Virus record (IMG/VR): IMGVR_UViG_3300032318_001383
Span: 1-51,918 of that record
Direction: 5' to 3' (one strand)
Length of the DNA stretch: 51,918 nt
Origin: a virus
Lineage: Duplodnaviria > Caudoviricetes
Part shown: in pieces, positions 1 to 51,918 of the stretch
Numbering within the stretch: position 1 is the stretch's first letter
How the letters are laid out: each line of letters starts with the position of its first letter
The notes under the pieces: generated by a model
What the model was told of the DNA's origin: nothing
What the model saw: only the letters and a program-made list of their open reading frames with translations
Databases searched by the model: none
Position numbers and translations under genes: made by a program

Positions 1-299
1 TAAGTACCAGTGGTTGTGCCAGCCGATAGGGTCAATTCAGCAACAAAAGCTGAACCTAAGCCAGAAGTAGATCCAGTAGCACCATAAACGACGTTTGCTT
101 TTAACGCATTTGTGAATGAACCCAAAGCAGCATTAGCATTTAATTGGAAAAGAGTACGTCCACCAACACCACCTGCACCGGTCATTGTGACTTCGGTTGT
201 GCTGGCATTAAATGTAGCTGCACCAGTAGAAGTGTCAGTAATTGTTGTTTGGAAGCCGTTTTGAGATACTACTGGGCCAGAAAACGTGGTCGTAGACAT
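1..299 (-). CDS. Virion structural protein downstream of the major capsid gene (partial, runs off the window start)
   Basis: Not in the ORF track. ATG at 299 follows a GAGGA SD and reads MSTTTFSGPVVSQNGFQTTITDTSTGAATF..., open to the window edge. Thr/Gly/Ala-rich and next to the MCP gene. Confidence 0.7.
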   Translation of the reverse strand, partial: MSTTTFSGPVVSQNGFQTTITDTSTGAATFNASTTEVTMTGAGGVGGRTLFQLNANAALGSFTNALKANVVYGATGSTSGLGSAFVAELTLSAGTTTGT

Positions 300-311
300 T
301 GAAATATCCTC

Positions 312-381
312 TCATGCGAGTTAGGTGCGGTTGTCTGCATGACGTCTAGCCGGGACTAGTCAAACGCACCGGGGACCCCGG
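312..381 (-). ncRNA. Candidate structured RNA downstream of the capsid gene (possibly Mu-gpT-DE-like motif)
   Basis: Interleaved complementary segments: GGTGCG 324-329/CGCACC 365-370, TCATGC 312-317/GCATGA 337-342 (pseudoknot geometry) and CTAG 346-349/356-359. Lies just 3' of a gpT-like capsid gene. The motif assignment is inferred from context only. Confidence 0.4.
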
Positions 382-423
382 AATACCATCTTTTTACGCC
401 GTATTTGCTGTTGTGTCAAGCAT

Positions 424-454
424 AAAAAACCCCAACCTTTTGGGCTGGGGTTTT
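424..454 (-). terminator. Intrinsic terminator after the major capsid gene
   Basis: Minus strand AAAACCCCAGCCC-AAAA-GGTTGGGGTTTTTT: GC stem plus U tract, ~20 nt after the MCP stop. Confidence 0.8.
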
Positions 455-472
455 CTTCTTGCACCTGGTTTA

Positions 473-1381
473 TCAGGGTGTACCTGGTGAACCAAAAATG
501 CCACGTGGGTCACTGAAGCCGAAGCTGTAGCGCTCACGAGCCTTGTAGCGGACGTTGCCGGTGTCGAAGTCGCCTTCGAAACCAGTTTTCATCGAAACAC
601 GCTCAAACATCTTCATTCCGTTAGGAGCGTCGGTCTTGATGAAGAACGCATCCGGATCGGTCAGATAATGGTTAACCGAGTAGCCCTGGGGAACCATGCC
701 CATGTTCTTGATGGCATTGATGTCGTTGTCTGCAGTACCAACACGCAGCGTGGACTTCAGGATGCGATCAGCCGTAAACATGAGTTCCTTGGGGATGATC
801 AACTTCAGGCCCTGAACAGCGATCTTCAAGCCACGCTCGTCGGTGAACGCAGCAATGTCAATCAGCGCCTGCTCAAGGGACGTCTCCGACAGGTCGGCCG
901 GGGTAGAGAGCTCATTGCGGAGATCCGGTCCGGACAAGGTCGGGTGGTCAGTTGCGCAGAGAGGCTTGCCGTCACCGCCGGTGGAGGTGGTGAAAGCGCC
1001 GTTCAGAACGGAAGCGGCCTTGATCTGCTTGGTTTGAGCCATGGAACGAGCCAAGGCACGGGTATAACGAGCAGCAAGACGGTCGTACAGGTTGTCTTCC
1101 ACTGCCTCTTCGGTCAGGGAGAAAGCCAGTGCGATGGTCTCGTGTGTATACCGAGCCGTGTAGACTTCCTGCGCGGTGTCGTACTGCACGCCAGCGCCTT
1201 CAGCCTTCACAGGTGCCGAGTCAAAGCCAGATTCCATTACTTCCTCTTCAAACGCGCGGTCAGAAGATTCGACGCTGTAAATCTGAGTATGCTCATTCTC
1301 GTAGTTCTTGTATTCCAGACCAAACAGGGCGTTCAATCCGGGCTCGAGTTCTTTAACTAGTTGTGCACGTGTAATTGCCAT
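473..1381 (-). CDS. Major capsid protein (Mu gpT-like, HK97 fold)
   Basis: 302 aa. The N-terminus MAITRAQLVKELEPGLNALFGLEY and C-terminus YKARERYSFGFSDPRG are typical of this phage MCP family. Lies after the scaffold/portal genes and is followed by a terminator. Confidence 0.9.
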   Translation of the reverse strand: MAITRAQLVKELEPGLNALFGLEYKNYENEHTQIYSVESSDRAFEEEVMESGFDSAPVKAEGAGVQYDTAQEVYTARYTHETIALAFSLTEEAVEDNLYDRLAARYTRALARSMAQTKQIKAASVLNGAFTTSTGGDGKPLCATDHPTLSGPDLRNELSTPADLSETSLEQALIDIAAFTDERGLKIAVQGLKLIIPKELMFTADRILKSTLRVGTADNDINAIKNMGMVPQGYSVNHYLTDPDAFFIKTDAPNGMKMFERVSMKTGFEGDFDTGNVRYKARERYSFGFSDPRGIFGSPGTP

Positions 1382-1383
1382 GA

Positions 1384-1959
1384 TTAAACTCCTGCAGTAC
1401 CCGTGCCACCCTTGTAGAGGTGGTTATTCGGGATAACGATAAGGTTAGCATAAGCGGAAGCTACGTCGTCTTCACCAGAAACGGTGGAAACGCCAACAAC
1501 CTTCCACGGATACGTAGCATTACCAGTAGCGGGAACGCCAACTTGCTGACCAGATTGACCAGTTGTTGAGCTACCTGCTACAGCGGTATCCAAGTCAGCG
1601 TTGCGTCCAACACAGGTTACTGCTGCGATGCCGGAGCACTGCACCAAGAACTCAGCGTTAGGATCGTCGTTAACCAGGGCAACGATGCCGTCCTGGACGA
1701 TGCTGCCGGGGTAGTAGTTCTTCCAAGTGGGTTTGCCGGTCGTGGGATCCACGTAGTAGCAGCCCTGGAAAACGCCTACAATTGCAGCGCCGGTTGTGGC
1801 AATTGCCAAATAACCACCAGACAACTTGACGGAGTCGCCCTGATAAATGGCGGTACCATAGTTGTTGGAGATCTTGTACTGCGTTAGGCCTTCGTTGTCG
1901 TAGTTGCTTCCAACTTTACCGACGGGACGAAAACCAAAGGCTTTATTTGTGTTAGCCAT
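1384..1959 (-). CDS. Capsid decoration/cement-like structural protein
   Basis: 191 aa, Gly/Ala/Thr-rich, starting MANTNKAFGFRPV; immediately upstream of the MCP. Confidence 0.6.
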   Translation of the reverse strand: MANTNKAFGFRPVGKVGSNYDNEGLTQYKISNNYGTAIYQGDSVKLSGGYLAIATTGAAIVGVFQGCYYVDPTTGKPTWKNYYPGSIVQDGIVALVNDDPNAEFLVQCSGIAAVTCVGRNADLDTAVAGSSTTGQSGQQVGVPATGNATYPWKVVGVSTVSGEDDVASAYANLIVIPNNHLYKGGTGTAGV

Positions 1960-1976
1960 TTCAGTTTTCCTTTAAT

Positions 1977-2462
1977 TTATTCGTCAGACTTTGGTCCGCC
2001 GAATGTCGTTTTTGATCGTCGATCCGGGCTGTTAATACGCATCGACCCGTGGGCGTTGCTTTTTAACAACTCATTATCGACAGCCTTTAATTGGTCCGTT
2101 GTTCTGTCCCGGTAATATGCACGTCGCTCTTCTGCCGTCTCTTCAGGAATTCTTGCAAGCAACAAGCTTCCCACACCGATTACGCCGGTGTGTCGGCCGT
2201 CATCTACCGAGGTAGAGTGGAACTCAGGGTACTCATCTGCGCGGACGAGTTCATAACCCTCACGGAGTTTTGCCGACACATTGCTGCGGTCGTCAAATCC
2301 GTTTGCTTCCTTTCTAATCCAACGGTGCCTGAAGCCTGGAGGCGCAGGAGGCGCATCCAACTTCGAAGGAGGAGCCCAAGGTTTACGGCGCGCAGTGGCG
2401 GCACGTGTTTCAGTTGTGCGTGAGCTGCGATTTAATTTAGGTACTTCAACTTGGTCAACCAT
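1977..2462 (-). CDS. Conserved head-module hypothetical protein
   Basis: 161 aa with PWAPPSKLDAP...RWIR...LREGYELV...LLLARIP; between the scaffold and capsid genes. Confidence 0.7.
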   Translation of the reverse strand: MVDQVEVPKLNRSSRTTETRAATARRKPWAPPSKLDAPPAPPGFRHRWIRKEANGFDDRSNVSAKLREGYELVRADEYPEFHSTSVDDGRHTGVIGVGSLLLARIPEETAEERRAYYRDRTTDQLKAVDNELLKSNAHGSMRINSPDRRSKTTFGGPKSDE

Positions 2463-2465
2463 GTC

Positions 2466-3413
2466 TTACTCCTTCACGTATTTGGCATATTCCTCTAGAG
2501 GAACACCCAGTTTTTTAGCAATCGCAACCTGGCTCGGCGTGAGCTTAACGGTGCGGCGTGCATTGTTTACCCCGGACGACCGGGATGCAGGCGCAACAGT
2601 TTGCACGGGTCTGTTGGCTCTGATATTTTGTGTCGCAGGCTCTTTATTACCATTAATTCGGTTAGGAAACAAGTCTTTCATGCGACGATCTAGCTCTTCA
2701 TAATAATCTTCTGAGCGCGGATTGAAGTTTTCCCTGGTCACAAGCTGCAAATGAATGCCTTTTACAGCGTTTGTCATGACCACGTCCTCACCAAACCAGG
2801 GGTTCTCGTCGGCCCACTGCTCGGCCCGCTCGTCAACGACCGGCTGGGCTGGCTGTTGGTATAAAGGCTGCTGGTAGACAGGCTGTTGCACTGGCTGTAC
2901 TTGTTTGGCCGGCTGACGGCTTTCCTGATCCTGGCGAATCTGCTGCTGCTCAAACAAAATCTGCGTCAAACGCTCTTGGGCCTCAGTTTCGGTGTCAATG
3001 TCGCCTTCTTCCTTGGCTTTTTTGATAATCTGCTTTAGGGCCAAGGCCTGAGTCTCAACACGGGTCTTGGCTTCTCCCAGGCGCTGGCTGTCCGTCTGCT
3101 GGAAACGGTGCTGCAGCTGCTGGGCGTGAACCTGAACCTGCTTGGCGTACTCCAAGGCCGCCTGCTCACGGCGTTGAGCTTCGCGAAGCTTTGCCGTCAT
3201 CTTGTCGATGCGCTTTTTGACCTTGTCGCTGTAATCGGCAAGCTCTTCTTCCGGCTTGGCCTCTTGTTGCGGTGCAGAAGACTCGGTTTCTACGGCAGGA
3301 GGTGGTACTTCGTCGGCAATTTTAGCCTCTACCCCGTTGTCGCCCTCGGTGAGCTCAACCGTTGCCGGTTCCTCATCCTCTCCAATCTTAAATTCCAACT
3401 GTTCCTGACTCAT
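2466..3413 (-). CDS. Putative capsid scaffolding protein
   Basis: 315 aa: acidic N-terminus, coiled-coil/Gln-rich middle, C-terminal LTPSQVAIAKKLGVPLEEYAK helix; upstream of the MCP. Confidence 0.7.
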   Translation of the reverse strand: MSQEQLEFKIGEDEEPATVELTEGDNGVEAKIADEVPPPAVETESSAPQQEAKPEEELADYSDKVKKRIDKMTAKLREAQRREQAALEYAKQVQVHAQQLQHRFQQTDSQRLGEAKTRVETQALALKQIIKKAKEEGDIDTETEAQERLTQILFEQQQIRQDQESRQPAKQVQPVQQPVYQQPLYQQPAQPVVDERAEQWADENPWFGEDVVMTNAVKGIHLQLVTRENFNPRSEDYYEELDRRMKDLFPNRINGNKEPATQNIRANRPVQTVAPASRSSGVNNARRTVKLTPSQVAIAKKLGVPLEEYAKYVKE

Positions 3414-3422
3414 ACCGCCTCC

Positions 3423-3875
3423 TTACATGTGAAGAATGTCTTCGGGTTTGTTGACCACGCCAATAATCTCGTCGTCGTTCAGAATGCGGATCTCTCCGCC
3501 ATCGATCTGAATCCTAGAGCCCGAATAACGGCCGAAGATGATCCAGTCACCTTCCGCGCACCACGGGCCGGTGGGAAACTTGTCCTGATCCGCATAGGCA
3601 AGGTCCCCCATACGCAACACATAGCCACAGGTCGTGGCCAACTGCGTCTTTTTCTGGGTTTCCTCGGCCAGGACAATCCCGCCTTTGGTCTTTTCCGAAC
3701 CACGGTAAGGCAGAATTGCAATACGCCAGCCGGTTGGCTTGGGTATGCGGTCGATGACTGATTCCGACACCTTATCTGGGTCAAAATTACCGTCGGCGTC
3801 ATAGGCGTCGTCAAGGGTTGGACCCGTTTCTTCCGCCTCCTTTTGCCATTTTTCTTCAAGTGCTGTTAATGCCAT
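3423..3875 (-). CDS. groES: Co-chaperonin GroES-like protein
   Basis: PTGWRIAI...KTKGGIVL...GDWIIFGRYSGSRIQIDGGEIRILNDDEIIGVV matches the Cpn10 pattern. Confidence 0.9.
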   Translation of the reverse strand: MALTALEEKWQKEAEETGPTLDDAYDADGNFDPDKVSESVIDRIPKPTGWRIAILPYRGSEKTKGGIVLAEETQKKTQLATTCGYVLRMGDLAYADQDKFPTGPWCAEGDWIIFGRYSGSRIQIDGGEIRILNDDEIIGVVNKPEDILHM

Positions 3876-3890
3876 ATGGCCTCCTGGTGG

Positions 3891-4082
3891 TTAAAAATTG
3901 TCTTTTTGAACACGGTCTAACAAGCTCTTGACAATGTCCTCACACAGTCTTATGCCTTCCAGGCGGCCCATCATGAACCGGTAACGCTCCATGTCGGAGA
4001 TCGTCCCGGCCAACACTATGGCCTCAGAGTCATGCTGCAGTTTTCTAATTTCTTTTAATACCGCTTCTGCAAATTCAAGCAT
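3891..4082 (-). CDS. Small conserved head-module protein
   Basis: 63 aa (DMERYRFMMGRLEG) in the usual position upstream of phage groES. Confidence 0.65.
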   Translation of the reverse strand: MLEFAEAVLKEIRKLQHDSEAIVLAGTISDMERYRFMMGRLEGIRLCEDIVKSLLDRVQKDNF

Positions 4083-4142
4083 GGTTTAATATTCCATGGA
4101 GTAGCAGACGGTTTTGGCCACCGTCTGAAAGGCACTAAATTC

Positions 4143-4445
4143 TTAACAGATTCTTGTTTTCTTGGAGCGAACTACTTTACCTTGGCCTCTGGAGGTCACC
4201 AGACCGCCTTTGGCGTACGTTCCAACGCCAGGGTTACCCTCTTCAGCCTCATAGGCCCGAGCCTCTGCAGGGACCGATTCCATCATCTTGCGGCCCTCTT
4301 TGGCCATGTCACGAGCGGCCTTAGCCGAGGTTGTCGAGATCTTTGACAAAAGGTCTTTCTCGCCTTCCATTCCTTGCACGGTCTTTTCGCGAGCTTTTTG
4401 AATGGTTGCGCGCTCTTTAGCAGTTGGCTTACGGTACATGGGCAT
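4143..4445 (-). CDS. Hypothetical basic protein with YAKGG motif
   Basis: 100 aa, AGGAG SD, co-oriented in the head operon. Confidence 0.6.
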   Translation of the reverse strand: MPMYRKPTAKERATIQKAREKTVQGMEGEKDLLSKISTTSAKAARDMAKEGRKMMESVPAEARAYEAEEGNPGVGTYAKGGLVTSRGQGKVVRSKKTRIC

Positions 4446-4454
4446 GTCTAACTC

Positions 4455-4706
4455 CTAGTAAATTTTAGTTTTCTTCTTGGCGTCCTTACGAAGGACCTCC
4501 ATGAACGGACCTTGAACACTGCCCCCTGACTTCATCTTGCGACTTTTGCCGGCCGTTGAGTAGGCAATCGCTGCCGCTTGCTTTACAGCAGCTTCCTTGC
4601 TCTTGGGCTTACTGGTGCCGATCTTACCGGATTTTTTAAAAGTGCGTACTAGCTCTCCAATGTTGGTAGAGATAGTTTTTTGGCTGGAACCCTTCTTAAG
4701 CGGCAT
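4455..4706 (-). CDS. Small basic protein (MPLKKGSSQKTISTNIGEL type)
   Basis: 83 aa, Lys-rich, overlapping the portal stop; a recurrent phage small-protein N-terminus. Confidence 0.65.
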   Translation of the reverse strand: MPLKKGSSQKTISTNIGELVRTFKKSGKIGTSKPKSKEAAVKQAAAIAYSTAGKSRKMKSGGSVQGPFMEVLRKDAKKKTKIY

Positions 4707-7092
4707 TTGGTTTCCTTTCGTTGGTCCGGCGAATGGCCTGTTGGTTCATTTGTGCAACCCGCTCACGCGCGATGTTGGCGCGAAGCTGGGCAATGTTTTC
4801 CTGCGAGTTTACCCTAGCCTGGTTGGCTTGTGCAGTCTGCGCGGCTTTCATGGAGTCTAACTTCAAACGCTCCTGGGCGACTGCGTTATCGCGCTTATTG
4901 TCCTCGTCGCGAATCCGCAACTCCTCGGCCTTGAGCGCTACCACCGGATCTCCGCCTTCGCCACCAGACAACTGGCCCTGGAGCGTACGAACCTCTTGCA
5001 TGTACTGCGCCACCTTAATTGCGACCATGCCTTCCTTCTGAATGGCCGAGACCATGCGGTCAGGATCCTTGCCGTACTGCATGTAGAGCTCCGCCTCGAC
5101 GTCCTCTTCGGCCTTAATCCGTACGTGCTGCAAGACATGCTTCTGTAGCTCCATCGCGGCCATCGGCTGGGCCTGCACCATTGGGGATAACCCCATCATC
5201 AGGTGACTTGCAATGTGCGCGTCATGCTGCTGGCCAGCAAACGCCTTCAGAGTCATCCCGTCCAGGATGTCTGCGTTCTCACTTGCCGGGTCCTTGGGCA
5301 TCTGGGTGTTCTGCGGTCGCAAAATTCCGTCAATGTCACGCACGTTCAAGGCGGCATACACGCGGTAGTACGCCTCGTACATGTTGTGCATCTGCGGAGC
5401 AGTCTGGGCTAACTGGAGTTGCGTCTGAGCCAGCGTAATACGCTGCGCAGTCGAGAAAATATTGGGGTCGGCGACCGGTAATACCGCAACCAGCTCATTA
5501 AAATCCTTTTTCTTAATCGTACGCTTGGCACCCGGCACATCGTACGGGTACTCGTCAGGCAGATAGTCCGCAAAGCCCTTGGCGAGTAACTCGAACTCCA
5601 TCTTCTGTGCATAGTGCATGCGCTTATGGATGGCCGACATAACATTGGAGCCCTTTTCCAAGAGCGCAATGGTCGTTCCTACGGCTGCCTGCTGGTTACC
5701 ATCACCAACCTGCATGTCCGCGATGCTTGCTAGGCGCTTTCCTGCCTCGACAGTAAACCCTAAGAGCTGGAATAGCGTTTGCGAGGGCTCTTTGTATGGC
5801 AACGGCATGAGAGAGGACTGAAGTTCCGCGCCTCCCGCATCGATATCGCGCCATTCGCCCGGCTGGATCGGATTATCATCGTCCGAGATCCGTGCGCCTT
5901 TGGCTTTGAAGCCTGCTGGCAGGTTAGAGAGCGTGCCTGCGTCCAGAAGTTGACGCAATGCAGAGGTTGCAGTCTTCGATAGACCGCCGATTAGGTGTAC
6001 AAAGCCCAAGCCATACGCTCCAAGGCCTTCTACAAGCACGTAATGCACGAAATAATTGCGTCGGCAACACTTTTTGTCGCCTTCGACCCAGTTTCTGCGG
6101 ATTGCCAGCACTTTTGCACTGGATTCGTCCACCGTTACCACGTACGGGAGCTTGATTCCGGTGGGTTCTCCGTCCTCGCCCATGTCCTCAAAGCCAGGAA
6201 TGTCCAGATTGACGTGGTACTCAAGCAAAAATATCTCAGACGGAGCCCCTGTTTCCACAACCCCAGTCTGTTTGTCCACGGAATACGTGATTTGGCTTGC
6301 GTCAGCTGGCGTTTCCTGCGGATTTATATCTAAATCCAGGTACTCTCCGGCTACAACACGCTTCCTAAAGTCGTTTTCGTCCATCGCAATACGGTGAGTA
6401 ATGCGCGGACACTCGCTCATGACGCTTGAGCCGTAGTACGGGATGAATAAATCGTCAGGCAAGACCAGCTTTGACACCATCCGGCCTATCTGTTCGTCAA
6501 AATAAACCTTCTTAAACGACGAACCACCATACCCGGTGTAGAAAAGCAGCTGGTCAAACTCCGGTGTGTACTCCTTCATCACCGTCGTGATCTGGTAATT
6601 CATGAAGTCCTGCACGCGGGAGGCCTGTTGGGCCTTGTCCAACGTCTCTTTGCCCAGGATCTGTGTACGTACAGGGCCTCCTGGGGGCATTAGTTCCTTA
6701 AATGCCTGGGCCTGGAACTGCACAATGGCCTCGGTCAGCATTGGGTGCACCGCACCAGCGGCGCCACGGAAGGGCTTAGTACGCTCCTCGATCCGCAGAC
6801 CAAGCAACTCTAGTCCCTTGGAGTACATCATCTCCCAGTCAGAACGGCTGGACTTGTCCGCCTCAAACAAAGCGGCCAGGTCTAGGGCAATCCTTTGCCT
6901 TGCATCTTCGTCCACGACCTCTGCCATGTTGGCATAGAAGTCCACGTCCTCAGCTTCGTCTTCACCGATCTCGACCACGGCGCTGCCGTCTTCTTCCAAG
7001 ACGACCTCAATGTCCGGCATGTCCTCTTGCTCAATCTCAATCTTGAGCTCGGACTCTGACGGGGCTTCGTTAACTATTTTGTCAATGGGCAT
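4696..7092 (-). CDS. Portal protein
   Basis: 798 aa with HPMLTEAIVQFQAQAFKEL, GSSFKKVY, LLDAGTLSNLPAGFK and a Gln-rich coiled-coil C-terminus (P22-like barrel); between TerL and the scaffold gene. Confidence 0.85.
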   Translation of the reverse strand: MPIDKIVNEAPSESELKIEIEQEDMPDIEVVLEEDGSAVVEIGEDEAEDVDFYANMAEVVDEDARQRIALDLAALFEADKSSRSDWEMMYSKGLELLGLRIEERTKPFRGAAGAVHPMLTEAIVQFQAQAFKELMPPGGPVRTQILGKETLDKAQQASRVQDFMNYQITTVMKEYTPEFDQLLFYTGYGGSSFKKVYFDEQIGRMVSKLVLPDDLFIPYYGSSVMSECPRITHRIAMDENDFRKRVVAGEYLDLDINPQETPADASQITYSVDKQTGVVETGAPSEIFLLEYHVNLDIPGFEDMGEDGEPTGIKLPYVVTVDESSAKVLAIRRNWVEGDKKCCRRNYFVHYVLVEGLGAYGLGFVHLIGGLSKTATSALRQLLDAGTLSNLPAGFKAKGARISDDDNPIQPGEWRDIDAGGAELQSSLMPLPYKEPSQTLFQLLGFTVEAGKRLASIADMQVGDGNQQAAVGTTIALLEKGSNVMSAIHKRMHYAQKMEFELLAKGFADYLPDEYPYDVPGAKRTIKKKDFNELVAVLPVADPNIFSTAQRITLAQTQLQLAQTAPQMHNMYEAYYRVYAALNVRDIDGILRPQNTQMPKDPASENADILDGMTLKAFAGQQHDAHIASHLMMGLSPMVQAQPMAAMELQKHVLQHVRIKAEEDVEAELYMQYGKDPDRMVSAIQKEGMVAIKVAQYMQEVRTLQGQLSGGEGGDPVVALKAEELRIRDEDNKRDNAVAQERLKLDSMKAAQTAQANQARVNSQENIAQLRANIARERVAQMNQQAIRRTNERKPNAA

Positions 7093-7131
7093 AATCTTTG
7101 CCTTTTACTTTATTTATTCTGTTTGGTCAAG

Positions 7132-10100
7132 TCAGTCTGGGTATTTCTCAACTCCGCCAAGCAAATCTGCCAGACGGTTAAATCCTTGTTTGGTGATATG
7201 CGGCTGGCCTGCTATGTCACTCGTCTTTACATCGATTCCCCGATTTTGCAACGACTGCAGCATTTGGGGTTTTATTTTTACCAGGTCCGTATTGTCCAGG
7301 TCGCTTACACGACTCCAGTTGCCAGATGTCACAAAGTCCTGAACAAACGGAATGTACTTCTCGTTTGGCTTGGCGTTGCCTTTACCTTTGATCTGCAGGA
7401 TCTCTTGAGGCTTTGAATTAAGCCACTCCTTAAACTCTGGGGATTTCATAATGTAATTAGAAAGGCCCCTGAAATAATCTAGTCTGTCATCGCTTGTAGT
7501 TATTCCAGATTTAAAGCTTGGATTATAATAATCTTCAAATTCTTCTAGATCTTTTTTACTCAAACCAAGACTACCGGGCTGCTCCCTTACAAAATCTGCT
7601 GGGGTATTGTTTCTGATGTCCGCAGGCGCCGTCTCAATCGTTACGTGCGGCTCGCCCTTGTTGTCCCTTAGCGAGAAGATGCGAGTCTGTCCCGCCCAAA
7701 CGTCGTCACAGTACCCACCAACGCAATGGCGCATGGTCGAGCCCTCATACTGCAAGGCCCGCTCAAGATCGTTTCTTGCCAAGAACTCAAGCGCCTCGGA
7801 AAGTGATTGAGTCGGGTCACCAATAAATTCAGTAATCAACTTTCCATCTGGACCATATAAAACAGCATCTGGGTCGTATACTGATCTAGGGTATGATGGC
7901 TCATAAACGCGCTGCTCCAGGCGGTAGCCAGGAGGTAGTTCTGCGTACCTAGGTGCTTTTAGCTCCTGCCACTTCAACTTACGCGGCGAATCCGGGTATT
8001 CCTTAAAGGTCGTGGCCACACGATTCGCTTCTTCCAGACTTGCTTGCGCACGTTGTTGCATGCGCCAGTCGTTAATCTTGTTGACGTGACGGAAAGCCTT
8101 CTCAATGCTTAACTGCTCAAGGTCCTCGGGCTTTAACCGCAAATTGGGAGGAAGGTTTGTTTGCCGAAGGGCGTTTGTTAACTCGTCAATCGTATGCTGG
8201 AACATCTGCTTCTCACCTACATACGGACTTACAGAGTAGACCATCTCATTTGGGTTAATCTTTGCAATCCATGGATTAGCCGCTAGGTCCGGTGAGTTTG
8301 CCTCGACAAGATCCCCTGCCCGATGCGGAAAGAAGTAGGAGTCTGCATCCTCTTCCCACTGCTTGCCAAGATTACTCTTTGAAACCGGGAAAGGAGAAAA
8401 GCCTGCTTTTTCTCGTGCCTCTCCAGTTCTTAAAGCTGGATGTGTATACGGGCCTAGCTGAATCGGAAGTTTGCTTGTTTCCTGAAAAGCTGCTTCAACT
8501 TTATCAATCTCGTCTTCCAGAGCTATCTCAGACGCGTCTGTGTTTTTGCCCTTAGCCTTTGCCTTGGCGATGTCGTCCTTCATTTTAGCGATGCGCTTTA
8601 ATCCAGCTTGATAATCCGCCTGGACCTTTTCGCTCATCTCATCGGCAAGCTTGCGAACAGGGTCTGCCTCGCTGCCCATCTCGGTACGGATATACCTGCC
8701 AAGTTTGCTTTGGACCCAGTTATCAATCGCGGCCAACGGCTCTGCCGCCGTTATTCTTTGTTGAAGTACTTCTCTTCTTACCAGAGGAAGAGATTCAAGT
8801 TTCTCTGGAGTGGCTACTTTTTTCAAAAGATCTAAATACTCAGAGGCATAATGCCCTGTTCCGCTTTGAGGGCGGAGATCCGCAATCGCTTTGTCCACGT
8901 TTTCCAAAAGAACATTCCCGCCCTTGGGCTTGATGATTCCGCCCAGACCACCACCGGTCCAGTTCATAATGAATTCTTGCGGATCACTTTGGAGTTGCTG
9001 TGCAACGTTGCCAAGCGCACGCTTATTAAACGCAACCGGGTCCGTCACCGCCTCACGCAAGTTACCGTACACAGTCTTACCCGCCTGCTTCAAAAGATCT
9101 AACCCTTGACTTGCAAGACTTGGCCCCTGTGGCCCTTGGTCCATGGGCAACGTTCCAACAGTCATCTGCTGCGCAATCTCACCATACTCAGGGCTGCCCT
9201 CCGCGCGTCTAATGAAACGGGTTGTGGAGTCCTTAAGTGAATTGTAGAGCGAGTCCAGCTTCCCTGTTGGTGCCTGGTATGTATACGGCGGCAAGTCTTT
9301 TGCATCCAGTCTTTGTTGCCGCAGCCCGGTTACTGATTTGTAGGCTTGGATAATCCGGTCGTCATCACCAAATACCTTTTTTCTAATGACGGGGTCTTGA
9401 GTTAGATCAATCCCATAGTGGGTCTCTATCCCAGACAGATCCGCAATGTATTCAAAAAGGGGCTGATCTTGATCCCCTATTCTACCAAAATATTGATCTT
9501 TTCCTAAGTTAAGCTTTTTTGATAAATAGTTTTTTACTTCTTGACTAGCTAAACCCGACTTCATTCGATCAACCGCCTTGCCACCATTGACACCGGCCTT
9601 TTTTAAATTCTCAAACAAAAAGTTTGTTTGTGCGCCAATAAACGCTTCTATATTATTTTTTGTTTTTTCTGCTTCTGTTTTTGTGTTTTTATTTCTGTAA
9701 TACCTTTCATTTGCTAACCCCTCTAACTGGTGTTCAAACTCGTGGGCAGCAACATAAGGAACAGTTTGTGCGACATCTTCATCAAAAGTCACTACTCTAG
9801 GATTTTTAGATGCAACAAAGGCATTAGCAGGTTCCTCCTCAATGCTCCTTGGGATTATTTGCAACCTGCCTTCTTGTTCTATTCTCGGTCTTTTTATAAT
9901 GTTTTGTTTGTAGCCAGGAACTCCGGCCTCAAAGATTCCAATTTGTTTTATTAGTTCTTGGTCCGCTACTTCGCCATACTCAGGGCTGCCCTCGGCACGC
10001 CGAATAGGACCAACCCTGCCAAGCTTGCCAGCCATGTCCAAAGAATACGGGGGTAACGCGTAGAGCTGTTGCCGTGCAAGAGTGGATGGCTGCTGGGGTT

Positions 10101-10431
10101 GCTGTGGTCCTTGGGCCGTGGGCCTTGGAATAATACGCTTGACCGCCTGTCGCGTCGGAGACTCCTGCTCTTTTCGTTGAGGCTGGCCCATCTGCATCGC
10201 CTCACGCATCCTGGCAATCTCAGCCTCGGTATACGCGTCATCACTCCTGGCCTCGCCCCCTTCAGCAAAGGCAACGGTAGACAGACTGTCGATATCGATT
10301 AACCCACCAAGGGCCATGGACAACGGGCCGTCAACCTCGATAGGCTGTGCAGCAGGCATCTGGCCAACAGGACCGCCCATGGCAAAACGAGCTACCGACA
10401 AGCTGTCAATGTCTTCGAGGTTTTGGTCCAT
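7132..10431 (-). CDS. Large modular protein with HExxH segment and C-terminal PcfJ-like domain
   Basis: 1099 aa. YEGSTMRHCVGGY...IFSLRD...PHVTIE...ILQIKGKGN resembles PcfJ-like domains. Also AAHEFEH, two copies of RRAEGSPEYGE and three [FM]AxGG motifs. Confidence 0.6.
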   Translation of the reverse strand: MDQNLEDIDSLSVARFAMGGPVGQMPAAQPIEVDGPLSMALGGLIDIDSLSTVAFAEGGEARSDDAYTEAEIARMREAMQMGQPQRKEQESPTRQAVKRIIPRPTAQGPQQPQQPSTLARQQLYALPPYSLDMAGKLGRVGPIRRAEGSPEYGEVADQELIKQIGIFEAGVPGYKQNIIKRPRIEQEGRLQIIPRSIEEEPANAFVASKNPRVVTFDEDVAQTVPYVAAHEFEHQLEGLANERYYRNKNTKTEAEKTKNNIEAFIGAQTNFLFENLKKAGVNGGKAVDRMKSGLASQEVKNYLSKKLNLGKDQYFGRIGDQDQPLFEYIADLSGIETHYGIDLTQDPVIRKKVFGDDDRIIQAYKSVTGLRQQRLDAKDLPPYTYQAPTGKLDSLYNSLKDSTTRFIRRAEGSPEYGEIAQQMTVGTLPMDQGPQGPSLASQGLDLLKQAGKTVYGNLREAVTDPVAFNKRALGNVAQQLQSDPQEFIMNWTGGGLGGIIKPKGGNVLLENVDKAIADLRPQSGTGHYASEYLDLLKKVATPEKLESLPLVRREVLQQRITAAEPLAAIDNWVQSKLGRYIRTEMGSEADPVRKLADEMSEKVQADYQAGLKRIAKMKDDIAKAKAKGKNTDASEIALEDEIDKVEAAFQETSKLPIQLGPYTHPALRTGEAREKAGFSPFPVSKSNLGKQWEEDADSYFFPHRAGDLVEANSPDLAANPWIAKINPNEMVYSVSPYVGEKQMFQHTIDELTNALRQTNLPPNLRLKPEDLEQLSIEKAFRHVNKINDWRMQQRAQASLEEANRVATTFKEYPDSPRKLKWQELKAPRYAELPPGYRLEQRVYEPSYPRSVYDPDAVLYGPDGKLITEFIGDPTQSLSEALEFLARNDLERALQYEGSTMRHCVGGYCDDVWAGQTRIFSLRDNKGEPHVTIETAPADIRNNTPADFVREQPGSLGLSKKDLEEFEDYYNPSFKSGITTSDDRLDYFRGLSNYIMKSPEFKEWLNSKPQEILQIKGKGNAKPNEKYIPFVQDFVTSGNWSRVSDLDNTDLVKIKPQMLQSLQNRGIDVKTSDIAGQPHITKQGFNRLADLLGGVEKYPD

Positions 10432-10468
10432 TAAGGCCCCAGCAGAAAAGTTGCTACAATTCTATGCC

Positions 10469-11938
10469 TCAATAGTACTCCGGCACAAGCCCCTCACTGG
10501 CTTTCTCGTCCTGATAGTCGCTGTCAAGGTTAATAAAGTTCCCGGCACGAAACCGCATCATCGCCTGGGTGGTGGAGTCCACAAGGTCGTCATTGTCCCC
10601 ATTTGGGAACGCCGCACACTCCTCGATCAACTCCATCGCCCAATCAGTGTCCGGGGCCCAGACCATACCGGACTCGAACAAAGGGGCCACCGCGTTGGCT
10701 CGAGATATCTTATCTTGGCCTGACCGGCGTCCACCTGGCGTGTACATTGTAACAGGGATCCCTACTCGGCGAAGCTCTTGCTGCAATGGCACACCGGTTG
10801 CCTTGGCCTCGATCAACACGTTATCGGGCTTCCACTCGTCATACTGCTCCTTGGCCCTACGCTTCAATTCAGGAAAGTCCCATCTTCCCTTTTGCATGTC
10901 CAGGAGGATAATGGCAGGCCCCCCATCTTCCTGGGGGTAGAACACGCCCCAGGTCGTAATGACAGAGAAGTCCGCCGTCTCCTTTTTAGAGTACGCCGTG
11001 TCATAGGACTGGATGATGTAATCAATCCTGGGCGTGTGTTCGTGTTCCCAGATTTGCCACCACTCGCGCTTGAGAATCGCGCCCTCGTCGTTGGTGGGTT
11101 GCTGCTGGTACATGGCGTTCCACTTCTGTGGGGACAATGACGCCTTTACGCCCAACAACTCCTCAAGCTTCCAAAAGCTTGGCCATAGGGGATTACCACT
11201 AGGCAGGATTGCAGGAAACTCGATTACCTCCCAACGGTCCGCCTTGTGCGAGACCTGGGCCTTGATCAACCTGGCAGTCAGATCCTTTGTTCCCCAACGC
11301 GTCATCACAATGACCACAGCTCCGCCAGGCTGGAGTCGCGAACGAGGTCCAGAGGAATACCAGTCCCAGGCATTTTCCAAGGCAAGCTCTGATGCCGCGT
11401 CCTGTTCCGAATGAGGGTCGTCAATGATCAAGAGATCCGCACCACGTCCAGTCATCGCACCACCAACACCGACGGCAAAGTACTCGCCGCCCTCGCTTGT
11501 CTCCCAACGGCCCGCAGCTTTCGAGTCCTGTTTCAAGAAGACCTGTGAAAAAAGCTCCCGATAATTCTCCGCCGACATGAGGTCCCTGACCTTTCGGCCA
11601 AAGCGCACGGCAAGCTCTCCGGTGTGGGTCGCTTGAATGATCTTGGTTGTCGGTTTACGTCCCATGATAAACGCAGGCAGGAGATAGCTTGCGAATTCAG
11701 ACTTCGTGTGCCGAGGAGGCATGTTGATGATCAAGCGCTTTAGCGTGCCGTTGGCAATCCGATCAAAAGCCTCGGCCATACGCTCGTGGTGCCCACTCAA
11801 AATGGCACTTGGCCAAACGTACTTAGCGAAGTCAAGAAAGTTTGTTTGTGCTCGCTCCTGCGCTTCCAGGAGGTGCAATCGTAATTCAAGTTTTAGGCGC
11901 TCGGCTTCTACGTCTTGCGGCGCGGCGGTCTGGTTCAT
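10469..11938 (-). CDS. terL: Terminase large subunit
   Basis: Walker A-like IINMPPRHTKSE, Walker B LLIIDDPH, coupling motif VMTRW, and RNase H-like nuclease motifs SYDTA and DDLVDSTTQA. Confidence 0.95.
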   Translation of the reverse strand: MNQTAAPQDVEAERLKLELRLHLLEAQERAQTNFLDFAKYVWPSAILSGHHERMAEAFDRIANGTLKRLIINMPPRHTKSEFASYLLPAFIMGRKPTTKIIQATHTGELAVRFGRKVRDLMSAENYRELFSQVFLKQDSKAAGRWETSEGGEYFAVGVGGAMTGRGADLLIIDDPHSEQDAASELALENAWDWYSSGPRSRLQPGGAVVIVMTRWGTKDLTARLIKAQVSHKADRWEVIEFPAILPSGNPLWPSFWKLEELLGVKASLSPQKWNAMYQQQPTNDEGAILKREWWQIWEHEHTPRIDYIIQSYDTAYSKKETADFSVITTWGVFYPQEDGGPAIILLDMQKGRWDFPELKRRAKEQYDEWKPDNVLIEAKATGVPLQQELRRVGIPVTMYTPGGRRSGQDKISRANAVAPLFESGMVWAPDTDWAMELIEECAAFPNGDNDDLVDSTTQAMMRFRAGNFINLDSDYQDEKASEGLVPEYY

Positions 11939-12174
11939 GCAAAGTCCGTTCGAAAAAAATTTGCAAAAAATTTTTTGCTAAGTGCGTTTTTAAACTAAAG
12001 GGGGCCCTTTTGCAAGTCCGACCCGGCAAAAAGTTCCGAATTCTGTTTTGGCCAGGAAAAACTGTGTGAAATCGGGCTAAAGCCTGCGCAGCCCACGCAC
12101 GGGGCCGTTTTGCGGAATCGATGTTAGTGGGCGCTCGCTGTTTCTGAAATGCCCGCCGGGACTCTACCCCAGGC

Positions 12175-12610
12175 GCACGGGCCACGGGCCACGGACCGGG
12201 GCGCATGGCCACCGGCCCACGGTCCGCGTGCCATTGATAGCGGCCGGGGTGTTTGTGATCCTGGCCACCGTCTGGAATCGGTTAACAAACACGCACGCCC
12301 AGGGCGAGCAGCTCACGCGTTACCAGGGCGCAGCTGCGCAGCTCACGGCCCACGGCCAGGCGTTACCAGGGCGCGGCCACCGTTACCAGGGCGAGCAGCT
12401 CACGGCCACCGGCCCACGGGCCACGATACGGCCAGGAACGGCCCAGGGCCCACGGGCCACGGCCCCCGTGCCTGGTTGTGATATTCCAGGGCGCCCACCG
12501 GCGCGACGGGATGCAATGGGCGCAGGGCCACGCCTGGCGCGGGCGAGCTCGTTGCGATACGCGGCCGGCCCGGTCCCTGCGAGAGTTAACAAACAAACAC
12601 GCCCAGGGCG
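12175..12610. repeat. GC-rich non-coding repeat region (heptamer runs plus CCAGGGCG iteron-like repeats); candidate genome terminus or packaging region
   Basis: CCACGGN-type heptamers at 12175-12230. CGTTACCAGGGCG at 12318, 12361 and 12381. GTTAACAAACA..CACGCCCAGGGCG at 12281 and 12585. Confidence 0.75.
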
Positions 12611-12626
12611 CCAGGGTTTCAGGCAT

Positions 12627-12651
12627 AAAAAAACCCGGCCATGGCCGGGTT
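12627..12651 (-). terminator. Intrinsic terminator of the early cassette
   Basis: Minus strand AACCCGGCC-AT-GGCCGGGTTTTTTT, just after the DUF932-like gene stop. Confidence 0.85.
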
Positions 12652-12671
12652 CAAGGCTGCAGCTGCAGCGC

Positions 12672-13721
12672 TTACGCGGCGAGCTCGGCCCGCTCGGACT
12701 CCCATGCATCAGGGCCGGCCGTTAGCAGCTCGACGGCCCGCGATTTAAGCGCAGCGCCCGAACCAAACCAGGCGGACTCTAAGCGCGTGTTATTGGACCG
12801 GCCGCGCTCGTGATCGACGAGCTCGGTCACGGCGTTAAGCATGGCCCACCGTGTCCCGGTTACGCCTGGAATATCGGATCCAATTGCGCCACCGTTGAAA
12901 AGCTGCAGCACGCGGCCATAAGCGCGTGACTCGCGGACATCGCCGGCGGATCTGTGCCAGGGTTTAAGCAGCGCGGCCAGGAATGCGTCCGCCTCGGCCG
13001 GGGCCATGCCCTGGCCGGCGAGCTGCCGAGAATTAATTAAAAAGCTTTCCCAGGCATTCGCGGCGATTCCAAGCTGCAGCCGGACGGCGTCCGCCTTGAA
13101 GCTTTCCGAATGCAATACGCGGACGGCGCTTTTTAAATAACCCGTATTAATTTCGGCCTCGCCTTTTACGGGCGCCCCGTTGCTGTACCCGCCCACGGCG
13201 GCCGTGATCGTATTATTGCAAACTACGCGAATCGCTGTGAACTTCGCCACGGTGGCCATGGTCCCGTCGTAGCTCGTACCGAGCAGCAAGTACGGTTTCA
13301 CGATATCGCGCGAAACCACGGGCGCAGCATCGCCCACGCTCGCCAGGGCCCAAACCCTTTTCCCGTCCGATAACGCGCCGGCCGTTTCCAATTGAAACCC
13401 GCCCAGGCTTACAAGCTCGCGGAAAAAATCCATAACTTCGCCAGGTTGAACTACCCGGTAACCGTCCGAAACCACGGCGAGCGGTGCGCCCGTGTCCGAG
13501 CGGTGCAAAACCTTACGGTTCGGCCAGGATTGCAGCTCAGTCGCTGCGGGCGAGCTGTAAAGCACGGGCGATTCTAGGACCGTGTAACCTAGGCCCGCTT
13601 GTTGCGTCCAGGTTTCAATGCTCGCGCCTGGTGTTAAGGCCTGGCCCAGGCCGTGCCATGGGGTGGCGCCGGTGTATGCAATGGCCGAGCGGCCGGTTGT
13701 TTGATCAATCATGTGTGCCAT
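12672..13721 (-). CDS. DUF932 / phage-plasmid-like TIGR03299-type protein
   Basis: TPWHGLG, ETAGALSDGKRVW, LLGTSYDGT, IRVVCNNT, GTRWAMLNAVTE and SAWFG motifs. Confidence 0.8.
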   Translation of the reverse strand: MAHMIDQTTGRSAIAYTGATPWHGLGQALTPGASIETWTQQAGLGYTVLESPVLYSSPAATELQSWPNRKVLHRSDTGAPLAVVSDGYRVVQPGEVMDFFRELVSLGGFQLETAGALSDGKRVWALASVGDAAPVVSRDIVKPYLLLGTSYDGTMATVAKFTAIRVVCNNTITAAVGGYSNGAPVKGEAEINTGYLKSAVRVLHSESFKADAVRLQLGIAANAWESFLINSRQLAGQGMAPAEADAFLAALLKPWHRSAGDVRESRAYGRVLQLFNGGAIGSDIPGVTGTRWAMLNAVTELVDHERGRSNNTRLESAWFGSGAALKSRAVELLTAGPDAWESERAELAA

Positions 13722-13847
13722 TTTTAAATCTCCTGTATGAGCGCGGGAGGATTCCCGCCTGCGAATAATAACCCGTTTTTGTTTGGGCGCGCAAGCTGCG
13801 CAATTCTCGCGCCTGGCGCGCGCCGATCCACCGCAAAAGAAAAAGGA

Positions 13848-14543
13848 TCACGCGGCCCGCCCGATATCGCCCGCGACATGGTGGCGCAGCAAGGACCCAG
13901 GGGGCAAGCTTCGCGCAAAATCGCGCAGCGCCTGGGAATCGTCCGAGCGGCCCGCCTTGCGCGTGCCGTGCCATTGAATCGCCGTGGGCCCGCTTGATGC
14001 ATAGCAGCCACCGGGCAGCGCCGTGCCTACCCGTTTAGCGCTCGGGCCGTGCGCGACAAACACCACGACAAAATCACGATCCGCACGGGCGCACAAGGGA
14101 CGGCCCCCGCCGCATTGCGCGCATGTGAAATTTTCGGCGAGCTCGGCCGGGCATTGGATAAAACGGCGTCCGCGATATTCCACGCCCCCGGCCCAATCGG
14201 TCCCGGCCGGGGCGGCCACCACGGCCGGGCGGCCCGCGTCCATCGCGAGCACGGCGTCGAGCATATTGTCGCAGCTCGCATTAATCACGGTTTCGCCTGG
14301 TTTCGCTACGGGCAGCAGCTCGGCCGGGAAATGCGAATAGGTCCACGCCTGGCCATTACGCGGCACGGCGGCCAATAACGCGGCGAGATAGTCGGCGTCG
14401 ATTAGATCGGCGCCTTTTTCGCCGGCCGGGTGAAGCGCGCAGCTTTTCGGGCATGTCGCGAATGTCTCATGTTCGCCGGCGCGATATGTCACGGCGATAG
14501 GGCCGGTTTTACGGTTAGCGGATGCGGCAACGGTTTTTAACAT
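13848..14543 (-). CDS. Cys/His-rich conserved phage protein (putative metal- or Fe-S-binding)
   Basis: Likely start MLKTVAASANRKTGPI at 14543 after ACAGGAGA. Motifs CPKSC, WTYSH, CPAE..CAQCGGGRPLC, GGCYA and LRHHVAGD. Confidence 0.65.
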   Translation of the reverse strand: MLKTVAASANRKTGPIAVTYRAGEHETFATCPKSCALHPAGEKGADLIDADYLAALLAAVPRNGQAWTYSHFPAELLPVAKPGETVINASCDNMLDAVLAMDAGRPAVVAAPAGTDWAGGVEYRGRRFIQCPAELAENFTCAQCGGGRPLCARADRDFVVVFVAHGPSAKRVGTALPGGCYASSGPTAIQWHGTRKAGRSDDSQALRDFARSLPPGSLLRHHVAGDIGRAA

Positions 14544-14668
14544 TTTCTTTTCTCCTGTATGTGCACGGCGGCGCCGTGTTTGTGAAATATAAAACAAACA
14601 AACAAAAAACACAAACAAACAAAAAACCCGGCCCCATACAAGCGGCCGGGCCATACAGGGACCAGGAT

Positions 14669-14980
14669 TCAACGGGCTGCCAGGTTGCGCAGGAATGTCC
14701 GAGAAAAAACAATATCTCCGCGAAACTCGGACGGGATTAAATAGTCGGCCCCGTTCGCGTAGTCTTCTGCGCGCTCAGGATCCATGCGCTTTTTTTCGAA
14801 AATGTTATGAACTAAAACAATCTCCCCTTCGTCGGTGGCCGGATTTCCCGATGCATGGGAATTTTCAATTACAAATTTTCCAAATTCCATTTCTCCAAAC
14901 CAAATTTCTACGGTTTCGGTGGTTTTTTCTTTTCTTAGGCCTTCAAAAAAAGCGCGGCCCTCTTGATCTATTGTTGACAT
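14669..14980 (-). CDS. Early hypothetical protein
   Basis: 103 aa, with an ATACAGGAGA SD and its own promoter upstream. Confidence 0.65.
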   Translation of the reverse strand: MSTIDQEGRAFFEGLRKEKTTETVEIWFGEMEFGKFVIENSHASGNPATDEGEIVLVHNIFEKKRMDPERAEDYANGADYLIPSEFRGDIVFSRTFLRNLAAR

Positions 14981-15026
14981 GTTTTTTTCTCCTGTATTTG
15001 CCAGGGCATGATTGCCGGGTGTTGCA

Positions 15027-15055
15027 ATTATAACTCACTCTCCCGGAGGTTCCAA
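15027..15055 (-). promoter_or_regulatory. sigma70-like promoter
   Basis: TTGGAA-17 nt-TATAAT upstream of 14669..14980. Confidence 0.6.
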
Positions 15056-15308
15056 TTCGACTACTTTGCATACATCAAGATTTGGCGCATAACGCCTGAT
15101 TGCATCTTTTGCGTATTCCTCGGCGTCTCGTTCAGAATCAAAGGGTCCTGTCACATAAAACCCTTTTTCCAAATTTCCTGCGAAGATTGCCCACTTCATT
15201 TGTCATCTCCTCTTCCAATAATCATGCACGCCAAAAAATAAACGCAAAACGCTATTGCTATCAGGCCCAGGGCGCCGTTTAACATTTGCAGGGCTTCCGC
15301 AATCCAAT

Positions 15309-15653
15309 TCATGGATTCACCATATCCATTTCGCAGTAATCGGCCACGCCGGCATCATAGCCAAGCTTATAAAGGTGCTTGTGATATTCGGTCATGTTTT
15401 CATATGTGCCATTCTCAAAAAACCCGGTGGCTCTTCCTTGCCAATAGCCCAAGGCATACGGGAATGCATTATCAAAAAAGTCTTCCTTCGCGGGCTCATC
15501 GCATTCCTCTTCGCTCTCGCCTAGCCAAACTGCTTGAGCTTGCGCGACAAGGCCTAGGCATTCGTCAGCCTCAAGGCGGTCGCTTTTTTGTAGTAGCTCG
15601 TACAAATTAGAAAAAGCCGAGCTTATCTCATCGTGGGTTGCAATCTTTTTCAT
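15309..15653 (-). CDS. Early hypothetical protein
   Basis: 114 aa, acidic, ATACAGGAGA SD, GY-rich C-terminus. Confidence 0.65.
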   Translation of the reverse strand: MKKIATHDEISSAFSNLYELLQKSDRLEADECLGLVAQAQAVWLGESEEECDEPAKEDFFDNAFPYALGYWQGRATGFFENGTYENMTEYHKHLYKLGYDAGVADYCEMDMVNP

Positions 15654-15694
15654 CTCATTTCTCCTGTATGTGACGGCAAGGCGCCGACAGCCAC

Positions 15695-15723
15695 AATTTA
15701 AATAAATTTATTTCTCGTGTCAA
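15695..15723 (-). promoter_or_regulatory. sigma70-like promoter
   Basis: TTGACA-17 nt-TAAATT upstream of 15309..15653. Confidence 0.65.
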
Positions 15724-15925
15724 CTACTTCCGATTGAAGATCGAATTGAACAACAACATGCCGGCCAACCTGGCTAGCTGCTTGAAGAAACCTCGCTCTC
15801 GCTCGGCCGTGCGATCCGGCGGCCTGTACTTCAAACCTTCCTGAACCCTGCGTGTGTATGTCTTTCTCATGCGCGCTGCTCCCTTTCTCAAAAAAGAAGA
15901 ACGGGGGCGCAATGCCCCCGTGGCT

Positions 15926-16174
15926 TTACTCCGCCAGCTTATCTAAATCAAACCATTGTCCATGGTCTGACGCCCAAACGAAATTTCCAATTGAGTTAAC
16001 AACGAAAGCATATCGATGCTTTTCCTTGTCAAACCAAACGGCCGAATGTTCCCCTAAGTCAACGCCTAGTTTCTTCAGCATTTTAGATGCCGTGTCAGCT
16101 CGCTTTTCCCCAAGTTCTGGGTCTTCACGCGGCGGCAGCTCGAGTTCAATCCAAACGCGATTTTTCGTGTTCAT
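15926..16174 (-). CDS. Early hypothetical protein
   Basis: 82 aa, ATACAGGAGA SD, downstream of a consensus promoter. Confidence 0.65.
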   Translation of the reverse strand: MNTKNRVWIELELPPREDPELGEKRADTASKMLKKLGVDLGEHSAVWFDKEKHRYAFVVNSIGNFVWASDHGQWFDLDKLAE

Positions 16175-16227
16175 AACTTTCTCCTGTATGGTTAAAGAAC
16201 AATGTCAAATTTTCATTTGACAAACAC

Positions 16228-16256
16228 ATTATACCAAAAACAAATTCACTTGTCAA
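16228..16256 (-). promoter_or_regulatory. Perfect-consensus sigma70 promoter heading the early cassette
   Basis: TTGACA (16256-16251), 17 nt, then TATAAT (16233-16228) with an extended -10 TG. A palindrome TGTCAAAT-N4-ATTTGACA follows at 16203-16222. Confidence 0.85.
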
Positions 16257-16257
16257 A

Positions 16258-16677
16258 TCACTCCAACAGTCGAGCTCGCAAAACATTCCACATCACATGC
16301 GACAAGGGCCACTTGTCAATCGGCTCAACATCGATGCCGCGCATGAACAAGTCTTCGGCCTGACTGCCGTCGTACAAGTACAAAAATCCTTTCAGCACCG
16401 AGGTCGTTCCGGGCGGATGATATTCAACAAGAAAGTATGTCGGGCAATTCAGATCCGCATGCTTAAGGTGGAATGCTACCTGGTGCGGGCTCATGGCTAT
16501 CTTGCGCCCCTTCCTCACCACCTTCAGTTCCACCATCACAAACACTCCCTCCCCCGTCAGCGCTACCAGGCAATCCGGAGTCCCCAAGTTCACCCGACTC
16601 TCGATCCTCGTTATGTGACTGTTTGGTAAGTTTTCTTTTAGCCTCTTGTGCAGCAATCCTTCGGGCTTTCTCGACAT
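16258..16677 (-). CDS. PD-(D/E)xK nuclease, Holliday-junction resolvase/VRR-NUC-like
   Basis: E..LHKRLKENL...RIES...GTPD...VELK...SPHQ pattern; GGAGG SD. Confidence 0.7.
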   Translation of the reverse strand: MSRKPEGLLHKRLKENLPNSHITRIESRVNLGTPDCLVALTGEGVFVMVELKVVRKGRKIAMSPHQVAFHLKHADLNCPTYFLVEYHPPGTTSVLKGFLYLYDGSQAEDLFMRGIDVEPIDKWPLSHVMWNVLRARLLE

Positions 16678-17296
16678 TTCGTAACGCCTCCTGCAGCGAT
16701 TGTGGTTCCGGTTCCGGATCCTGTTTTGATTCGATAACTTCGGTGACTTCCATTTCCAGGATGTCCTTCGGGGGTGGCCCTCCGTAAAGCTTTTTAATCT
16801 CGTCGAGCTTCTCCATCACTTGCTCTTTGCTCATGGAATCAATCGTGCCTACGCGAATCTCTTTGCGGTCCACATAGATCGTGCCCAAGGCCTGCCCTCG
16901 ACGATACTCAGCTTGCACGGCCGCGCCAAAAGCGCCCGCTGCCAAAGCAGCATCCCGAATAGTCAAGAGGTCTCGCATGTGCCGCTCGTAGGTCGTGTTG
17001 TACTTGGCTGCAAGCTCGGCCCTGTACTCCTGGATCGCGGCAACGATATGTGGGCATCGGTCAGGAGAGGTAAGCCGGCTAGCGATTCCGCTCGCTGACT
17101 GCGGATTAAACCCAGCACGGATTGCAGCCTCTTTCAGGGTTATCGCGCCGTCCCCGGACACAAGCTCTTTGACAAAGGTCCACTCCCTGGCCGTCAAGGT
17201 CTTTTGCTTCTTTAGTGGGGCTACTGGCGTGGCCAGGCGCTTTGCTAACTTGTCCCCGATAACTGGTGGAACATTCCAAACGTCTTTTTTGGCCAT
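16463..17296 (-). CDS. terS: Terminase small subunit
   Basis: Likely start MAKKD at 17296. HTH-like LTAREWTFVKE...EAAIRAGF..SASGIASRL...HIVAAI, then AAVQAEYRRGQALG.IYVDRKE. Confidence 0.7.
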   Translation of the reverse strand: MAKKDVWNVPPVIGDKLAKRLATPVAPLKKQKTLTAREWTFVKELVSGDGAITLKEAAIRAGFNPQSASGIASRLTSPDRCPHIVAAIQEYRAELAAKYNTTYERHMRDLLTIRDAALAAGAFGAAVQAEYRRGQALGTIYVDRKEIRVGTIDSMSKEQVMEKLDEIKKLYGGPPPKDILEMEVTEVIESKQDPEPEPQSLQEALRNVEKARRIAAQEAKRKLTKQSHNEDRESGELGDSGLPGSADGGGSVCDGGTEGGEEGAQDSHEPAPGSIPP

Positions 17297-17586
17297 TATT
17301 CGTACCTCCGACAAATCCACTCTTCTAGCCCGACAGAGATCACATAGCACTTTATATCGTCATGGTCTTTGTACCACCTGGTCAGGGCCATGCGCACCTT
17401 CTTGGCTTCCTCTTCTGATTCAAGGTACAGGTAGTCCCCGATATTCATGTCATCAAAGGGGTAAATTGTTCGCCACCCATATTTTTTAAGGTAATGCTGC
17501 CGGGTGAACTCCTTGAACTTAGGTTGATTCCACTCTAGCTCCATCTGTCTCTTGGTCTGATTCACATTACTCTCCTGCAAACCCAT
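17296..17586 (-). CDS. Small putative DNA-binding protein (paralog of 17562..17873)
   Basis: YPFDDMNIGDY...W.CRR motif shared with its neighbour. Confidence 0.55.
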   Translation of the reverse strand: MGLQESNVNQTKRQMELEWNQPKFKEFTRQHYLKKYGWRTIYPFDDMNIGDYLYLESEEEAKKVRMALTRWYKDHDDIKCYVISVGLEEWICRRYE

Positions 17587-17873
17587 TCGCCGTCATCTCG
17601 TTGCCGGGTCGTAAACTGCCTTCCAGGGTATCGCTTGTAAAAGGACTGCAGCGCGCTTCGTATCGACACAGATTCCCGGAAAGTAAACACCCGGAAAAAA
17701 TCCCCAACGAGCATTTTCTTAAACGGGAACCGATTCCTGCCCGAGACGGTATGGGTCACATGAAATTCCCTAATCCGGATTTTCGGATTGGAATTTTCAA
17801 CCTCTTTATCCCTCAACACTAAAGCCTCCATCAAGTATGTAGGTAAGGTGTACATTAATACAAATCTTACCAC
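17562..17873 (-). CDS. Small putative DNA-binding protein (paralog of 17296..17586); start uncertain
   Basis: FPFKKMLVGDFF...SIRSAL...W.CRR. Confidence 0.55.
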   Translation of the reverse strand: MVRFVLMYTLPTYLMEALVLRDKEVENSNPKIRIREFHVTHTVSGRNRFPFKKMLVGDFFRVFTFRESVSIRSALQSFYKRYPGRQFTTRQRDDGEWVCRRVM

Positions 17874-17879
17874 AATGTC

Positions 17880-18400
17880 AAATACCCCGTTTTTCAGTTT
17901 CCTATAAGTAAAAAGATAAAATGAAAATATTTATTTTACTACAGGAAGTACCGCGCGCGCACCCCGTAAATCCATTACGCCTTACGTTACTCATTTTTTT
18001 GACGTGATGCATAAGTCATTGATTATTAAACGTTATTGCACCTATCACACCAAAGTACATACTTTTAGAAGTGCATACTTTTAAATATTTTCATTTTATG
18101 TTTTCACTCTATAGGGACCCGGTTTGCCGCAAGAAGTGTACATTCATTGCACCAAATCCTTAATCTGTCCCCATTATCTACTCACCTGCCGCAAGCGGCT
18201 AACGCAAGCCTTTTTAGCCAAAAATCCCTGGTCCGTGGCCCTTGATCCGTGGTCCATTTTCCCCTCAAAAACACCCCTCTCAATCCCTACTATTAAAGTC
18301 AACTTTTACCCCCTTTTTTCGCCCTTTTCTCACCAAACCGCACCCGTGGTTCACGGCCCATGGGCCTCTAAATAATAATCATTACTCTTTATATTTATCC
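17880..18400. other. Largely non-coding region, AT-rich on its left side, between divergent genes; candidate replication origin or control region
   Basis: About 500 nt with no convincing ORF, long A/T tracts at 17900-18110 and heptamer runs at 18226-18253. Confidence 0.4.
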
Positions 18401-18450
18401 GTACATACGTCACAATCACCCCTTCGGTTCGCGTCCGTGGGAGGATTGCT

Positions 18451-18858
18451 GTGCCATACAAAGACAAGGCCGTTAAAAAGGTCAAGGACAGCCTCTACAA
18501 GAAGTCGTACTATCAACGTAACAAAGAGGCCGTCAAAGCCCGTGTAGCCCGAAATAAGCGGCTTGGTAAGGCTAAGTGGATCGAGTTCAAGTCCTCTCAG
18601 CCCTGCCACCACTGTGGGGTGTCTCATCCGGCCATTATTGACTTCCATCACGTTGTGCGGGATGGTACTCAGGGGTCGGTCAACCGGATGGCGGCCGACA
18701 GTAACTGGGCTAAGGTGTACGAAGAGGTTAAGAAGTGCATTCCCCTGTGTTCCAATTGCCACAGGATTTTGCATTGGAACGAGAGCCGTGGTCGGATGAT
18801 CACTAAGGACATGACGGGCAAGGAGACGGGTGATGACGACGATAGCGGCGCGGCTTAG
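18451..18858 (+). CDS. HNH endonuclease
   Basis: CHHCG...IDFHHV...KCIPLCSNCHRILH: zinc-binding HNH pattern after a basic N-terminus. Confidence 0.85.
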   Translation: MPYKDKAVKKVKDSLYKKSYYQRNKEAVKARVARNKRLGKAKWIEFKSSQPCHHCGVSHPAIIDFHHVVRDGTQGSVNRMAADSNWAKVYEEVKKCIPLCSNCHRILHWNESRGRMITKDMTGKETGDDDDSGAA

Positions 18859-19285
18859 TACTCTTGAGATTGCGGCAGACAGCCAGGTCTCGGGCGACGA
18901 CGTGAAGTACTACATTGAAAAGCTTCGCCGGGGCAAGAACTGCATCTTCGGCGGGGCGGGAGACTTAGACAAGCTCCTGAAGTTCTACGATTCGGTCGAA
19001 CGAAACGGGGACTTTGACGAGCCCATCGAGGTGGACATCTTGGAGCTGCGCGCAGACGGCATTTACGTCTACGAGAGCACGATCCACCCGGTCAAGGTCC
19101 GTGGTGACTTTTTCTCGGTCGGAACAGGTTCTGCGTACGCCTTAGCGGCCATGCACCTGGGCAAGAGTCCGAGGGAGGCCATAGAGATTGCGTCGATCTT
19201 TGACCCTGTGACGGGTGGGCCGATAGACATGATGACCCTGGAGCCGGCAAGGGCCCCAGGTCGCAGGAAGAAGACCCTACTTTAA
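18833..19285 (+). CDS. Ntn-hydrolase protease, HslV/proteasome beta-subunit-like
   Basis: N-terminal MTTIAA (catalytic Thr), AADSQ, and SVGTGSAYALAAM..G...EAIEIAS.FDP.TGG; AGGAG SD. Confidence 0.8.
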   Translation: MTTIAARLSTLEIAADSQVSGDDVKYYIEKLRRGKNCIFGGAGDLDKLLKFYDSVERNGDFDEPIEVDILELRADGIYVYESTIHPVKVRGDFFSVGTGSAYALAAMHLGKSPREAIEIASIFDPVTGGPIDMMTLEPARAPGRRKKTLL

Positions 19286-19705
19286 GTTGGCCCGGTTAAT
19301 GCGGTAAAGGTCCGAGGTCAGTGCATCGGTCTTATCGATCACTCCCTTAACCATCTCGTACGCAAGGTAGAGTAAGGAAAGCGCGCGGTCGTTGTTGGTG
19401 AGGTCCACGCAGTCATCCAGGGCGGAGTCCATCAGGTGCTGGATGTTAGTGAGCGTGGTGACCACGTCATCAAGCTGGGTGGCCGTGTCGTAAAGACTGG
19501 GCAGTGGTCCTTGGTCCTTGTCCCACTTCGCAACGAGCTGGGCCAGCGGCGTGAGTTTCTCCTTCTTGACCGCACGCTTTACCGTACGGGACAGGGGCTT
19601 ACCTTTTGCCTTCTTAACCGCACTTTTTTGAGTACTCTTTACCGTACGGGATAGGGGCGTACCTTTCGCTTTCTTGATCGCCTTCTTTGCAGGCTTTTTA
19701 ATCAT
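19277..19705 (-). CDS. Lys-rich (histone H1-like N-terminus) protein coupled to the RAMP-like gene
   Basis: Start overlaps the upstream stop (ATGA 19702-19705). KKAKG[TK]PLSRTVK occurs twice, followed by a helical C-terminal domain. Confidence 0.65.
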   Translation of the reverse strand: MIKKPAKKAIKKAKGTPLSRTVKSTQKSAVKKAKGKPLSRTVKRAVKKEKLTPLAQLVAKWDKDQGPLPSLYDTATQLDDVVTTLTNIQHLMDSALDDCVDLTNNDRALSLLYLAYEMVKGVIDKTDALTSDLYRINRANLK

Positions 19706-20319
19706 GAGAGCACCTCGAAGTTGGTGACGTTAAAGCGCCCGTACGTTGGGCGAAAGTCCCCCACGCCAACCAAGCGGCCGGCCGTGTTCAATACGTCTTG
19801 AAAAAGAGTGGGGTCGATATACTCAGGGGTGAGTATTTGAAATTGTAGATCCACTTCCCATCCGATGCGCATGGCAGGTCGGGTTCTATTGACTCCGGCT
19901 CGCTGTACTGTGACCCGACGAGTGTCAAGGTAGTCCCACTCATCGCCACCAAGTGACGCCAGCTGAGTAAGCGATACAACCCCGGCTTTGAACAGATCCA
20001 TCGCGGACTTACGCGGTGAGCGGGGGTCTTGCTTAAACTTCGCAGCATGGATAATGGATTGCCTAAAATACTCTCCTGGGATGCAGAGCTCATTTTTTTC
20101 GTTCCTCCAGACATAGGACTCGATGTCATCGGTCTTCTTGGCGGCCGAGTTCTTGGCGGCCTTGGACTTCGCATCGACTGACTCGCAGTTCCAGCGGTGG
20201 AACAAAAGATCCGCTGCACCTTGGGCCCGTACAGCCACAGCATACGGGAAACCCTGTTCAATGGCGCTCTTGCCACCATTGGTCACTTCACTAACAACTT
20301 TCAAATTGGACTTAGCCAT
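19702..20319 (-). CDS. Stand-alone Cas7/RAMP-like RNA-binding protein (putative Vipr-type effector)
   Basis: 205 aa. N-terminal strand (VAVRAQGAADLLFH), then LCIPGEYFRQSI (compare Cas7/Csm3 xIPGSSLKGxIR), a RRVTVQRAGVNRTRP thumb-like hairpin and a C-terminal Gly loop GVGDFRPTYGRF. AGGAG SD. No other cas genes in the window. Confidence 0.75.
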   Translation of the reverse strand: MAKSNLKVVSEVTNGGKSAIEQGFPYAVAVRAQGAADLLFHRWNCESVDAKSKAAKNSAAKKTDDIESYVWRNEKNELCIPGEYFRQSIIHAAKFKQDPRSPRKSAMDLFKAGVVSLTQLASLGGDEWDYLDTRRVTVQRAGVNRTRPAMRIGWEVDLQFQILTPEYIDPTLFQDVLNTAGRLVGVGDFRPTYGRFNVTNFEVLS

Positions 20320-20340
20320 TCTTACTTTCTCCTATATAAA

Positions 20341-20429
20341 CCCCAAAGGTGGGGAAACCGTACCACGCACTACCGGACCTCAGCTAGACTTACCGCGCCC
20401 TACCATTGCTGGCCTAGCTTAACAAAACC
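20341..20429 (-). ncRNA. Pentamer (GGY-NN) array B with 3' hairpin; putative guide RNA
   Basis: 15 in-phase 5-nt units at 20357-20429; 9 are exact RCC on the plus strand (GGY on minus). Followed on the minus strand by the hairpin CCCCA-CCUU-UGGGG (20341-20354). Confidence 0.65.
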
Positions 20430-20433
20430 CCTA

Positions 20434-20646
20434 AGGGTTCCTTAATGGAACCTTCTTAAACCCAGCCAGGTTCCATTAAAAAACCCTCACCATACCGGAC
20501 CACGTCTCACCATACCCAGCCTAACCCTGCCGAGCCCTACCTTTCCGAACCGTACCGCGCCTAGCCTAACCGCAACTAACCACACCGAACCGCGCCCTAC
20601 CGAACCCCGCATTACCTGACCATGCCTTGTCTTGGCATGCCATACC
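20434..20646 (-). ncRNA. Pentamer (GGY-NN) array A with long 3' hairpin; putative guide RNA
   Basis: 32 in-phase units at 20489-20646; 26 are exact ACC/GCC on the plus strand, separated by variable dinucleotides, with no indels. Followed by a 20-bp stem at 20434-20487. Confidence 0.8.
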
Positions 20647-20651
20647 TCAAA

Positions 20652-20810
20652 CTATTTGTGTCCCAGGGCAATCATCGCCAGCCCCACGTTGCCCAGCATG
20701 TAACCGAAATACGTAACCGCCATCCAGGGCTGGTTATCGCGGTAAAACAAAAGCATCACCACCGCATACTGCACACCAATAAAGGCAATCAACCAGGCGG
20801 GGACGGTCAT
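20652..20810 (-). CDS. Small membrane protein (52 aa)
   Basis: Not in the ORF track. MTVPAWLIAFIGVQYAVVMLLFYRDNQPWMAVTYFGYMLGNVGLAMIALGHK has two hydrophobic segments. Its start overlaps the upstream stop and its stop lies 5 nt before array A. Confidence 0.6.
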   Translation of the reverse strand: MTVPAWLIAFIGVQYAVVMLLFYRDNQPWMAVTYFGYMLGNVGLAMIALGHK

Positions 20811-21169
20811 TGGAGATCCTTGTTATGGCCCTTGAGCCATGAGTCTTGAGCCTTTTGCAGCCACGCGATAACCGTGCTCATGGGAATGATGTCCCCGATC
20901 TGTATGGCCTCGATCTTGGGAACGTCATCATCCTCCTCGGAAATCACGGACGAGAAACACTGGTAATTCACGCCCCCGATTTTGATCTGTAGGAGCTGCA
21001 TGGCAGGAACAGTCTGTTCCTCTTCTTCGGAGAGCTGCTCAAGAGCGTCGAGGACCGCCTGCTCAAAGGGTGTTACCACGAGGACTTGTCCTGGGCGTCT
21101 TTGATGATATCGGCCACGGTCAGTGGGCCGTGGTCCTTGTTCTTTAGTCCTAGATCCAAAGACAGGCAT
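20807..21169 (-). CDS. Hypothetical protein (start uncertain)
   Basis: Part of a run of overlapping small minus-strand ORFs. Confidence 0.45.
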   Translation of the reverse strand: MPVFGSRTKEQGPRPTDRGRYHQRRPGQVLVVTPFEQAVLDALEQLSEEEEQTVPAMQLLQIKIGGVNYQCFSSVISEEDDDVPKIEAIQIGDIIPMSTVIAWLQKAQDSWLKGHNKDLQ

Positions 21170-21313
21170 TCGTTTTCTTTGCTCACGCGCTTTGCATAGC
21201 TGGTCACGCTCTCGAGCTGCTGCTCGAGCGACTTGATGCGTGTAAGCAGGGCCTCCATGACGCCAAAAAAGGATTCGTCCTTTTCCCAGGCAGTCATGTT
21301 CTGGGTCCAGGCT

Positions 21314-21565
21314 TCAGCTCGCAGCATCGCTTCTTTGAGTTCCATTTTCCGGCTCCGTAAAGAGGGTTGTACGTAGTCTATCAAAAACATAGTCCGAAGT
21401 GCGCGCCTGGATTGCGTCCACAAAGGCGATCAGGTCCACGGTCGTGAATACATAGAGGTGAGCTGCGTTGGGGTACTCGCCGTCTGTGTCTTGTAGGTTG
21501 ACGGGCAGGATCTTGGCGTGCTTTGCAACGAGGTCGGGCACACCGAGCGTGTTAAAAAGATTCAT
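21314..21565 (-). CDS. Hypothetical protein
   Basis: 83 aa, ATGA-coupled to the upstream ORF. Confidence 0.5.
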   Translation of the reverse strand: MNLFNTLGVPDLVAKHAKILPVNLQDTDGEYPNAAHLYVFTTVDLIAFVDAIQARTSDYVFDRLRTTLFTEPENGTQRSDAAS

Positions 21566-21765
21566 TTCTTTCGTCCTTGTCTTTCATACCAACGTTTACT
21601 TTGTTCGCTCACCCATAGGGCAGCGCATGCCAATTCCAACTCATCACTTGGCGGGTTAATTCTCAAGGCGTTTTTGCGCCCCTCTTCCACGCCGTTTGCG
21701 TAGCCACCACTCCAGCCAATCCACAGTACGAACACGAGCACGGCTGTCCATGCCAGGGGTTTCAT
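21562..21765 (-). CDS. Small protein with N-terminal TM/signal segment
   Basis: MKPLAWTAVLVFVLWIGW; AGGAG SD; ATGA coupling. Confidence 0.55.
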   Translation of the reverse strand: MKPLAWTAVLVFVLWIGWSGGYANGVEEGRKNALRINPPSDELELACAALWVSEQSKRWYERQGRKK

Positions 21766-21956
21766 GTGTTCTTCTCCTTTAGTTTGGCTTCGATGGCTTT
21801 GGCAAAATCCAAAGTGGGTTCAATCTCCCAATCCCCAACAGGCAAAAGTTCTATCGCCTCATCTTCCGTCAGCCCAACCCATTCACGCTGTTGGCAACAA
21901 TGACCACATCTCGGACATTCAAACTCATATTCAGGCTGCGCTAGTCGGTCTGTCAT
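21762..21956 (-). CDS. Small phage protein (REWVGLT...FAKAIEAKLKEKNT type) with CxxC
   Basis: Recurrent phage small-protein C-terminal motif; coupled to its neighbours. Confidence 0.6.
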   Translation of the reverse strand: MTDRLAQPEYEFECPRCGHCCQQREWVGLTEDEAIELLPVGDWEIEPTLDFAKAIEAKLKEKNT

Positions 21957-22279
21957 AGCCTAGTACCACCACGATTGTTAGCGCAGGGCCATGCTTGTTT
22001 CAGGGCTTGGTTGATCAGAGACTCTGCGGTCTTGTGACGTGTGGAGGGGTTGTTATCCAAATATCTCTTGACTATGTCGGATACTTGTCCGGCGGTCACA
22101 CTATCAGGCGAGCAAAACGTGACGCTGACGTACACGTCAAACACCCCTTGAATAAAACCTAAAGCCTGCATCTTGTCACCAACATCGCCGGTCATTTTGC
22201 TGTAAAGAATGTTGCCACTCATGAACTCGGCGCTCGCCATGCATGGGACAAACAATAAACTTGCGATTAGTTTTTTCAT
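21953..22279 (-). CDS. Rap1a/Tai-like exported immunity-family protein
   Basis: Signal peptide, then SGNILYSKM...GFIQGVFD...FCSPDSVTAGQV..IVKRYLDNNP..RH..AESLI..AL..AWPC, matching the Rap1a pattern. Confidence 0.7.
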   Translation of the reverse strand: MKKLIASLLFVPCMASAEFMSGNILYSKMTGDVGDKMQALGFIQGVFDVYVSVTFCSPDSVTAGQVSDIVKRYLDNNPSTRHKTAESLINQALKQAWPCANNRGGTRL

Positions 22280-23063
22280 TTTGCTTTCTCCATAAGAGCG
22301 TCGAGGTGAGCCTTGACTGCGCCAATAACATACTGCTGCGCCTCAAGATAGGTCGGGTCATCTGTTTCGGTGTGCAGACGATGCAAGCCCTCGGCAATGC
22401 CTTCGTTAACTGCTTTCTTAATTGCTGGAAATTCTTCAATCGGCTTCATGCTTTCTCCTTTATTTTTGCTAATACTCCTTGAGCCTTGTTCCGTAATTCA
22501 ATACACAATTCATGTCGTTCTTTTAAAGTGGTATCACTCGGGTCTTCAACAACGTTGACCCATTTTAAATAGAGCTCAACCACTTCAATGAGCTCTTTGT
22601 TAAGTCGTTCTAGGCGCTCGAACTCCGGCGTGGAGTGCGTGTAGCCTGTGATCCTAAAGGGAGACACGTTTTCCTTTTTGGTGGATGACGAGGTCTTGGA
22701 TTGCGTCGCAGATTTCGAGTCCTGTTTGTCCGAAGTCCGACATCTTGCATAAGGCCATGACGTCTTTGATGGCTTGGTTATAGCAAAGTCGCCCATACTC
22801 AACCGCCAGGCTTTCCGGGAGGCTGTACGTTGCTCCCGTTTGTTTCAGTCCGGACGTCATCGCCGCAATGAGGTACTCCTGCATCATCCGTTCGTTGTTT
22901 TCGTGCATCTGTTTCTCCAAAAATACGATCAAAGTTTTCCCAAAACGTTTGTTCCGGGACCAATAGTGGGCGTCTCTTCGAGCCCTTGCCTCCGTCGCTT
23001 GTGCTCATAGTGTGAGCAGTATTCCGATGATGGCGCCTGCAATAGCTGCTATTAGCATAGGAT

Positions 23064-23267
23064 TCATTCCTTTACTCGATAAAATTTAGTTGTGCCAACC
23101 TTGATGATTTCTGCCAAGCCACTTTCCACAAAGAAGTTAAGCGCCCGAGTTGCGTGACTTTTACTGATCAAGAAGTACTTCGCCATCTTCTCTTGAGTCA
23201 CGGGCGTCTTGTGTTCCACGAGGTACTTCCAAATCTTTTCATCTCTGGGATCGATGTGTACCGGCAT
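23064..23267 (-). CDS. Winged-HTH DNA-binding protein
   Basis: Likely start MPVHID at 23267. IWKYL....VTQEKMAKYFLISKSHATRALNFFVESGL..IKVG..KFY. Confidence 0.6.
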   Translation of the reverse strand: MPVHIDPRDEKIWKYLVEHKTPVTQEKMAKYFLISKSHATRALNFFVESGLAEIIKVGTTKFYRVKE

Positions 23268-24029
23268 TACTTGTCTCCTCGCCAGGCCAAAAGACCGATG
23301 ACGATAAAGACAATGGCAACAAACCAAGCAAGTTCTTTAGCTGCTTCTACTGCCTGACCGCTGCGTATCCAAGCGTCTACGACGTAGGGGTTGATGTTTG
23401 AGCTGTTCATATCACTTTCTCCTGTATTAAAAAGGTGCGGGTTCAAACTCCGCAGGATCAACTATACCAAACTTCTTTTTGTTCTTGCAATACCACTTAG
23501 AAAGAATTTCCAACTCCTGCGTGGTTTTAAACGGGTTGCGCAGTCTCTCCTCTGCCAACCCACTGCCTGCCCAAAAGGACAGATCAATCTCCGTGTTTTC
23601 TTCTGTAGGCATCAAACTGTTCCTTTAGCTCATGGTAGCGGCCCAAGAGTTCCGAGTAGGCGTGGTCAGTTTCTGCCCACTTTAGTTTCCACATGTTCAA
23701 TTGCTCAATCCTATCGGCAGATAAAATCAATAGGGACGCCACTTCTGCGTTATCCACCAGGTGTGCTGCGTTGCGTAATCGTTCTACGTAAGTCATTTAA
23801 ATCTCCTGATAAAAGCTTTGATACGCGAGCTAAACCGGTTCGTGGTCCCTGATGCTTTGACCTGGCGCAACCAGTCGTTGCCGTCGTATGCCTTGCCTGT
23901 TTCTTCCAACAAAATCTTCTGCAACCGTTCGACTTCTTTAAGCGCTTGGTCGCGTTGTTTTCTGTAGCGCTCGGAAACGTTTTTCCAGTAGTCGATGTTA
24001 GAACTAAGTCCTGCCTCGCTTAATCTCAT

Positions 24030-24308
24030 CTAGTCACCCCTTTGTGAACGGATTTCATCTTCAAGAGTTTCGATATCATCAGATGTAAGTCCATCGAGGA
24101 TGTCGATTCGCTTGTCTTTACCAACCGGTATATACACGGCTTTGATGTAAATCTGTTCACTAAGTCGTGTAGGACCACCTAAATCAAGGCCTCCTGATCC
24201 TGGTTCGCACGCGCCGTATACAGGCTCATACGCTTCGTATTCCACTTCGAGTTTTGAAAACTCGACATAGAAATCAGTCACCTCGCTCATATTTTTCTTT
24301 GATCTCAT
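24030..24308 (-). CDS. Hypothetical acidic protein
   Basis: Within a run of small co-oriented ORFs downstream of polA. Confidence 0.45.
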   Translation of the reverse strand: MRSKKNMSEVTDFYVEFSKLEVEYEAYEPVYGACEPGSGGLDLGGPTRLSEQIYIKAVYIPVGKDKRIDILDGLTSDDIETLEDEIRSQRGD

Positions 24309-24555
24309 CTTCTATCTTTCTCGCTTTCTCTGGGTCGGATAATGCTAACACACGCATAAACTCAGCTTCAATCAAAATCATTGCCGCAGTACTAATCGTA
24401 CACTCGTTGTATTCGGAAAGCTCACGCAACATCGCGTAATGCTCTGCGCGAATGGTCAATGTCACCCACGGGGTCTCGCGGCGTGAGGGTGATGGCGGTC
24501 GCTTCTCCTTGGTCCGTGAACGGCGGCGTTTGCGTCGCTTTCCAAAGGCAAGCAT
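24274..24555 (-). CDS. Hypothetical protein, possible ribbon-helix-helix
   Basis: Arg-rich N-terminus, then WVTLTIRAEHYAMLRELSE; AGGAG SD. Confidence 0.5.
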   Translation of the reverse strand: MLAFGKRRKRRRSRTKEKRPPSPSRRETPWVTLTIRAEHYAMLRELSEYNECTISTAAMILIEAEFMRVLALSDPEKARKIEDEIKEKYERGD

Positions 24556-24589
24556 CTTTTTCTCCTTTCTGTCTGTATTAATTTATCAC

Positions 24590-24619
24590 AAAAAAATGGG
24601 CCGGACAAAAGTCCAGCCC
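24590..24619 (-). terminator. Intrinsic terminator after polA
   Basis: Minus strand GGGCTGGAC-TTTT-GTCCGGCCC-ATTTTTTT. Confidence 0.75.
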
Positions 24620-24666
24620 GAAGGTCTTGCTTGAGGAGACAAAGGAGAAAGCAATTCTCTCGCCCA

Positions 24667-26532
24667 TTATGCAGCTTCTCCCCAAGAAGGTCCAGCCTCT
24701 ACGTCTACTCGTGAGGGCACTTCCAGGTTGACGGCCTTGGCCATGATGTCGGCGGCCTCCTTGGCCTGGTCCTGGTTGTCCACGGACAGGGCAATCTCGT
24801 CGTGCACCTGCAGCAGAATCCGAAACCCAGCCTTATGCAGCGCAATCATGGCGGCCTTGGTCTGGTCAGCGGCCGATCCTTGAATTAGGCGGTTTAGGCC
24901 CTTGTAGGTCATGGCGCGCTTGATCCTTGGGCCGTATTTCGCGGCCGCTTCTTCATAAGGCAGCGCCTTATGTACCCCCCAATCGGAGGGTTCCCAAAGA
25001 GGAAACCTACACTTGCGTCCCAAAAGTGTACTGATTGCACCCCCAGAAGCTCTGTTTTCAATTCGCCTCATCACCGCGTCTATTGTGCCGCGCAGGAATG
25101 GAACCTTGCTGTGGAAGGTGCCGATGAGCTCGGAGGCCTCCTCAAGCGGGATGTCCAACTGGTTGGCGAGCTTTTGCTTGCCCATGCCGTACATAAGGCC
25201 CAGGCCGATGGTCTTAGCCTGCTTGCGCTCGATGCCGGCCATGTCGGCCACCATCTGGTGGAAGTCAGTATCGGGGTTTTCCCTATAGGCTTGGGCCACG
25301 GTCTCTGATCCGGGAAGCCCCAAAAGGGTAGCGTAATGGACCAAAAGCCTGGGCTCTTGGGAGGAGAAGTCGTTGGCCGCCCAAAGTTGCCCCTCTTCCG
25401 GCAAAAACAGGCTGCGCACCAGGGGTCCGATAATCTCGTGGCGAGCTGGGACCTGCTGCAGATTCGGGTTAGCCATGGATAGGCGCCCCGTGACGGTTCC
25501 GCCCTCATCGGACCGGATCTGGTTCACATGCGGGTGGATACGGCTATCCTTGGCCGAGAAGTTTAGGTATGGCGAAAGGAACGTTCCGTGGGTCTTGTTC
25601 AGCTCACGGGCTTCCACAATAAGCCTGGCAATCGGATGAGGATGACTGTCTAAAAAAGACTTAGTAAAACTAGGCAAGCCTGTGGCACTTTTGGGGTATT
25701 GAATTCCAAGCTTGTCAAAGGCTGTCGAGATACTGGCGGCTGCCCAAATGTCCACCTTGACGCCGGCGGTCTTCTTTATTTCGGACAAACACTTCTCTTC
25801 CTTGCGGCGCATTGCCTCAATCTGCTGTTCGCATTTATCACGATCAAATCTTATCCCTTTACGGGTGAGTTCAATGATGATAGGCAGTAAATCGGTCTCC
25901 AGCGAGAAGATCGAATCGACCTCTTCCTTTCGCAAAAGGATTTTAAAGTGGTTCCAAAGCTTGAGTGTGAGCGCAGCATCCTGCTCTGCATATGCTCCAA
26001 CGTACATAGCAGGGAGTTTCCATAGCTCTTTCTTAGCGTGGACGCCAAAGTCATTCGCCGCGTCTTTAAGCGCTTGCTCTGATTTAGTCTCTTTAAGGTA
26101 TTCGAAGCCAAGCGAATTGAGGCTAAATGAGAACCGGTTTTCGTCAAGTAATGGGGCTGCGACCATAGTGTCAATGATTCGACCTTTGATGGTGAATCCA
26201 CTGGCCATAAGCCACCCGGCGTCATAGGCGGCGTTGTGCATGATTTTGTCGGCTGGGGTTTCAAGAACTTTTCTAATCCAACGTTCAACCAAGCCGCGAT
26301 CAAGGTTGCCGCCCCCGCCGTGAGCAACAGGGAAATAGCCGGCCCAACCATCCACGGCGACAGCGTAGCCCACGATATAGCCATCATTACGAGGCCAGCC
26401 AGGACCCATGCTTTCCATGTTCGGGTCACACGTTTCGAGGTCAATTGCAATCTCCTTTGCTTCAGATAAATCCGGAAAACTGTCTGGTGGTATCCACTCA
26501 GACGTAGTTGGAAACAACGTCATAGTCTTCAC
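24667..26532 (-). CDS. polA: Family A DNA polymerase (3'-5' exonuclease plus polymerase domains)
   Basis: ExoI DLET, ExoII HNAAYD, ExoIII YAEQDA; TGRLS..NPNLQQVP; motif A DFSSQEPR; motif B RKQAKTIGLGLMYG; motif C QVHDE. Confidence 0.95.
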   Translation of the reverse strand: MKTMTLFPTTSEWIPPDSFPDLSEAKEIAIDLETCDPNMESMGPGWPRNDGYIVGYAVAVDGWAGYFPVAHGGGGNLDRGLVERWIRKVLETPADKIMHNAAYDAGWLMASGFTIKGRIIDTMVAAPLLDENRFSFSLNSLGFEYLKETKSEQALKDAANDFGVHAKKELWKLPAMYVGAYAEQDAALTLKLWNHFKILLRKEEVDSIFSLETDLLPIIIELTRKGIRFDRDKCEQQIEAMRRKEEKCLSEIKKTAGVKVDIWAAASISTAFDKLGIQYPKSATGLPSFTKSFLDSHPHPIARLIVEARELNKTHGTFLSPYLNFSAKDSRIHPHVNQIRSDEGGTVTGRLSMANPNLQQVPARHEIIGPLVRSLFLPEEGQLWAANDFSSQEPRLLVHYATLLGLPGSETVAQAYRENPDTDFHQMVADMAGIERKQAKTIGLGLMYGMGKQKLANQLDIPLEEASELIGTFHSKVPFLRGTIDAVMRRIENRASGGAISTLLGRKCRFPLWEPSDWGVHKALPYEEAAAKYGPRIKRAMTYKGLNRLIQGSAADQTKAAMIALHKAGFRILLQVHDEIALSVDNQDQAKEAADIMAKAVNLEVPSRVDVEAGPSWGEAA

Positions 26533-28028
26533 AAGCGAAATCCTTTCTGTTTGTCCTTTGGCAGGACAATATGCAAAGACTGTCTAGCACGTGTGATCCC
26601 TACGTAGAATAGTCTGTGTATATCGTCTGCATTTTCCTCATAATCTTTTGCAAACTTTGGTGATAGGTCCGTGAGCAGCAAGACGTTGTCCGCCTCCCCA
26701 CCCTTGGCCCCATGGATTGTGGACAGCTTTATGGGGATCTTGCCCGTGATCCGTGTTCCTCGGCGCAAGAGCGCAATAATGTAGTCACGCTTCTCCTCCC
26801 CGATCTTGGTGAGCGCTTCATGCCAAATCACATTTGTCAATAGCCCGTGGTCCTTTTCTAGGGTCGCCAGGCTGTAGAGCCGCTCTGGGTCTGCATCTTT
26901 GAGCGTTTTGTGTCCCTTTTTAACGAATTCTGTGCCAAGATACTTATATACAGTCCGGGCGATCTGGAAGGGGATTTCTTTACCCTTTCGCAGGCTCTCC
27001 CACCCCAGAACGGCAGTGAGAATGGTCTCCGAGATGCTCCGTTGTCCTTGGCGCTCGAACAGTAAGCCCTGGGATTTGATCCAGTCGTGCATGTCGTTGA
27101 GCATGTAGTTGGTAGACGCCATGACAAGCCATTCCCCCTGGCTAATGTCCACGCTCTCAAAGGCGTTGTAGTACTGAACCTGGCCATCGTAATCCCTGGG
27201 GTTCCAGACTTTCGGCTGACGCTTTCGGATTCGCTTGACAATTTCTCCAGCAAGCGCGTGAACTTTTGCAGGCACGCGGTAAGACTGGTCGAGGACGGTG
27301 ATCTCGCCTTCGAAGTCCAAGAAAGACTTCACGTCGGCGCCTGCCCAGGTATAAACCGCCTGGTCATCGTCCCCGGCTAAAAAAGCCCGTTTGGACCTTT
27401 TGCAAAGCTCGCTCACTAAATCCCACTGCAGCCGGGATAGGTCCTGTGACTCATCAATAATAAGCACCTCCAGGGTTGGAAGTCGCTCTGGTTCCTGCAA
27501 CACCAGCTCCAGCATGTCTGTGAAGTCAATCAAGTTGTGGGCGTTTTTGTAGTGCCTGTACGCCCTCTCAACATACTCGAAGTGGAACCACTCGATGTCC
27601 ATTTTGGATCGGTTGTAGTGCGTGCGGAGATCTTCACCACGTATACGCGCGATATTGATTTCATTAAGTATGGGGTTATCCGCCCGGACAATAAAATCTT
27701 CCTCACCCGAATCGACCGCAATCTCAAGGCCGGCTTGCTTCGCAAAGTCACGATAATGCTCCGGTTTCATAATGTCTTTTGATGTAACGCCCAGGCACCG
27801 ATAGGCCAGGCTGTGCAAAGTGCGAAACCATGGGAAGTCCGTCTCGGAATTGAGATGTGGAAACTTCGCCAAAGCCCGCTCTTTGGCCTCGTTGGCAGCC
27901 TTACGGGTAAACGCAAAGTAGCCAATCTTCTGTGCAGGGACGTCGCTATTGAGCTCCAGCTCTACGACATTTAACAAGAACGTCGTCTTGCCTGAGCCTG
28001 GGGGCCCAAACACTTTACGGACGTTCAT
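26529..28028 (-). CDS. SF1 UvrD/Rep-like helicase
   Basis: Likely start MNVRK at 28028. GPPGSGKTT, AFTRKAA, TLHS, IIDESQD, GDDDQAVY, QSYR, STIHGAKGGE, YVGITRA. Confidence 0.9.
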   Translation of the reverse strand: MNVRKVFGPPGSGKTTFLLNVVELELNSDVPAQKIGYFAFTRKAANEAKERALAKFPHLNSETDFPWFRTLHSLAYRCLGVTSKDIMKPEHYRDFAKQAGLEIAVDSGEEDFIVRADNPILNEINIARIRGEDLRTHYNRSKMDIEWFHFEYVERAYRHYKNAHNLIDFTDMLELVLQEPERLPTLEVLIIDESQDLSRLQWDLVSELCKRSKRAFLAGDDDQAVYTWAGADVKSFLDFEGEITVLDQSYRVPAKVHALAGEIVKRIRKRQPKVWNPRDYDGQVQYYNAFESVDISQGEWLVMASTNYMLNDMHDWIKSQGLLFERQGQRSISETILTAVLGWESLRKGKEIPFQIARTVYKYLGTEFVKKGHKTLKDADPERLYSLATLEKDHGLLTNVIWHEALTKIGEEKRDYIIALLRRGTRITGKIPIKLSTIHGAKGGEADNVLLLTDLSPKFAKDYEENADDIHRLFYVGITRARQSLHIVLPKDKQKGFRL

Positions 28029-28272
28029 TAATCTCCTCCATCGTAGTGGGCCACATGACAATTGGGGTTGAGTCCCCAACGTATGCCCCGATGATGTTGA
28101 AGTCGATGTAGTCCTGTGCCTCTTCTTCGGACATGCCTTGCTCTGATAGTGTCTCGGTAATGATTTGTCCGTCGTATACAAGACGCTCAACCAGCATGTG
28201 TCCGTTCCAGGTCATGCACACCCCAATCAGGGCCTTGTCCATGCCATCAATTTTTAATAGATCTTCGTTCAA
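28015..28272 (-). CDS. Conserved phage hypothetical protein
   Basis: DGMDKALIG...VYD....L...GMSEEEA.DYIDFN..GAYVG..TP. Confidence 0.65.
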   Translation of the reverse strand: MNEDLLKIDGMDKALIGVCMTWNGHMLVERLVYDGQIITETLSEQGMSEEEAQDYIDFNIIGAYVGDSTPIVMWPTTMEEINERP

Positions 28273-29798
28273 AATGGGCTTCCTTTCTTCATTTCTGGCG
28301 TTTCAAATGGTGCGTCCTGGCGGTTGAAACGCGGTATCCGCCAGCAACGTGTGGAGCGACCTTTCAAGAACAATGACGCAGGTTCTCCGCCAAGATCGCG
28401 CAGACGTTGTGCCATCTTCGGCGCAGTCATCCCCACGAAGTTGTTTCTCTTCAGGTGTGATTCGAGGTCCTTGATCCGGAAATAGGTTTTCGCCTCTTCC
28501 TCATTCGTCCAAGGACGACCAAGCAAGATCTCGTCTCGGTCCATGGCCTGCTGCAAGTGAGTAGTGAACTCTTCCACAAGATCAAGAAACCTACCAGTGA
28601 CAGTGGTGTCCTCTGGGGCTTCTTGAATCTGCTCCAGCTCTACCATTTCCTTTAGCAATGCATTGAGCAGCTGCTCCCAATCTTGCTTACGCAGGGATGG
28701 GGGAACGACGTTGATTTTTTCCAGGCAGGACTTTTGAAAGGCCATCTGGTTAAACAGGTGCTCTGTCTCAAGCTCGATGCGTTTGCCATTAACGTCTAAA
28801 AACCAAAGCGGAGGCTCTGAGTTGTATTTGGATAAGGCGCTCATCTGTGGCGCGTCTGGACCATCCCCACCTACACCATACTTGCGTGTGCGGCACAGAC
28901 CAGAATTGCAGAAGCTGTTGATGGGCGCGTCCTTGCACTTGTACTTGTAATCTTTTTTGTTGAGCTGTTTGGTAATGATTGACAGCTCGCTCATGCCAAG
29001 GGGTGGGGCAAAGTACTTTTGGTTGTACTCCATGATCTTGTTTTCCCAACCGGCGGCATCAAGTTTTTTAAGATAGATGCCGATGTTGAAAAGGCCGTTG
29101 TTCCGTGTTCCCTCAGGAAAGCCCTGTGCGCAAAGCGCCTGCAGGCAAGGTGGCCCATCCTTTACCGGATGGTCTGGCTGCTTTGGTTCTTCAGGGAACG
29201 TTAATGGTAATGCCTGGACGTGAGTGTCATAGAGGGCATAGAACTCTTCCATGCTCGCAGCCGAACCATCGTCTTTGATGGCATAGCGCGTTCCGTTATC
29301 CCCCGCAAAGTAAGGCAGGTTTAAGAAGTTACCTGTGTCACCGCGATCCACCAAGATCTCTGACTGCTTTGGAAATATCTCCCGGCCTGACTCGCCCAAC
29401 AGTCCTGCACAGGCGTTCAAGTAGCGCTGCATGTCAGCAGCAGGGATTGGTTCTTTTACAAACATAAAGGCGTGTGCGCCACCTGACTTGCTTCGGCATA
29501 CCACCAACGGCAAATTTAATTTACGAATCTTTGACACCAGTCCCTCATGATCTAAAGGATACTGGTCAATATCAATACATCCCCAAATGCAGGAGTTGTC
29601 TGCTCGGATAGGAATGATGCCCAGGCTCGGCTCAACACCTTCTAAGTGCTTGTGCCATAGGTCATCTGTTGGGGGTTTTCGGACAACAAGTGCCTTACCG
29701 GCCTGCTTGCCTGAATCCTTTTCCCGCTCAATCTTGTAAGTTCCATAGGCAATATCCAATCCGGAAAATATCGCCTTAAACCGTGTGATGTCGGTCAT
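28269..29798 (-). CDS. Archaeo-eukaryotic primase (AEP)-superfamily primase with PriCT-like region
   Basis: GCIDID (motif I), SKSGGAH (motif II), GPPC...EGTRNNGLF; in the replication cluster. Confidence 0.75.
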   Translation of the reverse strand: MTDITRFKAIFSGLDIAYGTYKIEREKDSGKQAGKALVVRKPPTDDLWHKHLEGVEPSLGIIPIRADNSCIWGCIDIDQYPLDHEGLVSKIRKLNLPLVVCRSKSGGAHAFMFVKEPIPAADMQRYLNACAGLLGESGREIFPKQSEILVDRGDTGNFLNLPYFAGDNGTRYAIKDDGSAASMEEFYALYDTHVQALPLTFPEEPKQPDHPVKDGPPCLQALCAQGFPEGTRNNGLFNIGIYLKKLDAAGWENKIMEYNQKYFAPPLGMSELSIITKQLNKKDYKYKCKDAPINSFCNSGLCRTRKYGVGGDGPDAPQMSALSKYNSEPPLWFLDVNGKRIELETEHLFNQMAFQKSCLEKINVVPPSLRKQDWEQLLNALLKEMVELEQIQEAPEDTTVTGRFLDLVEEFTTHLQQAMDRDEILLGRPWTNEEEAKTYFRIKDLESHLKRNNFVGMTAPKMAQRLRDLGGEPASLFLKGRSTRCWRIPRFNRQDAPFETPEMKKGSPF

Positions 29799-29843
29799 TC
29801 TGCTTTCTCAGTTGAGGCGCCGGGGTTTCCCCCGGCGTTTGTT

Positions 29844-30620
29844 TTAGAACGGAATATTTTCTTTCACGTCGGCTTCGTCTTGGTGCTTGACCTTAACTTC
29901 ACCAGCGCTAACAGACGTAGCAAATGCCTTGGCTGCCTGATAAACGTTCGCGTCTTCAACTGAACCAACACGTTCTACTTCCCACCCGAACCATTTGCCC
30001 TTGTCATTTGACTCGCTCACTGAGGAGAGACGATACAACTGACTGTACATTGGTGGGGTGTACAAACCGTTCTTGCCTTGCAACTTCACGGACATCATCA
30101 TGCTGTTCCACTTGCGGCTCTTTTTGAGCTGCGTGGACTTCATCACGATCATTGCCGGATTTGGCACACCAGCCTCGTCAATCACCATCACATAATGATT
30201 GGCCGTGTTCTCGATGTAATTGCCGCTATCCAGATAGTCCTTGTTATCTCCTAACTCCCGATGGGTTTTGGAGAGAATGTCGCTAGTCGCGGGATGAATT
30301 GCAATCGGCGCACCACTACCCGAGCCACGGGGTGCCCACTCAATGTACTGCCGAGTGTAGGCGGTCGGTACAACTAAAATACCCTTCTTACCGTCGAAGA
30401 GTTGACCGGTGACGCTGTTGTAAATCATTCCAGGCATCGCTCCATCCACTTCACCCACTTCTGGAGAGGTGTTTGTTAGCAAACGTAGAAACGGAAGAGC
30501 AAAGTCTTCCTGGCCCATGTTTGCAAAACCCGCCGAAGCATCTTCCTCAAAGTTGGTTGACAGCACCAATGCGTTAGATGTTTCGGCTTTCGCTGCTACT
30601 GCTTGTTGCGCTTTAGTCAT
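29844..30620 (-). CDS. Putative single-stranded DNA-binding protein
   Basis: Likely start MTKAQQ at 30620. Acidic C-terminus ending ..ENIPF, as in SSBs; between the primase and helicase genes; followed by a GC hairpin. Confidence 0.6.
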   Translation of the reverse strand: MTKAQQAVAAKAETSNALVLSTNFEEDASAGFANMGQEDFALPFLRLLTNTSPEVGEVDGAMPGMIYNSVTGQLFDGKKGILVVPTAYTRQYIEWAPRGSGSGAPIAIHPATSDILSKTHRELGDNKDYLDSGNYIENTANHYVMVIDEAGVPNPAMIVMKSTQLKKSRKWNSMMMSVKLQGKNGLYTPPMYSQLYRLSSVSESNDKGKWFGWEVERVGSVEDANVYQAAKAFATSVSAGEVKVKHQDEADVKENIPF

Positions 30621-30639
30621 GATTAATTTTCCTTTTTCG

Positions 30640-31194
30640 TTAAGCTGACTTGATGGTTGCTTTTTTGCCAATGTATGCGCCAAAAAGCTCCTGCGGAAAC
30701 GCGTTGCCACGTTCCGTTTGTTCCTTCACCCACGCTTTAAGTGTTGAAGGTTCGACCTTCTCGGTTTGATTGGCCGGAAAGCCCTGTCCACCGAGGAGAT
30801 TAAGTAGACGAACACAGAGCTCGTCTTCGCCGCGACCAAACTGGACGCTGACGGTATTTTTAATAATGTCATCAAAGCCATGATCACGCAGCCATTGAAA
30901 CGCTTCTGCGCGACGTGCTTCGGAAATCGAAGCGCTGTAGAACGCCTTGACTTCTATCTTTGACCCATCTTCCATGACAAAACCCTTCATGTTCAATGAG
31001 GTCAATGCTTCTGGAATTGTTTCTTCCGTTAGCTTACGGTACTTTTCTTTGCGGTCCTTTAACTCAAGTTCGATGTCAAGAACCTCTTTCTCAAGTTCCT
31101 TGGCCCGTTTGCCGAGGGACGAGAGACCAGATAGGTCATCGTCTTTCACTTGAAAGACTTTTGCATCTTCCTCAAATATATTCGTAAGACTCAT
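30640..31194 (-). CDS. Conserved replication-module protein
   Basis: Likely start MSLTNIF at 31194. Coiled coil, then AFQWLRDHG..DIIKN and VEPSTLKAWVKE. Confidence 0.65.
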   Translation of the reverse strand: MSLTNIFEEDAKVFQVKDDDLSGLSSLGKRAKELEKEVLDIELELKDRKEKYRKLTEETIPEALTSLNMKGFVMEDGSKIEVKAFYSASISEARRAEAFQWLRDHGFDDIIKNTVSVQFGRGEDELCVRLLNLLGGQGFPANQTEKVEPSTLKAWVKEQTERGNAFPQELFGAYIGKKATIKSA

Positions 31195-31519
31195 ACTTTT
31201 CTCCTTTCTTGGGGTGCAAATCAACCTGGATTGGGATGTAACGACGCTCAAACTTATCCCACTTCAGGCACTTAAATCTACCATTGTTTTTGCTTGCAGC
31301 AATTGCACTTATGATTCCTATTGCTGTAGGGTCTCCGATGAACAACAAATAATCATCATCGCAGAACTTTTCTAAAACACGTTGAACACGCATGACTGTT
31401 GGAGCAACTGAAAACGCAACCTGTGCCCGTGGGGGCAAGATAATTTCAATTTCACCAAAGTCCATTGCCGAAGTAATGTTGTGTTGACCTGTTTCAGTAA
31501 CGACGAAAACCTTAGGCAA
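31172..31519 (-). CDS. Hypothetical protein
   Basis: 115 aa, TTG start after an AGGAG SD; DDYLLFIGDP...LKWDK..RRY. Confidence 0.6.
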   Translation of the reverse strand: MPKVFVVTETGQHNITSAMDFGEIEIILPPRAQVAFSVAPTVMRVQRVLEKFCDDDYLLFIGDPTAIGIISAIAASKNNGRFKCLKWDKFERRYIPIQVDLHPKKGEKYESYEYI

Positions 31520-31602
31520 TTTACTTTCTCCTTTCTAATTTCGAAAAACCAGTGTACACTCTTTTTTACGGGTTTGCAAGTCCCGCTAGAAAGCGAGAAA
31601 CG

Positions 31603-33054
31603 ATGGAACAATTTTTACAAAAGTACCCATATAAAAACAAGCCGTATTTGCACCAAGAAGCCTACCTCTCAAGGTTCTGGAAAAGCCCTGTGGCCGCGCT
31701 TTTTGCAGACATGGGAACCGGAAAAAGCTTCATGGTGATTAATAACATTTCTATGTTATATGACCAAGGAAATGTTAACGCTGCCCTGATTGTCGCACCA
31801 AAAGGTGTCTATCGAAATTGGATGGACAGTGAAATCCCTAAGCATTTACCCGACCACATTGAATATCGCGTTGCAATATGGAACCCGACGCCGCGTAAAT
31901 CCGAGAAAGAAGCTCTTGATCGGCTCTTTGAAGTATCAGAAGACTTAAAAATCTTGATCATGAACATCGAGGCGCTTTCTACGGATAAAGGGGTACGCTT
32001 TGCGGGTAGGTACTTACTTTGCCACGACGCCTTTATGGCAGTTGACGAGAGCACCACTATCAAGACGCACACCGCTGCCCGGTCAAAAAACGCAGTTAAG
32101 GTAGGGAAACAGGCCAAATACAGGCGAATTATGACCGGTTCCCCTGTGACAAAGTCGCCTATGGACCTATACCAACAGTGCGAATTTTTGTCCCCAAATT
32201 GCCTCGGTATCGCCAGTTATTACGCTTTCCAAGCCCGTTACGCCGTGACGGTGGAGCGAAGCATGCCCAGTCACACTTTCAAGCAAGTTGTGGGTTACAG
32301 ACGCCTAGATGAACTAAAGGAAAAGATCGACCGCTTTGCTTTTCGGGTGACAAAGGAGGAGTGCCTGGACTTGCCGGAGAAGCTTTACACCAGGCGTGAA
32401 GTAGAGCTGACGGAGGAGCAGGAGAAGGCTTACAACCAAATGAAGGCCATGGCCCTAGCACAGCTTGACCAGGGTATGGTATCAACAGTCAACGCGCTGA
32501 CGCAGCTTATGCGGCTACACCAGATTGTTTGTGGTCACGTCAAGCTGGACAACGGCCAGGTAGTAGACCTGCCCAATAAACGTGTGGATGAGCTCTTGTC
32601 TGTCGTAGAAGAATCCGACGGTAAGATGATTATCTGGGCTAACTACCGCCATGACATCGAAGCCATAAAGCTGGCCCTCTCAAAAACGTATGGCATGAAC
32701 TCAGTGGGCACTTACTACGGCGACACAGAGGAAGATGAAAGGAGGCGCGTGGTCCGTGAATTTCAAGACCCGGACTCTGAGCTGCGCTTTTTTGTAGGCA
32801 ATCCAAAGACCGGAGGATACGGGTTAACCCTAACGGCGGCCAGCATCGTGGTGTACTTTAGCAATAGCTTTGACCTTGAAGTACGGCTGCAGTCGGAGGA
32901 CCGCGCCCACCGCATTGGGCAGACCAAGTCCGTGACATATATCGACCTAATTACACCCAAATCCGTGGACGAAAAGATCGTGCAGGCACTTAGGGACAAG
33001 ATTGACATTGCTACCCAGGTGATGGGAGAGGAGCTAAAACAATGGTTGATTTAA
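31603..33054 (+). CDS. SNF2-family (SF2) helicase
   Basis: Likely start MEQFLQ at 31603. DMGTGKS, VDES, MTGSP, GYGLTLT, QSEDRAHRIGQ. Confidence 0.9.
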   Translation: MEQFLQKYPYKNKPYLHQEAYLSRFWKSPVAALFADMGTGKSFMVINNISMLYDQGNVNAALIVAPKGVYRNWMDSEIPKHLPDHIEYRVAIWNPTPRKSEKEALDRLFEVSEDLKILIMNIEALSTDKGVRFAGRYLLCHDAFMAVDESTTIKTHTAARSKNAVKVGKQAKYRRIMTGSPVTKSPMDLYQQCEFLSPNCLGIASYYAFQARYAVTVERSMPSHTFKQVVGYRRLDELKEKIDRFAFRVTKEECLDLPEKLYTRREVELTEEQEKAYNQMKAMALAQLDQGMVSTVNALTQLMRLHQIVCGHVKLDNGQVVDLPNKRVDELLSVVEESDGKMIIWANYRHDIEAIKLALSKTYGMNSVGTYYGDTEEDERRRVVREFQDPDSELRFFVGNPKTGGYGLTLTAASIVVYFSNSFDLEVRLQSEDRAHRIGQTKSVTYIDLITPKSVDEKIVQALRDKIDIATQVMGEELKQWLI

Positions 33055-33752
33055 TCCCGACTAAAAAACTATACAAATATGAGTCTTTACAGCGAATAGA
33101 CACTGAAAAAGGCCGTCGGTATGTCTATGGAGAGCAAAAACTGCCCAGTGTGACCACAATCCTGTCTGGCACGAAAGACAAATCTGGTCTTGATGCGTGG
33201 GCCGCGAGGGTTGGGCCAGAGAACGCGGAGCGGATTAAAAACGAGGCGGCTACTGTTGGGACGCACATGCATAACGTGATTGAACGGATGATCGCGTACC
33301 GGGATCTGCCCAGGCCTACGAACTGGCTGATGACCAAGGGCTACGAGATGGGTTACCGGTTAATTAACACGTATTTTCAGAACATGCAGGAGATCTGGGG
33401 GTCAGAGGTGAGCCTGTATTACCCTGGGAAGTACGCTGGGACTACCGATTTGGTCTGTGTGTATAGGGATAAACCCTGCATTATGGACTTTAAGCAAAGC
33501 GTAAAGCCTAAGAAAAGGGACTGGATTGACGATTATTTCCACCAGTTAGCGGCCTACGCACTGGCCCATGACGTGATCCACGGGACAAACATTGACTATG
33601 GAGTGGTTTTGATGGCCGTACAGGACGGCACGACCATGGAATTTTCCACGGCCGGCCAAGAGTTTGTGCGCTACAAAGAAGAGTGGATGAAGCGCGTCGA
33701 GAAGTTTTACGAGGGCAGCGACGACACGATGTCCATCGGGAAAAGCGATTGA
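33042..33752 (+). CDS. PD-(D/E)xK exonuclease (MGME1/Cas4-like fold)
   Basis: LPSVTTIL, GTHMH, E..L....YAGTTD, IMDFKQS, QLAAYA. Confidence 0.8.
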   Translation: MVDLIPTKKLYKYESLQRIDTEKGRRYVYGEQKLPSVTTILSGTKDKSGLDAWAARVGPENAERIKNEAATVGTHMHNVIERMIAYRDLPRPTNWLMTKGYEMGYRLINTYFQNMQEIWGSEVSLYYPGKYAGTTDLVCVYRDKPCIMDFKQSVKPKKRDWIDDYFHQLAAYALAHDVIHGTNIDYGVVLMAVQDGTTMEFSTAGQEFVRYKEEWMKRVEKFYEGSDDTMSIGKSD

Positions 33753-36700
33753 AACATCTGTCTACTATTGGACGACTGTGGGCCTGGTACGCCACCCGCC
33801 GGAGCTGGCGCCGGGCCACTGGGTGCTTGCCCTGGTTGGCCTTGTTGAATCACGCCCAAAGTACCTCTAGTTGGCGGGGCCGGAGGAAGGCTGCGAAGCA
33901 TTTGGCCCGCTCCTGCCGGGGGCAGTGATTGTGGTTGAGTTGCAGGATCTGGCGGAGCCTCTCCCGTAAAGGAAGCGTAGTTTAATCCAGTAGCACCGAG
34001 ATAGGCGTGCAGCTGACGGGAAAGCGCAAACTTATCCCCTTCTGTTTGGCCTCGACGAAGTAGTAGAGCCATGAACTGTGGGTCTTGTGTAGCCTTCTCG
34101 ATGATCCCACGCATAAACAACGTAGGCATCTTGTCGAAAATATCCCGCATGTACTTGGAACCGGCGCCTGCTGCAATCAGCGAGCCCGGTCCAGAGGGTG
34201 CAACAGCCGAACCAATCCTAGAACCGATCACGCGCAAGGCGAGTTCGGTGACAGCATCTGCTCCCTGGACTACGTCGTCCGTGAGCTGGTTGTTCTTCAT
34301 TGCAACTTCAATGCGCTCCATCGGCTGGATGAGGCGGCGAAGGTTCTTTGCTTCGGATAACGTAAGAACGTTTTGTGACCGAAGGATGTTGAAAATAGAA
34401 GGCTGGCCTGGAGAAATAGGCTGGAATAATGCCTTGTCAAACGCTGCAGGACTGAAGTTTGTCTCGCCACCGGCTTTGGTAAACGCATAGTCGTACAGGC
34501 TGGCTTTCAAACCCTCTACTGCGTCTGTGCCTCCAGTGCGTGCAAGCTTCACCATGTTGCTAAAGTTCTTGACAGGGTTACGGCTGTTTAGTGCGTCCGT
34601 AATAGCGGAGGTTGGGTTCTCAAACTTCAGTGCTTGAGCAAAGGCTGTCTGCTTCTCAAGGGTCTTGCGAATAGCGCTATTCTGTTGCTCAACCCCACGC
34701 AAGGCATTCTCTGCACGAACGGCATCAGACAGGTCGTTGGTCAGCCCCATGCGGTCGAGCATAGGTTTATTTTCGTTAACAAAAACCTGTAGACGACGTG
34801 GGTCAACACGGTTGGTCAACGGGTCGATGAACTTCGATGCGCCGAGCTGTAACACACGGGTCTGTGCGTCACGGATAGAAGCAACATTGCTAGTTGCAAT
34901 GTCTGCAAAAGGCTTGAGCTCCTGTGCTTGGCGGCTCCTTAAACCAAACTTGTTGACTGCGTTGTCGTACTGAGACTTCATCATTCCGACAGCGTCTTCG
35001 ATGTCTGCCATGCGAAGGGCCGTGGTGTCTGCTGCACTACCAAAGGCACGTTGTACCAGGATCTCTGGAGGCAAACGGTCTGCGCCTTTCTTGGTCACTG
35101 CTGCTACATCGTTGGCATATGTACGAGTAAAGTAGTCGTTTAGTGTGCGAGAAAAGTCACGGGCCTTGTCATAGGCGGCCGTCTTAAGTTTAGGGTCGCT
35201 TAGGTCTTTGAGTACGGCTTCTGCCATACGGCCGTAGAAGTTAGCGTTGGCCACTTCACCTTTAGAAGCGGAATCTCTTGCATATGCAAGAAGATCACTA
35301 CGGACTTTGATCAAGTCATCCACATCGGTTTGGGGGAATACGGAAACTCGCTTCTGGGTCCGTGGTCCGGCGGCCGTGGTTATGTATTGGTCAGGCACTA
35401 CGCCTGTCTCGATAAACTCAGGCGTCTGTTTGCCACGAGCATAAGTATTGATGGTGTCAGCAGTAACGCCATAACGTCCCATGATGGAACGTACAAACGT
35501 CGGCAGATCATTAAAACGCTCCGGCGTCATGTCGGTTGCAATCTTTAAAAACTCTTCGCCAGTTGCTTTTGGAGTTACTTTACGAAACTCAAACACTGTT
35601 TGACCATCGACGGTCTTGCGCTTCATGGAATCTTTCCATGCGTCCGTCCAAAGCTGACGCTCGTAGTCACGTGCGTCGCCAAGTGCTTTGGTTACGTTGT
35701 CCCGAACGATCTGGCCAATCTCAGCACGAGCCTGTGGGGTATCGCGTTTGATCTTGACAATGGATTGTGCTGCGTCTGCCTCGGCTAACGCTACGCGCCC
35801 ATCGATTAACTGGTTAAAGTAAGATTGGCGGAGCTCTGCTGCCTTACGGAAAGCATCGGGCGTTCCGATGTCGCTTAAGCGCTCAATCAAAAGTTCGTAA
35901 GCACGGATTGAATCAAGGCCCTGCTTTTGAATTGCAGCGCCATATCTAGCATTACCGCGCGCAAGGGTTGTCTCAAGGACGCCTAGAACCGGGGAGCCGG
36001 TCTTCTGTGCCGCTGTCGGGCCGACCTCTTTGCTGACCAAGGCACCGGGAAGAGGTTTTTCCAACTCCCGAATTAAAGCAGGAACATCTTCACCGGCTTC
36101 GTTCAAAATAGTCAGAAGACGATTGGCGGCCCTGTTCTCACGGGCGGTGTTGGACGTGCTACGAACAAGAGTTCCTGCAAAATCAGCAACTGAACCAGAA
36201 GCGTTAATAATGAAACGTCCTGGGGCAAAGAAACCGCCGGCCGCTTCAGAAACAAAACGTGTTCCCTTCTCACCAGGAGCATAGGCTTCAGACAAACCAC
36301 CACCGACGCCAGCTCCTGCACCTGCCACTACTTCAGACGTTACGAATGTCTTTGGATACTTACGAGCTGCCTCGCCAATGCCAGAAACAAAACGAGCCAC
36401 ACGGTTGGCAGTCATTTGTGGGATGCCAAAGGCAGCCGGTGCAAACGCAATAGACTCACCAAAAGTCTTTCCACCCTCACGATAAGGCGCTAAGTCCTGA
36501 CGATCTACACCAGGAAACAGATTGTCAATACCCTGAGAAGCGATAAAACCTGTGGTCAGTCCAACACCTGTTCCGATAATCGGACCTGCTGGTGCAAATG
36601 GGCCGAGAAATGGAGCGGCCGCCATGCCCAAACGAAATCCAGTCAACCCGCCTCCAAGAACTGCAGAGCCCTTTGCTGCACCTTCAGCAGTTCCAATTGC

Positions 36701-36847
36701 TGCTTCGGTTGCCTTTTCTCCTATAGTAGGAGCGGTTGTTCCTGATAGAGCTGCTAGGTCTGCTGCGGCAGAGCCGGGTTCTGGAGTGCGTAAACTTCCT
36801 GCCGGGGCAGAAAGTTCTTCGATTGGATTAACTCTCTTTTCGGCCAT
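33707..36847 (-). CDS. Large internal virion / DNA-ejection protein
   Basis: 1046 aa; Gly/Ala-rich hydrophobic N-terminal segments and a helical body; last gene of the ejection cluster. Confidence 0.6.
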   Translation of the reverse strand: MAEKRVNPIEELSAPAGSLRTPEPGSAAADLAALSGTTAPTIGEKATEAAIGTAEGAAKGSAVLGGGLTGFRLGMAAAPFLGPFAPAGPIIGTGVGLTTGFIASQGIDNLFPGVDRQDLAPYREGGKTFGESIAFAPAAFGIPQMTANRVARFVSGIGEAARKYPKTFVTSEVVAGAGAGVGGGLSEAYAPGEKGTRFVSEAAGGFFAPGRFIINASGSVADFAGTLVRSTSNTARENRAANRLLTILNEAGEDVPALIRELEKPLPGALVSKEVGPTAAQKTGSPVLGVLETTLARGNARYGAAIQKQGLDSIRAYELLIERLSDIGTPDAFRKAAELRQSYFNQLIDGRVALAEADAAQSIVKIKRDTPQARAEIGQIVRDNVTKALGDARDYERQLWTDAWKDSMKRKTVDGQTVFEFRKVTPKATGEEFLKIATDMTPERFNDLPTFVRSIMGRYGVTADTINTYARGKQTPEFIETGVVPDQYITTAAGPRTQKRVSVFPQTDVDDLIKVRSDLLAYARDSASKGEVANANFYGRMAEAVLKDLSDPKLKTAAYDKARDFSRTLNDYFTRTYANDVAAVTKKGADRLPPEILVQRAFGSAADTTALRMADIEDAVGMMKSQYDNAVNKFGLRSRQAQELKPFADIATSNVASIRDAQTRVLQLGASKFIDPLTNRVDPRRLQVFVNENKPMLDRMGLTNDLSDAVRAENALRGVEQQNSAIRKTLEKQTAFAQALKFENPTSAITDALNSRNPVKNFSNMVKLARTGGTDAVEGLKASLYDYAFTKAGGETNFSPAAFDKALFQPISPGQPSIFNILRSQNVLTLSEAKNLRRLIQPMERIEVAMKNNQLTDDVVQGADAVTELALRVIGSRIGSAVAPSGPGSLIAAGAGSKYMRDIFDKMPTLFMRGIIEKATQDPQFMALLLRRGQTEGDKFALSRQLHAYLGATGLNYASFTGEAPPDPATQPQSLPPAGAGQMLRSLPPAPPTRGTLGVIQQGQPGQAPSGPAPAPAGGVPGPQSSNSRQMFQSLFPMDIVSSLPS

Positions 36848-38760
36848 TATTGTCTAACCCTTGGTTCGGTTCCGTTCCACAAGAAAGGTGTGCCAGAAGG
36901 CAGTGCTCGTACATCCTCAATATTGTAGATCCGAATAGGCACGCCAAGAACGCCACGGAAGCTGGCAATAGACTGAGCTGCCGAACGATAGGCGCGACGA
37001 GTATCTACCGGCAATTGATCATTGTACCCTTCGCGCTCGGCTTCGGTCTGCTTTTTGGCCAAGAAGTCGTCAATACCGACAATACGGTTACGCAATCCCT
37101 CTGCATCATCAAAGAAGCGCGGTCCAATGTCTACCTCTGCTTCAATTGCCTTACGCTCACCCTCTGCATAGCGAGGATTGTTTTGCAGGTTTTTAATCAG
37201 ATCGCGGACAGCGGCATTTACAAAGTTGCGCTTTTGCTGCATCTCAGGGGCAATGCCACCAAGTCCAGGGATACGAGCTGCAGTAGTGGCTGCTTTTGGA
37301 ATAGGACCAGCAATATCAGGAGCCGATTCCCAAACGGTAAGCGGACGAACCTGGCCTTTGGCCGGAACTCCACCAGCTGTAGGAATTAATCCTGCTCCTT
37401 GGTCCGTGGTCGGTGCTTCTGTGGCCACTCCGGTCGTAGCAGGCACCACGGCACCCGTAGTAGTGGGCGCTCCTTGAGATGCTCCTGGGGGTGTCGCTGC
37501 TCCCGGAGCCACTTTAGACAGGTTTCTGCGGCCAGAGATTGCGTCTTTTGCAAACTGAGGCAGCTCAGGCACTCTTTCAACCCAGTTACCTGTCACCGGA
37601 TCTTGATATCGGTCTTTTTGCTGATACTCGGTAACTGATGCTTCAAATTTACGATCCAAATCAGGTGACAGAGTACCTGCAGCGTATTGAGGAGCCAGCT
37701 GATAAATTGTTGTTAGTGCAACACCCTTGACGCTCTTTCCAAATCCTAAATCACCTGAGCTCTTGGCAATGTCAGAATAAATTCTGCGCTTTGAGTCGAT
37801 AAGTTTTGTGTTTGCGTCGCGGATGTTGGCAATGTCTTTTTCTGCAGCCTGCAGTGCAGCAAGGCTTACAGCGCGCTCTTGCTTTTCCATCTCCGCTGCG
37901 CGAGCACCGATTCTTGCCGGCACGCCACGGAATGCACCCATCAGGCGTGCAGCCTGCGAGCCTCTCATGGGACGGCCTTGCTCATCTACGTTTGCGCCGT
38001 ATTGAAAAGCGCCTTGAGCAATGTCAAACAAGATCTGAGCTTGTGTCAAATCCTTTGTGTCGCCAATCAGTTGTTGATAGATTGGCTTTCTTAGCGCGAC
38101 CTGGGCCGAGAGGCTTGGCTCTGTAGCCGGGCGCTGTGCTAAGAAGTTAAGAATCTCAGACTGTGCCTGAGAGACTAGTTCCGGGGAATAGAATCTCTGG
38201 GCCTGTGTCCCCGCTGGCGTTACGCCATCTTCATCAGACCCTTCTTGAAAACGCTGGACGATTCCCCCATTGGCCATGTTCAACGGCGCGCCTTCTATTG
38301 GAGGTGCCATCTCTGCTTGTGGGAGTGCCCCAATACCGCCAACAGCCTCCGGAGGCATGGGAGGCATACCAGCAGGCATCGGAGCACCCGTTGGAGCCGC
38401 AGGCATTGCACCTTGCTGTGCAAGCACGGGCTGCAGTAAGGCAAGAACCTCATCGGGAGTCTCGGCTGCCGCACGATAACCGACCAGGTCGGCTAACTCT
38501 TCTTTACGTGCATCGACCGAACGCATATCCCCGCGCAGGTTGTTCATCAAAATCTCTGGCGAAGAAGGCGTACGGTCCATCATCTTGGCCATGTCGTCGT
38601 CTTCGCTGTCTTCTTGTTCATCCTCAATGCCCATTACAGACAGCATTTCAGCCGGCATGTCTTCTTCCATGTCCTTAAAGCCGGACATAATTCCAACGTT
38701 CTCAGGGTCTAGATCCTCGCCCTTTCTAAACATGGACCTTTCCATTACTTTGGATTTCAT
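36847..38760 (-). CDS. Internal virion / ejection protein
   Basis: 637 aa, low-complexity linkers, MANGG motif. Confidence 0.55.
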   Translation of the reverse strand: MKSKVMERSMFRKGEDLDPENVGIMSGFKDMEEDMPAEMLSVMGIEDEQEDSEDDDMAKMMDRTPSSPEILMNNLRGDMRSVDARKEELADLVGYRAAAETPDEVLALLQPVLAQQGAMPAAPTGAPMPAGMPPMPPEAVGGIGALPQAEMAPPIEGAPLNMANGGIVQRFQEGSDEDGVTPAGTQAQRFYSPELVSQAQSEILNFLAQRPATEPSLSAQVALRKPIYQQLIGDTKDLTQAQILFDIAQGAFQYGANVDEQGRPMRGSQAARLMGAFRGVPARIGARAAEMEKQERAVSLAALQAAEKDIANIRDANTKLIDSKRRIYSDIAKSSGDLGFGKSVKGVALTTIYQLAPQYAAGTLSPDLDRKFEASVTEYQQKDRYQDPVTGNWVERVPELPQFAKDAISGRRNLSKVAPGAATPPGASQGAPTTTGAVVPATTGVATEAPTTDQGAGLIPTAGGVPAKGQVRPLTVWESAPDIAGPIPKAATTAARIPGLGGIAPEMQQKRNFVNAAVRDLIKNLQNNPRYAEGERKAIEAEVDIGPRFFDDAEGLRNRIVGIDDFLAKKQTEAEREGYNDQLPVDTRRAYRSAAQSIASFRGVLGVPIRIYNIEDVRALPSGTPFLWNGTEPRVRQ

Positions 38761-38769
38761 ACCAACTCC

Positions 38770-39654
38770 TTAAAATAGTCCGGCTTTTTTGGCGCCGGTG
38801 GCTGCGGACAACGCGCCGACTCCTAGTCCAACCGCCTGCTGCAAAGGACTTGCCTGTGGGGCCGTCTGTGCAGTCAGTGCAATCTGTGTGCCTGGGGCAC
38901 CTTTGTAAATGTCTGACAAGAAGGACAACTGCTGATAGGGCGTCAATGCAGACTGCAGCTGTGTTGCTCGCTGCGCCTCGAGTTGCTGCTGTGCCAGGGC
39001 CTGCTCTTGTTGGCCAAGAGTAGACAACGTCTGCACGTCTTGTAGGCCAAACTGCTGGGCGCTTTGCCCCAAAGCAGCCTGTTGTACGCCTAACTGGCCG
39101 TAGAGTTGCCCTGCCTGTTGCGCTCTTTGCTGCTGGGTGGAAAACAAGTTCTGTGCCTGTGCGTAATTTTGCGCAAGATCTTGAGCAATTCGCTGGCTCA
39201 TAACGTCTTGCAGGCCGCGCTCGAGCTCTGCTCGCTGGACGCCTTCACGCGTTCCACCAAACGCCCCTGCGCGAACAGCCTGTGCGGCAGTGCCTTGACG
39301 GGCAATGTCTGCCTGGCGCTGCATCTGCGCAAGCGCCTGCTGAGTGACAAGCTCTTGGTAAGGGTTTTGGAACTGCTGTAATTGGGCCGTGGTCGGCGCT
39401 CCAAAAGACTGGCCGATTGCACCAATGCCTGCCTCTAACGCTTTTTGACCGGCTTGCAGGTAAGGCTGATATCCACCGATGCCCTGTTCCGCAAGTTGAG
39501 CCGCCTGCTTTTGCAGGTCGGTCATGCCGCTTACTTGATAAGCAGGCAGCGGAAGCTGTTGCTCAGAAAGCTTTTTTGCAGACTCTAAGAGGCCTAGCTT
39601 GTAGGCCTCAATTTGTGGCGCTTCGCGGACTATCTGTTCGGTGACTTCAGCCAT
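38770..39654 (-). CDS. Internal virion / DNA pilot-like protein
   Basis: Gln/Ala-rich; NPYQELV...AGAFGGTR motif; hydrophobic GLGVGAL C-terminus. Confidence 0.65.
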   Translation of the reverse strand: MAEVTEQIVREAPQIEAYKLGLLESAKKLSEQQLPLPAYQVSGMTDLQKQAAQLAEQGIGGYQPYLQAGQKALEAGIGAIGQSFGAPTTAQLQQFQNPYQELVTQQALAQMQRQADIARQGTAAQAVRAGAFGGTREGVQRAELERGLQDVMSQRIAQDLAQNYAQAQNLFSTQQQRAQQAGQLYGQLGVQQAALGQSAQQFGLQDVQTLSTLGQQEQALAQQQLEAQRATQLQSALTPYQQLSFLSDIYKGAPGTQIALTAQTAPQASPLQQAVGLGVGALSAATGAKKAGLF

Positions 39655-39656
39655 TA

Positions 39657-41960
39657 TTATTTCCCTTCAAGCGCTTTCATCAGCGCATACATACGCTTGG
39701 CACCCAAGCGCCGTGAGCCTTTGCCCATGCCGCGAACTGCTTTAGCGGTGAATACAAACTCACCGTCAGACAGCATCGCTGGGATGGAGTCAGAGGTTCC
39801 GGTACCGGGACCATCTATCTGTCCGTTCTTACGGGGGAAATTGCTAGGGCCGCCCTTTGCAAGAGAAGCGATACCGCCATCAGCAAAGCCATAACGATAC
39901 TGTGGCTGGCCAAAGGCAATTTGTGGCCGATAGTACTGACGACTAGCTAAACCGTATCCCATATAACCTGGATTGTAATACTGTGTTGCAGCGCCACCAG
40001 GAGTGGTGCCGTAAATCTGAGGGTTGCTGGCGAGCAACTGAGCACCGCTTTGCGACCCATACAACCGGTTAGCGTTGTCAGGTGGTGGCTCTTCTTTTGG
40101 GCTAAACCCACCAGCCATGCCAAGAGCGGCAACACCTGCCGCAGCAGCCGGGCCGTAGGTACGAAGCATGCTCGGGTTTAAATCAGAAGAAGCCATGTTT
40201 AGGGCCTCTTTAGGAGTAAATCCAGCCTTGAGGTAGTTTTGATACTGGGGGCTTTGGATTAGTTCTACGTTACTGTAGCTGGCCGGCATAAAGGCCTGCT
40301 TTGCAGCATCGTAATACTGGCCCTCGCTAAGATATCCCATGACGGAAGGAGCCCTGGCGTAAGGGTTCACACCCTCTACAGCGCCTTGAGCACTTCCTAA
40401 GTCCATTCCTGCATAGGAAGGACCAGCCATTGTTCCTTGAGCACTGCTCAAGTCCATGCCTGCGTAAGAAGGACCTGTTGCCCCTTGAGCGCTACTTAGA
40501 TCCATTCCTGCATACGACGGTCCTGTTGCTCCCTGAGCGCTACTTAGATCCATGCCAGCGTAGGATGGGCCCATCGCTCCTTGAGCACTACTCAAGTCCA
40601 TCCCAGCGTAAGACGGGCCACCTAGCGTTCCTTGGGCACTGCTTAGGTCCATACCTAAATAAGAAGGGGCTGGGGCTGGGGCGGGGCCAAGACCCAAGGT
40701 CCCAGCGTCGGTTACAACAGGGCTTTGTACTGCCGCCACATCAAACCCTTGACCAATGCCGCTAGGAGGAGCCTGAATAGCTTGTTGGCCAATAGTTAGG
40801 TCTGTTGTGGGAGTGGTAGCCAACTCTGCCGTAGTAGGGACTGTTGGGGGGTTAATAACATTCCCTGCAGCAGCGTCAATAGAATCTACTGATGTGCCTA
40901 ATTGTTCGGCAGAAATGGAGGTACCAGCAGTTGAAGGCGTTGAAATGCCAAGAAGAGACTTGCCACTATTTACTGCCCTGTCCCACTGGCCAGATATTGT
41001 GGTTGGGCCACCGTAAGAACCCGCCTCAAAGGCACCCATTCCTCCAGTTATTCCTGCCGTAACTCCTGCAGTTAATCCGCCGATTGCACCAGACTTTAAA
41101 GAGTCTTTAAGGTTTTGCCCAGCCAAAATGCTGGAACCAAAGCCACCAACAAAGCCGCCGACAGCGGCCACGCCGGCTGCTGAAGTGACCCCTAAAAAGC
41201 TTGCCGCTGCTGGACCTAAGAAAAAGCCCAAAGCGACAGTCGTAATAATCTTGCCTACTGAAGACTTAGCGAAGTCTTTAACCGCGTTACCTACACTTTT
41301 AAGCGCTTTACCAACTGCTTTGAATGGTGCAGTAACAGCTTTTGTAACGGATTTCCAAAATCCATATTCACGTAAACCCGTACGTGGGTTGATTGTTCCA
41401 ATACCCCCCATCATCTGAAGCATTCTTGCTTCTTGAGGATTGATGTGGGCCAGTATGGTGTCCTGACCACGGCCCATATTCTGCATAGCCGCTGCAATCG
41501 GGCGAAGGTTAGCAATTCCGCCCATGGCAAAAGACTGTACGGGCTGCCCACCGGCTTCTGCCTCAATCTGATCCAAAGCTACCCGTAGGGCGCCAAAGAA
41601 CATCGGGTCAAACTGCTCAGGCAAAAGGTCTTCTGGAAACTCGTCTGCCAACAGGTCTTGGCGGATTGCGTCATAGTTTTGCGGATCGCGCAAGATAACT
41701 TCGACAATTTGTTGCAAAGCATCAATAATCTCCTGAGGGAGACGTAGCCCTGATAGGGCCTGACGCAGTTGCCGAACTGCGGCTGGGTCAACCTGTTCCG
41801 CTGCCGTCAAGATCTCGGAGCTGAACTCCTTGGGAGATATCTGACCGCGCATTTGTTCAAATGCAGCCGAGGCAGCCGGGTCAAACATTTGGGCCGGTGG
41901 CTGTGCTGTGGGGCCTTGCATGCCTCCCATCGGGAGTGCCATGATTCCTTGGTCTTCCAT
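39657..41960 (-). CDS. Internal virion / ejection protein with TM segments and tandem repeats
   Basis: GRGQDTILAHINPQEA..L...GG.GTINPRTGL, Gly-rich TM region, six 16-17 aa repeats, and C-terminal GPGTGTSDSIPAMLSDGEFVFTAKAV. Confidence 0.65.
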   Translation of the reverse strand: MEDQGIMALPMGGMQGPTAQPPAQMFDPAASAAFEQMRGQISPKEFSSEILTAAEQVDPAAVRQLRQALSGLRLPQEIIDALQQIVEVILRDPQNYDAIRQDLLADEFPEDLLPEQFDPMFFGALRVALDQIEAEAGGQPVQSFAMGGIANLRPIAAAMQNMGRGQDTILAHINPQEARMLQMMGGIGTINPRTGLREYGFWKSVTKAVTAPFKAVGKALKSVGNAVKDFAKSSVGKIITTVALGFFLGPAAASFLGVTSAAGVAAVGGFVGGFGSSILAGQNLKDSLKSGAIGGLTAGVTAGITGGMGAFEAGSYGGPTTISGQWDRAVNSGKSLLGISTPSTAGTSISAEQLGTSVDSIDAAAGNVINPPTVPTTAELATTPTTDLTIGQQAIQAPPSGIGQGFDVAAVQSPVVTDAGTLGLGPAPAPAPSYLGMDLSSAQGTLGGPSYAGMDLSSAQGAMGPSYAGMDLSSAQGATGPSYAGMDLSSAQGATGPSYAGMDLSSAQGTMAGPSYAGMDLGSAQGAVEGVNPYARAPSVMGYLSEGQYYDAAKQAFMPASYSNVELIQSPQYQNYLKAGFTPKEALNMASSDLNPSMLRTYGPAAAAGVAALGMAGGFSPKEEPPPDNANRLYGSQSGAQLLASNPQIYGTTPGGAATQYYNPGYMGYGLASRQYYRPQIAFGQPQYRYGFADGGIASLAKGGPSNFPRKNGQIDGPGTGTSDSIPAMLSDGEFVFTAKAVRGMGKGSRRLGAKRMYALMKALEGK
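40381..40667 (-). repeat. Six in-frame tandem repeats (GPSYAGMDLSSAQGA, 48-51 nt)
   Basis: Visible in both protein and DNA; synonymous sites differ between copies. Confidence 0.9.
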
Positions 41961-42048
41961 TTTTATCCTTTCCAGTTTGTGCCAATAGCCGCATAGGGCC
42001 GCGCGTCGGGAAAGGACGCGGATATGGCAGGTATTATCACGTATTTCA

Positions 42049-42381
42049 TTAGTTTCTGTCTACTTCCAAATAGCTTAAATAAAAGGTTACTGAGGCCACA
42101 GAAGAGGTGACCTTTAACAGATTTCCAGCCTCCAGGACGCACGGAATCCCACAGAAAACGTCAATCGTCGTATTGACCGGGACGGACTTCCCACGCAATA
42201 AATAGTGGGTAGTACCCCCACTAGTGTTGTATTGGGTGACGGTCACGGTTGCCCCGGCTGACCCAGCATTTGTGACACGCAAGGACCGGATAATTCCAGT
42301 ATTAGCCGCTGGGACGGTATAAATAGTCGTCTCGGTAGCTGCCGCCGGGATTAGGACTTGGTGAAAATATTTATTAGCCAT
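42049..42381 (-). CDS. Small beta-rich virion protein
   Basis: Likely start MANKYF at 42381; TTIYTVPA...SLRVTN...VLEAGNLLKV...SYLE. Confidence 0.65.
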   Translation of the reverse strand: MANKYFHQVLIPAAATETTIYTVPAANTGIIRSLRVTNAGSAGATVTVTQYNTSGGTTHYLLRGKSVPVNTTIDVFCGIPCVLEAGNLLKVTSSVASVTFYLSYLEVDRN

Positions 42382-42385
42382 GGCG

Positions 42386-43807
42386 TTATTGGGTGAGATC
42401 CCAGAAGGCAATCGTGCCGTAGCAGTCGCCTTGGGGAGTTGCAGAATCTACAGTTCGGATTCCAAGGGTCAAAATGTCGCTAACCCCAGCTAAAGAAGTG
42501 CCTAACTGAAGCGCCCAGTTATAGCCAGCGGGGTCAACCAAGGGCTGAATACCGCCCGAGCCGCTTGACGACACATAGTCTGTTTGCACCAAAGTACCGC
42601 CTGACATGGCGGTTGCAGAAGTATCCATTTCTACATTGGCATCAGACGAAACAGCCGCCCAAGATGCGCCAGTCAAAGTGGTGTTAAAAAATAACCCCAC
42701 TTCATAACTTTGGCTTGTAATAGGAATAACCTGCATCCGTCCCGGAATAATCACCGATCCAAGTGCTGTAGAGGCCATTCGTATTGACACAATTGGCTTG
42801 AACGTTAGTTGTATATTGCTTAGTTTGGTTGTGCGACGCGCCAAGTGGCTGGGTGAGTACTGTTCATACCCGCCTTCAGAAATGACCGTAGAGCATATCT
42901 GCTTCATACTAGCCGTTGTGGCATTTGACAGATTTTTGATTTCATAACGCACCGGCAAAATAGCGGTGGTCATATAGGTCGTGCTTTTATCGTTGGCGTT
43001 ATCAAACGTATGGCAGACGATGTATTGTCCATTAATCACAAAGCCAGTACGCACCGACCCAACCCCAAGCCACTCAAAGTCCATCCATAGAATCTGCGTT
43101 TTACTCACATCAAGAGTAATCCCAGACGCCCCTGTGCCATCCAATTTATCGCCGTTCCAGTTGGCTTGGGTTACGGTGCGAACATCGCTTGGCGTTCCGG
43201 GTGTGGGGATTGAATCTGAGCGCAGTACCATCGAAAGTGTGGTGCCGTCTACCTGAAAGAATACGCCGTTCTGGGTATTGAAGTACCCCACACGCTGACG
43301 GATGTTGGCTGTAGGCGTGTTCATAGCGAATGTGGCTAGCATCAAAAGCCCTTTTCCGGGCTGATAAGACATTGAGCGGAAAGTCTGCCGCACCGCTTCT
43401 GAATTCGTGGTGCTGTCCACCGACATCTGCACCGCAGATTCATTAGTCAAGAAAGTAGTTGATGCTCCGTTAACCGTGCTGGTGTCAAACTGATTGTCGG
43501 GAGCGTAGCGTTGCTGGCTATCAAAAAGAGTGTAAGGCTGAGAGACCCGTAAACGACCAAACGCATCAGTGTTGGTGCCACCTATCGATATCGGAACTGT
43601 TGATCCTGAGTTCATTTCACACTGCCCTCCGTTTGCTTCGAACCAAGATAATGCTCCAAGTGTGTTTTCAGAAGTAATCGGAGTATAGGTTGTGTTAAGT
43701 TGAAGAATAATTTGCTCAAGAGACCGCACAAGTTGGTTAAACTTTTGTGGGTCATAGACAGCGGTAGATGAGGTATCCGGTAAGCGAACATTGGTTATTT
43801 TGCTCAT
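42386..43807 (-). CDS. Virion/tail structural protein
   Basis: 473 aa; TDAFGRLRVSQPYTLFD, YQPGKG, WNGDKLDGTG.SG, WLGVGSVR; Thr/Ser-rich. Confidence 0.65.
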   Translation of the reverse strand: MSKITNVRLPDTSSTAVYDPQKFNQLVRSLEQIILQLNTTYTPITSENTLGALSWFEANGGQCEMNSGSTVPISIGGTNTDAFGRLRVSQPYTLFDSQQRYAPDNQFDTSTVNGASTTFLTNESAVQMSVDSTTNSEAVRQTFRSMSYQPGKGLLMLATFAMNTPTANIRQRVGYFNTQNGVFFQVDGTTLSMVLRSDSIPTPGTPSDVRTVTQANWNGDKLDGTGASGITLDVSKTQILWMDFEWLGVGSVRTGFVINGQYIVCHTFDNANDKSTTYMTTAILPVRYEIKNLSNATTASMKQICSTVISEGGYEQYSPSHLARRTTKLSNIQLTFKPIVSIRMASTALGSVIIPGRMQVIPITSQSYEVGLFFNTTLTGASWAAVSSDANVEMDTSATAMSGGTLVQTDYVSSSGSGGIQPLVDPAGYNWALQLGTSLAGVSDILTLGIRTVDSATPQGDCYGTIAFWDLTQ

Positions 43808-45678
43808 CGCAACCCATCCGGCTGAATATCTACACGCAACGTACCATACCGCCAGTTAGTATTTAAATCACTGCTGTCTATCCTAAGGCTTATCTGCCGT
43901 CCCCTTGCCCGTGTATCAACCTTCTGCGTAGTCGGCGTAATGACATACGGGTCGAGGGAGGAGGGGCTGGCTGTGGATTGGGGATAAGGCCGAAGTAATA
44001 AATGCACTGTAAGATTGCCGACCTGGTTCTTAAAATCAGGTATAAAGCGAGACATAAGCAGCATGTTATCGCCATCACCAAGGTCAAAATAGCCGGACTT
44101 AATATACGCATTAATCGCAGTGCCATTACCATTTACCCCATCTTCTTGGTTAAACACAAGTGAACGCCCAGCCGTCAAGCCGTAAATGGTCGATCCTGTT
44201 GGGGTCGCTGTACTAGAAGACAAGTACTGAGTGGCCAACGGTTTGTCGTATGTTCCAATGTCCGTCCAAGCGCTTCTTGCCATGGTGCCCACAGACCATA
44301 CGTTTTCCAAATAGTTATAGCTCACAAAGCGATCAATGTAGTCGCTGGTAAATGAACAATACCACCAGGTTACCTCGTTGAACTGTGAGTTAACACCAGC
44401 ATGGACCTTGGTCCCTTGTACTAGATTAATGTCCTTAAAGACAAAGTCTTGGACCGTGCAAGGCATCTTTTTCACGGTACCATCAAAGAGATAGAACGCT
44501 TCCGTGCCCATCCAGAAGGCTAGTCCATTGACGTCTACCGCTGCGTGTGGGCCAATACAGCCGCAGTTGGCACCCAACTGTGTAAATCCAAAGGTATATG
44601 GTGGGCCTACATATTGCTGGCCGTGTACGGAAGTGTCGGTGAATATTAATATCTGTCCACGAGAACGTATGGCCGTTACAATCTTGCTGCCGTCTGTCAG
44701 CCGCTGCCCGCCTGCCGTATTAGTAGCAGTTTCCGTAAACGTGTTTATATCCTCTTGGTTAGAGAACCGTACAAACATTGGATCCTGGCTTGACGGTGTT
44801 CCTACCGTGGATTCTGTTCCAAAGCACACAAGGTGCCTGTCTGGGGTAGATACAAGAGCATACGTTGACTTTGTTGGGGCCCCTGAAATCGCCGTTGCCT
44901 TGTTGGCTGTGATGGCTCCGCCGCTGGTGTCAAACAGATATATCCCGCCGTCAACCAGTTGGCAAACAACATCTTCACCGTAGTTATCAAACTGCCAGAC
45001 CCTGGAATACAACGCAGTTGCCGCAGATGCCGGACGAGGAGTGCCCCAAGTTGACAGCCCCCAAGTACCTGTGCCCCATCCAAAGTCAAAATAACTTACG
45101 TCAGTTCCTACGTTGATCTGATAAACGCCTACCACTGATGCCCCGCCGTTACCACTGTCAGAGGAGTTAGCCGTGGCACCTACTTGAATCGTGTAAGTAT
45201 TGGCTCCTGTTACCTGCTGGATCTGAAACTGAGCATTTAATAACGCAGCCGTGATATTCCCACCAAGGGATACCGCGCCAGAGAAAGTGACAAAGTCGCC
45301 ACTAATCGCCCCGTGACCTGCATCCGTCACGGTGACAATATTGCTCCCGGTAGAAGCCGCAAAAGTGACATCCCCTGCTGCCGTCGTTGACCGAATTGGT
45401 GTGACATCCGCCCAGTTTCCACCCGAACTAACGTATAGTTTTTTATCGGTCCCGACCATTACATAAGGAGTGCCATCCAAAGCATTCCATGTAAATACCT
45501 CACTACTCATCCCTACCAAGTAGACTTCTGAACCACCAAAAGGAGTCCATCCACCTAGTTTTTCAGGCAGGCCATATCGGAACCGAATATAGTCGCCATC
45601 GATCCAGCCGCCCTCGGCACCGTACTCGGTGTTCTGTTTGTCAATGCCGGGTTTTAAGGCGAGTCGAAAGTAGGCCAT
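43804..45678 (-). CDS. Tail stabilisation/tubular protein (P22 gp10-like)
   Basis: 624 aa starting LKPGIDK...GWIDGD.IRFRYGLPEKLGGW and ending RARGRQ...WRYG.LRVDIQPDGLR. Confidence 0.7.
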   Translation of the reverse strand: MAYFRLALKPGIDKQNTEYGAEGGWIDGDYIRFRYGLPEKLGGWTPFGGSEVYLVGMSSEVFTWNALDGTPYVMVGTDKKLYVSSGGNWADVTPIRSTTAAGDVTFAASTGSNIVTVTDAGHGAISGDFVTFSGAVSLGGNITAALLNAQFQIQQVTGANTYTIQVGATANSSDSGNGGASVVGVYQINVGTDVSYFDFGWGTGTWGLSTWGTPRPASAATALYSRVWQFDNYGEDVVCQLVDGGIYLFDTSGGAITANKATAISGAPTKSTYALVSTPDRHLVCFGTESTVGTPSSQDPMFVRFSNQEDINTFTETATNTAGGQRLTDGSKIVTAIRSRGQILIFTDTSVHGQQYVGPPYTFGFTQLGANCGCIGPHAAVDVNGLAFWMGTEAFYLFDGTVKKMPCTVQDFVFKDINLVQGTKVHAGVNSQFNEVTWWYCSFTSDYIDRFVSYNYLENVWSVGTMARSAWTDIGTYDKPLATQYLSSSTATPTGSTIYGLTAGRSLVFNQEDGVNGNGTAINAYIKSGYFDLGDGDNMLLMSRFIPDFKNQVGNLTVHLLLRPYPQSTASPSSLDPYVITPTTQKVDTRARGRQISLRIDSSDLNTNWRYGTLRVDIQPDGLR

Positions 45679-46143
45679 TTAAGCAACAAGTCCTGGTAGA
45701 TACACCGTTTTACCGTTTTGCTTGACGGCGGTCAAGGCTTGCTTTTTGAGGTTCTCCGGGTCGTAGCTGACGTGGACCCAGCCACTGTCCGGGACACCTT
45801 GCGTGTAGAACTCGAGGATGACTTGCGTGAAGTCGAGGTTTTCCGTGATCCATTGGGCGAGGTCCGCGTTGGGGACGCCTGGGATTTCGATGTCCGCTGC
45901 CTGCCCTTTGCAGTGGTCCGAGGTCCGTGATCCACCGACTTTTTGGTTGACTTCCGGCGCTCGGTAGCCCGAGTTACACTTGACGCCTTTTTGATAATGG
46001 TCCCGAATAGGCTGCAAAACTTTCTCAGCCAAAGTTTTAAGGTTTTCAATTTCTTTCTCCCCAGGTGTATTATCCATGTCATGACGCAAAGCGGTATCGC
46101 TTTTGACTAGCTCAGACAAGGTGAAGTTAGCGGTCAGGTTCAT
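45679..46143 (-). CDS. Endolysin, peptidase M15A family
   Basis: NFTLSEL, SGYR, SDHCKGQAAD and WVHVS zinc-peptidase motifs. Confidence 0.9.
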   Translation of the reverse strand: MNLTANFTLSELVKSDTALRHDMDNTPGEKEIENLKTLAEKVLQPIRDHYQKGVKCNSGYRAPEVNQKVGGSRTSDHCKGQAADIEIPGVPNADLAQWITENLDFTQVILEFYTQGVPDSGWVHVSYDPENLKKQALTAVKQNGKTVYLPGLVA

Positions 46144-46541
46144 TTTTGCTTGGCCTTCATGTCCATGACCTTCTCAAGGGTGCGTCCCCCAAAATAAAAT
46201 GACATCACCAGCATGCCCCACTGGCCCAGCAAAGATACGAAATTATCGGATATGTCTAACCCCATGGCATCCATGATAGCCAAAGCCAGGTAGGCAGTCA
46301 GGATGTAGACCAGGGTCATGGGGCGAATATTCTTGGATAGCCAAGAATCCGACTTCATATCAGCCTCAGCCCGCTTGGTCAGATTATCTTGCTCATTCAT
46401 GTCCGCTTGCAATTGGGCAAGCTCACCCTTTTGCTGCATCTCTAAAAGCATTGCCTGGGCCTTGGCCCGTGCTTCTGGGTCCGGTAACACCTTGTCCAGC
46501 ACCTTCTCACCAATGGATAACAAAGCAGCAATTGGGAACAT
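46140..46541 (-). CDS. Holin (3TM/GTA-type)
   Basis: LDKVLPDP...SWLSKNIRP, two hydrophobic helices, FYFGGRT.EK; coupled to the endolysin. Confidence 0.75.
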   Translation of the reverse strand: MFPIAALLSIGEKVLDKVLPDPEARAKAQAMLLEMQQKGELAQLQADMNEQDNLTKRAEADMKSDSWLSKNIRPMTLVYILTAYLALAIMDAMGLDISDNFVSLLGQWGMLVMSFYFGGRTLEKVMDMKAKQK

Positions 46542-47158
46542 TATTTCTTACTCCTTGAAAGCATGGTTGCGGCGATATTGAGCATCGCCCTGGTCTGGTC
46601 TAAGTCAGCCGGGGGCTTGTCCCAGCCCACGGTAATCTGTCCTATAAACCTACTTGGCTCTGGCGGGATACTAATCCGGCACCCAAACCGCATACCTTTT
46701 TCGATGTACCACAGGCCAATCTCTGACTGCGCTGCCTTGTACTCACCACAGGGCGTATTGCCTGCCATGAGGTTAACTACGTCCTGGTTGTTGGCCTGGT
46801 TGGTTGTAAAAAGTCCTACGTCCAGCCCATCGTTCGTCTTGTCTCTGCCCTCTTTGGTGTAGGCCCGATATTGCACTCGGGTTCCAAGCAGGGGGTTCAC
46901 CTTAAACACTGCCACAGTAGTCGCACCCGTGGTTTTAAACAGATGGGCTACAGCGTCCTCAACCCGGTCTTCCACGATGTCGGGGAGCTTTTGGTGCTCT
47001 TTATAAGTGCCTACGATCAGGTCTTTGTTGTCGTACAGCATCCAGCCGCCAAAGGCCAAGACCGCCATGAGGATCAGGGCGATAAGTTTGAACGGCGAGT
47101 CAACGTACGCCAGCACCTTGGAGAGCGTGTCGTTAGCGTTCAGTTTTTCCTCAGCCAT
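46541..47158 (-). CDS. Membrane-anchored protein in the lysis module
   Basis: Likely start MAEEKL at 47158; one N-terminal TM helix followed by a GAF-like soluble region. Confidence 0.55.
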   Translation of the reverse strand: MAEEKLNANDTLSKVLAYVDSPFKLIALILMAVLAFGGWMLYDNKDLIVGTYKEHQKLPDIVEDRVEDAVAHLFKTTGATTVAVFKVNPLLGTRVQYRAYTKEGRDKTNDGLDVGLFTTNQANNQDVVNLMAGNTPCGEYKAAQSEIGLWYIEKGMRFGCRISIPPEPSRFIGQITVGWDKPPADLDQTRAMLNIAATMLSRSKK

Positions 47159-47616
47159 TACAGATGACCCTTCATGATGTAATAAATAGTGACAACCATA
47201 AACGCCAGCATCACACAAATAATCTGCAACTCTCGCAACTTCTTGACGTCCCGACCTAGCTCGTCTTTGTTTTTGGTATGACGAGTTATCATGTCTTCTT
47301 TAATCTTCTTAACCTTCTCAAACTCTTCCTCACCCTTGAAATGCCCAAACTGCTGGATCAGAAAGTCTTTTACTTCCAACTCCATGCGGCGAATCTGATC
47401 TAGCCTGCGCCACTCACTCATGGCGGTCATGATTGTTATTTCACCTTCCTGGCTCTTACGTACCGTCTTAAAAGCGTGGCGGGCTTTGACCTCCGCCATA
47501 CCAAAGTTTTGAATCGATTCAACGGCTGAACTTATCTCCTTGCCCGATTGAATGGCAGACTTAATGCTTTGGGTTGCCGCCTTTGCGGTACCGATAATCG
47601 GATCTAAATCTGACAA
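47158..47616 (-). CDS. Coiled-coil protein with C-terminal TM helix
   Basis: 152 aa, TTG start, ending IICVMLAFMVVTIYYIM. Confidence 0.55.
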   Translation of the reverse strand: MSDLDPIIGTAKAATQSIKSAIQSGKEISSAVESIQNFGMAEVKARHAFKTVRKSQEGEITIMTAMSEWRRLDQIRRMELEVKDFLIQQFGHFKGEEEFEKVKKIKEDMITRHTKNKDELGRDVKKLRELQIICVMLAFMVVTIYYIMKGHL

Positions 47617-47692
47617 AATTCATTCCCCTGTCCCTAAATAAACAGAACCCAAGGTAGCAATAAAAATAAAAAAGTCAACGCCCAGACACCCA

Positions 47693-47905
47693 TCAGAAAA
47701 TCTTGCCTCCAGCAGCCGGAAGGGTGGTGACGTGTATGGCCACGTTTTGCTTTGGCTCGCTCAGATCAAAGCCGCAGTCATTGCAGACCTGATTGGATAG
47801 CTCCTGTGCATCCACATCACGTGTGCAGTTCGGGCAAAAGATTTCGATCTCGTGCTTTGCCGAGACCTGGCCATCTACCGTAGCGGCTTCGATTAGAGCT
47901 TTCAT
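47693..47905 (-). CDS. Zinc-ribbon small protein
   Basis: CPNC...CNDC. Confidence 0.6.
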   Translation of the reverse strand: MKALIEAATVDGQVSAKHEIEIFCPNCTRDVDAQELSNQVCNDCGFDLSEPKQNVAIHVTTLPAAGGKIF

Positions 47906-48507
47906 GCCTGGGGCCAGTTCTGGGCGTTAACTACAGCAATCAGAGCCTCGACCGAAGCGGCACCGGAGATAGCGGTCTCTAAACGAGCACACTCGGCGAC
48001 CACGGCAGCACGGTAGGTCTGGGTTGCGGCAGGGATGTCCACGTTGCGCTCTGCTTTGCGGATCACCATCCAGTCAGTTGCAGCCAACAGTAAACCTGCG
48101 GATTGCTTGGTCTGGGCTACGTACTGTGACTTGAGACCCTTAGTGACCAGACGCTCCGTGGAGTCAACCATTGCAGGCTGTCCATTGACCACGCCCAAGA
48201 CCTGAACGTAGAGGGGGTTGCCCTGAACATCTGACTCTTCTTTGTCCTCGATGGCCTTGGGGGTCGCATTAAACGTAGCCTCAACCGTCTGATTGGTCTC
48301 GTTGACACGGTAGTTAGGGCCAGTTACCCAATAGAACCGCTGGTCTTGTTGCTGACCGTAGATAATCTCGTAGACACCCACGGCTTTGCGCTCTGCCTCT
48401 GTAGCGTTGCGGATAAACCTTGCGGAGTACTGCTTTTCTCCGATGGTAAAGCCTACATCCGTCTGGATAAGTTGAACGATGTTACCGTTTTGAACTATTG
48501 CGAACAT
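47902..48507 (-). CDS. Tail-fibre assembly/chaperone-like protein
   Basis: Follows the fibre gene; LLAATDWMVIRKAE...YRAAV...W. Confidence 0.6.
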   Translation of the reverse strand: MFAIVQNGNIVQLIQTDVGFTIGEKQYSARFIRNATEAERKAVGVYEIIYGQQQDQRFYWVTGPNYRVNETNQTVEATFNATPKAIEDKEESDVQGNPLYVQVLGVVNGQPAMVDSTERLVTKGLKSQYVAQTKQSAGLLLAATDWMVIRKAERNVDIPAATQTYRAAVVAECARLETAISGAASVEALIAVVNAQNWPQA

Positions 48508-48525
48508 AATGTTCTCCTTAAAAAA

Positions 48526-51069
48526 TTATCGTGCGTTAGCAAATTGAAAGGGTGACTCGGCAAATGCCATGTAAATATAAGTATCGCCAGCAGTTGATCC
48601 GTTTACGCTTATATCTACAATACGAAGTTTAAAGCCGTTGGATAGCGTATCTATAATTGAGCCAGTTGTTTCTGCGTCTGATAAATTTGCTTGAACGTAA
48701 GGGCCAATTACGTTGTAAGTTCCTCTTGCTGTATCAAACATATACCAACCCGCATTTGCATTCACACTACCAGTTGCTTTTTTAATCATTACAAATCTAG
48801 GACGGAACCCTGTGTAGATAAACGGCCCGTCTGACGAAGCATTAGAATTATACGAACCAAAGGCAGAGTACCCCGGTACTGCGGCAAAGCAGTAGGCTAC
48901 AAACGTATTACCACTACCATTAACACCGGCTGCGCTCCCTACCGTAAAGACAGTTGAAGTTGGAGAAGTATTATTCCAACCGGCAGTTAATGTAGATGCG
49001 GCGTTTGTAGAACTTAAATCAAGATATGCTGTATTTCCAACAGACGCATGGTAAACCGGCCATATTGTTGCGCCTGTAAAATTATTGCGGCATTTAATTA
49101 TGAACATTGACGGCGCTACTCCAAGCCCATGTCCAATAGTGGAACTTGTGGTTCCAGCGCCTGAATAAGTAACAATAGAGAAGCCAGCAGTTGTGTTTGC
49201 TGAGACTGTCGAGGTTATGGTTCCAGCGGTGTTGGTTACGTTAACGCCTTGGTTGGCTTTCCAAACCCAATCAACAAGTGAACTTGAACTTCCATAATCA
49301 TTAGTGCCAAATGTTATTCCATTGCTTACAAAACCAGTAAACCAAGTTGCATTTGTTTCTGCACCCGAATCGTTAGACCACAGATTTTTTGGTAAGCCTC
49401 GGTTTGAATCTAAAAGATTATGAAATGCAGCCCCACTATTGCGTACTTTTTCCCAAACAAAATCAGGTTGAAATCCGCAATCTAAAGTTCCACCACTTGA
49501 GCCATAACCGTTTCGTAATACTGCATTAAAGTAATTTGAAGCCTGATTCGTTAGCCCAAAGCCAATAGCCGTTGCTGGTAGGTTAGTGGTACATAGTGAA
49601 CGGAATCCTGTTGGGGGCGTATACGCAAATGGGCGTTGACCAAAGTTGGCTTCTACCGTACAAGAAGACCCCGTTCCACCGTTGCTTACTGACGGAGTGT
49701 AAGTGCCGCTAATAGAAGTAAATGCGGCATTTGTTCCTGCTACTGGGTCTCCAGAGTTTTGAAATGTACCGTTTTTAGAAAAGTAAATCTTGCCGTTGTC
49801 CATATCCAACGCAACGCCAATTACATCATTTGTTGTAAATGTATTTCCGTAAGCAGTTGCAGTTGAAGGGTTGTATTTATTTCCAGTTGTGTAGTATCCA
49901 TAACCATCATCGCCACTTGCAAGGTTAGCGGTTTTGTACTCATACGCAGAACTTGTTACCGCAACCATGCAGCCACCGCTAGAAATTGCAGTAGGAGTTA
50001 CTTCCCAATACCATTTACCAGACGATACAGCAATGGTTGAAAATATCCGTTCATCTGCTGCCGTTGTTGTTACAGCAGTTAAATTACCGTTTGAAGTGCT
50101 TGATGCCGCTGGTTTTGCTAAAGGACTCCAAGTACAGTAATTGCCCCGTATCACCCCGCCTACATCACCTGTGGTGTTATACGCAACCCACGGGGTAGGC
50201 ACATCCGTAAGGCTGTCGTTGCCAGCACCAGCGGTCACGCTAAAGTTGTTAGTAGTCCAGTTATTAGCGTTGCCAGAGTAGTCATAGCCCAGCGTGGTGG
50301 TCGAGGTCGCATCCTTGAAGTTCAAGTAGAACCCGTTAGTCCCGTAGGTTCCTGTGTACTTCTTAGGTATCCATTGACCTGTCTGTGGATTGGTTAGGCC
50401 AAAGTCTGATGGGGTAAGAGCCTGACCGTCGATGAAGTTGATCTCGGTTAGGTAGCCGTCGAAGTAATATAAAACAGGGCTATATTGAACCGAACTAATC
50501 CTATGCGCCGCAGCAGAATTGATATAACTTGCAAGATTAAGGGATGGGTCGGTAGAAGCAGAAAATGCTGTAATCTGCACACCATTTACATACAGCAATA
50601 AACGGTTTGTTGATGTTGCATTTGCAGAATCATAAACCAATATAACGTGATACCAAGCCGAATAATCCCGATACAAGGCGGTGGTTGTTTTGGCTGCTAC
50701 AATAGTTCCCGAGCCATTGACTTGCCTAAAATTTAATTCTCCAGTAGATGAATAATAAAGGTGAGCATAAGTATTTGTTGCGCCAATACCTTGCGAGAAG
50801 ATTGTTGCGTCTACGGCAGCACTTCTTTTTATCCACCCACTCCAAGTCCACTTTAAATTATTTGTTGGCGTTGTAAATGTTCTGTTTAAGTATGCTGTAT
50901 CCGCACTATTGAATCTCAGGCTTTTAGAGATGGGGTTTGGAACAAGGGCCACGGGCCAGTTGTTGTTTTTGATGGCTGCGGCTTGATCGTCCAGCGTCCA
51001 TACACCCGTAGCAGAGGTCTGGGTAGGAGTTACCTGATTCTTGGTTATGACTTTACCGGGGTAGTCCAT
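48526..51069 (-). CDS. Tail fibre / receptor-binding protein with LamG(ConA)-like and SPRY-like domains
   Basis: KSLRFN...WTWSGWIKR...WYHVIL..D...LYVNG (LamG-like); SGKWYWEV...VIGVALDMDNGKIYFSKNG (SPRY-like); C-terminal YCF..V.GYSAFGSY...YIYMAFAE. Confidence 0.8.
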   Translation of the reverse strand: MDYPGKVITKNQVTPTQTSATGVWTLDDQAAAIKNNNWPVALVPNPISKSLRFNSADTAYLNRTFTTPTNNLKWTWSGWIKRSAAVDATIFSQGIGATNTYAHLYYSSTGELNFRQVNGSGTIVAAKTTTALYRDYSAWYHVILVYDSANATSTNRLLLYVNGVQITAFSASTDPSLNLASYINSAAAHRISSVQYSPVLYYFDGYLTEINFIDGQALTPSDFGLTNPQTGQWIPKKYTGTYGTNGFYLNFKDATSTTTLGYDYSGNANNWTTNNFSVTAGAGNDSLTDVPTPWVAYNTTGDVGGVIRGNYCTWSPLAKPAASSTSNGNLTAVTTTAADERIFSTIAVSSGKWYWEVTPTAISSGGCMVAVTSSAYEYKTANLASGDDGYGYYTTGNKYNPSTATAYGNTFTTNDVIGVALDMDNGKIYFSKNGTFQNSGDPVAGTNAAFTSISGTYTPSVSNGGTGSSCTVEANFGQRPFAYTPPTGFRSLCTTNLPATAIGFGLTNQASNYFNAVLRNGYGSSGGTLDCGFQPDFVWEKVRNSGAAFHNLLDSNRGLPKNLWSNDSGAETNATWFTGFVSNGITFGTNDYGSSSSLVDWVWKANQGVNVTNTAGTITSTVSANTTAGFSIVTYSGAGTTSSTIGHGLGVAPSMFIIKCRNNFTGATIWPVYHASVGNTAYLDLSSTNAASTLTAGWNNTSPTSTVFTVGSAAGVNGSGNTFVAYCFAAVPGYSAFGSYNSNASSDGPFIYTGFRPRFVMIKKATGSVNANAGWYMFDTARGTYNVIGPYVQANLSDAETTGSIIDTLSNGFKLRIVDISVNGSTAGDTYIYMAFAESPFQFANAR

Positions 51070-51072
51070 GTT

Positions 51073-51918
51073 TTACCTAGCGAGGGAGAATTTAAAGGGA
51101 AATTCGGCAAAGGCCATGTAAATTATGGTGTTTCCAGAACCATTCATTTCACCAAAATTAGAGCGCATCTTAAAACCATTAGACAGAATATCTGGGCCAA
51201 AACTTCCTCCAGTTCCTTCTGCATCTGATAAATTTGGTTTTAATCGATTATCTGCAACGTTGTATGTGTTTCTTACTGCGTCATAAATAAACCAATCTCC
51301 TGTTGCAGACGCATTTTTAATCATCACAAACTCAGGACGGAAGTTCGTGTAAACAAACGGCCCATCAGCAGAACCATTGCCCGTGTAACTTCCAAAGGCG
51401 CTATACCCCGCTACTGCGGCGAAACAGTAGGCTACAAATGTATGCGTACTCTGATTAACATCGTTATCCGTTCCAAGGCTGAACACGGTGGAGCTTGGAG
51501 TAGTGCTATTCCAAATACCCGCAGCAGTTCCTTTTGCATCTGTTCCGCTTAACGTAAGGTATTCAGTGCCGAGCAGTGTTGTATGCCAAACACGCCATTG
51601 ATTACCGGCGTTAGATCGCTTCTTCACAATCACCATCTGCGGAGCAACACCTAGCCCATGACCCACAGTAGCGTTAGAGCCAGTTCCGGTATAAGTAACA
51701 ATCGAGAACCCGCTAGTCGTATTTGCCCTAACTGTGCTGGTTATAGTGCCAGAGGTGTTGGTAGCGTTAGAGCCGCCAGCGTTCCAGTTCCATGAGACAA
51801 AGGTTCTAGCACTTCCGTTGTAGTTAGCATCAGTTCCTAGTGAGAACCCATCTGAATTAAATGCTGTTAGTCCGTTGGTATCCGTTGCTTCTGCCGCAGT
51901 TGAGTTTGATATTAAAGA
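51073..51918 (-). CDS. Second tail-fibre-like protein, paralog of 48526..51069 (partial, start beyond the window)
   Basis: Frame is open from the window end (SLISNSTAAEATDTNGLTAFNSDGFSLG...). Shares GHGLGVAP, YCFAAV.GYSAFGSY and YMAFAE.PF. Confidence 0.8.
   Translation of the reverse strand, partial: SLISNSTAAEATDTNGLTAFNSDGFSLGTDANYNGSARTFVSWNWNAGGSNATNTSGTITSTVRANTTSGFSIVTYTGTGSNATVGHGLGVAPQMVIVKKRSNAGNQWRVWHTTLLGTEYLTLSGTDAKGTAAGIWNSTTPSSTVFSLGTDNDVNQSTHTFVAYCFAAVAGYSAFGSYTGNGSADGPFVYTNFRPEFVMIKNASATGDWFIYDAVRNTYNVADNRLKPNLSDAEGTGGSFGPDILSNGFKMRSNFGEMNGSGNTIIYMAFAEFPFKFSLAR

Follow-up and report, generated by a model that had tools for sequence, protein, structure and literature searches.

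The viral DNA analysed here, a stretch of 51,918 nt (the window), carries 170 bp upstream of a small minus-strand gene a run of 32 pentamers, each combining a near-constant triplet with a variable dinucleotide (array A, Table 1). Does this array carry guide information and, if so, how is that information organized? The question is framed by VIPR, a gene-silencing system described in 2026 (10.64898/2026.04.26.720920). The available parts of four preprints (10.64898/2026.04.26.720920, 10.64898/2026.04.26.720927, 10.64898/2026.10.15.759431, 10.64898/2026.10.21.760802) describe vrRNAs of 9–16 repeats with one Vipr subunit per repeat, NN dinucleotides that pair with the target with one target base skipped, transcriptional repression, and satellites, prophages and other VIPR loci as targets. 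Array A is almost certainly a genuine vrRNA array belonging to a phage VIPR system. We consider probable the whole model, in which it serves as a guide against rival elements, with several footprints and a stem as its boundary.

Table 1. Features of the locus, in minus-strand order; positions are those of the window
Feature	Position	Strand	Description
52-aa hydrophobic ORF	20652..20810	-	Stop 5 nt before array A; upstream boundary of the array
Array A	20487..20648	-	32 GGY/NN pentamers plus leading conserved NN; likely vrRNA precursor with about three short target footprints
Stem, 20–22 bp	20432..20489; arms about 20468–20489 and 20432–20453	-	Fold z -6.18, inverted repeat, covariation
Array B	20355..20429	-	15 units, 9 canonical GGY; likely second vrRNA
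GC hairpin and T-rich run	20329..20354	-	T-rich run 20341–20354, followed by AGGAG ribosome-binding-like site 20329–20333
vipr gene	19702..20319	-	205-aa stand-alone RAMP/Cas7-like protein (P0001)
142-aa ORF	19277..19705	-	Overlaps vipr stop; Lys-rich duplicated N-terminus; candidate accessory (vap) gene

A pentameric array upstream of a Vipr gene

Re-parsing of positions 20489–20646 reproduced the pattern of the initial annotation exactly: 32 in-phase triplets without a phase slip, 26 of them RCC (GGY-NN on the minus strand), and an identical NN string. The predicted signature of three constrained and two free positions is present, with plus-strand entropies of 1.13, 0.73, 0.20, 1.95 and 1.78 bits, as is the predicted period of five, with autocorrelation of 0.54, 0.55, 0.62 and 0.53 at lags 5, 10, 15 and 20 and 0.16–0.32 at every other lag up to 19. 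When the whole window was scanned for in-phase GGY, the best 12-unit segment of array A scored 11, whereas the best score anywhere in 30 mononucleotide shuffles of the window was 4–6; weaker peaks of 6 near 41170 and 5 near 23900 lie inside the shuffle range. The array extends two bases beyond the earlier parse at the RNA 3' end, to 20487, and is preceded by a conserved NN at 20647–48. The 6-bp inverted repeat reported near the RNA 5' end (20621–26/20634–39) is there, but a functional hairpin finds no support: its fold is not significant (z -0.35), and four relatives (L006, L245, L010 and L252) keep the NN pairs with different triplets at this site, so the hairpin is not needed to keep NN. An Rfam search of the locus returned only a chance microRNA match (E 0.74), with no hammerhead or other family.

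The gene downstream encodes a Vipr. A Pfam scan of the 205-aa protein gave nothing significant, a sequence search found 6682 homologs, and its sole PDB sequence match is SUSP1 Vipr (36pp; E 3.1e-5 with the single sequence, 5.6e-10 as a profile). The direct alignment to 36pp covers SUSP1 residues 116–188. Alignment by hhalign to the homolog of phage Moogle reached 97.3% over 160 columns, identity to this Moogle/SUSP1-like protein being about 29% over aligned columns, and the aligned C-terminal segment of the Moogle homolog reads the same as 36pp. Via the Moogle homolog, H41, E83, R147, D188, F189 and R190 align with positions 17, 71, 138, 177, 178 and 179; SUSP1 residues H17, E71, R138, D177, W178 and R179 contact the GGY motif according to the available part of a preprint (10.64898/2026.04.26.720927). 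SUSP1 K33 aligns with an alanine by the same route. The AlphaFold model (pLDDT 86.9) resembles Cas7/Csm/Cmr RAMPs (best Foldseek E 4.9e-7; VIA Z 10.8, rmsd 3.5, 152 aligned). GenBank holds a 96.6% identical Vipr protein in phage DSL-LC04, and the closest homolog in cellular assemblies, at 74%, lies on a Burkholderiales MAG contig. A momo record has a 128-aa CDS alone at the match and was left unused. Vipr homologs at ~61% identity also occur in many Phycisphaerales assemblies (L535–L563), some on large contigs.

The window covers most of the genome of a tailed phage and includes genes for capsid, portal, terminase, PolA, helicases and primase. PolA is 94% identical to that of DSL-LC04 and 51% to that of Pelagibacter phage HTVC023P. 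The available part of its source (PMC10611076) describes DSL-LC04 as a lake phage assembled from metagenomic data, its predicted host being a member of Pseudomonadota. A scan of 34 ORFs found no cas operon, and none of the window's tandem repeats is a CRISPR repeat-spacer array; a weak secondary PHROG match, 'CRISPR/Cas system associated', falls on an exonuclease 13 kb from vipr.

Co-location and the one-base skip across the Vipr family

To the window we added 160 homologous loci and DSL-LC04. Of these, 124 have ≥400 nt of flanking sequence on either side of vipr, a count that includes the window and any duplicates. A GGY/NN array flanks the Vipr homolog on the same strand in 120 of them and on the opposite strand in one. 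Long arrays are common: 151 of 360 distinct family arrays exceed 16 units. At four loci (L069, L036, L076 and L078) in-phase arrays of 56–98 units lie beside Vipr homologs.

Sliding 10-unit windows of 203 arrays were compared with 82 sequences at a threshold of 18 of 20 bases. A skip of one base gave 79 matches from 17 arrays, skips of zero and two gave 9 from 5 and 10 from 6. A second set (235 arrays, loci at ≥64% identity, against 222 sequences) gave 42, 12 and 11 matches for skips 1, 0 and 2, from 13, 9 and 8 arrays, so that here the skip-1 excess rests on few arrays. The matches come from family arrays other than those of the window and are redundant across similar loci, and each set includes ~12 chance matches. 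The skipped base falls at codon position 3, by longest ORF, for 17 of the 27 skip-1 arrays (~9 expected), and none of the 27 matches its own locus. Judged from these alignments, the NN code with a one-nucleotide skip holds at the family level.

Coherent skip-1 cases read the vipr genes of other phages, a gene close upstream of vipr (15 loci), and ORFs that we take, from their translated sequence, to encode helicases. A vipr homolog in L282 (2118–2807) contains a ~72-nt in-frame insertion that is itself an 11-unit GGY/NN array; L288 has the same, longer match. Read with a 1-nt skip, the embedded array matches the codons for D-Y-L-D-T-R-R-V in other vipr genes at 18–19 of 20 bases in 20 loci, and vipr of the window at 17 of 22. 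The D-Y-L-D-T-R-R-V copy of L282 itself, just downstream of the insertion, has non-matching codons. We read the insertion as a guide embedded in an effector gene beside its own escaped target site.

Two of the coherent cases concern single arrays. An array of L014, at -77 from vipr, has an antisense, wobble-aligned match to the presumed helicase ORF of L012, a 97% relative of this phage, with 18 of 20 in two windows; phages of the clade may be targeting one another here, or the match may be due to chance. An L061 array (+2156) matches a gene 212–437 nt upstream of vipr in 15 other loci, whose translation, as we judge it, resembles DUF669-type proteins.

The initial annotation had proposed that the array is no slippage microsatellite, that its NN positions are informative and that the RNA is the minus strand. 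The family arrays, the skip-rule signal and the same-strand co-location with vipr bear out all three.

Conserved dinucleotides, modular blocks and the search for targets

Divergent NN between conserved GGY triplets had been expected among related phages. For comparison, 23 loci have ≥88% Vipr identity; 13 lack an anchor at one or both ends of the array and were left out, which leaves 10 distinct arrays anchored at both ends. Identity to the window across these related, non-independent arrays, aligned on total identity, is 0.96, 0.96, 0.76, 0.91 and 0.92 for positions G, G, Y, N and N, and four-fold sites of vipr in the same loci, two of which are truncated or offset, are 0.74 identical. The third triplet position (Y3) therefore behaves like a neutral site and NN does not. 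The expected NN divergence is not seen for array A. NN is in fact nearly as conserved as GG, close to the pattern named beforehand as one that would refute the idea; since the conserved NN stand beside a drifting Y3, the guide idea survives, and the comparison points to selection acting on the target code of array A.

Length changes follow the unit. Among relatives, 15 of 18 indels in array A are multiples of 5 nt (5, 10 or 15 nt), and internal gains or losses of whole units give array lengths of 126–175 nt with the flanking blocks kept. Three NN blocks, at about units 0–5, 12–16 and 23–28, recur in 26, 16 and 16 of 162 loci, counts that come from related samples and are not independent events. 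The blocks appear in differing combinations down to 76–84% Vipr identity: in L254 the first and third are contiguous and the second is missing, in L250 the second and third lie in two different arrays, and in the L010/L252 group the first sits within another guide, with different triplets. Short NN blocks that are kept and reshuffled by whole-unit indels suggest several fixed footprints in one long RNA. Most simply, the pattern would reflect selection on several short footprints that are moved about as modules. For SUSP1 vrRNA4, the available text of 10.64898/2026.10.15.759431 reports a footprint of six units.

In the mechanism that we propose, array A, just upstream of vipr, is likely transcribed as a VIPR guide RNA on which Vipr would polymerize with one subunit per pentamer. 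The NN pairs would read double-stranded DNA, two bases in every three, with silencing of genes of competing mobile elements as the likely outcome. Filament formation, the triplex R-loop and transcriptional repression are taken from the available parts of published SUSP1 work, not from this locus. The 32 units would represent not one guide but about three conserved 5–8-unit footprints, joined and reshuffled by whole-unit indels, and the targets would be conserved codons in rival phage or satellite genes absent from the samples searched.

Array A might instead be one ~32-unit guide for one long site, or a set of staggered 10–12-unit guides with fixed boundaries. It has no internal separator and its phase is unbroken; staggered arrays are mentioned in 10.64898/2026.04.26.720920, and the contiguous first and third blocks of L254 look as if an insertion had split one ancestral guide. 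Whole-unit indels count against a single long guide because each would break one long site, and with relatives varying internally between kept flanking blocks we regard this alternative as unlikely.

Slightly less likely still is that array A serves mainly as a Vipr-binding scaffold or decoy, for operon autoregulation or for soaking up a rival's Vipr, or guides Vipr to host DNA. Its position upstream of vipr in the same orientation would suit such a role, the available part of one preprint describes decoy vrRNAs against host repeats (10.64898/2026.10.15.759431), and no viral target was found; a pure scaffold, however, would not keep NN above Y3.

No search returned a target above chance for array A or B. 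In the window and 81 loci, skips 0–2 gave nothing above 16 of 20. Across 162 loci and 222 sequences (5.1 Mb, both strands) the two arrays showed no skip-1 excess, with 5, 9 and 9 distinct exact six-unit matches for skips 0, 1 and 2. One block allowed ≤3 mismatches gave 25 matches in 45 related phage records versus 23 for the control. Exact IMG/VR scans with seven patterns, three derived partly or wholly from relatives' arrays, yielded 13, 3, at least 120 (120 listed of ~730), 16, 91, 44 and 0 stretches, and among the matches listed none extended convincingly into neighbouring units. Searches of cellular DNA used the third block only: 1 match versus 1 control in 5 genomes, and 4 versus 3 in 401 genomes of one Burkholderiales-family sample, a result that speaks against a host target, with the host itself uncertain. 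Because the exact scans need ≥14 fixed bases with zero mismatch, a footprint that is imperfect or only 6–8 units long would escape them or be buried among chance matches, and we treat the blank as weak evidence. Individual candidates were discarded: the 8 stretches examined, of the 13 from one IMG/VR scan, lie in unrelated ORFs, block 1 matches the start of the phage's own downstream gene in only four units, and no site was found to support the idea that block 1 reads a -10 promoter box.

Two last alternatives are very improbable. A translated low-complexity ORF could draw on one minus-strand frame that is stop-free across the array (~54 codons) and on a 75-aa plus-strand ORF starting at 20622, but the period is five, relatives' indels of 1, 5, 10 and 15 nt shift the frame in 15 of 18 cases, and the 97% relative DSL-LC04 has no CDS annotated at the array. 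Whole-unit indels do show slippage or recombination at work, yet a decayed, functionless microsatellite is largely refuted by the skip-rule signal and by arrays strictly co-located and co-oriented with vipr, and NN entropy is near maximal within the array while NN is conserved between genomes.

A covarying stem, a second array and comparison with known systems

On the minus strand the 52-aa ORF is followed, after 5 nt, by array A, the long stem, array B, a small hairpin, the ribosome-binding-like site, the 205-aa ORF and the overlapping 142-aa ORF. The stem stands directly after array A. Across 12 distinct stems and 16 columns, 191 of 192 cells are paired, and 7 of the columns show changes on both sides; choosing the partner arm by its best pairing biases this count towards pairing. 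In relatives the same stem encloses a further 9–11-unit array, of which the 14-nt loop here keeps a 2-unit remnant: the enclosed guide is almost lost in this phage. L004, L007 and L245 are without this stem. L003 and L254 allow another pairing, in which the 3' arm of the stem meets the sequence immediately ahead of the vipr ribosome-binding site and array B is enclosed; such a fold may act as a switch that couples guide processing to translation of vipr.

Array B reaches 8 in-phase GGY in its best 12-unit window of the whole-window scan. Compared with 16 distinct relatives by anchoring at the 3' end, its NN are 0.45 and 0.39 identical, so the turnover of NN anticipated between relatives applies to array B and not to array A (0.91, 0.92). 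The sequences after the two arrays are unlike each other. A terminator-like consensus match at the T-rich run occurs at chance frequency, and a search of 19200–21300 for sigma-70 promoters found none.

RNase III stems in rRNA operons and in phage T7 early RNA have arms of ~20 bp that flank a cargo RNA. The arms here are similar, with a GGY/NN array as cargo and cleavage putative. We infer that the RNA is cut from a minus-strand operon transcript, the long stem forming its 3' boundary and probably an RNase III-type site; by analogy, such a cut would free A, the middle guide and B. A paper search found none joining VIPR with RNase III, guide RNA and phage. As a tentative extension, this freshwater phage clade may use tail-less 'poly-guides' of selected, module-recombined 5–8-unit footprints, together with exchangeable stem-framed cassettes cut by a host double-strand RNase.

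The closest published comparison is the type II VIPR of SUSP1, as far as the available parts of its descriptions go (10.64898/2026.04.26.720920, 10.64898/2026.04.26.720927, 10.64898/2026.10.15.759431; PDB 36pp). Common to both are a phage-borne stand-alone RAMP of ~200 aa that is directly followed by a second small gene, flanking sense-strand GGY/NN (YNNGG) arrays, 1-nt-skip matching in the family, and family guides directed against other vipr genes and genes in related phages; the six RNA-contact positions aligned through the Moogle homolog, K33 excepted, may correspond as well. Array A differs in its 32 units, about twice the usual 9–16. There is no repeated 40-nt tail; the long covarying stem, which in relatives encloses another guide, stands in its place, and the type II definition of 9–16 repeats with an invariant structured tail does not describe this locus. 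Every array here is upstream of vipr, NN is conserved among relatives, and the 142-aa downstream protein shows no similarity (BLASTP E 8.6) to what Moogle encodes at that position. Types I and III–VII, which include staggered and hammerhead-interspersed arrays (10.64898/2026.04.26.720920), share the repeat code and vary in array architecture; the hammerhead is absent here. Class 1 CRISPR backbones (Cas7/Csm3/Cmr4 with crRNA) have the RAMP fold in common, but this locus has no repeat-spacer array or cas operon, and its guide is 5-nt periodic where theirs is a contiguous spacer. A phage-borne locus without CRISPR array or cas operon, as in minimal VIPR, is what we find, with phage genes around vipr.

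VIPR being already published, the locus adds comparative value and is not a new system; the clade may already be among the 667 systems of the discovery preprint, given the near-identical DSL-LC04 protein in GenBank. Neither the long modular array nor the stem-framed cassette was found in the available text of the VIPR descriptions. Between Vipr proteins 91–100% identical, the accompanying arrays differ in whole units and in exchanged guide cassettes, and this small clade makes vrRNA processing and the origin of new guides directly testable. Should a single long RNA act at several sites, it would amount to a compact multiplexed repressor; if the poly-guide and cassette reading is true, it would show how VIPR gains new specificities with no Cas1-type acquisition machinery.

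The 142-aa ORF is present in 23 of 23 loci with ≥88% Vipr identity and enough downstream DNA (window included) and is more variable among relatives (56–94%, some 32–37%) than Vipr. It has no Pfam or PHROG match, and ESM Atlas returned only unnamed clusters. A 60-bp tandem duplication at 19577–19689 repeats its Lys-rich N-terminal segment.

Three other repeat regions of the window lie away from the locus. A GC-rich (66%) segment between terL and the next large ORF, 12160–12620, has many dispersed direct repeats of 13–34 nt and is a possible origin or packaging region. An intergenic 27-nt AT-rich inverted repeat (17907–17933/18082–18108) is 93% complementary, its copies 148 nt apart. At 40384–40667, a 48-bp tandem repeat of ~6 copies encodes a 16-aa repeat in the 767-aa ORF 39657–41960.

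Follow-up and report, generated by a model that had tools for sequence, protein, structure and literature searches.

The DNA analysed here (the window; 51,918 nt) is a phage record carrying capsid, terminase, DNA polymerase A, and helicase genes. Two tracts with a 5-base period were detected in it and designated arrays A and B; both read as GGY-NN pentamers on the minus strand. Their periodicity scores were 52 and 15, respectively, and scores of at most 8 were obtained with 20 base-shuffled windows. Perfect GGY-NN units accounted for 26/32 of array A and 9/15 of array B. Both arrays are located directly upstream of a 205-aa gene, vipr, on the same strand. The features of the locus are listed in Table 1.

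Table 1 Features of the array region and its neighbouring genes, in order along the window.
Feature	Position	Strand	Description
142-aa gene	19277..19705	-	overlaps the vipr stop; Lys-rich repeated N-terminus
vipr	19702..20319	-	205 aa (P0001), Cas7/RAMP-like
Hairpin after array B	20341..20354	-	short, G-C; precedes a purine-rich stretch before the vipr start; similar hairpin in relatives
Array B	20355..20429	-	up to 15 GGY-NN units, more degenerate than array A
Stem between arrays A and B	20433..20488	-	predicted by folding; 21 bp, 14-nt loop
Array A	20487..20646	-	32 in-phase GGY-NN pentamers; contains the interval of the preliminary description
Last 10 units of array A	20487..20536	-	block best conserved among relatives
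Hairpin in array A	20621..20639	-	6 bp, about units 2-6; MFE and centroid folds
52-aa ORF	20652..20810	-	hydrophobic; ends 5 bases before array A

Vipr and the neighbouring genes

According to the available text of the original report, VIPR consists of Vipr and vrRNAs of 9-16 YNNGG repeats (10.64898/2026.04.26.720920). The VIPR of Escherichia phage SUSP1, as far as the accessible descriptions go, is of type II and comprises Vipr, Vap1, and four vrRNAs (PDB 36pp); one Vipr subunit is bound per repeat, GGY is held by the protein, and transcription is repressed without cutting (10.64898/2026.04.26.720920, 10.64898/2026.04.26.720927, 10.64898/2026.10.15.759431). The available part of the structural report further describes assembly from the 3' end and GGY contacts by R138, D177, W178, and R179 (10.64898/2026.04.26.720927).

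The vipr product of the window, P0001, was predicted to adopt a Cas7/RAMP fold. Its sole sequence match in the PDB was SUSP1 Vipr (profile, E 3.6e-10); the match spans the C-terminal 70 residues and the relationship is distant. P0001 has the RRM core, thumb, G-loop, and size of about 20 kDa that define the stand-alone small RAMP of VIPR, and the thumb and G-loop residues are conserved. The four SUSP1 contact residues align to R147, D188, F189, and R190 of P0001, respectively; D188 and R190 were invariant among 56 homologues, and R147 and F189 were conserved in at least 90% of them. At E 0.001 or better, 6682 database proteins matched P0001.

The 142-aa gene gave no Pfam match, and its homologues were present in 8/80 related loci, all of them close relatives; it is possibly an accessory (vap) gene. 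Its Lys-rich N-terminus contains a 20-aa repeat that arises from a 60-bp tandem duplication at 19577-19689. The 52-aa ORF, for which a hypothetical CDS is annotated at the same place in the related phage DSL-LC04, marks the upstream edge and probably lies outside the VIPR system. Two genes on the opposite strand (18451-19285), HNH-like and protease-like by their names in the DSL-LC04 annotation, point towards the vipr operon, an arrangement found in 8-9/80 loci.

DSL-LC04 (OR003939; L242 among the loci compared here) is the nearest named relative of the window. It is a metagenome-assembled phage from lake water, whose host was predicted computationally to be gammaproteobacterial according to the accessible text of its report (PMC10611076). 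Vipr and the terminase of DSL-LC04 are 96.6% and 96.3% identical to those of the window, respectively, the gene order is the same, and the arrays are orthologous, whereas array A is shorter and a middle guide is retained. The vipr gene of DSL-LC04 (WJZ48083.1, L242:20001-20618) has been mis-annotated as a helix-turn-helix transcriptional regulator, and the arrays of this phage are unannotated. Neither DSL-LC04 nor its accessions were found in the supplement text of 10.64898/2026.04.26.720920. The locus extends VIPR to the abundant group of DSL-LC04-related phages.

Sequence and conservation of the arrays

Judging from the sequence, array A is likely a vrRNA gene and array B is likely a second vrRNA, which varies among relatives. 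Because GGY-NN reads on the minus strand, which is also the strand of the adjacent gene, the guide RNA is likely a minus-strand transcript. The preliminary description of this DNA had extracted 26 dinucleotides from position 20492 onward and read them as a gapped target sequence. These dinucleotides are an exact plus-strand read-out of units 2-27 of the 32 units in array A, which extends 5 bases past the start and 3 bases past the end of the interval then described. With a minus-strand RNA likely, the plus-strand string would therefore be the strand with which the guide pairs.

Orthologues of array A were found in L001, L002, L003, L004, L007, L012, and L242. The hairpin near its 5' end is kept in six relatives (L001, L003, L004, L007, L012, and L242), and a 1-nt register shift directly follows it in L242; on the basis of the predicted folds, this hairpin is likely structural rather than target-coding. 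In the middle of the array, whole units are inserted or deleted among close relatives. Since the conserved hairpin occupies about units 2-6 and these indels affect the middle, array A is unlikely to be one continuous target or guide of 32 codons. The array also has four TA units in its middle, which count against a wobble-aligned coding target, since each of them would have to be Tyr.

The last 10 units were compared among the window, L001, L003, L012, and L242, with one L003 unit set aside. The NN was identical in 9/10 units, whereas Y varied in 5/10, suggesting that selection is likely ongoing; this segment is likely the working guide. When all aligned units were compared with L001, L003, and L012, Y was changed in 16/92 units and N4+N5 in 8/184 positions (Fisher p 0.0005), although the three pairs share the window and hence are not independent.

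The folding z-score of the whole array region was only -1.7. A search of this region against Rfam gave nothing at E 1, and no sigma-70-like promoter was found near the arrays.

Predicted RNA structures

Predicted structures are located 3' of both tracts, namely the long stem after array A and the short hairpin after array B. For the long stem, 17 pairs were counted on 7 sequences; 92% of the cells were paired and 4 pairs were changed on both sides, in a count based on few and related sequences and on a structure derived from the window. The covarying stem is of the RNA type and includes G-U pairs. In four relatives (L003, L006, L012, and L242), an extra GGY-NN tract of about 9-10 units is enclosed by this stem; the tract is absent from the stem of the window, L001, and L007. 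The enclosed guide is nearly the same in L003:1672-1721, L006:3613-3662, and L242:19826-19880, and has been lost from the window. As a guess from the predicted fold, RNA processing may occur at this stem. The hairpin after array B is likely the 3' tail of the guide, again as judged from folding.

These structures point, tentatively, to a vrRNA layout of the lake-phage clade that is absent from the text of the VIPR preprint. Long covarying double-stranded stems would cap the guides or be the structures that release them, and one such stem would hold a complete guide in its loop; an in-register hairpin would stand at the 5' end; and guides would be gained, lost, or re-tuned by whole-pentamer, i.e., one-codon, indels. 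We consider this proposal rather unlikely to hold as a whole. The stem-enclosed guide could bear on the processing and renewal of vrRNAs.

Tests of a one-base skip among guides of related phages

The available text of the original report describes a target search with 0-3 wildcard bases, in which one skipped base performed best, followed by confirmation in binding and GFP-repression experiments; the skips fell mostly at wobble positions, and the argument that this tolerates synonymous escape was already made there (10.64898/2026.04.26.720920). In the accessible parts of two further reports, a satellite recombinase and rival vipr genes are shown to be targeted in wobble alignment (10.64898/2026.10.15.759431), and 99 VIPR-like clusters are described (10.64898/2026.10.21.760802).

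GGY-NN tracts were found in 71/80 loci of relatives. Across the 185 distinct arrays, GGY was fixed and NN was free, with all 16 dinucleotides at 3.7-9.8%. Some relatives (e.g., L069, L076, and L078) carry uninterrupted GGY-NN tracts of 56-71 units, and one tract has 175.

Arrays of 11-60 units, with shorter and longer ones left out, were compared in 11-unit windows with both strands of 4.5 Mb of related phage DNA in which the arrays had been masked. Matches of at least 20/22 bases were obtained for 6/148 arrays with a skip of one base, versus 0, 0, and 3 arrays with skips of 0, 2, and 3 bases, respectively. With shuffled dinucleotides (20 rounds), 0-2 arrays matched, the mean being 0.75. In a smaller test at 18/20 bases or more, 12/166 arrays matched with skip 1 versus 7 with skip 3; a count of 12 was also reached in one of the 20 rounds of shuffling.

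In five of the six top skip-1 matches, the skip falls on codon position 3 of a recognisable gene; the sixth match lies in an uncertain 89-aa frame. The best match paired the guide at L074:951-1035 with the end of the vipr gene at L037:4553-4585 (21/22, in codon phase). The guide at L014:3915-3979 matched the P-loop region of a UvrD helicase gene (L430:14234-15763, 20/22) in a close relative of the phage of the window; the UvrD gene of the window itself matched this guide at below 18/22. Guides at L042:3698, L049:3357, and L053:5049 matched two sites in a single SF2 helicase frame (L045:3370-4410) beside another VIPR locus, although L049 and L053 share a string and are not independent, and L053 scored 19. 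The guide at L061:6136 matched a DUF669 gene (L490:15721-16656) over 13 units, 23/26 as counted from the alignment. Against the window, none of the clade guides matched better than 18/22.

Two further matches were seen at 19/22. The guide at L078:2825-2919 matched the last codons of vipr in L040:4550 and L048:2122 with one skip and in codon phase, and the guide at L035:4645 matched the start of a minus-strand frame at L037:4639, which presumably resembles a RusA-type resolvase.

The related-phage guides thus lend modest support to a one-base skip, in line with the published rule. The preliminary description had asked whether skipped bases fall on third codon positions. The recognisable genes among the top matches favour this, whereas a crude phase test on the longest open frame was not significant (skip on position 3 in 11/18 real versus 103/229 shuffled matches).

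Target searches for arrays A and B

No convincing self-match had been noticed by eye, and our calculation agreed with this impression. In 10-unit windows against the whole window, with gaps of 0-3 bases, both orientations, and 30 shuffles per setting, the best matches were 14-16/20 bases; the shuffles averaged 14.5-15.5 and peaked at 16-18. Likewise, all windows of arrays A and B with gaps of 0-3 bases matched the 4.5 Mb of related phage DNA no better than the shuffles did, and A units 11-21 were found in 0/50 related phage records at up to 3 mismatches. Gaps of 0, 2, and 3 bases were tried against these two sets only, i.e., the window and the 4.5 Mb.

The large collections were searched with one skip, using exact seeds of 14-20 specified bases (five for IMG/VR, one for metagenomes, and two for GTDB) and extending the matches over the rest of the array. 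Exact seeds miss targets that are mismatched in the seed, and within array A the seeds covered units 12-19 and 23-32. In IMG/VR, A units 12-19 gave 2 loci and A units 23-29 gave 120 loci from 35/64 parts of the collection, none of which could be extended; A units 23-30 gave 42 loci (best 19/24), A units 25-32 gave 76 loci (best 21/24), and B units 5-12 gave 39 loci in unrelated reading frames (best 21/24). In metagenomes, A units 24-32 gave 57 loci (best 21/24). In GTDB genomes, A units 23-31 gave 32 loci (best 21/24), and B units 4-13 gave 0 matches.

By chance, an estimated 12 or so matches of 21/24 and 0.5 of 22/24 would be expected in IMG/VR per 12-unit window, taking the collection as about 6e10 positions, a size itself estimated from the match count of the A 23-29 seed. 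A natural target of array A or B above chance level was accordingly not found in IMG/VR, metagenomes, GTDB, or the related phages with one skip (best 21/24). The search of phage and host databases with the joined NN strings, as proposed in the preliminary description, therefore returned chance-level one-skip matches throughout for this guide. One site common to the array B loci L220, L222, L226, and L230, which passes the 80% cut-off of the VIPR paper, was rejected as chance-level because the seed forced 15 of its bases.

Interpretation of the locus

By the features tested, the locus is a phage VIPR system. It shares with SUSP1 VIPR a small, phage-borne RAMP gene that stands alone, adjoining GGY-NN tracts on the same strand, and the conserved thumb and G-loop residues. 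The carrier genome lacks a self-target, as is also stated in the available text for VIPR (10.64898/2026.04.26.720920), and guides of related phages match vipr genes of other phages, as described for the SUSP1 family in the accessible part of the corresponding report (10.64898/2026.10.15.759431). On the other hand, the sequence is distant from that of SUSP1, array A has 32 units instead of 9-16, and both tracts lie upstream of vipr. Furthermore, an in-register 5' hairpin and a long inter-tract stem are predicted here, whereas a pseudoknot tail is described there, and the downstream 142-aa gene has no recognisable domain.

The GGY-NN arrays are, very probably, templates for VIPR guide RNAs directed against rival phages or other mobile elements, whose genes would be silenced. 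Arrays A and B would give rise to minus-strand guide RNAs, each NN pair would read two bases of double-stranded DNA with every third base skipped, and the complex of Vipr with its guide would silence the gene so recognised. We infer that the guides are expressed and processed at this locus, that in each tract the 10-12 units nearest the 3' end would do the guiding, and that rival elements would be targeted. A target, if found, would name the competitor or the host of the phage.

The skip and its tolerance of wobble changes, as conceived in the preliminary description, agree with the published VIPR rule, with the adjacent Vipr homologue, and with the modest signal among the related phages, but this guide has no target above chance. 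The one-skip code is right for the VIPR family and a candidate only for the guide in question; the proposal is partly supported. The idea is not new, since the code that skips every third base had appeared in print, with experimental confirmation, in 2026.

A reading of the locus as CRISPR was rejected: TRF detected no repeat-spacer array in the window, a scan of 25 ORFs, the larger and neighbouring ones of the 143 with at least 80 aa, gave no cas family, and the guide code is 5-periodic. P0001 showed 7-18% identity to class 1 CRISPR Cas7/Csm3, the backbones of type III and VII effectors, from which the locus differs also in its 5-periodic code. It is most improbable that the pentamers make up a mere DNA element or simple repeat (an array of protein-binding sites, a slippage microsatellite, or a short ORF) instead of a guide RNA. 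Short ORFs overlap the tract, its whole-unit indels fit slippage, and a promoter-like site or an Rfam match was not found nearby; however, the fixed GGY with free NN across the distinct arrays, the tight linkage to the Vipr gene, and the covarying RNA-type stem with G-U pairs all argue for a guide RNA, and the one-base register shift among relatives would break an ORF. A plain microsatellite was rejected on these grounds.

The clade might read its guides with a gap of 0, 2, or 3 bases, unlike SUSP1 Vipr. Skip 1 gave the most and the best matches, which lay in codon phase within real genes, related guides of separate phages matched the ends of vipr genes as well as a single helicase gene, and the thumb and G-loop residues are conserved; a different gap is thus very unlikely, even though P0001 is a distant relative of SUSP1 Vipr that matches it over the C-terminal 70 residues, skip 3 gave three matches of at least 20/22, and the large collections were searched with one skip only. 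We find it possible, if somewhat doubtful, that array A is partly decayed or outdated, with guides aimed at elements that have changed or were not collected, or at non-coding DNA, in which case the wobble argument would not apply to its string. The searches without an above-chance target, the whole-unit indels in the middle of the array among close relatives, the loss of the middle guide from the stem, and the units departing from GGY (6/32 in array A and 6/15 in array B) are consistent with such decay. The fixed NN of the last 10 units, in which Y varies, speaks against it, and targets mismatched in the seed would have escaped the exact-seed searches. Partial decay is compatible with the preferred reading of the arrays as VIPR guides and only limits it.

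Apart from the arrays, the window contains a 48-bp tandem repeat of about 5.8 copies at 40384-40667, within a 767-aa ORF (41960-39657).
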